Below, in pieces: positions 1-64,000 of a DNA stretch of 64,000 nt. Origin of the DNA: Octopus vulgaris (taxonomy: Eukaryota); contig OX597824.1 in assembly GCA_951406725.2 (NCBI GenBank), positions 5,270,001-5,334,000 on the forward strand, in the 5' to 3' direction. The position numbers were made by a program, and so were the translations under genes. How positions within the stretch are numbered: position 1 is the stretch's first letter; the number at the start of each line of letters is the position of its first letter. The notes beneath the pieces were generated by a model that saw only the letters and a program-made list of their open reading frames with translations, made no database searches and was not told where the DNA came from.

Positions 1-514
1 AACTCATTCGCAGTAAAATTTTAATAAAGAATTTTCCAACTGAAGTCATTTTTGAACCATAATTATACCGATATACGAGAAATATTGTTTTCTTAAAGAA
101 CAAGTAGTAAGACTTGTTCGTTGTATACAGATTGTATTCAATTAAAAACAGAAAATAAAAACCGAACGAAAACGTTTTATTTCGATGTGTCGATCGAAAG
201 ATTGGCGGTTTTGTATTATCATTGTGGTTTCACGGTTTCCCGGCACAATTTTTCCATTAACGAAATTAACTTAGTTATTTCAGCGTTATCTATGTTATGA
301 AAATAATATAATAATCGACGAATGTCTGCATTGATAGCTAACATTGTGATTAAAAAAAAAAAAAAAAGAGAAAAGAAATTCTTTACAAGAAATATAACAT
401 CATAAAATTTCTTACGCATCAGAAGCAAAAGTCGTGTTAGAGAAGAAAGAATGTCCGCTTCCAATAATAAGTTAATACCGATTATTTAGATGTACACACA
501 CATACACACACACG

Positions 515-570
<56 letters not shown>

Positions 571-1852
571 TATATAAAGAACATTACAGCTAACCAAAGC
601 TATAGGCTACCGAAATAGCAATACACTGGCCTACGGCTTGTAGACATTATTGTATTCGCTTTCTCCTGAAGTTGTTGTGAAACCCGTAGAAACTATTATA
701 CTTTAAGCATCCGGTGTTATTTTCATTCACAAATTGCCCTTGATAAATAAAAAGGCCTATGTTGTGTCACATCGCTCTCGACACACGCAAAGCTTTGCCT
801 AAATATATTTGCTTGAAATTTTAAGGTGTTTCCATTACTTTGTCCACCCCTGTATTTATATATGTATATGAATGTGTATATATGATATATTTAGATGTTT
901 AGCCTACGCACACACGTACACAAGCTCACACGCATGTAAAGTTTAGTATACGAATGTAAGTAACAACAACTAATATTCTAAAACCTTTCAGTGTATTTCT
1001 GCCAATATCTGTAAACAGACTCTTATGTAATTTATTCTAAAAAGAAGTTTATGAATTATTTGATCCGAAAATTATTCTTTTATATATTGTCATGAATTGA
1101 GGCAAAATTCTTTGATCGGTGTTGAAAATCAAAGAACGGTTAATTGAAGTGTAATTTAGAAGTTTGTTTCGGAAAAGAAGCGACAAGTGACTCTTGGACC
1201 AGAATTAGTTCAATCAAGAAATTTCTTGGAAGTCCACTGAAAAAGTTGTTTGCCACGAAGTATGTTTTTGTAATTTTGGTTTTTCGGTTTCGGTTAATCA
1301 TACTTTACGCATAACAATAGATATGTGTAAATGGATGCATTACTGGTCTTTGGCATCTCTCTAAATACACATCTTTGGGAATTAAGAGACCGATATGTAT
1401 TTATATATCTCGGCATATTCTTCAGCGTTATTGAGAATAACAATTTGTAATCTTCTCCTATGCTGTCCAATTCAGATAAAAGGAAAAACGCAGTCATTAC
1501 ATGCAAACAATACCGCGTCAGGCATTCATTATTGTCTGTTTTCATGCGAATTTTCAAACCGTTCCCATCATTATCGAACATGCCCCACACCATTTATGTA
1601 TTTATATATGCCTGTTGATCTGTGTGTATTTCTGTTCCCCTTCATTGCATTATATCAAAGAGACACGCTGAGAGAATGATAGAAAGAATAGGAGAGATTG
1701 AAGTTGGAAAAAAGAAAGCGTTATACATCACACAAATATACGACCGCATTCACAATCATGGCCTCATAACCCTTCTGTTTCTCTCCGTATCTATAACTAC
1801 CGCTCGTAGTGTGAGTCTCATTCTCTCTCTTCATTCCACTATACCAGAAATT

Positions 1853-1885
<33 letters not shown>

Positions 1886-2704
1886 GGGGAGATAGAAGAA
1901 GAGAGCCAGAAAAAAAAAGTGACTGAGAGAGGCAAGAAAGAAAGGAAATTCTGGGAAATTGAAAGAGGAACAACACGGAGTTTTATGTCCCGCATAGGTA
2001 CCATTGCCTTCCTTACTAGTTTTATGTCCCGCATTGCCTTCCTTACTATCGCTCGCTTTTATCTTTTGCGATTTGTCTCTTTATGGAAATATATCATTGT
2101 GTATCTCACTTTATTTCTCTATTTCAGAGCGGGAAAGGCAAAGAAATGATAAGAGAAAGAAAAGTAGAGAGCGAGAGAGACACAGAGAGAGGGGGGTGAG
2201 AGAAAAAGAGAAGAAATTATACTGAAATAATTATTCAAATTTCAAATTTCATCCTACATCTTTCTCGATAGATATTAAGGTATGGCGGAGATTTCTTAAA
2301 ATAAATGTCATAAAACCTAAAACCTTTCCTGTGATTTGGCGAATAAATTATAAACAGGATTTTCTGATTGATCGCCCTGCAGTTTCTGAATGCAAGGAGA
2401 ACATACATAGAAGTGGTTCGCATTTATACATTTGGATTGCATTTTGGAAATGCTGTATTGTTTTGAATACCACGTCAATGGAAAGAATACCGAGAATTCC
2501 AATGAATGAATTGTACACTGGATCGGTCCTTTGTAGGGCAAATAAAAGTCCGAATTATACGCTTACCTACAGAAAACCCAGTATATTAAGTATTAGTCGT
2601 AAATTTCACAGAGTTTGCGTTGGCCTTTCATCTCGCGACGTTGGTGAGAGATTCGCTAATGCAGAACGTATCTCAATGCATCGACACCCGTGATTATTAT
2701 GCTA

Positions 2705-2718
2705 TGACGATGATGATG

Positions 2719-2782
<64 letters not shown>

Positions 2783-2838
2783 TGATAATAATAATAATAA
2801 TAATAATAATGTTGATGATGATGATAATAATAATAATG

Positions 2839-2896
<58 letters not shown>
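2705..2896. repeat. (ATA/ATG)n microsatellite
   Basis: Seen directly; continues at 3131-3181. Confidence 0.97.
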
Positions 2897-2898
<2 letters not shown>

Positions 2899-3130
2899 GT
2901 TAATTCTGGTTTATTGACCACAAGGGCTAACAAAAATCAAAGAAACATATAAGGACAAATACAGGGCGAAAATTACAAAGGGTTTTGTCCGAAAGAAAGG
3001 TCCGTGTAAACATTCAAAATAACAACGAAAATTATAACAAATAGAACTCCCAATAGGGGGAGGCGCTTCGAAAGGTTACTCATGGAAAAACCCATAAAAG
3101 CCACGGAAGCCTGGTCAAAAAGGGTTAGAT
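2897..3130 (-). mobile_element. 5'-truncated 3' UTR of a related Tx1-type LINE inserted in (TAT)n
   Basis: Minus strand has GGCTTCCGTGGCTTTTATGGGTTTTTCC and GTATTTGTCC...TAGCCCTTGTGGTCAATAAA. These resemble the LINE 3' UTR at 48415-48450 and 48607-48647. (ATA)n on both sides. Confidence 0.65.
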
Positions 3131-3133
3131 ATG

Positions 3134-3181
<48 letters not shown>

Positions 3182-4546
3182 GGTTCTTGCATTGAGATAA
3201 ATCAAAGTGATTATTTACATCCAGTGGAGTTTCTTTTATCGAGTCCAGTGGATTTCAAAAACAGGCGAATAAAAGCACATAACCAAGTTAAAAAAGATCT
3301 CACTCGTTCCAGAAATTATTGCTTAGCTTAATAATTAGTTACATTAAGTGGATGGACCCATAAGAAAATACATCAATCTGTTTCAGGTAAAGCGCAAGAA
3401 CAAACTGTGATTATTTTCTAGCGCCTGAATTACCTAAGAATTAACAGACCAATCACGCGGCAAAAGGTTTGCTGTTTGCTATGCATTCGATTACATAAAA
3501 TGTGAAGTAATAAACTAGTAGAGGTTGGGGTGGGACACAACGGGGAGGTTTACTGTATTTTTGATTTTGAGAATAATCATATCTTTATACCAGTCTTCAC
3601 TACCTTACAAAAACTAAGAAAATGACCTTCACCTAAGAAAATGACCTCTAAATGCATTAAAAGCATCCCTTCTCTTTGAGCATATAAAAAACAAAAATTT
3701 AGTTGGGGCAAAATGAGTCAGCCAAGATAATGTAAATTTGCTGCTTCAGTTCTCTAGAAAATAGATTCATACGCATCAATATCCATCCCTAAATGAGAAA
3801 TGCAACAAAAATTTTAAATATCTAGGTCAAATGAAAGAGGATCATGGAAAAATTGCACATGATATGAAATTAACGAAACTCAACTAAATCGAAAAACTCA
3901 ACTTAAAATATTCTCTGTAGCTTCTTCAGGATCTGCTGGAGGGGCTCTCTTTTAGATCAATTTAAGAACCATGCAGTTAAAGAGAATAATTATTGAAATT
4001 AATCATACCTCATTTTACCTCATTTTAGTCATCATCTTTTGAAAATTGAAAATGATCAAACCAGACATTAGTGTGGGAAGAAATTGACCAGGAATCCAAC
4101 AGGGAAAAGAGTATTGACTGTTAAGCACTAAAAACTATCCAGCTCTTTTATTAGCAACAAGGAGGGTTATGCCAACACGACCCTCCTCGTTTTTTTATCA
4201 ATATCGATAACGCAGCAAATGATTTCAGCTCAAAAGAGAGCATACGATTGGTTAAAATTCGAAAAATTAAACTACGTTAAACAAACGAATTACAAATTTA
4301 TCAAAAAAGCCAAGTGAAAATAATGTTTTATTTTGACACATTCTACCAGTATACGAAGTTTCAGATTGTTTAGTTAACTAGAAATTGTGTTGAATTCTGT
4401 CTAGCAAAAGGAAAAGATCCAAAGATCTACTTCTCATCACCTGTAAAAAGCCTTCATAAAAATGGTTCCTTAAGGAGAAGGCAAAAACTGACAACTAACA
4501 ACACGCTGCTGCAGATTCTCTGAAGACAGTTCGTGCGAGAACCATT

Positions 4547-4608
<62 letters not shown>

Positions 4609-4710
4609 TGTATGTATGTATGTATGTATGTATGTATGTATGCATGCATGCATGCATGCATGCATGTATGTATGTATGTATGTATGTATGTATGTATGTA
4701 TGCATGTATG

Positions 4711-4744
<34 letters not shown>

Positions 4745-4876
4745 TGTATGTATGTTTTTTTATGTATGTATGTATGTATGTATGCATGTATGTATGTATG
4801 TATGTATGTATGTATGTATGTATGTATGTATGTATGCATGCATGTATGTATGTATGTATGCATGTATGCATGTATG

Positions 4877-4907
<31 letters not shown>

Positions 4908-5010
4908 TTATGTATGTATGTATGTATGTATGTATGTATGTATGTATGTATGTATGTATGTATGTATGTATGTATGTATGTATGTATGTATGTATGTATG
5001 TATGTATGTA

Positions 5011-5250
5011 TGTGCAGGTTTGTATGTCTTATGTATGTATTCTCATACGTATAGTTGCATTTCTAGACATGCTCATATATATTCAAATGATAAACTTCTG
5101 GAAAGTTTTACAGATTTTTAGAGTTCCAGTGGTGGATTGCATCTGCAGTCCTCGAATTAGCTTTTTCTCTTCTGGTTTTCAGCAGCCCAATTTCTCAAGA
5201 TTGGTATTTAGGCAGCGTGTTCCATATCTCAGGCCTCAATAATTACAGGT
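5011..5250 (-). mobile_element. 3' fragment of an RLE-endonuclease LINE (R4/Dong-like), copy 1, in (CATA)n
   Basis: Decayed minus-strand translation PVII..LNTNLEKLG..KKLIRGLQMQSTTGTLKICKTFQKFII*, typical of the C-terminus after the restriction-like endonuclease. Confidence 0.6.
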
Positions 5251-5365
5251 ATATGTATGAATGTATGTATGTGTGTATGTATGTATGTATGTATGCATGC
5301 ATGCATGTATGTATGTATGTATGTATGTACGTACGTACGTACGTTCGTATGTATGTATGTATGTA

Positions 5366-5730
5366 TCTCATTATTCAGTTTATTTCAAGAATTTTTGCCA
5401 ATAGAGAATGAACCGGTTTCTAACCTACAGCCAAGGTTCCGTCATTGGAATTTCAACATCAGCAACAGGGTATTTTTGTTTGTATGTATGTACCGATTCG
5501 TATGTTTTATGTATGTATTCTCATGCATATAATTGCATATTTAGACATGCTCATATATATTTAAATGATAAACTTCTGCAAAGTTTTACAGATTTTTACA
5601 GTCCCGGTAATTGTTTGGATGTGCGGTCTTTAAATTAGCTTTCTCCTTTCTAGTTTTGAGAATCCTAATTTCTCAAGATTGATATTTAGGCAGTGTGTTC
5701 CATATCCCAGGACCCCAATAATTACAGGTA
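5366..5730 (-). mobile_element. 3' fragment of an RLE-endonuclease LINE (R4/Dong-like), copy 2 with longer 3' UTR, in (CATA)n
   Basis: Minus strand IPVIIGVLGYGTHCLNINLEKLGFSKLERRKLI*RPHIQTITGTVKICKTLQKFII*; clearly homologous to 5011-5250. Confidence 0.65.
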
Positions 5731-6730
5731 TATGTATGTATGCATGCATGCATGCCTGCATGTATGTATGTATGTATGTATGTATGTATGTATGTATGTA
5801 TGTATGTATGTATGTATGTATGTATGTACGTACGTACGTATATATCCATGTGTTGTATGTATGTATGTATGTGTTGTATGTATGTATATTTGGTTGTATG
5901 AATGTATGTATATATCCATGTGTTGTATGTATGTATGTATGTGTTGTATGTATGTATATTTGGTTGTATGAATGTATGTATATATCCTGTGTGCATATGT
6001 ATGTATGTATGTGTTGTATGTATATTTGGTTGTATGTATGTATGTATGTACGTACGTACGTATATATCCATGTGTGCATATGTACGTGTGCTTGTATATC
6101 TAAACCGCCGCCCACATATTCTTCTTCTGATAATTCCATTCCATTACTTTACTCAGTTCCCTCCCTTTATTGCATCAGCTGCATATGGTAATCTCAAATT
6201 GCATCCCAATGTCTCCACCAAAGATTTATGTTGTTTGCAATAAAAACTCCTCATTGCAAACAACTTGAAATCTTTCGCAAATCGAATATTATATTTTATA
6301 TCATTTATCCTTCATTATAGATGCATTCGTTGAAATAATTTTATTGCTGTATATCATGTATAACTGAAAAAGCAAAGGTTTCAATATGGAGGCTGCTAAT
6401 ATATATATATTTTGCATTCGTTTCGCATTCCTTTATTCTCATTCTCATCAGTTTTCTTATATTTTCTTCCACATCTATTATTACCTTTACTCAATAAATT
6501 AGAATAACAAAAGATAAGATTTCGCCGTGTATCCCAATAAAAAAAACACAACGAATTTAAATGGAAATTATTGCCAACCATAATCTTTAAAGCCGTGTAG
6601 CATTAATATTGTATTAGGTGTTGACGGATGTAGCCAAAATGAAAAGAAAAAGAAAAAAAAAACACTTCCATCACCTGTGTCACGTTGCTTTAGCTTAACA
6701 GATAATAATTTGATATTTTTTTTTAAAGCT

Positions 6731-7095
6731 ATCATCATCATCATTGTCATCATCATCATCACTGCCGTCATTATCGTCATCATCATCATCATCATGATCA
6801 CCACCACCACCATCGTTATCATCGTCATCGTCTTCACCATCACCACAACCACCACCACCACCACCACCATCATCATCGTCGTCGTCATCATCATCATCAT
6901 CATTATCATCATCATCGTCGTCGTCATCATCATCATCATCATCAACATCATCATCATCATTATCATCATCGTCGTCGTCACCATCATCATCATCGTCATC
7001 GTCATCGTCATCATCATCGTCATCATCATAATCATCATCATCGTCACCACCATCACCATCACCATCATCATCGTCGTCGTTGTCGTCGTCGTTGT
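6731..7095. repeat. (CAT/CAC/CGT)n trinucleotide tract
   Basis: Seen directly. Confidence 0.95.
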
Positions 7096-7390
7096 TAATG
7101 TGGTTCTCATCATCACATAGAAATCATTTTCCAAATAAAAAGAAAAGTTTTATTTTCTGACCAAAATATACGAATATTTTATCAAGTTTTCGAAACCAAT
7201 ACATTAAAATATGACATTTTGGCCAAATTATAAAGATAAACCATAATGGACTGTCAAAGAGTAATATGTTTTATTCTCGAGTGAAGAATTACAACGCAAA
7301 AAGGCAAAGACATAAGTTCTAGCGTGGCTGTGTGGTAACGAGTTCAGTTCCTACCCACGAACTTCCGTGTTCAGTCCTTGGACGAGTGTT

Positions 7391-7620
7391 ATTTCTTTAC
7401 TACCCACAAGGGGCTAAACACAGAGGGGACAAACAAGGACAGACAAACGGATTAAGTCGATTACATCGACCCCAGTGCGAAACTGGTACTTTATTTATCG
7501 ACCCCGAAAGGATGAAAGGTAAAGTCTACTTCGGCGGAATTTGAACTCAGAACGTAATGCCAGACGAAATACGGCTACGCATTTCGCCCGGCGTGCTAAC
7601 GTTTCTGCCAGCTCGCCGCC
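7391..7620 (-). mobile_element. tRNA-derived SINE family B, full length, nested in a decayed family A SINE
   Basis: Head GGCGGCGAGCTGGCAGAAACGTTAGC, B-box GAGTTCAAATTCC, central CTTTCATCCTTTCGGGGTCGATAAA..GTACCAG, tail TTTGTCCCCTCTGTGTTTAGCCCCTTGTGGGTAGTAAAGAAAT. Confidence 0.85.
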
Positions 7621-8102
7621 TTATAGTTTCTCACTATAGCTTCAGACCAATCAAAATCTTGTGAGTATTTTTGATAGAAGGAGGAAAATGCGTAAAAAAA
7701 TTGTAGTGTCTTGGATCAAGTATGAACCACAAAAACAAGATAAAATAAAATAAATATAAACAAGATAAAATAAAATAAAAGAAAAAGAGAACGAAGTATC
7801 AAAGAATTTAATGGAATTGTCCGACGACTCAGGTCTTCAGAATCATGAACCGGAATATTCCTGCTTACTTTTCTAAATTCATTAAAACTTTGACTTTAAA
7901 TTAAATAGGTCCACGTGTCGTGTGGTTCAGAATTTCAGTTCGCAATCACAGGTTTTAGAGTTCAAGTCCCAGTGAAAAGTTGGCCGGGCAAGTGTATTCT
8001 GCTATATTCCCAGGGCAGATCAGTCCGTCTGCATGAATTTGGCTGACGCAAACCGCGTAAAAACTCCGTCCTATGTGTATGTGTATACATACGTATATAT
8101 TC

Positions 8103-8475
8103 TTTTACTTGTTTCAGTCATTAGGCAGCGGCCATGCTGGGGCAACGCGTCGATGGGATTAGTCGAATAAATCGACCCCAGCTCTTATTTTTCTTTTAAA
8201 CGTGATACCCATTCACATTTCCTTTTTTTGCCAAACCGCAACGTAAACAAACCAACACTGGTTGCCAAGCGGTGTTGGTGGTGGGGGAGGACAAGAACAA
8301 ATACACCCCACCACACACACATATGGCGAGGTTCTTTCAGTTTCCCCCAACCAAATTCACTCGCTTTAGTCGGCTGTAATAGAAGATAATTGTCCAAACT
8401 ATCATGCAGTGGGAATAACACTGGTACCATGTGGTTACAAAGCAAATACCTTAGCACACTTCCACGCCTGCTCCT
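8103..8475 (-). mobile_element. SINE family A, diverged, head-to-head with 8492-8912
   Basis: Reverse-complement homology to family A. Confidence 0.7.
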
Positions 8476-8491
8476 ATATATATATAGGACT

Positions 8492-8668
8492 GGCGCGGGA
8501 GTGGCTGCCTGGTAAGTAGCTAGCTTACCAGCCACATGGTTTCGGGTTCAGTCCCGCTGCGTTGCACCTTGAGCAAGTGTCTTCTATTATAGCCTCGGGT
8601 CAACCAAAGACTTGTGAGTGGATTTGGTAGACTGAAACTGAAAGTAGCGCGTCGTATATATATATATG

Positions 8669-8699
<31 letters not shown>

Positions 8700-8912
8700 A
8701 AATGTGTATATGTTTGTCTGTGCTTGTCCCAGCACCATTGCTTGACAACCAATGCTGGTGTGTCGACGTCCCCGTAACTTAGCGGCTCGGCAAAAGGGGA
8801 CAATAGAATTAGTACTAGGCTTACAAAGAATAAGTCCTGGGGTCAATTTGTTTGACTAAAGGCGATGCTCCAGTATGGCCGCAGTGAAATGACTGAAACA
8901 AGTAAAAGAATA
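8492..8912 (+). mobile_element. tRNA-derived SINE family A (CORE-like, internal TA/TG microsatellite)
   Basis: Head GGCGCGGGAGTGGCTG, B-box GGGTTCAGTCCC, CORE-like CACCTTGAGCAAGTGTCTT, tail GACTGAAACAAGTAAAAG. At least 10 homologous copies in the window. Confidence 0.85.
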
Positions 8913-10150
8913 ACAAATAAAAGAAAATATATTTATGGGTGTGTGTATGTGTGAGTGTGTGTGTGTGTGTATGTGTGTCTTAGTCTGTACCTCTGTCTCT
9001 CTTTGTGTTTCTCTCTTGACAACCGATGAATAGCTGTTCATAGCGCCATAACCTAGCGATTACTTGATGCAGAGTAAAAGCCTGGATCGAACTGACGAAC
9101 TAAACCCCTTCAGGTACTATCCGAGCCATGATTGAAAAACTTGAACGAAAATGAAAATGATCACAGGCCTCTACATTGTTTGTACCACCTAATTAAATGT
9201 GTGACTAATCAGGAAATATAAGTAAACACACGTTTATTATTCGTGAATTATTGCTATAAGATTGAAGCCTGACTTTGGGTGTCTCGAATATTGGTTATTA
9301 AAATGTAAACTTTGTGTAGAGATATATCAAAATAAAAGACATTTTATTGAAATCATAAAACAAAAGCCTAAATCATAAATTCTTAAAAATGGCTGCCTTA
9401 CTTTATACACTTTATATACGCACTTTATACACTTTATATACGCACTTTATACACTTTATACACGCGCTTTTCCCTCGTTATTTATTCCCTCGATATTTAT
9501 TCCAGAAATATTTCATTTAGAATTGGTGAAAGAGGCAAAATAAGCAAACCCAGATGTTTTATTGGCAACGGAGTGTATAAAGAAAATTCTTTAAACCATT
9601 ACCTATTCTATTTCTTTGATATTGAGTTCTTTAGAACATTTGTTTAAAACTGCAAATCAATATAACAATAATTTTAGGTTACAATAAATGACCGAACCGA
9701 TGAAATTATTTGCTCGTTCTTTCAAATTATATTGAAAAGAATGCAACGCAGAAAGCTTCAAAGAGTGGAAGCATAGAAGTTTACAGAAATAATATTCAAT
9801 CAAATATACACGCGCTCACACACACACACACACATGCATACACACGCATACACCAAGAAAAGAAATAAAAATGGCTGTTGGTAAAACAGCCTTTGATCAA
9901 ATTATTTTAATGGCGTATTTGTCCAACAGTTTACAGTTTGATCTTGTGTCGTGTATTAAATATTCATGTAAATGAATATCGTGTAATTAATTAATATTCA
10001 TGTATTTAAATAGAATCAGACTCACTGATCGTAGTGCGACATTAGAATTATAAATAAATGTCCAATGTGTCCGCAGTCTGGGAGCTATTTACCGAATGTC
10101 ATATTTTCTCTGACCAGATCCAAATACTGATTTACAAGCCTTGTTGGTCA

Positions 10151-10199
<49 letters not shown>

Positions 10200-10257
10200 T
10201 ATGTTTATATATATATATATATATATATTTATGTGTGTGTCTGTGCGTATGTATGTG

Positions 10258-10303
<46 letters not shown>

Positions 10304-10304
10304 G

Positions 10305-10414
<110 letters not shown>

Positions 10415-11586
10415 TGTATACAGATACACAAGCGCGCACACACACATATATAAATCTGGTATATTTCTCCTAAAATTTCATTAACATATTTCCAATATAA
10501 GGCAATTAGAATACAATGATTAACTCATCTAAAGTACCAGCTGTCGAAACATTCAGACGCAATACTTTATAGAAAAGAGAATCACGTCTTTGCATATAGA
10601 ACCGTCGCATATTCTTTAGTATTTGGAAACCATTCGTGCCATAGTTAAGGCATTTCACTGATTAGAGTAAACAGCTCTAATATAAGTTTGGTACTATTAA
10701 CATAATCTTAAGAACTATTATGATTACTTCTAAACGTTATAACACTATCACTCCCTCTTTTCCTAGACCTACTGGCGTATCCCATTATGGTAAAGTTTTT
10801 ATTTTATTTTTTTAATTATTTATAAACCCTGTTATCTCTTTAGAAAAATTAACTCACCAATTTATATTTTAAGTTTAGTCATTTACTTAACGTCCTGAAG
10901 CGTCACATATGCAAAATGGTGTGATTTAAATATATAAGCCTTCCTTCTTCTTCTTCTTGAGGTTCTTCTTCTTTTCTTTTCTTTTCTTTTATGTATTTTT
11001 CTTCACTATGATGAAGCTCCATATTCCAGATCGGATGTGTTACCAAATATGATGTGTATTATTTTCAGAATTTTCAATGGCAGTACCGTGGAACACTGGA
11101 AGCAGAAACGGCTGTTAGATATGATTAAGTCTATTTGTATAAAAAAGTAATAATCGATGTTAGTCAATTGTTGTTGATCAATATTTCTCCATTTTCTGTT
11201 TACTTTAGATTTATATATAAACGTGTGTGTGTGTGTATATGTGTTTGTGCGTGCATGTGTGTGTATGTGTATGTATGTTTATGTCTGTGTATGTTGCTTG
11301 TGTGTATGTGTGTGTATATATCTATATACGCGCAAATTTGGCTGATGTTTCCTTTTCTCTATTTCTTCAGGAATCGATAAAAAAATCCTAGTCAAGTACT
11401 TCGTTCAATTTAACCGAGTTCTAATATATACCATTTTATGAGCTAGAGTTGTTCTTTTTAAAAATTTGGAAACCTTTTAGACATAATAACTATCTAACAT
11501 AAAACAAAACATGTTATGTCCATAATTATAACATAACGAAAAAACCAAAATAATTTCATTACCAATTCAGTAAATACATCCCATAA

Positions 11587-11885
11587 GGCGGCGAGATGGC
11601 AGCGGACTCGCGGTCGTAGGATCGGGGTTTCGATTCCCCAGACAGGGCATTGTGAGTGTTTATTGAGCGAAAACACCTAAAGCTCCACGAGGCTCCAGCA
11701 GGGCTTGGTGGTGAACCTTGCTGTATTCGTTCACCACAACTTTGTTTCACTCCTTCTTCCTGTTTCTGTTGTAACTGTATTTCAAAGGGGCCAGCCTTGT
11801 CACACTCTGTGTCACGCTGAATCTCCCCGAGAACTACGTTAAGGGTACACGTGTCTGTGGAGTGCTCAGCCACTTGCACGTTAAT
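11587..11885 (+). mobile_element. tRNA-derived SINE family C
   Basis: B-box-like GGTTTCGATTCCC; body matches the reverse complement of 59038-59420. Confidence 0.75.
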
Positions 11886-12065
11886 AAATGAGTTGCGACG
11901 TCACTGGTGCCAAGCTGTATCGGCCCCTTTGCCTTTCCCTTGGATAACAACGGTGGAGGGGGGAGGCCAGTATGCATGGGCGACTGCTGGTCTTCTATAA
12001 GCAACCTTGTCCCGACTTGTGCCTCGGAGGGTAACTTTCTAGGTGCAATCCCGAAGGGTGTCACA

Positions 12066-12096
<31 letters not shown>

Positions 12097-12985
12097 TATA
12101 TATACATGTATACATCTTACTAGAAGCATGTATAGTTGTCATATTGGATGTTTCTGCCAATCAAGTTGCTCTGAAAATGCGATCGATTTCGGTGCAACGA
12201 AAGCAAATTCGACTGAGGTGTGGCTTGAACACCAAAGCATGATGGACACTGATTATCCTTCAATTGTTTACACAAATCTTCCAATAAGATTATTTATACA
12301 TCAAAGCAAAAATAAATGAAACACTTGAAAATTCAAAGCAGAAATTTACGGCAGACGCTAACACACATGTCTGTACAAGATTTACTTTCTGTAAGAACTT
12401 GCCTACTTCGAAAACATCATATAAACACACTTCCACAGAAAGTAATAGCAGGCACCTTATCTCGTCTAATCTATCTATGTTTAATAGCTTCTTTAATTAT
12501 CAATCTTTTAATTAAGCCATCCAAATTCGTTGCAATATGATGTTGCCAATATGTAATTTTAGCAAATAACTTTTTTCAAAAATGACCAGGTTTAATTGCT
12601 AATGTTGTTATCAGTTATCATTCCATCAAAACTTTCCTTCCTAACACATTTATATAGATAGGTGGCGCTGCAAACGATTGTGCATTCTTGAAGACAAACA
12701 CGAACACGCATTACACACACACACACACACACATAGAGGCGCGCCTACGAGCATGTGTATACATACTCCCATGCAAATACACACAGAATATATATATTTT
12801 ATACACAAACATAGATGTATATGTACTTGTATGCACACGCACACACACCCATATATACACATATATACATATGGCTATATATTCTCATTCCTGTATATGT
12901 ATGTGTATATACATGTACACACACACACATATGTGCACATATATATATATTCATATATATGTACACGTATGTACATATGTGTATA

Positions 12986-13027
<42 letters not shown>

Positions 13028-13582
13028 GCACTCAAATGTATACTTTACTCTTTCCCCTTTTTATACACATACATGCACACTGAATTATATACACACGTAC
13101 ATACACAACTGTACAATCACACTTATATACACCCCATCACACACGCACACACATACGCACACATATTTAATAAACAAGACATTCGCCAATAAACAAGAAT
13201 TATTTATTAATGTATTAGTCAACATGCACAACATTATTGGAAATGATCATGTTTAGAGCGATTAATTTGCTAAACTAGAGAACAACAAAACAAACCGATT
13301 TCCATTTAAATAGAAATTAAATAAATACCCTGAATACCCGACTTCCACACACCGCATTGTTGCTACCAGTTATGTACACACGGATTTTTAATGAAGGCGC
13401 TTTCGAAGAGATTTCTAAAACATTTGTCAGTTTGTCGACGTGGTTTATTTACAACACAATGCTTAATGCTACACAAGGAAAGAAAGCTGGAGATACTCAA
13501 TGCACCCATAATGGTTTTCAAAGCAAAAATGCTCGCCAGAGTCATCCAATTAGGATTTGTATAGTCTCTTATCTTCTTTGAC

Positions 13583-14512
13583 TTTTTTTAGTCATTTGAT
13601 TGTAGCCATGCTGGAGCAACGTTTCGAATTGTTTTAGTTGAATAAATCTTATATACTTATTCTCTCGGTCTCTTTTGCCGAATCGCTATGGTGCAGGAAC
13701 ATTGAAAGAAACCAACGCTTGTTGTCAGGTACTGGTGGGGCCACAAAGACAGACACAAAAGTACACACACACATATGTATTGGGTTGTCCGGAGAGTTCG
13801 AGCCGATTTTTAAAGGAAAGAAAACGGTCAATAAATACTTGCCATTACATTTTTAATCAACCGAATATGAACCATTTCGTTGCACAATGCGTCTCCATCT
13901 TTCCTTTACCTTGAAAATACCCTCTTCCCAGAATTGAGGTGGTTTCATGGCAAAGAATTCATCAAGGTATCTTTTTACGTCAGCCAAGGAATTGAAATTT
14001 TTACCATTAAGACTATTCTGGAGAGACCTGAATAAGTGGAAATCCGAAGGAGCAATATCTGGGGAATATGGAGAGTGGGGTAACACATCCCAGCCGAGCT
14101 GCAGCAATTTTTGTCTGGTTCCCAAAGCATCAAGTGCCGAAAATGAACTTTCTCATCTTCCATTTTAAACGGTTACTGATTTAACACAGGTTATAGGAAC
14201 ATAAATCTTCTTCCACGAAGAGATAACTTAAACTGTGTTCTAAATGGAGGTGTAGTCAAATCCTATTTTATGGACTCAACCATGTTCTAAAATAAGCCGA
14301 AAGGTAAGCTACTATAAATAGGCACGAACTTTTCGGACAACCCAATATATGACGGGCGTCCACACAGTTTTCGCCGACTAAATCTATCCACAAAGCATTG
14401 GTCGGCCCAGGGTTAAAGTACTGAATAATTTTACAAGGTGCCGTACAGTAGGCCTGAACCGGAAACCTTGTGGTTGCAAAAGGAGCTTCTTAACCACGAA
14501 ACAATACTTGAG
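13583..14512 (-). mobile_element. SINE family A interrupted by the mariner at 13780-14345
   Basis: Tail half 13583-13778 and head half 14347-14512. Confidence 0.7.
13780..14345 (-). mobile_element. Internally deleted mariner transposon nested in a SINE
   Basis: TIRs TTGGGTTGTCCGGAGAGTTCG / CGAACTTTTCGGACAACCCAA with TA on both sides. Transposase N-terminus MEDEKVHFRHLML is fused to C-terminus WDVLPHSPYSPDIAPSDFHLFRSLQN..ERWRRIV. Confidence 0.92.
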
Positions 14513-14519
14513 TCTATTC

Positions 14520-14760
14520 TTTTACTCTTTACTCTTGTTACTCTTTTCAGTCATTTGACTACGGCCATGCTGGAGCACTGCCTTTAGTCGAACAAATCGA
14601 TCCCAGGTCTTATTCTTTGTAAGCCTAGTACTTATTCTATCGGTCTCTTTTGCCGAACCGCTAAGTTATGGGGACGTAAACACACCTGCATCAGTTGTCA
14701 AGCGATTTTGAGTGGGGGGACAAACACAGACACACAAACACACACACACACACACACTCA

Positions 14761-14840
<80 letters not shown>

Positions 14841-15004
14841 CGACAGTCTTCTTTCAGTTTCCGTCTACCAAATCCACTCACAAGGCTTTGGCTGGCCCGA
14901 GGCTACAGTAGAATAAACTTGCCCAAGCTGCCACGCAATGGGACAGAACCCGGAACCATGTGGTTGGTAAGCAAGCTACTTACCACACAGCCACTCCTGC
15001 GCCT
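14520..15004 (-). mobile_element. SINE family A, full length
   Basis: Homology to 8492-8912; internal (CA)n. Confidence 0.85.
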
Positions 15005-15065
15005 ATGTGTATTCATTGATACATTCATACATACAGGCATTGTGTGCGTGAGTATATATCTGTGA

Positions 15066-15245
<180 letters not shown>

Positions 15246-15650
15246 TTGTGTCGCAGTTTTGAAAATCGCTTTTGGCTTCTTCGCATATCTCGCAAAAGAG
15301 CTCCGAATATATAAATATCATATTAAAAGAAAGAGCAAAGAAAAAAACACACATACACGCACAAATAAAATTCGACAAAACAAAAAGTCCTGGAATCGAT
15401 TTAATCGTCGGATAAGCCGCAGCCTAGCCGCAGTGCACTTGTTAAAACAACTGGAAGAACAACATAATAAAACAACATGGACACACACACACACACGCGT
15501 AATTACCGAGTGTTGTCTTTCTCGTTTATAGACAAACTGTGACATTTGAAAGTAGATATGTCTACACATGCATACACACACACACACATGCATACATATA
15601 TGCATTGATGTATGTATTTATATCTATGTCTGTCGGCCTGTCTGCCTGCC

Positions 15651-15747
<97 letters not shown>

Positions 15748-15899
15748 ATCGATCTACCTGTCTACCTGTCTGTTTGTCTGTATGCATGTCTGTTTGTCTA
15801 TCCGTCTGTCTATCTTTCTATTTCATTCACATGAAGAAGTTTGATTCTCATCTTTCTACGCATTATTTATTTCCACGCTTTTACCAGCATTTTAGCACC

Positions 15900-15970
<71 letters not shown>

Positions 15971-16485
15971 ACTATATAAGTACACACACACTCACGTATC
16001 TGCATACCTGTATGTGCTTGTGTGGAGGTGTGTATGAGCATATTCAGGTAAGCAGTTACTTCTTTGATCATTACTCGGAGCTTTAGGTAAGAACCAGTGT
16101 AAAATCAACGAACCCCTCAGCAGTTTTGGCGAAAACTTTAGAACAACGGAGACCAAGCAGACACAGTTAGTTCCTATTAAAGGAACTCAGTCATGTGATG
16201 GGAAATACTTCAGACTGCGAGTGTGAATTGCTGCTAATATCTAAGAGAATGTGAGAAGAGAGAATTTAGCAGAAGTCTATCAAGATAAAACATTTGAGAT
16301 TAATCCTTGTTCTTGGCATTAGTTTAGAGGTTAGCCAGTTGGCACTGACCAAAGAGAAATAATGAACGGTAAGGTTGGCCGTGAAACGGTATGGCCTCCA
16401 ACCGGAACTAATATCGTAAGGTATAACATCCGACGCTTTAAGGTTTCTTCTAATTTTGCGCAATTCATTAATTTACATGCATCTC

Positions 16486-16539
<54 letters not shown>

Positions 16540-17053
16540 ATTCTACCTACCTACCTACCTACCTACCTACCTACCTACCTACCTACCTATCTATCTATCT
16601 ATCTATCTATCTATGTCCGTGTGTATGTATGGATGGATGCATGGATGTATATATGTACGGATGGATGTATATATGTACGTATGTGTATCTGCGTGCTCCC
16701 GTGTGCAAGTGCGTGTATGTATGTATGCACGCATGCGTGTACGTGAGTGTATCACGCAGAGGTCATGTATACAAGAAATATCACCAAGAGGATCGAACCC
16801 AGAACTGTTGGGGAAGAGAACTTGTTAATCAACAGAAACGGTAATATTTCATAAATATTACTATTGATTGCCATCAAATATATTCATAGAATGGACGCCG
16901 ATACGATACAATCAATTCGGACCAAACCGATGACTGGGGAACTAGTTGTGGAAATAATGTATTATTTATGTATTGATAGATTGGACAAGAAATATATGTA
17001 CGTGTATGTGTGTGTGTGTGTGTATTGTTGTTGTATATGTGCGCATTTGTATG

Positions 17054-17111
<58 letters not shown>

Positions 17112-17791
17112 CATACATATATGCATTTATGTATGTACAGTACACGCACACACACACATATATCTAAATACATACATACATACATATATACATATATATA
17201 TAAACATATATTGTCATATATACAATATAAATACATATGTCATATATACAATATATATTATATATACGCGTGTATAAGATATATATATATTTATGTAATA
17301 TATATGTTTATATAATATATATATATATATGCATTATTATATATGCATAACATACACACATATACATAAACGCGTATACATACATATGTCCACACATGTT
17401 TATATATGATATATATGCCTCCTATGCTATATACCTATAAGAACCTACGCAGCCATACGCCAACACAATGACAAAACACACACAAAAAGTACATTCCAAC
17501 GTTTCTGAGTTCAAATTCCACAGAGGTTAAATTTGCCTTCCATTATTTCGCGGTCCACAATCGAACGCGCTACCCTGGTATCGTAACCCTTCCGGTTCTT
17601 TACTTTCGAACAATGTCGGCGATTATATTGCGTCCAAGATCTATCGCTTCATCTATCGTCTGGATAAACGTCAATCATCTTGAGATGTTGAGAAGGAATA
17701 TTTTGCATACTTGAAGAACTGCTAGTCTTCCTTAAATCTTTCTTACTCAGACCGGCATTTGTATGCGCAGGCACATTATTGGCATTGACCC

Positions 17792-17918
17792 AGCCGAGGT
17801 CGACTTTACCTTTCATCCTTACGGGGTCGATAAACTAAGTACCAGTTCAGTACTGGGGTCGATGTAATCGACTGTCCCCTCACCCAAATTTCAGGCTTTG
17901 TGCTTACGATAGAAAGGT
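17792..17918 (+). mobile_element. 5'-truncated SINE family B (alternative tail) with 15-bp TSD
   Basis: TTATTGGCATTGACC on both sides; body GCCGAGGTCGACTTTACCTTTCATCC. Confidence 0.75.
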
Positions 17919-18025
17919 TTATTGGCATTGACCAACTGAGGTCTTGTATGTATGTATGTATGTATGTATGTATGTATGTATCTGCGTATACCCATATGCA
18001 TAATATATATGTATGCATGTGTGTA

Positions 18026-18086
<61 letters not shown>

Positions 18087-19092
18087 TATATATAATACAT
18101 ATATTTTATATATATATTTATATATTATATATAATACATATATTTTATATATAATATATATATTATATATACGTGTGTGTTTGTATGTATGTATGTATGC
18201 ATGCATGTATGTATGTATGTATGTATGCACGTATGTATTTATATACGCACACACGTTTATATTGGGAAACGTTTAACTGACCTCTCAAATGACTTGTTTA
18301 TCTTTGATGATGTCAAACATTGCATCTTCACTTAGATCTGGGGATCAGAGACTCTTTATGGCCTGACAAGTCTTTTACAACAGGAACGTCAACTGGAGGG
18401 CTCAAATCGATAGATTCAGAAGTGACCAGATAAGCGTATACAAGGAGTTTGCCTGTAATGTCCTTATTTTAACTCACGTAACAGAACAGATTTCTTGCAT
18501 CGCGTATAATCTAATTGCAATATCTAACGTCTCAGATATTTTACTGGTTCCTGATAAATATAAACATTATCCTTATAGGAAACTTAGAGAAGCAAAGTTT
18601 ACACCTAAAACGAATTCAAAGACTATGCACGGCCTTTAATTAGGAACCAAATACTTTTTTTTCTTTTTTTCTGAAGCAGAAGCGTTTCCATCACGCATCG
18701 TATTTTCTAGTTCGCGTACAATCATTTCTGATTTCGAATCTTGAAGAAATTTTCTCTCTTCCATTTCACCATCGAAATGTGAGCTGTTATTGCCGAACGG
18801 TTGGTGCGAACACAGCTCCGCTCTGTTGTTATAAGTTATATCAATAATGCGGGTTCAATTCTCGTTTTAGCCATTTCACTTTTCTTTTCATATTCATTCC
18901 CGACCGCAGTCATTGCTTGAAGAGGGCTGGGCCCAGTAAAATAGATTTTGTTCCTTTCTTTTTTGATGTATTACATAACGATAAAGACTTCATTGGTAAT
19001 CCATTACTTGTGACCGGAGTTTTTCATTTGATTTTCATGGATGTTATTTGCAGCTGGGACTCCCATAAATCGGAAGCTTGAGGCTTATGTAA

Positions 19093-19144
<52 letters not shown>

Positions 19145-20991
19145 GTTGTTGTTGTTGTTGTTGTTGTTACTGTTGCTGTTGCTGTTTTGGTTCGGTTTGT
19201 TTTTGTCATTCAGTAACGACGCTGACTTCATAATTGCCTGATACGATATAATACTTTGTCATGGATAATAAAGGCAGAGAACTAAACAAAGCAAAAAAAA
19301 AAAAAGAATCAACGAAACGAAAATGTATTTAATAACAAGAACAACAACAACAAACTACAACAACAATAATAATAATAGTGACAATAATAGAAGATAAATG
19401 TATTTTTCCGTCTTAAAGTAATTAATTTAACACAGAATCTGTCTCAGCCAAAGAAGGATTAATCTGAATTTCAATTTCTGTCTCCGTATCATATTGTACT
19501 TAGTCAAACAATAGGTCTTATTGTGACAAATCCAAATAAAATATAGATTGGCAACAGAAAATAATGGCCTTCTGGCCAGGCTGCATTAATTCATTTGCGT
19601 AAATACACCAATTGTGCAATAAATTTATCAATATTATGTCCTTGCAATGACCAAATGGAAATACATACGAATAATATGAGACGTATATTTTATATTCAGC
19701 GTTGAACAACGTCAGGCGTAGTTCAGTTTACATTGAGTGAAAAGCAAAAAGCAAAACGGAAGTGGAGAAGTAAGGGTCTTCACTTCATATTCCATCAAAC
19801 ATGGTCCGTGCTGCTTTTGTCAACGTCATGGGAATTTTCGAACAGCATTTTAGCTACCATAGTGAAGCGCAAATAGAAGCTAGATTCGTTAACTTTGAAT
19901 CGATCTTAATGTTTATATTGCAGAAGGACAGAAAATTATAGTGTCAGGTACCAAAAAGTCACCTCCATAAACAATAATTGGTTCAATGCTGTCATACTTT
20001 ATGTACTGAGAAAAGCGATTTCACTTATCGTAAATAGCGCTGTATATGTCGACCTGATATGCAAGTCGATCTTATAGGTCGATCTTATACCGTATTGGTC
20101 GATTCTCAAACGTATTGTACGCTCTTATGGGATTGCTCTTATTGGTGACAAGTTTAGGATCAGCTTAACTGAGCTGACTATAGCATACATACTGTACGTT
20201 GTAGTGAAACACCATGTACAAAATCTCTGTGTAAACCGACAAACGTTGAGTTCTAACTGACGACTATCATATACATACCGTAAATCATATACGAAAACAC
20301 AGAGTAACAGCTAAAAGTAGATAAACAAACCGTATAAACCTTCGCCATTTTGTATCAATGATACAAACAAGGAGTTAGTGGTGCCAAACCCACTCAGCCA
20401 ATTGCAGAACTATTTTTACTATAGCTGGATTTGTTCAAATTTCATCGTTTTCGCTTTCCAAATAGTATCGCTGAAAATACTTTACCCCCAAGGCTTCACT
20501 TGGAAAAAAATTAAATAAGGTGTCAGTTTTAGAACGACAGTTCTATTTCGAATAATATTTGTAATAACTTACTGGAGATATTGAAAGTCGTGCATAGAAA
20601 TTATTAACCAGTCGGTCGTAGACATTCATCTTGGGTCTCCACTTCATTTAACCGATTCCTATTTTTGGAGAAATGATTTTCAGGCTTAAAGGAGTCGGTT
20701 ACACACCTCAATTTAAGGTAAGTAAAACGGCCGTTGCAACGAGCAGATGAAAACGTAATATTAATTATAATTACTAATGGTAATCGATTCTAGTGATTAT
20801 TAATGTTAATCAAATCTAATCAAGCGAGAGGAACGACATCTAAATTGCAATTAATTAAAACTAAAATTTCTATTACGCAAGAAATGACGAAAGCATTAGC
20901 TCCAGGATTCATGTTCGATATGGATACTGTAGCACAAGCAAGGGGGGATAATAAAGTATATTCCTTTTAATCAGAGAAGTTGATTTTATAT

Positions 20992-21578
20992 TGGTTTCAA
21001 ATTCTGGTACAAAGCTCGCCGCTTCGGGGGCGAGGACAAGACGATTACATCAACAATAGTGCTCGACTGGTAGTTATTTTATCGATGCCGAGAGGAGGAA
21101 GGGTAAAGTCGACTTCGGCGGAATTTGAATTCAGAACGTAGCGACATACGAAATACCTATTTCTTTACTACCCACAAGGGGCTAAACACAGAGAGGACAA
21201 ACAAGGACAGACAAACGGATTAAGTCGATTATATCGATCCCGGTGCGTAACTGGTACTTATTTAATCGACCCCGAAAGGATAAAAGGCAATGTCAACCTC
21301 GGCGGAATTTGAACTCAGAACGTAGCGGCAGACGACATACCTATTTCTATTTCTTTACTACCCACAAAGGGCTAAACACAGAGGGGACAAACAAGGACAG
21401 ACAAACGGATTATGTCGATTATATCGACCCTAGTGCGTAACTGGTACTTATTTAATCGACCCCGAAAGAATGAAAGACAAAGTTGACCTCGGCGGAATTT
21501 GAACTCAGAACGTAATGGCAGACGAAATATTGCTAAGCATTTCGCCCGACGTGCTAACGTTTCTGCCATCTCGACGCT
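20992..21578 (-). mobile_element. Head-to-tail trimer of SINE family B
   Basis: Three successive bodies with junctions at 21156/7 and 21340/1. The leftmost unit is more diverged and has a different tail. Confidence 0.85.
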
Positions 21579-22768
21579 TTAAGTTGATTTTACATAAAGT
21601 CAATTAGTAGCAACGAGCGGATTATAATGGCATTACGGTTCTAAATTTTACGGATGGTGTTCAAAAAAGCAGACAGTTAAGGTGAAAATAAAAAAGTATT
21701 TGATTACAATATGACAACTGAAGTCTCCTTATGAAATCGTTTTTGTTATTAAACATTCAGACAAATTTTGAAAATAGTTGTAGTCTGGAATCGTTCTTCA
21801 GCTATTTCAAAGGCGAAGTCAACTTTCGTGGGATTTTAATGTTCAAATACTTGGTTAGCGAATTGAATTATTTAAATTAGCCATCTCGGATCAGCTCAGC
21901 TGGCATGCTCTCTCAAGTTCATCTTGGTTGTAGAAAAAAAATAAGAAAAATGTAATTCCAAAACTTCTTTCGATATTTTTAATGGTTTTATTCAAGAGTA
22001 AAGAAGTTTATTAAACGACATTCGCAAGCCTTCCACATTGATCAGATTAATGTAGTTGATATACAGTTTGAGCATCTGTGAATCGATTTCCGTAAGGAAA
22101 ATGTAAAGGAGGAGCAGGAAAGAGGAAAGAGGAGGGAATTCAAAGTTAAAATATTTTCTGGTTGTGGAAAAAGAAAGGCTAAACATTAAGATGCAATACT
22201 TACGCTTCCGAATGTTTAAAAGAATCTCAAAACTCAAAAAGAATATGTAAACAACTTCGGCAAAATTATCTTTTTATTGATATGAATTTGTTTTTAACAG
22301 AAACGTGTTCTTCATTTAAATAAACTATTTCGTCTAATGTCGAATCGAACGTATTCGATATATGTTAACTTTGTTCTTCAGCTACGATTTTACTCACTTT
22401 TGTACATAATTCATAAAATCTATATTAGAAGTCGAAGAAAAAGTATTTGATAATGAGGAGTCAAAGACTAATATAATCTAATTAATGATTTTCACGTAAA
22501 ACTTACATTTGAAATGGGTGTGGAAATGAACTGTTTTGAAAAGAGTTTTTGGTGTAATGTTTTGTTCATCCGTTTGATGTTGTCTTCGGTTGTTTGTTTG
22601 TTTCGTTGCTTTCAGACCGTTACAACACTTTTATCTGGTGACATCAAATAACAACAAACGATAGATTTCGTTGTCACCCTCTTGATTAGGATAACACTAT
22701 CTCTCTATCTCTCTCCCTCTCTTTCTCACACACACAGACACACACACACCACACACGCTAACATATAT

Positions 22769-22824
<56 letters not shown>

Positions 22825-23165
22825 GCATAGTATATATATATATATATATATATACTCAAGAATTAAGGAATGGTAGGAGTAGATAAGATCTGGGCTACAT
22901 ATGTTTCAAGGCGAGCGGAACCTCAGAAGTGATGAATATCGAAGCGAGGTGTATACCGCAGGCTACTCTTGAGGTCAAAGTTATCTTGCTTAAAATGAAA
23001 GTTTACATTGTCGCCAGGAGGTAACATGTTAACATATGGAAGACTTAATCAGAATGTGTAGAGAGGACAGGAGGAGGGGAGGATATAAAAGTAGAGGGAA
23101 CTAAGGTTTAAAAGAAGGAAATTTCAAATATTTCTAATAACAACCCTTATTATATATATATATAT

Positions 23166-23311
23166 GAGTGGCTGTGTGGCAAGTAGCTTGTTTACCAACC
23201 ACATGGTTCCGGGTTGTAGCACCTTGGGCAAGTGTTTTCTACTATAGCCTCGGGCCGACCAAAGCCTTGTGAGTGGATTTGGTTGACGGAAACTGAAAGA
23301 AGCCCGTCGTA

Positions 23312-23375
<64 letters not shown>

Positions 23376-23601
23376 TATGTGCGTGTGTGTGTTTGTGTCT
23401 GTGTTTGTCCCCCTAGCATTGCTTGATAAACGATGCTGGTGTGTTTATGTCCCCGTTACTTAGCGGTTCGGCAAAAGAGACCGATAGAATAAGTACTGGG
23501 CTTACAAAAGAATAAGTCCCGGGGTCGAGTTGCTCGATTAAAGGCGGTGCTCCAGCATGGCCGCAGTCAAATGACTGAAACAAGTAAAAGAGTAAAGAGT
23601 A
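23166..23601 (+). mobile_element. SINE family A
   Basis: Homology to 8492-8912. Confidence 0.85.
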
Positions 23602-23606
23602 ATATA

Positions 23607-23640
23607 TACTAGCAGAGATACCCGGCGTTGCCCGGTTACA
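23607..23640 (-). mobile_element. Helitron-like 3' terminus (element may extend to ~24740)
   Basis: Minus strand CCGGGCAACGCCGGG hairpin, ~8 nt, then CTAG-T. The 5' end is uncertain. Confidence 0.55.
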
Positions 23641-24456
23641 TTCAATTGAAGAATTAGACTTTTCTGTTATATTTTCTGAATGAACTGGAATATCTATATT
23701 TCGAATTTTATCAAAATTGCAAATGAGGGTTATTTCCCTCTTTACACACCCTAAAAAAATTGTAATCGTGCCACATGGAAACCAAAAGACGAATGATTAC
23801 AATAAGCAGTCAGTTACCCTACCCTAGTCGTTATCACTCCCAATGTAGGATTCCTCACCATCCAGGTGACAGGCACAGCCGTAAGATGCATTACGAATCT
23901 ATAGTAATTGGAAGGGCGTGACCCAACTGAAATCAACATTAACAACAGTGTGACGTGAGGGCTTAGAAGAAATTGAAGTGTCACCTCTGGAGTTTGCAAA
24001 TGACCACTATACTGATACGTAACTGGACAGAATAAATTTAAAATCTATAAATGTCTTTGAATAACCAGTCACTCATCTGAGAAGGCCTTGAAATCAATGT
24101 TACCATCTGGGGACTATGTGTGACCGAGTGATAATAAAAAGACTGAAAGGTCTGCAATCAAATAACTTTATTCAACACTTTGCAACTGAATCAGTGGAGA
24201 CAAAGATGCCTCTCATTTACTTAACAATTTATGCACAACATTGCAGAAATCACAATGTAAGTGTATGTCAAAGCAAAATGTTACACTGTTGTACCATTGA
24301 ATTAGAAATAATGCCCAACTTTTATGCTCGGGTAACCCTACAGCTTCCAAGAGCACAACTGTATTCGTTTTTGCTTAGATAAAATGACAAAATTGTGTGT
24401 GTTAAGTCCCCATGGAGGGGGTCTTTCTAACTTTGTAAGAAGATGAAATTTTATAA

Positions 24457-24658
24457 CGCCATAGCGTCGACTGTGAGCTGGTAGCTGTGTACAGTCACCC
24501 CAATGGCACCCAGAGCGAGCCCTGGTCGCCATAGCGTCGACTGTGGGCTGGTAGCTGTGTGCAGTCGCCCCAATGGCAACCAGAGCGAGCCCTGGTCGCC
24601 ATAGCGTCGACTGTGGGCTGGTAGCTGTGTGCAGTCGCCCCAATGGCGCCCAGAGCGA
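24457..24658. repeat. GC-rich 70-bp tandem repeat x~2.9
   Basis: CGCCATAGCGTCGACTGTG.. starts at 24457, 24527 and 24597. Confidence 0.95.
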
Positions 24659-25487
24659 GATAAATCGTTATAACTCAAACTATTTGAAATGTCAACGAAA
24701 TCTCTATCAACTTACACAACCCATCTTAAGAATATATAAAGAACACATTAATAAAATTTTATATTTGCTGTAAGTTAGCTTTGAATGAAATCAGGCAGTT
24801 ATTTTTCATGAGCAGGGTATTGGCAATGGTTTGTGACTGCCAGAATATTATTGAGAATGTCCGGAGTACATAATTAAAATCGTCATTAATTATTTTAATG
24901 GAAAGATCGTAGAGTCACTTCGTAAGTCGATTTGCCTGGAGGTGTGAACAAATTGAACGTTTCAGGCCACACAGCCTCCGCCCCCTGATTTTCCTCCGCC
25001 TCCTTCTTCTTCTTCTTCTTCTTCTTCTTCTTCGGAGAGAGAGAGAGAGAGAGGGAGAGAGAGAGGATCCGCCCTGATTGCAATATGGAGAATGAAAGAT
25101 GTATTAAATAAAGTTGTGAGATGAAAGCATATGTGGGGAAAAGAGGAAAACTACAGAGTGCTGATGTGAGTGGTGTGCAATGAGAGAAGGAGGAGAAGGT
25201 GAGTGAGATAGAACTGGTGGGAGGAAGAGAAGTTTTTAAGATGTCTCCAGGCTAGGCAATAATCATTATTGCCAGTCCTTCCTCCACAGCATTTCGTGCC
25301 CTCATTTGCTCATATCCCCGCCACAGTTGTTGGCTTATAAAGGTTGAACAGGAGCATTAATCACAGCATTTTGACTGGTCGAGCTGCACCTGAAAAGGCC
25401 AGACTCATTATGTCTTCTACATCCAGTAAGTGAAACGAAAAGAGATTTCAAGAGGGTCCGATCAGCTAAGGTTGATGACCCTTTTTT

Positions 25488-25850
25488 TTACTCTCTTTTA
25501 CTTGTTTTAGTCATTTGGCTGTGGCCATGTTGGACCACCGCATTTAGTCGAGCAAATCGATCCAAGGACTTACTCTTTGTAAGCCTAGTACTTATTCTGT
25601 CGGTCTCTTTTGCTGAACCGCTAAGTTACGGGACCGTAAACACACCAGCATCGGTTGTCAAGCGATGTTAGGGAGACAAACACAGACACACAAACATATA
25701 TACACATATATACGACGGTCTTCTTTCAGTTTCCGTCTACCAAATCTACTCACAAGGCTTTGGTCGGCCCAAGGCTATAGTAGAAGGCATTTGCCCAAGG
25801 TGCCACGCAGTGGGACTGAACCCGGAATCATGTGAATGGTAAGCAAGCTA
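25488..25850 (-). mobile_element. SINE family A
   Basis: Homology to family A; a further head fragment lies at 27133-27224. Confidence 0.8.
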
Positions 25851-25859
25851 TCTTATTTC

Positions 25860-27130
25860 ATAAAATTTGTCATGAAAGAGTCTGTAGCTTTGCGGGCTGG
25901 ACAAACACATTAATGAATGAAAATGAATAAATGAGAGACGAAACCCAACACCCGCCGATTGGATTTTTCTCGAAAACATATTTTCTTTTTTTAAAAATCA
26001 ATATGAGGTTTCAAACCTCTTACAAGAAGGAGGCACTAAAACCTCTTACTTAACATGTTTTTTTTTTAAACACACACTTGAGGTTATAAACCACTACAAA
26101 TAATACAATAAGATGAGGTTTCAAACCCTATAACGGGGGCCTTTTACCTCCTACTCTTCGATATATCCATCGATATATTCATCATTATCTTCAATGCCGC
26201 TTGAGTTTCTGTATCCCGCCATTTCCCATGCCTCACTCATGTAGGACACGTAAGTCGTGTAAGGGCTACCCGGCCATATACGACACTCCTCCCCAAATCC
26301 TTTAAGCCTTTCCCACAAGGGAAACCTTATGACCTCCACAGCTATCTGCGGAGGCCATTCGGGATCCCGTGTGAAGGCATATCTACTGTCTATGTTCTTC
26401 TATTTTTTCCACCTCCCCGCCCTTATAGAAAAAGATAATTAATTGATCATCTTTAAGGGTGGGGGTGGTTTCTCCCACCGTGAGTGGGACAACTTCGGGA
26501 CATGCAGACGGTACATCATCTCCCCGCTGAGATGAGCCGTTCTTCTTCCTTCTTTTTTCCTTTTCTTCCTGACTTCGGGAGAATGGAGCTCTTCCGCTTT
26601 GTCCGGAGACTCTCCCCCGCCTCCCAAAGCCTTAGGTTCCTTCGGCGGGAAACTATTGTTGCCCGCCTTCTTCCTTTTTAATCCTTTTTGAGTTGAGAAG
26701 GCTGAAGCCTCCTCGACCACATCCACATCTCCCTTTGACCGGGTAGGGGAGGTGGCATCTAGTGACTGTTCCAGGACCTTACCATGGTCCTGGGGGTAGT
26801 TCCTTTTAATGTGGCCTGGCTGCAGGCACGAGTAACACTAGTGGGGACGTCCCTCAAGTATCACCGGATACATGCACCCAGCCATTTTCAAGAAATCTGA
26901 AAAAACCAGATCTGTTGCAGCCGATGGGGTCCACAGGGTCAAAATCGCTTTTGACCCTTCCCAATCGACCGCCGGCAATACCCTTACATTTGAGAGCCTG
27001 GGCCGCCATCTCCCAGTCCCCGTCGGATGGTATCTTCAATCCAATCCGCTTCGGTGCCTGGGGGTAACCCACATACCCAGGCTCGTATTAAAGTCCTCTC
27101 ACAAAGCTTTTGTTGTTCCGAGGTTACGGC
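25860..27130 (-). pseudogene. Decayed LINE ORF1-like (gag knuckle) sequence with no ORF2 downstream
   Basis: Minus strand IRAWVCGLPPGTEADWIEDTI and VILEGRPH*CYSCLQPGHIKRNYP align with ORF1 KITLNNVPKIANSLWLVKAL and VVVDGRRPRCYICGSEQHLKKDC. The frame ends at stop 26151. Confidence 0.65.
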
Positions 27131-27303
27131 TGAAGACACTTGCCCAAGGTACCGTGCAGTGTGACTGAACCCGGAACCATGTGGTCGGTAAGCAAGGTAC
27201 TTACCACACAACCACTCCTGCGCCTATATATATATATATATATATACGCACACACAAACACGCGCGCACGCACACGCACACGCACGCACACACGCACACA
27301 CAG

Positions 27304-27307
<4 letters not shown>

Positions 27308-27364
<57 letters not shown>

Positions 27365-27685
27365 TAGATAGATAGATATATATATATAGATATATAGAGA
27401 TATATATATAGATAGATATATATATATAGATATATAGAGATATATAGATATATAGATATATATAGATATATATATATAGATATATATAGATATATATAGA
27501 TATATATATCGATATATATATAGATAGATATATAGATATATATATATATAGATATATAGATAGATAGATAGATATAGATATATATAGATATAGATATATA
27601 TATATAGATATATATATATATATATTTAGATAGATAGATAGATATAGATATATATATATATAGATATATATATAGATATATATAG
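27308..27685. repeat. (TA)n/(TAGA)n compound microsatellite
   Basis: Seen directly. Confidence 0.95.
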
Positions 27686-28155
27686 TCTGTGAATGTAGGA
27701 ACTGGAATAGGTAGTTATGTATGTGTGTTCAAGACGTGCACCGAATACATATCATGTGGCGTCTTAAAGCTACGCCTTTTGCCATGAATCTTCTACACAA
27801 CTACCTGACTCCATTTTGTTTATTCCCTGTCGTAGCTATCGCTTAATAAGTAACTTCGGCTGCCAGATATCGGAGTTGTATAGCAGCAATCATCGCATCG
27901 GAATATCTATTTAATTTCGGTATGGGACGATGTGTATTGGATGCGTTGATTAGACGTTATTGATCGATTTCGGGTGATCTATACATGTCTTGCTAATGTT
28001 ACAGGCTAACCAGCTGTCAGTACCAAGACCATTGTATATATATGTGTGTGTGTGTGTGTGGATATATTCACAAATATATTTGGGCATTCGATGCGCGCAC
28101 GCATTTATGTACATTTACTTGTGTATATACATGTCTACACTTTTTTCTATTTTTC

Positions 28156-28496
28156 CTTTTACTTGTTTCAGTCTGTTGACTGTGGCCATGCTGCAGTACC
28201 GCCTGTAGTCAAACAAATCGATCCCAGGAGGATTTATTCATTCTCAGCCTAGTATTTATTCTATCGGTCGTTTTTGCCGAGCCGCTAATGATACGGGGAT
28301 ACAACGTCGGTTGTCAAGCAATTGGGGGTGGGATTGGGGGGGAAACACACAGACACATGCGACGGGCTTCTTACAGTTTCCGTCTACGAAATCCACTCAC
28401 AAGGTTTTGGTTGGTCCGATGTTATAGCAGAAGACACTTGCCTAAAGTGCCGCGTAGTGGGACTGAACCCAGAACCACACAGCCACGCCTGCACCT
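28156..28496 (-). mobile_element. SINE family A, diverged
   Basis: Homology to family A. Confidence 0.75.
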
Positions 28497-29002
28497 ATAT
28501 AAACCCAAACCAGTAATCAACACACATCCACACACGCACTCATGATCGTAAGTTTGTGGTTTCGATTCTTGGACTGGGCGATGCGTCGTGTTCTTGAGCA
28601 AGACACTTCATTTCACGTTGCTCCAGGGCCCATTAAATTGGTGAAGATGAGTAATCTTGCGACGGACTGGCGTTCCTTCCCGGAGAGGAACATATGTGTT
28701 ACAGAATCCGGGAAGTCGGCCCTCATGAGCTTTTGGCTCGGAAAATGGTCTTCGATCTTTTTATTTTACTTTACAGAGTGTGCGTGTGTGTATGAGTGTG
28801 TGTATGTGTGTGCCCAAGCAAGGGTACGATAGATTCTAATATAGACCCATATATACATGCGTGCATAGGTCCCTGTTAATACGTTTGTATTTGGAATTTG
28901 TGTGAGAGAGGGAGGGAGGGGGGGAGAAAGGGACAAGAATGTAGAGTGAAGGACATCGAAAGACAGGATGAAAGTGAGAAGGTGAGACAAAGAGACGAAA
29001 GT

Positions 29003-29033
<31 letters not shown>

Positions 29034-29059
29034 CAAAGGGGGCTAACTAACATATACAC

Positions 29060-29395
29060 TTCGCAGCCTGGTTCTCCGTCGGTTATAACGACGAGTGTTC
29101 TAGTTGATTCGTCAGCCGAACAGCTTGCACGTAACATTAACGTGCAAGTGACCGACCCCTCCACGGACACGTCTACCCATAACGCAATTCTTAGGAAGAT
29201 TCAGCGTGACACACAGCGATAAATCTGGTTCTTCGAATTACAGGTACAACTAGTTTTTACTGGTTGAGTCTTGAGTCAGCTGGAGCAATGACAAAGTGTC
29301 TTGCTCAAGGACAAAACGCAACGCCGGGATTGAAACACAGAACCTTACGATCGTCAGCCGAATACATTAACCATTAAGTTACGCGCCTTCACACA
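29060..29395 (-). mobile_element. SINE related to family C (shared 3' half)
   Basis: Shares ..ACACGTCTACCC..GATTCAGCGTGACAC.. with family C; tRNA-like head near 29390. Confidence 0.6.
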
Positions 29396-30357
29396 CAGCA
29401 AATATACAACCGTACAGCCATTACATCCACGCACACAATCGCAGATACATAAAGTCTTATAAGCAAACACGTGGAGTTGTGAAACAACAAATGAAAGAAA
29501 CTAATTTAGTAGATAAATATCTAGAAAATATTTTCATGACAACAAATTCATCTTTTAATAAAATACCTTTTGGCAAAACCAATTTTTAGTAATAAAGGTA
29601 TGTAATATTGTTGATGCAGTAAGGTCTGATATATTATGTCTTTTGTCAAATGAATTTAAGATGGATAATAATAAACGAATTCAGAGACAAGCTGCAAGTG
29701 ATCGCAAAGGAATATTTATTTATTACTATTGCTAAAATTTGATTCAGGAAACTGGTAGGATATTATATTAGTCAAAACATTATAGAGATTTAAATGCTCA
29801 TAAAAATGAAGATATAAAGGTTAGAGAAGAAAAACCCTGAAATACAGCATCGCAGAAATTTTGGTTAGTTGGTTCGTGCTATTCGAATGTTGGTAAGACG
29901 CTAAATCTGTTGAAGCTGAAAACTGCAGAATGAATTGAAAATTGTTTTCACATCGAAGTCCCAGGGAGCTCATAACAAAACCATCCCCCATCACGATTTG
30001 AAAGGCTAAAACTTCCCATTTTATAACTGATGAACAGACGATAGGCTAGTCCATAACATTAGAGATGAGGGCGGTCCAAATAAAATTAAATGAATCCGAC
30101 CATCACGTGGTGAACCAAAATGGGTAGTTAAAAGTAAAAAAAAAAAAAACACAACGTGGGCAGCTAAAGTTCAAGAGCACTCATGCTGCCGCTACATACG
30201 TACCAATTTTGTTGCTATAATTTATAGTTCGTATTCATAACTTCTAATGTTATTTAATGTTACGTTTTGTTTACAGTCACACAATTAAGCCTAATAAAAT
30301 ATTCCGTGTAAGTATATCTAGAGTGGCTGAGCCAACTATGGCACCCATTCCCTAGAC

Positions 30358-30576
30358 CAGTGCTTTTCAAACTTTTTGCTGGAGCGGAACCCCAAGGAAA
30401 CATTCCACTGGCTCGAGGAACATCTGTGCAATAATTTAATAGTCTGATGCACACATATCTCCACAGGAGACTTAAAAATTACTGCTGATTTTAGCATTTT
30501 TGTAACTTCTTGCGGAACCCCTGCACTGTACTGGCAGAACCCTAAGGTTCTGCAGAACCTTGGTTGAAAACCACTG
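30358..30576. mobile_element. hAT (Charlie-like) MITE
   Basis: TIRs CAGTGCTTTTCAA / TTGAAAACCACTG; perfect 8-bp TSD CCCTAGAC (30350-30357 and 30577-30584); internal GGAACCC repeats. Confidence 0.9.
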
Positions 30577-30721
30577 CCCTAGACTCTAATCATTGAAAGA
30601 GAGGGAAAATTGTTTGTCTGGTTAAGAGTTCAAACGGGCACAGAACACAACCGTACACCGAATGGCTTGACATGAATTAAATCAGGATCAAGGAACCTTT
30701 TTCCTGTATGTATGTACTTAT

Positions 30722-30940
30722 GCGTGTCTTTGTGTCTGGGTTTGTTCCCCACCCCATCGCTTGACAACCGATGTTGGTGTGTTTACGTCGCCTGTAACTT
30801 TGCACTTCGGCAGAAAAGACTGATAGAATAAGTACAAGGTTTACAAAGAATCAGTCCGGGGGTCGATTTCTTCGACTAAAAAGGCGGTGCTCCAGCATTG
30901 CCGCATTAAAATGGCTGAAACAAGTGGAAGAATAAAAGAA
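30722..30940 (+). mobile_element. SINE family A, 3' half
   Basis: GCTTGACAACCGATG..GGCGGTGCTCCAGCA..CTGAAACAAG. Confidence 0.75.
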
Positions 30941-31992
30941 TGACCGTTGTTGTGTATTTTTGTGGCTAAAATGACTTCTCATGGAAACAGAAATCTAATT
31001 CGTGAATTTTGAAAGTGGACTTCATTGTTGCTTGCTGATAGACGCTGGCCACACGGACGTTCTGTGAGCGCTTCAACTGTGATTCGAACCAGCCGACATA
31101 TACGGCCGACCGATCGTTGCTTGTGTCATTCTCTAACACTCATGAATTGCGACATAAGGTTTTACGTCAGGAAGAGTTTTTATCGTGTGTGTGTGTGTGT
31201 GTGACATACATACATATGTATATAGGTAATGTGCTATGAAATCTGACATGGTGAATGATTTGTTTGAATATTGTAATGGAAATCGAATATTAGCCACATA
31301 AAGGTAACCGAAACTTGAATGGAACCAACGCATAAACTAGCAGACACTCGCCATCACTCACTTTCAAGCACGCGCGGGGACACACACACACATACACACA
31401 CACGATAAGAAAAATATTTTACTGGCGTAAAACCTTATATAACACACGCACACAAACACACTCACACACACTCACACACACACACACTTCTGCACACCTT
31501 ATCAAAGAATCAAACATGTACATTGGCGATTAATGTTTCACCTTCAATTATCTTCAATTCAGTCTTTCTAATATGAATATTTCACCATTAAATCGATGTT
31601 TCACCTACTTTTATAATTATATTCAATGGCGGGCAAGCTATGTTCTCATTAAAATTTAACAACACCAACAAGAACTGCAACGTCGACGGCTGCAGCAAGA
31701 TCAACGACATTATCAATAACACATACAGCGACATGACTCCGATAATAATAAACAAATATGGCAATACCCATGATAGTAACCTGTTCATCTTTTTGTCTTT
31801 TTATGAGAACATTAAAATAAGAAAAACTGGTGAAACAAAGAAAAAAATTAAAATAAATAAATATTGTCCCTAAGCGATTTGAATATTATGGTATGTTTGG
31901 ATTTTTTCCTATGTATATGTATGCGTTGTTTGGTTGGAATCTAGGAAGGACAGCGCTGTTGGGGCTGGCGCCAATTGAAACAGAAACATATG

Positions 31993-32610
31993 TTGGTTCC
32001 AAAGTTTGGCACAATGTCAGCTGTTTCGAAGAAGGGGTGTTAAGTCGATTATATCGATCCCAGTGTTCAATTGGTACTTATTTTATCGATCCTGAAAAGG
32101 ATGAAAGGCAAAGTCGATCTTGGCGGAATTTGAATTCAGAACACAAAGGCGGACGAAATGCAGTTAAGCATTTTCTCCGGCATGCTAACGTTGCTTATTT
32201 CTTTATTGCCCACGAGGGGCTCAACACAGAGGGGACAAACAAGGACAGACAAACGGATTAAGTCGATTATATCGACCCCAGTGCGTAACTGGTACTTATT
32301 TATCGACCCCGAAAGAATGAAAGGCAAAGTCGACCTCGGCGGGATTTTGAACTCAGAACGTAAAGACAGACGAAATACCTATTTCTTTACTACCCACAAG
32401 GGGCTAAACACAGAGAGGACAAACAAGGACAGACAAACAGATTAAGTCGATTACATCGACCCCAGTGCGTAACTGGTACTTAATTTATCGACCCCGAAAG
32501 GATGAAAGGCAATGTCGACCTCGGCGTAATTTGAACTCAGAACGTAGCGACAGATGAAATACCGCTAAGCATTTCGCCCGGCGTGCTAACGGTTCTGCCA
32601 GCTCACCGCC
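31993..32610 (-). mobile_element. Second head-to-tail trimer of SINE family B
   Basis: Junctions at ~32195 and 32378/9. The leftmost unit is diverged with the alternative tail. Confidence 0.85.
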
Positions 32611-33784
32611 TTCAAGGTAGCATCGTTTATTAAGAAATGAACGATAAAGAAATGAGTATAGCCTTAACCTCATTCGAGGATATGTTCCATTACCTATTGT
32701 TGCAAATTTGAAGGTAGGCCATATCAGTTTTATTTTAATCTGGTACAGCTACGTGATTTTGGTGTAACTCCTGCCGAACCGTTCATGCGTGGCTAACCCC
32801 CCCCCCCATTTTATTCTTTCTAGTCTATGACAATCGTACCTAACTAGAAACTACGCGATCGAAGAACTAATCGATATTATACAGGAAATAGTGATGAATG
32901 GATTAACAGAAAGGGCATTTTGGTTTTTTTTTAAAAAAGATAGCGCCTTAGGCCTCATAAAGCCTCAATCGTCTTTCACAGTAAAAACAATGGCCGAAGG
33001 CTTTCTCGTCGTTTACACGTTGGACAAAATACATTACCCAATTGTATATTTTTTTCTAATTTGCTCTCGAATTTCTTTTTATGGGAGGTCGTCGTGAGTA
33101 AAGAGGTGACTCTCAGAGGCAGCTCCATTTCCTGTTGGTTTGTTATAAATGACTAAGTTCTGAATGTCTGGATGTTGTTTCAAATGGCTTTAGCGACATT
33201 TAAAACAAATATTTATCCCATAAGACAAAAATAAATAGGACAGAAGCTGCTTTTTCTTTCTTTTAGATCGTGAACAGTTCCACAAACAAAGAAATATACG
33301 AATCCGCTAATGGGCAAATTGTTTACAAATTTCTTTAATTTACAAAGTTGTAAGCTTGATGAATTCGTGTGTATCGCAGGTGTTTCGTCTAGTCTCAAAA
33401 AGGAAAAAAGAAAAAGACAGCAGTTTACCTATGTTTTTGTTTAGCTGTAGGTCTGTCTGAACCGAAAGACCTCTCAACAAGATTTCCAGCTGTGATATTG
33501 TTAAAAGACTTTTATGTTTCGAGATTATACTATAAAGTGTCGTTTCATTTTTAAAGAGTAATTGAGGGGGATTTAGCTAATGTTTCTGGTAAGTTGTGCT
33601 ATACAAAATTCTCTTGTTGGTATAATGTTATGTATTCTGTCGTGTTATTAGGAGAAGTATGAGATATCACCGACTGAAAAATGATATCTTATACAAAATA
33701 CATTGACCTTGTATACTGCTAAAACTATAGGTAAAAGAGCCTGAGGTGTTTGTAGTTACTTGCCATATTAGGTAACTTTATACA

Positions 33785-34232
33785 GACGCACACGCACATA
33801 CGCACACACACACACACACACAGACATACTACACAGACACACTACACACAGACACAGACACACTACACACAGACACACTACACAGACATACTACACACAC
33901 ACACATACACTACACAGACACACTACACACAGACACACTACGCACAGACACACTACACAGACATACTACACACACACACAGACATACTACACAGACACAC
34001 TACACACAGACACACTACACAGACATACTACACACACACAGACATACTACACAGACACACTACACACAGATACACTACACACACACACACTACACAGACA
34101 TACTACACACACACACACACAGACATACTACACAGACACACTACACACAGACACACTATACACAGACACACTACACAGATATACTACACACACACACACA
34201 CTACACAGACATACTACACACACGCAAACACA
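33785..34232. repeat. (CA)-derived minisatellite, unit ~ACACTACACAGAC
   Basis: Seen directly. Confidence 0.92.
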
Positions 34233-34276
34233 TACTTTGAGTGAAGGTTGTTGTTCGATAGTATCGATTCCAGTTG

Positions 34277-34467
34277 GCAGAATCCTTATCACGTCAGGCG
34301 TAATACTGAGCGGTATTTCGCCTGCCGTTCCGTTCTGAGTTCAGATTCCGCCGAGGTCGATAAATTAAGTACCAATTACGCACTGGGGTCGATGTAATCG
34401 ACTTAATCCCTTTGTCTGTCCTTGTTTGTCTCCTCTATGTTTAGCCCCTTGTGGGCAATAAAAAACA
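34277..34467 (+). mobile_element. SINE family B copy with TSD, inserted in an older opposite-strand SINE
   Basis: TSD GTATCGATTCCAGTTG (34261-34276) / GTATCGATGCCAGTTG (34469-34484). Decayed family B sequence continues at 34485-34630. Confidence 0.8.
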
Positions 34468-35187
34468 AGTATCGATGCCAGTTGCTGATTGGTGTTTTAT
34501 TTTATAGAACCCCACGGATATGTCAGGCAAGGATGATCTCGGTGGGATTTGAACACAAAAGTCAATGAGTCTCAACTAAATACTATTAACACATTTTATC
34601 CGACGCTTTACCGTTTCTGCCATTCCAGCGCCGTTACAAGGATTATACGAAAGCAGACAACGAAAATAATTAAGCGAATTGTCTTTGATTCTTTAATAAA
34701 AAATGGAATAGATGGTCATATATGGCATCTCTTTGGTCATATGTCTGATTGGTAAGCATTGACCCTCGGTCAAATAACAGCATTCTATTTTGATTTATTG
34801 GAAGCATTCGGTTAGATGTAATTAATATCCTTGGAATTAACTCCCGATATTAAATTCGTGGGAGTCGACCGTAGATGCATCTCCCATGCGGAAATCTCCT
34901 CTGAGGTATTGCTCCTAGTTCTATTTTTGCTGTCTTGTGTTGGATTGTTCAGCAATACTAGTTTCCGATTGAGAACAGTGATCGATCAACCGACCCAAAA
35001 GAACAAAAAAAAAAAAAATCACCAGACGAACAAAAGGCAAAAAAACAAAAAAAAAACAAGAAAAACAAAAACGAGGAAAACAAAAGAAACAAACACAAAA
35101 GAAAAGTAATGTCCATTTCCTGAATGGAAATCATTTAGTGCATTGCATTTTTTAAATACTAAAGTATTGCCTATGCGGTTTCGACTG

Positions 35188-35233
<46 letters not shown>

Positions 35234-35759
35234 CGAAAGCAATTATATCCATGTTGTGTGTGTGTGTGTTCTTGCTGTTGTTTTAGAAGTGACCAACTGT
35301 CAATGGTCAACGGGCAACGTTGACCGCATTAATCACTCAGTAGTGTCCTGCACGCCAACACTAGAATAACCGGAAGAGTTGATACATCTAAGCATCAAGG
35401 AACTGTTTTCATGCGGCGGAGTTAATGAAAATTAGATTAACATGTCGTGAAGATGGAAAAAAAACCCCAAACCTTTGTCAACATATACAAAATTTAAAAT
35501 TACTAGAGTACATAAACGTACATAAATTATGAATCCACTCAAACGTGACGAATGCAGGATTTTTCTGCCACCGTAATACGTATCAACTGACTGATGTGGA
35601 AGGTTTTGGTTAACATTTGTAATTTTTGCATAGTAAAATATTAATTTGTTAACACCGTTCTTTCATTTTAACAATGAAAGCAATCTTACTGATAGAAACC
35701 TGGCTTTTCAAACCAATTTACTATCAAATCAATCAGAATTGCCGACATTCTTTTGGCTG

Positions 35760-36900
35760 GTTTTCTTTTGGAAGAATTAATTCTGCAGTAACTACAGCCA
35801 GATTTATTTTGGCAGTCCGTTGCTTGTGATACAAAAGTAGAGCCAACGAATGTAAATCTCGTTTGTGTCATTCTTGACAGAAGACATGTCTTTAATCGTT
35901 TTGCCAAAGAAATTGTTCATTCGGCCGTAGCTGATGATGCAGGAATTACCAGTAAAAGTTGGCAAATTTTATAAATCTTTCACACTTGGTGCTGACTGTT
36001 GCATGTTTCTTTTTCTTCCTTCAACTATCAGAGAATTAATGTCAGTACCATTGCTGTATCATTCCTGAATAAAATTGATTTGTGATGAGATGTTCCCCGC
36101 TGATCGCCTTTGGAAGTAACGTTACCAGCTTTCAATACACTTTGAAGCTTGCCTGATCAAAGAGATTATCGTGTAACTACGACCTCCAAATTCACAAGTA
36201 TTTAATGGTCGACTGAAGTGTACCTTTGCTAATTCCCATTTCAATATTTCTTAGAGCTCGGTTCAAAGATGATATGCTATGTCCCTGCCTTCCGCACAAT
36301 ATCATCAGCGATGGTATCAGGTGAATAGTCATTCTTCATGTTTTGCTTTGTAATTTCAAGTTCTCCATGTCCATTTGTTAACGATATTTTATCTGTTTCC
36401 ATTTGAGCTTGGGAGTCAATTGCACAACCAGAACATCAATTTCGAATTGTAGATTTGCATCTTCTTGCCAATGCCTGAATACGATTGAAAAACTATCAAG
36501 GAGTCGTCGAAAGTATTTAGCAGACACGCTGCATCTAATTGTACTTAGCTATAAGATGCTATTAAGCGTCAAATTTTCTTCAAACTCTGTTCCATATTTT
36601 TTCAATTCATTAACTAAATCCTTCGTCTTTGATTAGCGTAAATATATACTGAGTTTTACCTCTCACCTTAGATACTATCTTACATTGCACCATAGTTTCT
36701 TCACATTCTCAAAGAATACGTGTGACAATATATTGTTAAAATTCTTCCAATGAAGTTCGTCCCACGCTCAGCTAACCCAGATTCTTCTCCAATACATTGG
36801 TCGCTCCAGTTGTATATAAGTATTTTTAGTCCTGTGACTACATCCATGAAAATATTCTTAGTTATTTTGCATGTCGAGCAACAAAACCCAGGCACTTCTC
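35760..36900 (-). pseudogene. Highly decayed hAT transposase
   Basis: Across frameshifts on the minus strand: ILTIYCHTYSL (CxxH-region-like), LFDQASFKVY, and KICQLLLVIPASSATAE..SLAKRLKTCLLSRMTQTRF (hAT C-terminal dimerization motif). Confidence 0.7.
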
Positions 36901-37059
36901 GTTGGCCGCTAAACGCTTGTCAATACAACGAATACATAACCTAAGTTGTTCATTGTTTGGCGGGCTGGAAATGAAAAATCGAAAAATAGGTCGTGCCTCC
37001 ATCTCTAAATAAATGTCTCGTACTTAAGTCAAGCATTACGGAATAGAATTCGTTTAGTA

Positions 37060-37262
37060 CGAGAGGGTGCTGAAACGTTCCTGGCTATATGGATATCACG
37101 AAAGGCCTGGTTGGAGTCCCAACCTTCTGAGTTCTTTTATAGGGCTTAGAAAAACTGAAGGACCACTGCATTAAGTGTGTGAATCTGAGAGAGGAATATG
37201 ATGATTAAAATCATAATTAACTGGTCCTCCGGTATTTCTTTTTATCCAAAGCCAGGATTTTT
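37060..37262 (+). mobile_element. Mariner-derived MITE, right end eroded
   Basis: TA-CGAGAGGGTGCTGAAACGTTCCTGGCT ... AGCCAGGA. Internal GLEKLKDHCIKCVNLREEY resembles a mariner transposase C-terminus. Confidence 0.55.
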
Positions 37263-39394
37263 TTGCATATTTTGGCTTAAATGTCTACCACAAACTCGTA
37301 GAAGCGAGAGAGAAAGATGATTACGATGTACTTAGCCAATGCAGTGACTAAGTATACCAGAATCAACTTTCCCTCTAGCGTGTACTAATATTTATAAATT
37401 AGATGACTCTTCAACATTTTCTTACATAGTTATTTCTTTTTCTTGTCGGTAAAAGAAATCCAGAAACCCACAGATATTTTTTATTAGACATTTACAATTT
37501 ATTAGCAAATGTTTTCTTGCATTTGCATCTACCAACCCTCTGACGTTTACTACATTTAGAATCCAGCACTTCCAGTCCAATAGTAGAAGGCTGACGTTCG
37601 TCAAAGAGTCGAAGTTTCTTAAAGCGCTGAAGTGCTATTTCGCTATTATAAAATATTTCCAGTATAAACTCATTTTGTTTAACTTTAACAAGATGTAGTT
37701 TTGAAGTTTCCTTATACATCGTACATTAAAACAAAATATACGTTCGTAAGTCTCGCCATAACGAAAGACATTAAAAGAAGTTGACAAAAATGCTTACAAA
37801 GCATTAGACAGGGGTGCCAAATGGATATGGGGTGAATAAAAATCTACCGGTAGCGTTGTATTAGTATTAATAGCAAACCTTAGGGTAGATTTGTTCGTTG
37901 GTTGTGTTGATATTGACGGAGACAATAAAGAGAATATTTCTGAAATAAAGACGAATTAATAAAACTTTTGAACTGTGTTTGCAATTGTGTAGAATGGTTT
38001 ATTTTGGCACAAAAAACTAACGATTAAAATTTATAAACTTTGGTAGAAAAGATAATTTCCACCGTTTGTTACTCGCTATAATTAAGCATAACTGAAGTAT
38101 TGCAATCTTATAAAACAGTTTTTGAAATAAAACACTTAATTTTTTCAGCGGATATTCGACAACCTGATAAATTTGAGTATTAGACTGAATCTGTCACTCA
38201 TCTTAATGCTATCACCTGACCGCATAGTTCCCTGCCGTTCAAGAATTTGCACCTGAAGATCTCCATTTCCAGCGACTTCGAGGGCCACCTCCCAGTGGTG
38301 TCGGGCGTCAACGAAGAGCCCTCGACTACAACAAGACGACCAAAGTTTTTTTTTTCCCAAGGTCTGGGGTCTCCCGTCCCTAAGCCCTAAACCATCACCT
38401 AATCACCCTTACCCGTCTTGTTGCTTAAGAACAACAACAAAGCATAGTTACCTTAGGCCTAGGCTACTCTGTTGCGAGTGTCCGGGAGAAAAGTCTCTGG
38501 TTTGAAGACAACTCCAACACTCTCTCTTACTGGATTCGGTCATTGTAAAGGGCCATTGGCAAGCCGCCCTTCCTGACTCGGGAATAAAAATAAACTAAAA
38601 GTTTTAGTCTGCTCAACCCTTTTATATCATGCACGAACCTCAAGCGCGCAAACAGAGAGCTAGATAAATAATATGGTGTTTGTATACTTGTGGCAGGTGT
38701 ACGCAAGCTGTCATATTCTATCTTCATTTCATTCGTGATCGGAACAATATATTTACCAAATGGTGCTAGAACTTAGAGTTGATCACAGCCATCTGCAATT
38801 AAGATTTCGCAGAAGTCATATTTCATATCGCTTTCAGTGTGTTAACTCACGTGAAAAGTTATGCAGGTTATTCTCCAAATGGTAATTTTTCAAAATTCTG
38901 GTTGTAACCTGTAAGCACATTTTTCACGTAATTACATTATACAGTTACCGTGAATTCGGTACATGACACATTTTCAATCATGAAAATACTTTTCCTGTAG
39001 GAAGAAATAATTTAGGTCGGGAAGGGTTAATTGAGAAGCTAAAATAAATTGCTCTCCGCAATAGGAATAAAAGTTAAACATAGCAAAAACACGAAGTTCT
39101 AAAAAAAATTTAAATAATGTTGATTTTAATACATGTTATGTAAAACTAAAAATTTGGTGTGTGTGACAATTCAAAGTTTGGCAAATGCAATCGCTCCGCA
39201 CGTAACAAATTTTAGCTGCAGAGAACATAATATTTATAACAACGATAATTTCTATGAATTGGAATTCTAAACATAAAGAAATCTGTAAAGATAATAAATA
39301 CATGACGTGTTTGTATAAATAAAATAATAAAAAAATAACAATCATCAAATATGCACAGACACACACACACACATTGCATATACACACATATATA

Positions 39395-39464
<70 letters not shown>

Positions 39465-39631
39465 TAAAAAATGGAGTTAACGCAGGTGTAAACAAATATT
39501 TTTACTTTCGACACATGTTTCGAAAATTCCACTGATACTATTCAACACCTTTACTTGTGAGATTTTTGCTGCCCTGCTAACTATTTATTTATTTTTCCGT
39601 GTTAATTGTTAACAAGGTAAAAATACACTCA

Positions 39632-39670
<39 letters not shown>

Positions 39671-40100
39671 TATTTATACATATATACATATATGTCTATC
39701 TATCCATCCATCCATCCATCCACCCGTCCGTCCGCTCTGTCTGTCTGTCTGTCTGTCTATCTTTCTATCTATGGCCTCCGTCTGCAATGTCAACATATGT
39801 GCAAGCATGGGCAATATAACATATAAACGCGAGGCATATTCTTTATCGCCTCGCATTTATATGTTAGCCTTGGCTTCCTGCTGAGGAGAGCTTCGCAAAT
39901 TGTAAATTTTTTTATTTACAAAAGATTGCTTGAAACTATGCATAGTCCAGGAAAAATAGAGGAAATGTTTTTTATTTTTCATTCCCTTCCAGAATTACAA
40001 CTATTAGTGGTTTGTAGTTTAACTACTCTTTCTAGCGAGTCAGATGTTCTGTTATGGCCATCTCTTACGTGTTTAAACGTACACTGTGTATATATATATA

Positions 40101-41003
40101 CGAGGGGCACCCAAAAGTAACCGGATACGTTCTCTGTGGGACAAGACCGGTTTAGTTCGAGCTTCTGCCGCGGGAAGTCACTTGATGCAACATTCAGGCA
40201 TAAGTCTGCTGACCGGCGTCATCCAGTGATGTCGTATTGCCACGTGGTGTGTCTTTGTTTTGCACTGCTTCTCCCCTATTCGTCGACTTTTCGATGACCG
40301 AAACAAAGGAACAGCAGCGTGCATCCGTGAAATTCTGATTTCTGCTGGGGAAAACATTGGCCGAAACTGTTGTCATGCTCCAAATAGCTTACAAGAACGC
40401 CGCCACGAACAAAACACAAGTTTACGAGTGGTTTTCGTGCTTTAGGAGTGGTCAGTTGATGCTTGAAGGCCAACCTCGTTCAGGGCGACCGTCGATCTTC
40501 CGAACGAATGAAAACATCACGGAAATTCATGAACGGATCTTGGCGGACCGTCACTAAACAAATGACCAGCTTGTTGATAGGATTGGTGTGTCCTGGAGCT
40601 CCTCCCTACGAATTTTGAGCGTGGAATTGTGAATGAAACGAGTAGCATGGAAAGTTGTGCCTTGCTTTCTCACGGAAGATCAAAAGCAATCACGGATGAA
40701 TGCCTGTCGCGGACAGAAAGAACAGCTGGATATTGATCCGGACCTCTCATCGTAGGTCACCACAGGCGAGGAAAGCTGGTGCTACGGAATTTGTAGATGT
40801 GGAAGAGGTGAAGTAATAAACGACAGAGGCGTTAAAAGATATCACTTCACAAGAGCTCCAGCTTCGAACAATGGAAAATGCGCCGGGACCGACGCATTGC
40901 TTCATATGAAGAAGACTTTGAAAGGAATAAAAGTGTAATTATGAAAACATTAAGTGAATGAAATAACATTACACAATTCCGGTCTCTTTTGGGTACCCCT
41001 ATG
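40101..41003 (+). mobile_element. Decayed, internally deleted mariner transposon
   Basis: Imperfect TIRs CGAGGGGCACCCAAAAGTAACCGGA / TCCGGTCTCTTTTGGGTACCCCTATG with TA flanks. Relic peptides KTQVYEWFSCFRSG..PRSGRPS and TGEESWCYG. Confidence 0.85.
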
Positions 41004-41013
41004 TATGTATGTT

Positions 41014-41054
<41 letters not shown>

Positions 41055-41057
41055 GTA

Positions 41058-41130
<73 letters not shown>

Positions 41131-41158
41131 GTCTGTCTGTCTCTCTCTCTCTCTCTCC

Positions 41159-41208
<50 letters not shown>

Positions 41209-41334
41209 ACATACACACATACATACGAATATATACGTATAAATATATACGCATATATCAATGTATATATATGCATAAATATTTACACACACATATATAT
41301 GTATATATATATACATATATATATATGTATATAT

Positions 41335-41409
<75 letters not shown>

Positions 41410-41412
<3 letters not shown>

Positions 41413-41680
41413 CAATAATATGTTACATTACTCGATAGTCAAGATAAAACTCTGAGTTTCAGATGCCGAAGTGGAAATCCACAACAACATCTCTTCGGTT
41501 ATCTAGAAATAGCTAGATAACCGAAGAGATGTTGTTGTGGATTTCCACTTCGGCATCTGAAACTCAGAGTTTTATCTTGACTATCGAGTAATGTAACATA
41601 TTATTGTATAGATAAATTTCCTCTATTTACATAATATTGAGGTCTCTTTCTTTCTTTTGTTATCTTACCGTTTTACCAAT
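41410..41680 (+). mobile_element. Short Penelope-like fold-back relic between (TA)n tracts
   Basis: 97-bp perfect inverted arms 41410-41506 and 41513-41609, spacer AAATAG, unpaired tail 41610-41680, hammerhead-like fold in the arms. Confidence 0.65.
41515..41577 (+). ncRNA. Variant type I hammerhead-like motif (mirror copy on minus strand ~41442-41504)
   Basis: AGATAA-CCGAAGA-GATGTTG..GTGGA/TCCAC..CGGCATC-T-GAAAC-TCAGA-GTT-TTATCT. Stems I, II and III all pair. Core has U4->C and one extra U before GAAA. Confidence 0.6.
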
Positions 41681-41683
41681 ATG

Positions 41684-41740
<57 letters not shown>

Positions 41741-42445
41741 GCACGCATTTGTGTACTATTTATTGCCTTTCAAATATCTAAATATTTACAATGTCGGGAT
41801 ATGTCTTTCCTGCAAACAAATTTTGTTCTCGTATACCAAAATTTGCCATACATTCTCAAATTTATACACATATAAACATGGACACATACACAATCACCCC
41901 CTACACGCACGCACACACACACACAAACACACACTCGTTCACACACACGAATATATAAAATACATAGCAGTACATGTAATTATGCAAAAGTAACTATTTG
42001 CAAAGAGATTAATTTTTAATAAATACAAGGAAAAACTTCAGCGTATATATTCGACATTTAATAACCAATAATTATACACCTCTCCCATCATTCATTTATC
42101 TTCATTTAATATATATAATTACACGAGTCTGCATTCAGGCATATAAATATCTAAATATATATAACTAATCTCACATAAACATGTTTTACACACACACACA
42201 CATGGACACACACACATGGACACAAACATACACTTGTACACACACACACACGTACGTACATTTATATACATGTATATGTGTATATATATGTATGCATACA
42301 TATATGTGTATATCTATGTATATGAATGTGGTCTCACGCACACACAAACGCACGCACAGATTCATTTATATTTATGTATATACATATACAAGATTTATCG
42401 ATCTATCTATTTATCTATCTATCTATCCATCTGTTTGTCTGTCTG

Positions 42446-42517
<72 letters not shown>

Positions 42518-42736
42518 GACTGACGGATGTGATGTCGTTTCGGCTCCGAAGGTAATCATTTATTTTGACTATTTAAAAGTGTATATTGACAAACATTTTT
42601 TGCTTAAAAGTTGTACAACAACATCCACTGTAAACCTTTGATAAATATCGACACAAAATTTTGCCCCTTGTGGGCAAAATTTAAAAGAAAAATTCTCATA
42701 GCCTTCGTGGTTTCATTTAGCCATTTTATTTCCAAA

Positions 42737-44875
42737 ATGGCCACTGACCACCACGAGGCTGAGTTGCAAGTCAAGCGTGACGGAGAAACAGAAAAACAGG
42801 ATGCTCTGTTAGCATACGCCGAACCTGACAACTCCACCACCACCAACAGCAACAAATACAAAACAAAGGTCGCAAGGCCAAGCACCGTCAACACCATCAG
42901 TGAGTCCACCACCACCACCAACACCATGGCAGAATCTGCTACTAAAACTGCTATCCCTACTAAAGATATTGCCACCAATAACAACACCAACATCACCATC
43001 ACCGCCACCAAAGACCGTGCCGTCAATGCTACAAATACTACCAACACCACAGCCGTCACCAAGAACGACAATAACAACAACAACAACGACGACAACAACA
43101 ACTCCCTTCAACCACTGCTCACTCCATCACCAACAAGTGAAAAAATAACGACGACAAGCAAACGAAATGTCGAATTTTGCCCTAGTGCAGGACTAAAGTA
43201 CGCAGGCAATTTTCCACCCCTTCCTACTTGCACGATCGAACCTAACACACCAATTTTACAAACTGCAGCCAACAACATCACCACAAGCAACAACAATAAC
43301 AAAACAACAACAAATTTCGCTGAGGCGATTAAAGAAAAAAAAACAACAATATACTTTACGGCTCAACAATTACAGGACACGAACATCAAAATAACAGAAT
43401 CAGAAGGTATCGTAAAAATTAACATACCAGAAGATATTTTGGAAAATGAAAAAAGACGAACAATCATTTATAAAATAGTTAACAAAAAAACAAAAATCCC
43501 AGAGAAGGCCAACACAGGCAAAATAGAGAAGTGCCTGAAACCCATCTGGGATCACAAAGAATATGTAACCTGGTGGAACAAATTTGCCCACATACAAGTC
43601 GTTTTCTACACCGAAGAGTTAGCTAGACATTTCTCAACGCTAACTCTTCACTCAGATGAACTCCAACTTACACCAAGCTATCGGGGACAGAAAGTGACTA
43701 AGATCACTCTAAACAATGTCCCCAAAATAGCCAATAGTCTATGGCTTGTAAAGGCTTTATGCATAAAAATGGCGAATTATACTATTTTGGAAACCACAGT
43801 CACAGAGCATAAAAACTGGGTGGGAAAGAAAATAGAATTTCTTCTACATATACATCATGAAGATATAAAAAAAATACCCACCCAGATATGTGTATCAGAC
43901 GACCACAAGTTATATGTGGTCGTCGATGGCAGAAGACCACGTTGCTACATATGCGGCAGTGAGCAACATCTCAAAAAAGACTGCAAATCTGCCGCAAGAA
44001 AACAACAGCAGCCGGAAACAAAAACAAATAAACAAGGTCTACTACCCACACCACTTTTTGCAGGAACAAACCTCACCAAACAAACAACCACACCAACTGC
44101 AGCACCAAGAACAGAAGCAGCATCACCAACAACAACAACCAAGAATATACCAACTCCCAAACCAAGGACATCTGCCAAAAAGACACCCAGCATAAATGAA
44201 GAAACAATTACAACTCCAAATCCCCACAAAATTGAGACCCTAAACAACACAACAATACCCACAATCACTCAAACACAAAATACCCAAACCCCACATCCAA
44301 AACCGCACACACCACAACCAAACGCTCACCAACCAACACCAACAACAAAACCAACACAGTCGACAATAGACCCCAATACTTTCCCTCTTCCAGACTCCGA
44401 TTCGTCTGATCTGTCATTAGACGAAGAAGACACGGAAGATTGGCAAATAGCCACAGGGGGGAGAAGAAAAAGGGGAAAAAAAAGAAAAGAAAAAATAACA
44501 AACAAAGCGGGAAGATACACCACTCCCGAAACAAAAACATCCACAGAAAACACACACATCAACACAAACACACCATCATCAAACCCCCCAAAAATGTTGA
44601 CAGCCATAAACACAAACAACCACGACCTAATGGAACACATTAGGTCAAACACTAACATTACTGAAAACGACATAAAAACAAGTAACCACCCACACACAAC
44701 ACCACCACAACACATTAAAATAATACACGTGACACAGAACACATACAGCACCCTGAAATCTCTTTACCCTGATGCAGTAGGGAGATTTCAAAAGTACTCA
44801 TCAAAAAAACTGTATAAAAGCCTCATAGAAGAAGACCGTGAGGTGAAAGACAAAGAACTTTCGGAAAACAAGTAA
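42737..44875 (+). CDS. LINE ORF1 protein (nucleic-acid binding, CCHC zinc knuckle)
   Basis: Open frame from ATG 42737, in frame with track ORF 42611..44875. Contains VVVDGRRPRCYICGSEQHLKKDC (CX2CX4HX4C), T/N/P-rich low-complexity flanks and an acidic-then-basic patch DEEDTEDWQIATGGRRKRGKKRK. Confidence 0.88.
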   Translation: MATDHHEAELQVKRDGETEKQDALLAYAEPDNSTTTNSNKYKTKVARPSTVNTISESTTTTNTMAESATKTAIPTKDIATNNNTNITITATKDRAVNATNTTNTTAVTKNDNNNNNNDDNNNSLQPLLTPSPTSEKITTTSKRNVEFCPSAGLKYAGNFPPLPTCTIEPNTPILQTAANNITTSNNNNKTTTNFAEAIKEKKTTIYFTAQQLQDTNIKITESEGIVKINIPEDILENEKRRTIIYKIVNKKTKIPEKANTGKIEKCLKPIWDHKEYVTWWNKFAHIQVVFYTEELARHFSTLTLHSDELQLTPSYRGQKVTKITLNNVPKIANSLWLVKALCIKMANYTILETTVTEHKNWVGKKIEFLLHIHHEDIKKIPTQICVSDDHKLYVVVDGRRPRCYICGSEQHLKKDCKSAARKQQQPETKTNKQGLLPTPLFAGTNLTKQTTTPTAAPRTEAASPTTTTKNIPTPKPRTSAKKTPSINEETITTPNPHKIETLNNTTIPTITQTQNTQTPHPKPHTPQPNAHQPTPTTKPTQSTIDPNTFPLPDSDSSDLSLDEEDTEDWQIATGGRRKRGKKRKEKITNKAGRYTTPETKTSTENTHINTNTPSSNPPKMLTAINTNNHDLMEHIRSNTNITENDIKTSNHPHTTPPQHIKIIHVTQNTYSTLKSLYPDAVGRFQKYSSKKLYKSLIEEDREVKDKELSENK

Positions 44876-44917
44876 CCTTTTCTCTCTCCTTTTCCTTTTT
44901 TGCACTTTTATCGGAAC

Positions 44918-47900
44918 ATGCTCAGAATAGGTAGTATAAATGTACGTGGCTTGGGGTCGCCTTGGAAACAAGGCTACCTGTTAAATGACATCAAGTCACT
45001 AAATCTGAATATCATAGCCATCAGTGAGACCAGACTCCACAGCTTGCGGGCACTCCAGCACATTTTCGGTACACATTTCAACATTTATTTTTCTCCGTGT
45101 CTACCGAGAATGGGCGGAGGTGGCACCGCGGTGCTTATCCGGAAGAGTCTGGATCTCAAAGTAAGAGCAAATTTCCTAGACCCGGAGGGTAGGCTGGTCG
45201 TTTTGGATGTCGATGGCAGCAATGAGTGTGCTTTTCGACTGATAGCAGTTTATGCTCCGTCCTTAACAGGCCGACCAGATTTCTTTCGACGTCTAGAGTC
45301 TTTCATGGGAACGTCTCGTCCTTTACTTTTAGTGGGGGATTGGAATGCCACCCTGGACACGCATCTAGACTACGTGGGCAGAGATAGCAATAGAAGGGGA
45401 TGCAAATGCCTCAAAGACCTGCTCAGACGTTTCCAACTGTCTGACAGGTACCGACTGGACCACCCGAATGTGCCAATGTGGACATGGAGTAACCGCATCG
45501 GGTCGTCCAGATCATACTTAGATAGAGTATTCTGTAGGACAATAGATAAAAATAGTGTAGGTTGTCCACAATTTCATATAGTCAGTTACACAGATCACAA
45601 GTTTGTGACTTGTACACTTGACTTAGATAAGACACATAGGCAGGGTCCTGGTTACTGGAAACTGAACGCGTCTTTTACAGCACGACAGGTTTACAGGGAC
45701 CGGATCAGCACATTAGTTAAGAGAGCTTTGACGGGTACCATCATCAACAACAGATGGTGGTATTCCCTAAAAAAGCGATTAAAGCAGAATCAGTCAGATA
45801 CAGTAGAGCCCTAGCATTAGACCGAAATAGAGTAGAGGGAGAATTAGTTAAGGTTTTAGAAGAGGCACTTAGAACTGGCATCGCGTCCAACGTACTGGCG
45901 GCGAGATTGGCCCTCGACCAACACCTCAACGCCAAACACGAGGGATGCGTTGTCAGAGCTAGGATGCGTGCTCTGAGGAACGAAGGAGTTGGAGCCGCCC
46001 AAGAGGCCCGAGTGGTGGAGACGCAACGAGGCAACAGAGCCACCATCAAGTCTCTTATAGATGAACAGGGGCGCGAATTACTCGAGCCTAAAAGGATGTG
46101 TGGGGTTTTTCAACAACACTTCACCCAACTGTTTGGGACAAGTGGTGAGTCAGAAAGCAGAGTGGACTTTAGTGCCTACCTGCATGCCTTGCCACGACTC
46201 TCAGCAAGGGAGGTGGAGTCTTGTGAAAAGCCTATCACAGCTGCGGACGTACAGGATGCGATGGTAGGCTGCGCGAGAGACAAGTCACCAGGCTTGGATG
46301 GTCTGCCCTACGAATTTTATTTTCATATGCCAGACTTGTTTGGAGGCGTCTTGGCAGCTGTCTACTGCAACTGGCAGCAGAACGGGAGTATTCCTGCTTT
46401 TGTAAAGCGAGGAGCAGTGGCACTGATCAAGAAAGACCCAAACAAGGGGGACGTCATAGATAATTTCAGGCCCATCACTCTGCTCAACGCAGATTTGAAA
46501 ATTTTGGCCAAGGTGTTAGCCGAGAGGTTGGCGCTTGTCATCAAGAAACTAATCGACAAGGCGCAAACATGCGCCGTGCCGGGTAGAAGTATTCATGACA
46601 ACCTCCATCTGATGCGCTACATCATAGACAGGGTAGTTAAAAATCCTGGCATGGGTGGGGCGCTGATCAATTTGGATCAATCAAAAGCCTTCGATAGGGT
46701 AGACCATCACTACTTGGAGGCTGTCCTCAAAGCGGCTGGTTTCGGTCCAGTTTTCCGCAGTTGGATCGCTGCCTTATACAGCGGCATCCGCTCAGTAGTT
46801 CGCGTAAATGGTCATCTATCCAGACCTTTTAACATCATGCGTTCGGTTCGTCAAGGATGCCCCCTCTCATCGCTGCTGTATGTACTGACTCTTGAGCCAC
46901 TACTGCGGAAACTGGCGACGCTGAGGGGCATCCCACGAGAGCTGGGATGCGGGAGGAGCGTGTCTGCATACGCGGATGACGTCACCGTCATAGTGTCGAG
47001 CTACGAGCACATCGAGCTGGTCGGCGAGACACTGAAAGAATACGAAGCGGTAACGGGAGCAAAAATTAACCGGGAAAAGTCAGTGGGCTTGCGGCTCGGC
47101 ACCTGGAGAAGCAAGCCCATGCCGTCCAACAGCGTCTCCATCGTGGGACGCTGGACGGACGGACCGGTTAAATTGCTCGGGGTCTGGTTCGGTCCGGACC
47201 TCCAAATGGAGAAGAACTGGGGCGAGATAACGACTAGGGTGGCTACTCTCACCCAGAAATGGACTGAGAGAAAGCTATCCCTAAAAGGTCGGGCGGAGGT
47301 GGCGAACGCGTACATCGCATCCGTCATCGAGTACCGTCTGACCGTCGTGCCTTGTCCCGACCCTACCATCACCAAACTGGAACGCATACTCTTCCGCTTC
47401 TTGTGGAAGGGAAACGTTCCGATGGTCAGGCGATCCATTTGCTGCCAACACCCGCTAAATGGAGGGCTGGGCATGCCGTGGTTGATGATGCGCAGACATG
47501 CGCTGAGACTGCGACATCTCCGGCGCTTCATAGACAACGGTGAACAGGGGTGGTCGCCTTTTGTGCGGCGCGCTTTCCCGCAGCTCGTCTCCTTGGACGA
47601 ACTACAGTCATGGATCAAGCAGAGACCGAGGCTAGGCGAATGGCACCGTGAGTGTCGCGTTGCTCTCAAGCAACTCTGCCGTCCGGGATCGAACTTGTGC
47701 GACTCCATCACAACAAAGGCATTCTATAGAGGATTAGTGGAGGGGAGGTGCGACGACGAACTCGGGCAGAGTCTGGGCGTCGACGAGGAACACCTGACCC
47801 GCCTGTTCAGGACAACTTTCGGGCCGGGACCTATGAACAATCACCAAAGATCCCTGGCCTGGCAGTGCTATCGAGAAGCATTACCTGTTCGGGATAAGCT

Positions 47901-48354
47901 CTACAGACACGGTTCCAGACACACTGGACCGACTTGCCCGAGATGCGGTCAGAGCGACGAAACCGTTCTGCACGCACTCGTGCAATGTCCAACCATTTCC
48001 GACCTGTGGGCTTATGCCGAACGGCTGCTGTCACGTGTGGGACGAATCCGCCTATCGGCCGAGTCTATCGTGAGAATTGCTCCGCCCCCTTCCCTCAACC
48101 GGGAAGGCAAGGCAGTTTTCATCGTACTGGTGGCCATGGTGAAAGAATGTGTGTGGTGGACTCGAGCGAAAGGATTAGAGACAAACACTTACCTCTCTGG
48201 CCATTCGCTCATCAACTTTTTCAAGTACCACTTGAAAAGGAAGGTGAGAATGGAGAGGGAAGTTTTGTCTCGCGAAAGATTCAATAAAAGATGGGTGAAT
48301 GTTGCAAAGATGGTGCGTGCTAGTAACGAAACCATTTTGAGCATGATCCTGTAG
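44918..48354 (+). CDS. LINE ORF2: apurinic-like endonuclease + reverse transcriptase + C-terminal Cys/His finger; one frameshift at 45769-45774
   Basis: APE motifs GSINVRGL, IAISET, AVYAP, LVGDWN, SYLDR, TDH in track ORF 44900..45814. RT motifs KSPGLDGLP, FRPITLLNADLKILAK, LDQSKAFDRV, SVRQGCPLS, AYADD, KLLGV and C-terminal CPRC..ETVLHALVQC in track ORF 45754..48354. Adding one A to the A6 run joins WWYSLKK to AIKAESVRYS. Confidence 0.93.
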
Positions 48355-48654
48355 ATCGTAAAAAAGAAAGAAAGAGAGCATTTTTGACCTCATGTGTTTA
48401 TTTCCTCCCTGACTGGGGTTCCCGTGGTCTTTTCTGTAGGCTTTTCTTCCCACGGATGAACCCAATCTTGTTATACCAATGTTTACACCATTATTTCTGT
48501 GATACACGATTTTCTTTTTTTCTTTTTTTTCCTCCTCTCGATCCCTTTTGATCGCAATCTTACATTTTTATTTTTTTCCACCCTCGAAAAGAAAAGCTCT
48601 GCATTTGTATTTGTCCCCTCTGTATTCAGCCCTGTGTGGCTAATAAAAGAAAGT

Positions 48655-49148
<494 letters not shown>

Positions 49149-50641
49149 AGGCATATGTTTGTGTATACCTCCGTTGAATGTTTACATGTCGATTATTAAC
49201 GTTTCCGATGGGAATAAAAACACACAATCACACACACGTAGACATACACACACAGACACACACACCCACACCCACACCCATACCCACACACATACGTCTG
49301 CACGCAGAAACGTTCTTGAAGCATTCGTACGTGCGTTTGTAAAGATTAAATTATTATAAAAACTTTAATTCCCATTAATTAATTTCGACTATTCCAATTT
49401 GTTGCCAATTCTAGAACAAAACTTTCATCGAAATTGCACTGAATTGAAACACACCTATTTATCTGACAATAAAGCAACTCCATCTGAAATCATTCGTTTT
49501 TCTTCTGCAAACTTATTCACCTCAAAACAAGTTATTTCTGTTCAAGAGGAACGAAATGCTTATGCAAGCAAATATTGATACAGACAAATGGATAGAGATA
49601 CGCATGCGTACATAATTACGGCCGTATGTACGTATTTGCCGACAAACATACGTAGATACATATCTTCGTAGAGAGCATATAAACACATACTTACCATTTT
49701 TACAAAGCTTAATGGAATCTTTGAAATGTATTGAAAGTATTCCAGAAGTTTTCACGTTGACATAGCGGCAAAGACAGATGTGTACATTTAAGCACACACA
49801 CAAGCGCGCGCGCACTCACACACACACATACATACAGGCACGCGCGCATACACACACACACACACACGCACACACACACACACACACACATGCGCGCGCA
49901 CACACAAACACATGCGCACACATACACAGGCACACAGACACGCGCACCGCGCACACACATATAGGACAAAGCGTACAAATCTATGAATACATGCCTTTAT
50001 ATATATAAAGAAAGAAACCTTTCAATTTGTAACCGGCTTGAAATCTGAAGGAAAGACTTACATAATTTTTTGAATCATCCATCCATCCCTCCATCCATCC
50101 ATCCACCCAGGTTCGTCCGTCGAAGTGTTAAGACCATAGGGTCAGCCTTAAGTTGCGCGCGACTCTGTTTGAAGTGAGAAAACAATCGCGCCACATCAAC
50201 CCTGCTCTCTTGTCTGTGATTCTTTTCTGTTCTATGGCAAGACCAAGTCTAAACGGTTGAGTATGGAGACGGATGCAGTGAGCAACCAAGATGTCTGACC
50301 CGCTTCATCTTGCTCTCTTCACTTCACAATGCGTTGCTGCAGCTGACTTCCTCTCGCTTGAAATATGGAGGGTTCTTCTGCAGAATCCACCGCATCCAGT
50401 CTTAACAAGCATCGGTAGGAAAGCCCTAATATACTAATTAAGCCATAACTGGGACCCTGACAATTGCTATTACTTCGGGCAGTATAGACCTGGGAAAGGT
50501 AGCGGCTAAGAGTTGGTTCCACACTTCTCAAGACCCTAGAACCCTCAACCAGGGCCTCACTATCGGATACAGTATAAAGTCATACCCAGAACACACACAT
50601 ACATAATACATGCACTCATACACACATACAGTAAACACATA

Positions 50642-50730
<89 letters not shown>

Positions 50731-50731
<1 letters not shown>

Positions 50732-51288
50732 CTCTTACTCTTTACTCTTTTACTTGTTTCAGTCATTTGACTGTGGCCATGCTGGAGCACCGCCTTTAGT
50801 CAACCAAATCGACCCCAGGACTTTATTCTTTGTAAGTCTAATACTTATTCTATCGGTCTTTTTTGCCGAACTTCTAAGTTACGGGGACGTAAACACACCA
50901 GCATCGGTTTTCAAGCGATGTTGGGGGACAAACATAGTCACACAAACATATACACACATACTTACACATATATATATAACGGGAAGCTTTATGAAAATAA
51001 ACAAAAGACGAAGGCAGGTGGAATACAAACAAACAATTGTATTAGTATGGCGCTCAGGAATATAAATAAAACAAGTCTTTTACGTTTCGAGCCTACGCTC
51101 TTCAACAGAAAGATACACAGAAAAGAAACACGGAGAGAAACAAGGAGAGAAAAAAATGCGTACAGAAGCTAGCGAATCAACATGGCGATCATACATATAT
51201 ACGACGGGCTTCTTTCAGTTTCCGTCTACCAAATCCACTCACAAGGCTTTGGTCGGCCCGAGGCTAGAGTAGAACACACTTGCCCAAT
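50731..51288 (-). mobile_element. SINE family A carrying the insertion at 50978-51190
   Basis: Homology to family A on both sides of the insert. Confidence 0.8.
50978..51190 (-). mobile_element. Penelope-like 3' fragment with minimal hammerhead-like motif, nested in the (TA)n of a SINE
   Basis: Minus strand 51113->51076 reads TCTTT-CTG-TTGAAGA-GCGTAGGCTC-GAAAC-GTA-AAAGA. SINE family A sequence resumes on both sides. Confidence 0.5.
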
Positions 51289-52166
51289 GTACATATATTC
51301 TTACATACATACACTGTGGAAGTAGAGTGACTTTTGTAATCTTCAGGTGTAGCAGTGAAGGAAAAGTTGTGAGTGAAGTAAATGATAAACGATTGAACAA
51401 TACCTATTGAGTTTAATTATCATTCTCAGAATTCATTGAAATATTGACAATTAACAAAAGAATACATTTGAAATCGAAGAATTTCATTATAGCTGCAGTA
51501 GCACTCCACAGGAAATTCAGCAGAAGATTTGTGATATCTCGCGACACGCTTTTGTATTTAGGTTTGAAAATGTATAAACTTAATGACTTCAGTGGTTTAA
51601 ACGTCATTTTAGATTTCGTCAGTTGTGAATTGGGACTGAAGAAGATATTGACGAAATATAGTAATTATTATATTTAATTCTTAATGCATAAGGCTTTATT
51701 GTATTATATAAAACGGCAAAGAGATATGGAAACAAACAAAAAAATATTTGTTACTAGAATTAAATTCATTGATGAGAAAACATTCTCGGAGGTGTTTCAG
51801 GTGGATAAAAATACAATACATTCTGCTCAGATAAGGTAATATTTATGATCATTATTTCAGTAATAATATTGGTAGAATGATTAAATTTCTAATGTATTAA
51901 AGACTGTTCTTTGTTGATTGTGAATAAGCTAGATAATCCTGCAGTACATCCGGGCTCCTGGCCCAGAATCACCAACGAAAGATGTAATATGTCATAGAAT
52001 TCTTTTATTCTTTTATTGTGTTCAGTCACTGGACTGTGACCATGCTGGAGCACTGATTTAAAAAGTTCATAGCTGAACATACCGTTCTGAGTTTTAGAAC
52101 ATACTTGTGTAAAGAAAATTGCGACTCGTCATGTGAGTGGATTTGGAAACTGAAAGAAGCTTGTCG

Positions 52167-52263
<97 letters not shown>

Positions 52264-52275
52264 GCCCGCCTGCCC

Positions 52276-52311
<36 letters not shown>

Positions 52312-52400
52312 GCCTTCTGTCTGTCTATACATCCATCAATCCATACATCTATCTGTCTATCTCTCTCTCTCTCCCCTCACCCTGTCTGCGTATATATAAA

Positions 52401-52465
<65 letters not shown>

Positions 52466-52639
52466 ACATATAGTACATATATATATATACATACACACAC
52501 ACATATATGAGTATGTTTAGATAGATAATTAGATACATACAGTATATCAACAGCTTAGATCTTAATTATTAAAAAAATATGAAACCGTTATTCTATGCTA
52601 ATTTTGTTAATTTCAGTTTGATAGATATAAATTTAAACG

Positions 52640-52845
52640 TTCGGACAGGTAGACGATGCAAAGGCGACGAGAGAAACAACAATTAGGACAGGCAAAAAGA
52701 AGACGGGTAATTCTTGACTTTTTCATCAGTCAAGTCCCAGAAGTCACGACCATTTCGGACAGTTACACTTCAGATGATTCGACCTGGGAGCTCCCCATCC
52801 CCCAAAGTCTAAGCTAAGAGCATTAGACCCCTTTGTAAGAAAGCT
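52640..52845 (-). mobile_element. Degenerate Penelope-like 3' fragment with decayed hammerhead
   Basis: Minus strand TCAT-CTGAAGT-GTAACTGTCC-GAAAT-GGTC-GTGA (52778->52744). Downstream CTTGACTGATGA...GAATTACCCGTCT resembles 53495-53605. Confidence 0.4.
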
Positions 52846-53352
52846 AGCGAATGTGTACGGCAACAAACTCAAAATAAAAATAATAAACAAAAAACGGAGA
52901 ACATGGTACACAATTACGAATACAAATCAAGAAATAACAACAGGCATCTTTCGACTGAGAACGAGTCAAATTGAGCTGGCGTCTATGAAGTGAAAGCCCA
53001 AAGGCAGAAACATGGAAGATGGACACAAGAGGTGTTGACGGTCGGCAGTCAGGCCAAGAAAGAAAGATTATGTCTATCCGGACACTGGTTTCGTGGAAGG
53101 AGTAGAGTTGGTAGGGGACAGCGGAATTGGAGGATTAGAAAAAAAATAAGACAAAGAGACAGGTACAGGGGAGATAAACAAGTGGTAAATACGAGTTAAA
53201 GAAAGAGAGGGCCAAGAAATGTGAGAGAGAGGGAGCGAGAAAAAGGAAGAAAAATAAGAGGGGGAATAAAAGACAGAGGAAGAGTCGTACAAAATTTAGA
53301 TACATATCTACTATAAGGTGAGCACAAGAGTGTACGTACTCTGCTATATATG

Positions 53353-53446
<94 letters not shown>

Positions 53447-53494
53447 TGTATGTATGTATGTACGTACACACACACACACATATATATATATATA

Positions 53495-53605
53495 TGAAAT
53501 AAAATACAAAATGGGACAACAACGCAAAAAAGCACAGACGGGTCATTCAAAGCCTTTTATCTTCAGTCAAGAACCGGATCATCCTCGCAATTTCGGCTGA
53601 TTATA
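53495..53605 (-). mobile_element. Short truncated repeat fragment in (TA)n, related to 52640-52845; inverted partial copy at ~54838-54881
   Basis: ATAATCAGCCGAAATTGCGAGGATGATCCGGTTCTTGACTG occurs on - here and on + at 54841-54881. Confidence 0.5.
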
Positions 53606-53615
53606 TATACATATG

Positions 53616-53665
<50 letters not shown>

Positions 53666-53668
<3 letters not shown>

Positions 53669-53898
53669 GTTGGCCCAAAAGTAGATTTACGGTTATTAAA
53701 CTATCACTTTCGCATTCATATATTAACAATTTAGATCTTAATTGTATGAAAATACGAAACCGTTATTCTATGCTAATTTAGTTAATTTTGTCAAGCTTCC
53801 TTTTCAGTTTGTAAGATAGAAATTTGAATGTAATGACATGTTTTAAAAGAAATTTAAAGTGCCTATGTGATAACTGTAAACCTACTTTGGGGGTCACC

Positions 53899-53901
<3 letters not shown>
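53666..53901. mobile_element. Tc1/mariner-type MITE in (TA)n
   Basis: ~30-bp imperfect TIRs CAGGTTGGCCCAAAAGTAGATTTACGGTTA / TAACTGTAAACCTACTTTGGGGGTCACCCTG with TA flanks. Internal sequence recurs at ~52550-52635. Confidence 0.8.
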
Positions 53902-53958
<57 letters not shown>

Positions 53959-54364
53959 ATGAATTTGGTGGTACTGGTAATGGCTTAAGCTCGCTCTGAT
54001 ACCATGAGTTGAGGTGATGTCTTCTAGTGCCTTCAAATTTAATACACAATTATTAATAATTGAGACGGAATTATTTATAATTGAAGAGTCCTACGCTGAA
54101 GAGAAAAATAGTTGGGTAAGACATAATTATTTAAAATTGTTATGCTTTCCTATAACATAATTTCGAAACGTACGTCCGTAGGTGACTTAATATAGAATGA
54201 TTGTCGTCCTTTCTTTCTCTTTTGCCTGCGTTGTTTGGCTTTTAAATGCTGTGGTTTTACTGGGATCTCCCTTTTAAGTAGAAAGAATAGCCATAACTCT
54301 TTGACTGCTATTTCTAAATTCGGTGTGTGGTGAGGCAAATTGTTGCTAAACCCTTAATTACTTA

Positions 54365-54404
<40 letters not shown>

Positions 54405-54407
<3 letters not shown>

Positions 54408-54766
54408 ATTAATCAATATAGGGTAGCAAAAAATTCAATAGAAATTTATCGCCACCAGCGGTCTAGTGAGAAAGAGAAAATAGTCAAAGACTATATATAT
54501 ATATTCAACAACAGTTGAGGAATGGCCTTAATAGGCCATTCGACCCACTAGAAAGAGCAGCCAGGACTCAAACCTCCTCCTCCTTCTCTCTCCTCCTCCT
54601 CCTCCTCCTCCTCTAATTCAGAAATTAAAGGAAAATTTAAAAACATTTACCCTAATTCATTTTAAATTTTCCTTTAATTTCTGAATTACTACTACTTGGC
54701 GGTTTGAGTCCTGGCTGCTCTTTCTAGTGGGTCGAATGGCCTATTAAGGCCATTCCTCAATTGTTG

Positions 54767-54775
<9 letters not shown>
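54405..54775 (-). mobile_element. Third fold-back relic between (TA)n tracts (probably Penelope-like)
   Basis: Outer inverted arms ~54500-54574 and ~54701-54775 (one mismatch). Inner arms ~54614-54642 and ~54660-54688. (TCC)n insert in the left arm. Unpaired tail ~54405-54490. Confidence 0.5.
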
Positions 54776-54834
<59 letters not shown>

Positions 54835-54953
54835 GTATATATAATCAGCCGAAATTGCGAGGATGATCCGGTTCTTGACTGCTATAGTATATTTATTACT
54901 ACTACTGTTACTACTACTACTACTACTAGTACTACAACAACTACTACTACTAA

Positions 54954-55019
<66 letters not shown>

Positions 55020-55357
55020 CGGTGTACAACGGATGAATGTCTTCAGAGTCGCTCGACTTGAGACGAATAGAAACGCAATCTTCTTGAAATAAATCCTGTT
55101 GTCTTATAAAACAGCAGGAGACGCTGGACAGTAAGGTCCTTTGCATATAAAGTAGCGTTGATCATGGCTGGAACGCCGCTCTTCGATCTCTTCGATCAGA
55201 GAAAAAAGAAAACATCAACACCATCAACGACAGCAACAACTACTAATACTTTATATTTTTGTTTGCTTTTATTTTAGTTTTTTGTCTCTGACTTCCTGTT
55301 GGTTTTTTTTCATTTTATTCTTTAGTATTTGTCACTTACCAATATTATCTCCGCTGG

Positions 55358-55862
55358 CATCATCATCATCATTGTCGTCATCATCGTCATCATCATCATT
55401 ATAATCATCATCATCGTCATCATCATCGTCATCATCATCATCTTCGTCGACGTCGTTGCCGTCGCCGACTTTTTCTTCTTCTTCTTTTTCTTTTCCTCCT
55501 TCTCCTCCTCTTCTTCTTCTTCCTCGTTCCTCCTCCTCCTCTTCTTAAACATCTTATTTTCCTCCTCTTGATCCCCCTCCCCTCCTCCTCCTTCTCTCTC
55601 CTCCTCCTCCTCCTCTTCTTCTTCTTCTTTTCCCCTTCTTCTTCTTCTTCTTCTTTTCCCCTTCTTCTTCTTCTTTTCCCCTTCTTCTTCTTCTTCTTCT
55701 TCTTCTTTCCCCCTTCTTCTTCTTTTCCCCTTCTTCTTCTCCTTCTTCTTCTTCTTCTTCTTCTTCTTCTTCTTCTTCTTTTCTTCTTCTTCTTCTTCTT
55801 CTTCTTCTTCTTCTTCTTCTTCTCCTTCTTCCTTTCCTTCTTCTTCTGTCCCCGTCTTCTTC
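55358..55862. repeat. (CAT)n then (CTT/CCT)n polypyrimidine tract
   Basis: Seen directly. Confidence 0.95.
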
Positions 55863-56650
55863 GATCCAATTGTCCATCTACTCCAGACGAAACATCAACA
55901 TCATGGAAGTCTCTATATGCTAGTACGGCACATTAATTTCATCAATCTTCAAAGCGTTTTCCGATATTCTAACTTCAGTTCACGTCCTTGTCTAATACAA
56001 GACCGCACGCTAAGCACCGAAGCGTGCCTCCTCCTAGCTACCTGATTATTTAACTTGCCACAATGGTAAACTCAAATATATTGATTAAGAGCTTGGAGTA
56101 TTGATGTGAATTATAAAGTAGCAAAAAAGGGGAATGTTTAAGAAGTCGTTTCGTTAACACACTTCAATGGGTTGAAAATTAAATATCAGTCTGTCAAATT
56201 TTTGTATGAATACGTTACAATCCGCCAAGAAACACAATTGTTTCGTTTGTATCATGTGAAAATAATTTGGTGAATTCTAGGAAGGAAACGGAAGCAAATT
56301 TGTGATCTTTGTATGTAGACGTCAGCAAACTTCGACAGCCAAAGGAGTTTAGAGACCGGGAGACCGGGAAAGACGGAATCTAATTACATTATAAACAACC
56401 AATGGTTTTCAATTATAAGTTATATACAGAGAGGAGGATGTTTGAAGTGTCCAATAATACTTGAAAGCAAAATGAGAAAATAAATGGTTTCAGGTTTGGT
56501 CTTGCATAAGAATAAAATAAAATAATCATAAACACAATAAAGAAAAAAGAAATCAAAGACGTCATTTAAGTGAATGTTTTGGAACATGGTTCGAAAACTC
56601 GCAGACCACATCTCACTTTTATATTGCGTCTATTTTTCTCGAGCTGTTCT

Positions 56651-56860
56651 TTTATTCTTTCATTTGTTTCAGTCATTTTGACTGTGGCCATGCTGGAGTA
56701 CCACCTTTAGTCGAACAAATCGACCCCGGGACTTATGCTTTGTAAGCCTGGTACTTATTCTATCGCCCTCATTTGCCGAAGTGCTAAGTTACGCGGGACG
56801 TAATTACACCAACATCGGTTGTCAAGCGCTGGTAGGGGACAAAAACACACACAGATACAT
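56651..56860 (-). mobile_element. SINE family A, 3' half
   Basis: Homology to the family A tail. Confidence 0.75.
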
Positions 56861-56877
56861 ACATGCATACATATACA

Positions 56878-56911
<34 letters not shown>

Positions 56912-57320
56912 TATATGAATTTGTGTTCATTTAAACACAAAGAGGCGAGCCTTAAAAGGTCTCCTTACATACTAGAAGGCACAGTCAAAAAGTCCAAACC
57001 ACAATAAAGAGCAATTTCGAAGAGAATGAAAAATAAAAACATTTACCATGTCTTACAACCGAACCTTAGGTTTCGAAATTTAATTAGCAAATAAAATTAT
57101 TTGCAAGGCGAAGTTCTCTTCAGCGGATACGCCAAAACATTAACATATAAATTAGGTAAAATACTCCGCGCATGAGCAATTTCAATCGGCAGCAAATAGA
57201 AATTCCGATTTAATTTCAGAAATTGCTAAAATCATTTCTTAAAATTAATACAAGGTAGGAAATGTTTTCTACCAGTGGCATAGTATGTATACAAAGTCAA
57301 CAGACATATTTTTCGTATAA

Positions 57321-57355
<35 letters not shown>

Positions 57356-57356
57356 C

Positions 57357-57510
<154 letters not shown>

Positions 57511-57523
57511 ATGTATGTATGTG

Positions 57524-57572
<49 letters not shown>

Positions 57573-58149
57573 CACACGCACCATATCTTAAAATGTGACA
57601 ACTATGCGTCACTCTAGTTACCTCTAGCAGTCTATTTTATTACTGTCTGGAATAGTTACGAGGTCTAATAAATTTCCTTTGTGATACGTGTCTTTACACC
57701 TCTTCAACGCAAAAGATATCATTTATATCTCCCTAACATAAACATCTCTGTCATTCTGTTCAACATTAAAGTGATTACTGCATATGCCTAATACAGTAAA
57801 TTTCTTTCTGATCGGGCGCATGCATCTATTGATATTACCTACTTTTTCTCACTTTTGGTTCCTGTTGACACAACCCGCAGCGACATAAATTCCTGATAAC
57901 ATTATTTATGTCGTACCACATCTTTTCTTTCAGAAATATATGCCGTCTGGTCGATACTCTAGTATACATATAAATGATAGATTAATTGCATCTTATAACG
58001 ATTCGAATTTTAAGAACGACATACCAACTTAGTATTTGTTACTAGCTCTATAAATTTGTCAAAGAACTTAAGCTAACCCTTCCCTGATCTCAAATCCCAA
58101 CGTTTCTGAATATCTTCTCTTGCCAACACCAGAATCGGGATTGCGTACA

Positions 58150-58975
58150 AGATCTTGGCTCTACCGTCACCTACAAACAATCCCTTGATGCCGAGTTGAA
58201 TATACGCATTGGCAAGGCAGCTGCTGTGATGGCCCAACTTTCCAAACGGGCATGGGACAACAATAAGCTGACCAAGACCACAAAAATGAAGATTTACCAG
58301 GCATGGGTACTTAGCACTCTACTGTATGGAAGTGAGACTTGGACGCCATACACACGCCAAGAGCGTCGCCTAAATATCTTTCACCTGCGCTGCCTCCGGA
58401 AAAATCCTTGGCATCAAATGGCAGAATCATGTCCCCAACAAAGGTGTTCCCAAGCAAGCAGGAATACCAAGCATGTTTGCACTCCTCACACAAAGACGTA
58501 TGAGATGGCTTGGGCATGTTAGCCGTTTGAAAGATGGCAGAATCCCCAAGGACATACTCTACGGAGAGCTTGCTAGGGGCAGTAGGTCTGTGGGAAGACC
58601 GTTCTTACGATACAAGGATGTTTGCAAAAGGGACATGAAGGCCTGCGGCATCAATATTAGCATCTGGGAAGCAGTTGCCAGCAACCGTGGAGATTGGCGA
58701 CGTACCGTAAAAGAGGGAACACGGAGGTGTGATAGAGAGAGAGTGAGAGAGAGGAGAAATGGAAAGACAAGAAAAGACGTCAACAAGAAAGTATGACATT
58801 ACAACCAGCCAGGCAAAATCTTCGCTACATTTGCGGCACCTGCCAGAGGGAGTGTTTGTCCAGGATAGGACTACACAGCCACAGCAGGAGATGTATTAGG
58901 ACATGAAATGTAAAAACCGGACTAGATTATTTTATGCGCAACTCCATTGTCTCCCTAGACAAAAAGGAAGCCAGC
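58150..58975 (+). mobile_element. 5'-truncated RTE-clade LINE (RT C-terminus), frameshifted
   Basis: LGSTVT..SLDAELNIRIGKAAAVM..LSTLLYGSETWT..RMRWLGHVSRLKDGRIPKDILYGEL..GRPFLRYKD..CGTCQRECLSRIGLHSHSRRC. Confidence 0.88.
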
Positions 58976-58976
58976 A

Positions 58977-59036
<60 letters not shown>

Positions 59037-59037
59037 G

Positions 59038-59420
59038 TCGTGGCACTCCGTCGGATACGACGACGGGGGTTCCAGCTGATCCGATCAACGGAACAGCCTC
59101 TTCCTAAAATTAATGTGCAAGTAGCTGAGCACTCCACAGACACGTGTACCCTTAACAAAGTTCTTGGGGAGATTCAGCATGACAGAGAGTGTGACAAGGC
59201 TGACCCTTTGAAATACAGGTACAACAGAAACAGGAAGAAAGAGTGAGAGAAAGTTGTGGTGAAAGAGTACAGCAGGGTTCACCACCACCCTCTACTGGAG
59301 CGTCGAGGAAATGTAGGTGTTTTGGCTCAATAAACATTCTCAATGCTCGGTCTGGGAATCGAAACCGCTATCCTACGACCTCGAGTCCGCTGCCTTAACC
59401 ACCAGGCTATTGCGCCTCCA
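59038..59420 (-). mobile_element. SINE family C, full length
   Basis: Head GGAGGCGCAATAGCCTGGTGGTTAAGGCAGCGGACTC..GGTTTCGATTCCC; homologous to 11587-11885. Confidence 0.8.
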
Positions 59421-59751
59421 CATATTTATGTACAGTTTGAATGAACGATGAGTAAACAAATAGTTGACGTATCAGATACGTCATTGCGTGCAGAATGAAG
59501 CAGCTGGTATGTGAACATCATATTTTTTTCTGGTTCCTTTTGAAATAAGTTCTCCTTTGGCTCCGAAATAATAGCGTTAATACATATCGATCTTTAATTC
59601 GCAGCATTATACCGTCGTGGGAGTTGAACGTAACAGGAAATCAAAGTCCCAAGTTTCCATGGTGATATCTCGTGCTTTCATCACGCACACACACAGACAC
59701 ACACGCGCGCGCGCACGCAACACCCACATATATATAAATAATTCGCAATTA

Positions 59752-59794
<43 letters not shown>

Positions 59795-60080
59795 AACATT
59801 CGTAAAAACATACATACATGTGTGTAATTATCAGTTTAATAAAAAAATAAGGTAACATTTTAATGTCCAAAAGTTGATGAACCACCTATTGTTCTCCATT
59901 TTCTTCTTGGCTATATATATATATATATATACAAAAAGCAATAAAGATTCAAGTTAATTTAAATGAATTTACTTGAATATGGTACCTAACTTAGATGCAC
60001 CAAAAAAAACTATACTGATTTAACAATACAGTAATGTGGGGTGATTATAAGCGAGAATGAAGCAACAAGAATGGATAGGT

Positions 60081-60171
60081 TTTTAGTACGATCGTTTCAT
60101 ACAAGGACAGGTTTTATTAAAAGTTGCAAAAATTACAGCATATAAACATGTCCCGTACTCATCAGCTAAAA
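60081..60171 (-). ncRNA. Type I hammerhead ribozyme (mirror copy in left palindrome arm)
   Basis: Reverse complement of 61216-61306. Confidence 0.82.
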
Positions 60172-61215
60172 TACATGTGAGTTCTCTAGACATCCTAGTG
60201 GTTGAGGCTATACTCATGAAGTAATGTAGATAATTAAATAACATAAACAGATTTCAAAAGTTCATTAAAGTTCCTTAAAGATGATTTACAGTCTTATTAC
60301 AGAATTTCAAAAAAGTCTTAATAGCATCACAGAATTTCAAAAAAGTCTTAATAGCATCACAGAGAAGGTGACCCGATCCACAGTGCACATATGAATTTCC
60401 AGAGATATGATGAGGGGTTACATACTCACAGAAAGCAAATTTATCCATTGTCAATTATAACGAGGTGGGTTTCAATTCCTGCTTATTAGCATTACAGAGA
60501 GGGTGAGTTAATCCTTTGTATAGATGCACAATTTCCAATGGTGTAGGTGTAAATTTCAAGGAATTTCATATTCACCGGCGATAAATTTATCAATGGTTGA
60601 ACACAATGAGGTAGGTATCAAATCTTGCTATATGAATAGGTATTTGTCACATTAATCAGATTACTGCTATTTACAAGAGGCTGTAGCTATTTTCAAAATA
60701 GCTACAGCCTCTTGTAAATAGCAGTAATCTGATTAATGTGACAAATACCTATTCATATAGCAAGATTTGATACCTACCTCATTGTGTTCAACCATTGATA
60801 AATTTATCGCCGGTGAATATGAAATTCCTTGAAATTTACACCTACACCATTGGAAATTGTGCATCTATACAAAGGATTAACTCACCCTCTCTGTAATGCT
60901 AATAAGCAGGAATTGAAACCCACCTCGTTATAATTGACAATGGATAAATTTGCTTTCTGTGAGTATGTAACCCCTCATCATATCTCTGGAAATTCATATG
61001 TGCACTGTGGATCGGGTCACCTTCTCTGTGATGCTATTAAGACTTTTTGAAATTCTGTGATGCTATTAAGACTTTTTTGAAATTCTGTAATAAGACTGTA
61101 AATCATCTTTAAGGAACTTTAATGAACTTTTGAAATCTGTTTATGTTATTTAATTATCTACATTACTTCATGAGTATAGCCTCAACCACTAGGATGTCTA
61201 GAGAACTCACATGTA

Positions 61216-61306
61216 TTTTAGCTGATGAGTACGGGACATGTTTATATGCTGTAATTTTTGCAACTTTTAATAAAACCTGTCCTTGTATGAAACGATCGTA
61301 CTAAAA
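61216..61306 (+). ncRNA. Type I hammerhead ribozyme
   Basis: Stem I TTTTAG/CTAAAA; core CTGATGA (61222-61228); stem II GTACGGGACA...TGTCCTTGTAT; GAAA (61289-61292); short palindromic stem III ACGATCGT; GUA cleavage triplet with predicted cut after 61300. Confidence 0.82.
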
Positions 61307-61774
61307 ACCTATCCATTCTTGTTGCTTCATTCTCGCGTATATATATATATATATATATATGCATGTATGTAGGCATATATGTAGTTATGTATGTATGTAT
61401 GTATGTATGTATGTATGTATGTATCTGTCTGTCTATCTGTCTATGTATGTATGTATGTATGTATGTATCTATCTATCTATCTATCTTTCTACTGCACTTG
61501 TGTAAGGAGTGTGTAGAAGTGAAATAAAAGGAAGATAGATTGGTAAATATTGCAAACGAGTAAGAGTGAAAGAGAGAGAGAAAGAGAAAGTGAGAGAAAG
61601 AAAGAGCGTGAAAGTGAGGGAGAGAGAGAGAGAGAGTGAGTGAGTGAGAGAGAGAGGAAGAGAGATAAAATAAGTCGGAGTGAAAGAGAGAATGAGAGCT
61701 TTCTGATTTCTGAAATGAGTGAATACACGAGAGCCCATCCAGTTCTCCGTCATTCAATTAACAAAACGTAAATG

Positions 61775-61836
<62 letters not shown>

Positions 61837-62521
61837 TATAGATACACATACACAAACATATATACACACACACACACAATCACGCGTGCAACAATAAACC
61901 GTTTGTCCCTTCTCGTGACAGTTCCTCCATCGCTTCTGTTCCCTTCACTTTTCATTATCTCCCTCGTGGATGCTTGATAAACTTATTTATTCCCTTTCGA
62001 GCATCACGTTTTTTTTTTTAAACTCAGACACACATGCAAACACACAGACAATCACACGGACACACGGACACACATTAATACATACGTACACAATATTTGA
62101 AAATTAATCATTGAGATATTAACTAATTTGAACACTGGTTAATATCCCACTGATTAAGGCTAATATGGCTGTCATTATAATGACACCCCCGAGTTGAATG
62201 ATCAATACATAGTGTCAGAAATGATTCACTGCCGAAGTCTCTGTCTATTTCATAACTACGTTTTATTTGATGTATTATTATTAACCCCTTTCCTGCTAAT
62301 TCTGGAAAATGAAATATTATTGCCGCAATTTCGAAGGTAAAAATGATCTTCAGAAGTAAAGAAACACACAGTAATATATGTGTGCAAGACCTTTCCGCAC
62401 AATAAACGATCCTCATGCGCAGGCATCGCTTGAAAAAGAAAAAGTATTATGACCTGTCACAAAAATGGCTGATCGTTGCCTTCGAATGTGTGGGACTTTC
62501 GATCAGGCGATGGCAATACTC

Positions 62522-62584
<63 letters not shown>

Positions 62585-62667
62585 TAGATAGATAGATAGA
62601 TAGATATTTGTGTGTGTGTGTGTATATATATACATATGTATATATATGTATATATATCTACATATAC

Positions 62668-62737
<70 letters not shown>

Positions 62738-64000
62738 ATGTATAATCAGTGCAAATAACGAGAAAATATAATGAAAGAAGAGAACTTAGAATGTTTTTTG
62801 AAGAGAACTTGAAATGTTTTCAAAACCTGGTTGAGGGGTTTGTGATGAGAAATGTATAACGACTTTTTGGGGCAGAGTTAAAATGACGTATGTATGTATG
62901 TATGTATGTATGTATGTATGTATGTATGTATGTATGTATGTATGTATGTATACATACAGGAAGTTAGCAAGGAACGAGACCGGGAATCTCATTTACTTCC
63001 TGTTAAAGAACGAGACGGGTAATCTCGTGGACTTCCTGTTAAAAAGAGAAAAAGGAAAATCCAGAGTTTAGAATACAGCAACGGTATAGCGTGGATAGCA
63101 AAAAATTTACGAGTGAGCTGCATACGGATCAGACCGTTTACAACACAATTTGGAAAATCGAATACTGGGCATGACATTCCTTTCTTAAATGGTTGTTTCA
63201 AGCTGGGAATTCCTGCACAAAAGTCTTTATTGGATTGTGTCGTCGTAGCTGCTGCAGCAAAAGACAAGAAGACGATATAACATAAAAGCATGCTAAGTCA
63301 CTTGTCCTGTGGATTGTCCTCTCGAAATGTGGTTGCAAAATTCCATAACATCCCTAAAGTTGTTATTGCCTCTGTTGTGTTCATTATTTGTGCTTGGTGA
63401 TTGATAATGTTATATTCCTCAGTCAATCAGAAAATTCCCTAATTTGAACTATGATTGTACGTAGTGGACTTGTGCTAGAGACGCTATGCAATGTCGGTAG
63501 ATTCTTCCCTATGTTTCCTTTGCTAAATGTGTCTCAGGAGCGAAGTATGAGTGATGTGGAATTTACTTCGTGAGAGTTTTTGAAAATCACAAACGCTAGC
63601 GTAGACGGTTCGTAAATGGCTGGTCTTTTAATCCGAGGTAAGACGTAGTACGGATTTTTTTCATTTGTGGTGGCCTGATACAAGACACAGTTATTAATTC
63701 ATCGATTATCAAACGGACACAGCTCAGTGTTTCGAAAATTATGAACTGGTTTAATGAACTGTTCATTGATAACGTTATAAACTACCTGGCGAAATTATTT
63801 CTTCTTAATTAGCAAAAACTATCACAAAAACAAACTTGGAAAAAAATTCTATAAGAATTATATAAAAGCTAATTATTTTGTCATAAGAAAAATCATTTCG
63901 TTACATAACTACAAATCATTCGAAACTAGAAAAATAAGGAATTCCAGAGGTTTTAATTTGCGAGTAGGTGAAAGAATTAGCGTTAGTCAGTATGGTCACG

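Follow-up and report, generated by a model that had tools for sequence, protein, structure and literature searches.

Several LINEs of the Tx1 clade are target specific, with Tx1 inserting in Tx1D, Keno in U2, and Kibi and Koshi in microsatellites, and the crocodilian SINEU/Tx1-Mar system has its target in Mariner-N4_AMi, where SINE copies have been inserted sequentially in tandem (PMC4494074). In the case of R1 and R2, 5' joining by annealing of the cDNA to the upstream 28S target has been proposed (PMC2718515), and for R2Ol, annealing of a read-through 3' end has been described, with 3' target sequence raising insertion in an assay (PMC6530143). Growth by unequal recombination has been proposed for the TSD1-(SINE)n-TSD1 arrays of the blood clam (PMC11481361) and the SINE-derived satellites of squamates (PMC10702118). 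Named octopus and mollusc SINE families include OK, OR1, and OR2, together with CORE, Nin-DC, and Meta (PMC4758252, PMC4824008).

The SINE arrays analyzed here, seen in a 64,000-nt stretch of the Octopus vulgaris genome (the window), resemble each of these systems in part. As with SINEU/Tx1-Mar, a SINE and a Tx1 LINE have a common target that lies within another repeat, and SINE insertions are in tandem; there, however, the target is a DNA transposon and the tandem heads are kept with a TSD between them, whereas in octopus the SINE family is its own target and the joins are mostly seamless (PMC4494074). An AP-endonuclease LINE, a fixed site, and a TSD are shared with the Tx1 clade, and octopus relatives use (TATC)n and (TC)n, but the octopus target is a tRNA-type SINE with a related tail (PMC4494074). 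As in R1/R2, sequence common to the template RNA and the target goes with precise 5' junctions (PMC2718515); unlike R1, R2, and R2Ol, which are autonomous rDNA elements, the octopus SINE is nonautonomous and its own body provides the homology, and both steps are ones that we infer here (PMC2718515, PMC6530143). One head, many headless units, and a single outer TSD are features that the octopus arrays share with the clam and squamate arrays (PMC11481361, PMC10702118). The clam units are also 3' truncated, and site-specific insertion is not proposed in the available text, whereas octopus arrays keep the whole tail and their units are often unrelated and of families of different age (PMC11481361). 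In the available portions of the literature covered (including PMC4494074, PMC2718515, PMC11481361, PMC10702118, PMC6530143, PMC13282606, PMC4758252, and PMC4824008), we found no case in which a SINE and a LINE both target the head of that SINE; Repbase or Dfam entries may describe these families. The individual parts have precedents, and the targeting of a SINE to its own head is what appears to be new.

The SINE family and the sample

A 233-nt consensus built from 118 full-length hits consists of a tRNA-like head, a body extending to about base 168, and a tail. The tails distinguish three groups that have the head and body in common: old A1, intermediate A2, and young B, the last with tail variants B1 and B2. 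The family is short (233 nt), dispersed, TSD flanked, and of high copy number (56,316 exact B1 tails in the 2.8-Gb genome), and B has a complete head of its own and occurs as TSD-flanked monomers. Motifs at about bases 13 to 24 and 75 to 86 of the consensus resemble A and B boxes by eye. The window yielded no tRNA with ARAGORN, and window positions 7300 to 7700 had no tRNA match in Rfam. There is no T4 run inside the unit. The RNA fold of the head is strong (z, -4.6; one copy), whereas a tail hairpin and a tail-plus-target hairpin were no better than shuffles (z, 0.4 to 1.4). A cruciform target is unsupported, the DNA hairpin at the site being weak and equaled by 25 of 300 shuffles. Target bases 52 to 57 have their reverse complement in the final six bases of the B tail (window 21152-21163, minus strand). 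Inverted (head-to-head) SINE pieces, broken near a self-complementary stretch at about bases 160 to 168, were seen at L132:4834-4968 and L183.

The sample comprised 360 loci and the window, with 1.9 Mb parsed for head counts. Many loci, chosen by exact tail, were drawn from contig C1 (first 5 Mb), and some sets were chosen by junction pattern. These junction-picked sets were left out of the counts of end types in 113 arrays, of 5' truncation, and of arrays versus monomers; those fetched by then were included in the rare-variant, distance, head, TSD, unit-order, and haplotype counts. The features of the window are collected in Table 1; in addition, 2.9 copies of a GC-rich 70-bp repeat (95% match) lie in tandem at 24457-24659.

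Table 1. SINE and LINE features of the window
Feature	Position	Strand	Description
21-kb trimer, 5' TSD	21581..21592	-	12 bp; flanks whole trimer
21-kb trimer, unit 1	21348..21580	-	Full-length B1 SINE (tRNA-like head, shared body, Tx1-type tail); consensus 1-233, 93%
Junction of units 1/2	21342..21347	-	Extra 6-nt repeat of tail end
21-kb trimer, unit 2	21158..21341	-	Headless B1; consensus 50-233, 94%
21-kb trimer, unit 3	20989..21157	-	Old A1-type remainder from consensus 50, 82%; A1 tail; inferred host
21-kb trimer, 3' TSD	20977..20988	-	12 bp
Second trimer, unit 1	32380..32612	-	Full-length B1, 96%
Second trimer, unit 2	32196..32379	-	B2 tailed, from consensus 50, 94%
Second trimer, unit 3	31992..32195	-	Old A-type remainder, entry at consensus 17, 84%; lower end approximate
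B1 monomer	7390..7622	-	Full length, outside any SINE; 50C head variant
B2 copy	34260..34484	+	Internal deletion; 17-bp TSD (34260-34276, 34468-34484)
Young Tx1-type LINE	42517..48652	+	In (TATC)n array; tail related to SINE tail; start approximate

Tail-to-body junctions at base 50

The first-pass annotation of the window had proposed that the units of two trimers join at one internal nucleotide. Junctions 21157/8, 21341/2, and 32379/80 indeed enter the consensus at base 50 (GGTAT), and the exception that it had placed near 32195 is a junction (32195/6) entering at base 17. It had also proposed a check of the sequence 3' of B tails across the genome: GGTAT follows 29,873 of the 56,316 exact B1 tails (53%), and the strict SINE site (consensus base 50) follows 18,511 (33%), while a reversed-pattern control for tail plus SINE site had 0 matches genome-wide. 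The SINE site thus makes up 62% of GGTAT-followed B1 tails, as against 12 of 641 free GGTAT motifs (about 2 to 3%) in 464 kb of unselected DNA, some 20 to 30 times the motif expectation, a ratio that local duplication inflates. The same 464 kb, not chosen for SINEs, held 12 B loci that are arrays and 11 that are monomers. In an array-enriched sample of 190 B1 tails, SINE sequence followed 128, entering at base 50 in 121. Base 50 is G in 267 of 278 B junctions and C in 4. Base 17 is a second recurrent site, mostly of the B2 tail (6 of 10 B2 junctions). More generally, junctions of A2 and B2 tails with the head recur near bases 17 to 20, with AGAA common to tail and head (L033, L097, L106, L118; window 32195). 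The base-50 junction is confirmed as a real and genome-wide feature.

Outside SINEs, the TSDs of B monomers are about 10 to 17 bp long and start directly after the tail, with a GGTAT-like start in both copies; where a TSD was found, its upstream copy starts with GG in 11 of 17 B1 monomers and 8 of 14 B1-ending arrays. Because it is found in both TSD copies, GGTAT belongs to the target, and the idea that it is the element's own end is ruled out. The preference is loose outside SINEs, where TATAT and A-rich TSD starts are also seen. GGTA follows the array in 11 of 25 B1-ending cases versus 0 of 20 B2-ending ones. At four loci (L005, L007, L009, L055), B copies apparently lie at a GG(T/C)A site of one other repeat, without an ordinary TSD, the 5' end at L007 being fused via a GGCGG match; at four others (L039, L074, L118, L293), the tail is followed by 14 to 20 nt of the SINE site and then by unique DNA, for which a read-through RNA copy or a later deletion is possible. 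The copy at 34277, which had been adduced as a further TSD-bearing insertion into an old SINE, does have a TSD that starts with AGTATC, but its host, an old SINE body continuing to about 34623 on the minus strand, is antisense, and the site is near base 150 to 158 rather than base 50.

A Tx1-type LINE at the same base

A degraded LINE occupies the SINE site at 1 of 30 loci read. Its relatives, collected by protein similarity, lie at base 50 to 52 in 26 of 30 copies, the seed included, the other four being without a readable LINE tail. Full-length copies adjoin a SINE head ending at base 65, which amounts to a clean 16-bp TSD (bases 50 to 65); in 16 heads (20 regions, 14 independent loci), base 65 immediately precedes the LINE 5' end. 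Because these heads diverge more than the LINE 5' end itself (37/720 versus 12/675), they are host DNA. The LINE encodes a zinc knuckle in ORF1 and EEP, RVT_1, and zf-RVT domains in ORF2 (AP endonuclease, RT, and zf-RVT), and its best named match among 52 is "Transposon TX1 uncharacterized 149 kDa protein" (E value, 2.4e-90; 31%). The SINE B tail and the tail of this LINE are similar but not identical (82 to 88% over 34 nt), in line with the earlier description of the young SINE as Tx1 tailed. A share of more than 20% of copies in one target, the criterion given in the available part of PMC4494074, is exceeded by the LINE (26/30) and by the SINE (at least 18,511/56,316). These observations suggest that the site-sharing Tx1-type LINE is the likely supplier of the enzymes that copy the B SINE. 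It is a candidate rather than a certain partner of B1, because the tails are not identical and the youngest LINE copies use 50C while B junctions have G.

Base 50 is C in all 16 heads before the full-length LINE, whereas other LINE copies sit at G. The youngest copies (L311-L328) are all in 50C heads, B tails almost never precede 50C, and the window monomer at 7390-7622 is of the 50C type. It is possible that 50C heads represent an escape from targeting followed by retargeting by a younger LINE.

The LINE in the window has a tail about 84% similar to the SINE tail over 43 nt. As the direct SINE partner it is ruled out, the tails in its 30 loci running into TATC-type repeats, and it is a relative of the likely partner rather than the partner itself. 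It is very young: over its last 199 aa, 52 of the 150 genome matches scored show 100% identity. Many are clustered in tandem. In the window, its ORF2 is split into two overlapping frames. Further Tx1-like families with the same tail style, followed by (TC)n and ATT-type repeats, were seen at L045:3879-4300 and L081:1063-1550 (ends approximate). A T-run-plus-tail pattern had 41 matches, and the 30 loci read among them contained no LINE.

Evidence for insertion into older SINEs

That the young subfamily inserts site specifically into preexisting SINEs, the central proposal of the first-pass annotation, is supported by the base-50 excess, the LINE at the same base, double-head copies with a TSD, the mostly unrelated units of dimers, and the older last unit. 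Double-head junctions have 109 exact matches genome-wide. Among 30 such loci read, 16 consist of a head or tail, a TSD, a full B unit, and base 50 again, several of them with host-private letters in both TSD copies; the other 14 begin at a tail junction already present. As to relatedness, no rare variant is shared in 39 of 50 B>A dimers and 22 of 32 B>B dimers, and units are barely closer within arrays than between them (0.141 versus 0.151 for B>A; 0.096 versus 0.106 for B>B). The B units of the 21-kb trimer differ by 11% over positions 51 to 165, and each is nearer to a unit of the other trimer (0.087 and 0.096) than to its own neighbor (0.113). The units of dimers are mostly unrelated to one another.

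The terminal unit had been described as always an older copy with a different tail. This applies to both window trimers, in which the last units are 82 to 84% similar to the B consensus versus 93 to 96% for the others, but in 113 arrays from loci without junction-pattern selection only about half end in an old unit (51 old A type, 46 B type, 16 truncated). The bodies of last A2 units are as diverged as those of A2 monomers (0.062 versus 0.065), with first units at 0.033, and no near-identical last A2 units were present among 59. B1 precedes B2 20 times and follows it twice. B-ending arrays are without an age gradient (first versus last unit, 0.029 versus 0.027). Last A2 units carry B-type letters at bases 63 to 66 more often than A2 monomers (21/72 versus 3/38; p=0.014) and fewer mismatches at bases 51 to 58 (8/277 versus 30/250). 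Contrary to the prediction for a retained host TSD, rare-variant sharing is not concentrated in bases 50 to 66. At window:19200-22700 and at L170, the flanks and the 3' end of the old unit are present in organism C (about 7% diverged); no preinsertion (empty) site was seen at these two loci, where the cross-species contigs break inside the repeat. A TSD-age test separated no class, not even A2 from B monomers (p=0.52), and is without power.

Origin of the single head

A single head is present in 147 of 153 full-length first units, and about 4% keep two heads. B-only markers are found in the heads of arrays whose last unit is old: 50C occurs in 17 of 70, compared with 0 of 78 old monomers (p=9e-7) and 28 of 85 B monomers, and 45G in 16 of 68, compared with 0 of 73 and 28 of 81, respectively. 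The B-derived share of these heads is estimated at about 0.7 (95% interval, 0.4 to 1.2). Base 21 looks B-like (array heads, 28/41; B, 54/73; A2, 15/33), with an interval too wide to decide. Head mismatch in a larger sample (0.068 and 0.087) is closer to B (0.054 and 0.085) than to A2 (0.098 and 0.116), while in the first sample the heads of A2-ending arrays (0.063) were near A2 monomers (0.065). Head divergence correlated significantly with neither the first nor the last unit. The 5' join varies, since at L115 and L277 the host head is cut back to base 47 to 48 and a full new head follows. The pattern suggests that the single head comes mostly from the incoming element.

Long arrays

Adjacent units less than 3% apart make up 10% of pairs in trimers, 30% in tetramers, and 63% in arrays of at least 5 units, so that satellite-like homogeneity of SINE-derived units is seen in arrays of at least 5 units and not in dimers or the 21-kb trimer. 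At L133 and L111, among the matches listed, units share their 5' part with the downstream neighbor and their 3' part with the upstream one. Such staggered variant sharing in arrays of at least 4 units likely reflects local unequal exchange. Matches 64 to 69 bp apart also suggest head-only tandem runs (C10:17996024-17996506, C14:84691109-84691408, and C13:69036075-69036320).

Proposed mechanism and alternatives

We consider it probable that the B SINE, likely via the Tx1-type LINE, inserts at base 50 of older SINEs, that 5' homology joining leaves one head, mostly the incoming one, and that long arrays then probably lengthen by local unequal exchange. The proposed mechanism takes as its starting points that B tails, inside and outside SINEs, adjoin a target-derived GGTA(T) that opens the TSD and that a heterologous LINE at base 50 leaves the host head (bases 1 to 65) with its 16-bp TSD. 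When the insert is the SINE, the 16-nt overhang would match the SINE cDNA and anneal in register, and the cDNA head would displace or replace the host head, giving a seamless 184-bp addition. Every insertion recreates a tail-GGTAT junction, and such junctions are reused. Pol III would then read through arrays and, because the unit lacks a T4 run, the target would follow the tail in array transcripts; pairing of this RNA with the nicked strand might raise self-targeting above that of the bare motif. This is the weakest step: RNA pairing fits the letters at 63 to 66 and the mismatches at 51 to 58, but target selection or array contraction also fits, and the B-type letters in last units could stem from contraction rather than from read-through RNA. 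The staggering of variants in arrays would finally be the product of unequal exchange.

The main alternative to joining at integration, although an unlikely one, is that insertion always follows the conventional two-head course and that slippage or single-strand annealing reduces the 65-bp head repeat to one copy afterward. Double heads do exist, as apparently do head-only runs, unequal exchange acts in these arrays, and a B share of about 0.7 at bases 45 to 50 fits crossovers spread over bases 1 to 65; however, the near universality of single heads, in the youngest arrays too, would demand a fast collapse while 184-bp repeats persist, and base 21, for what its wide interval is worth, is also B-like. 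About as unlikely, as the source of most arrays, is the retroposition elsewhere of preformed multimers, in which a B head would read through into a downstream unit. This would account for B-type heads with a single outer TSD, it is compatible with the lack of a T4 run and with a few headless truncated dimers (L028, L055), and last A2 units are mutually closer (0.152) than A2 monomers (0.208). Copied multimers would yield headless truncated forms, and so the deficit of such 5'-truncated forms in arrays (2/106 versus 10/78 monomers; p=0.005) speaks against it, as do the absence of clonal last units, the need for degraded A1/A2 tails to have been mobilized in the B period, and the different frequencies of GGTA after B1- and B2-ending arrays; it also leaves the LINE at the same base unexplained. 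The first-pass annotation had named a TSD shared by a whole multimer as telling against insertion in place, and the 21-kb trimer has just such a TSD, perfect over 12 bp despite its old last unit, which we count against the preferred reading; it is not decisive, because insertion in situ also leaves the host's own TSD flanking the array.

In its original form, the earlier proposal had the young unit arrive headless and use the pol III head of its host. A minority of such events is compatible with the lower bound of the B-derived share (about 0.4), with the first-sample head divergence of A2-ending arrays, and with a few first units (L052, L126) whose variants agree with those of the last unit as far as base 95 to 120. 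As a rule, we judge borrowing to be very improbable, given the absence of 45G and 50C from old monomers, the B-like mismatch of heads in the larger sample, and the complete heads of B monomers. Local tandem duplication between an internal GGTAT and a TSD-starting one scarcely merits credence as the sole process: it fits the near homogeneity of long arrays and contributes to those of at least 4 units, but it cannot yield B>A arrays, dimer units are unrelated, and the B units of the 21-kb trimer have nearer relatives elsewhere. Judged from these comparisons, it is refuted as the only route to arrays.

As an extension of insertion at base 50 with 5' homology joining, we tentatively suggest a closed loop, of which we are rather doubtful as a whole. 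The Tx1 LINE would target the head of its own passenger SINE, and the SINE would therefore overwrite the heads of older relatives and append its tail; read-through array RNA would guide the next round, and the 45G/50C variant would have been spared G-type insertion before a younger LINE subfamily turned to it.

Implications

These arrays offer a testable route from dispersed to tandem repeats that would be seeded by site-specific retrotransposition rather than by chance recombination. For the second-strand step of LINE integration, which is poorly understood, they provide natural 5' junctions by the tens of thousands, and homologous (SINE) and heterologous (LINE) inserts can be compared at one base. 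The arrays, being ordered, also date the SINE subfamilies of the octopus. Repeat annotation will miscall chimeras from such arrays as families.
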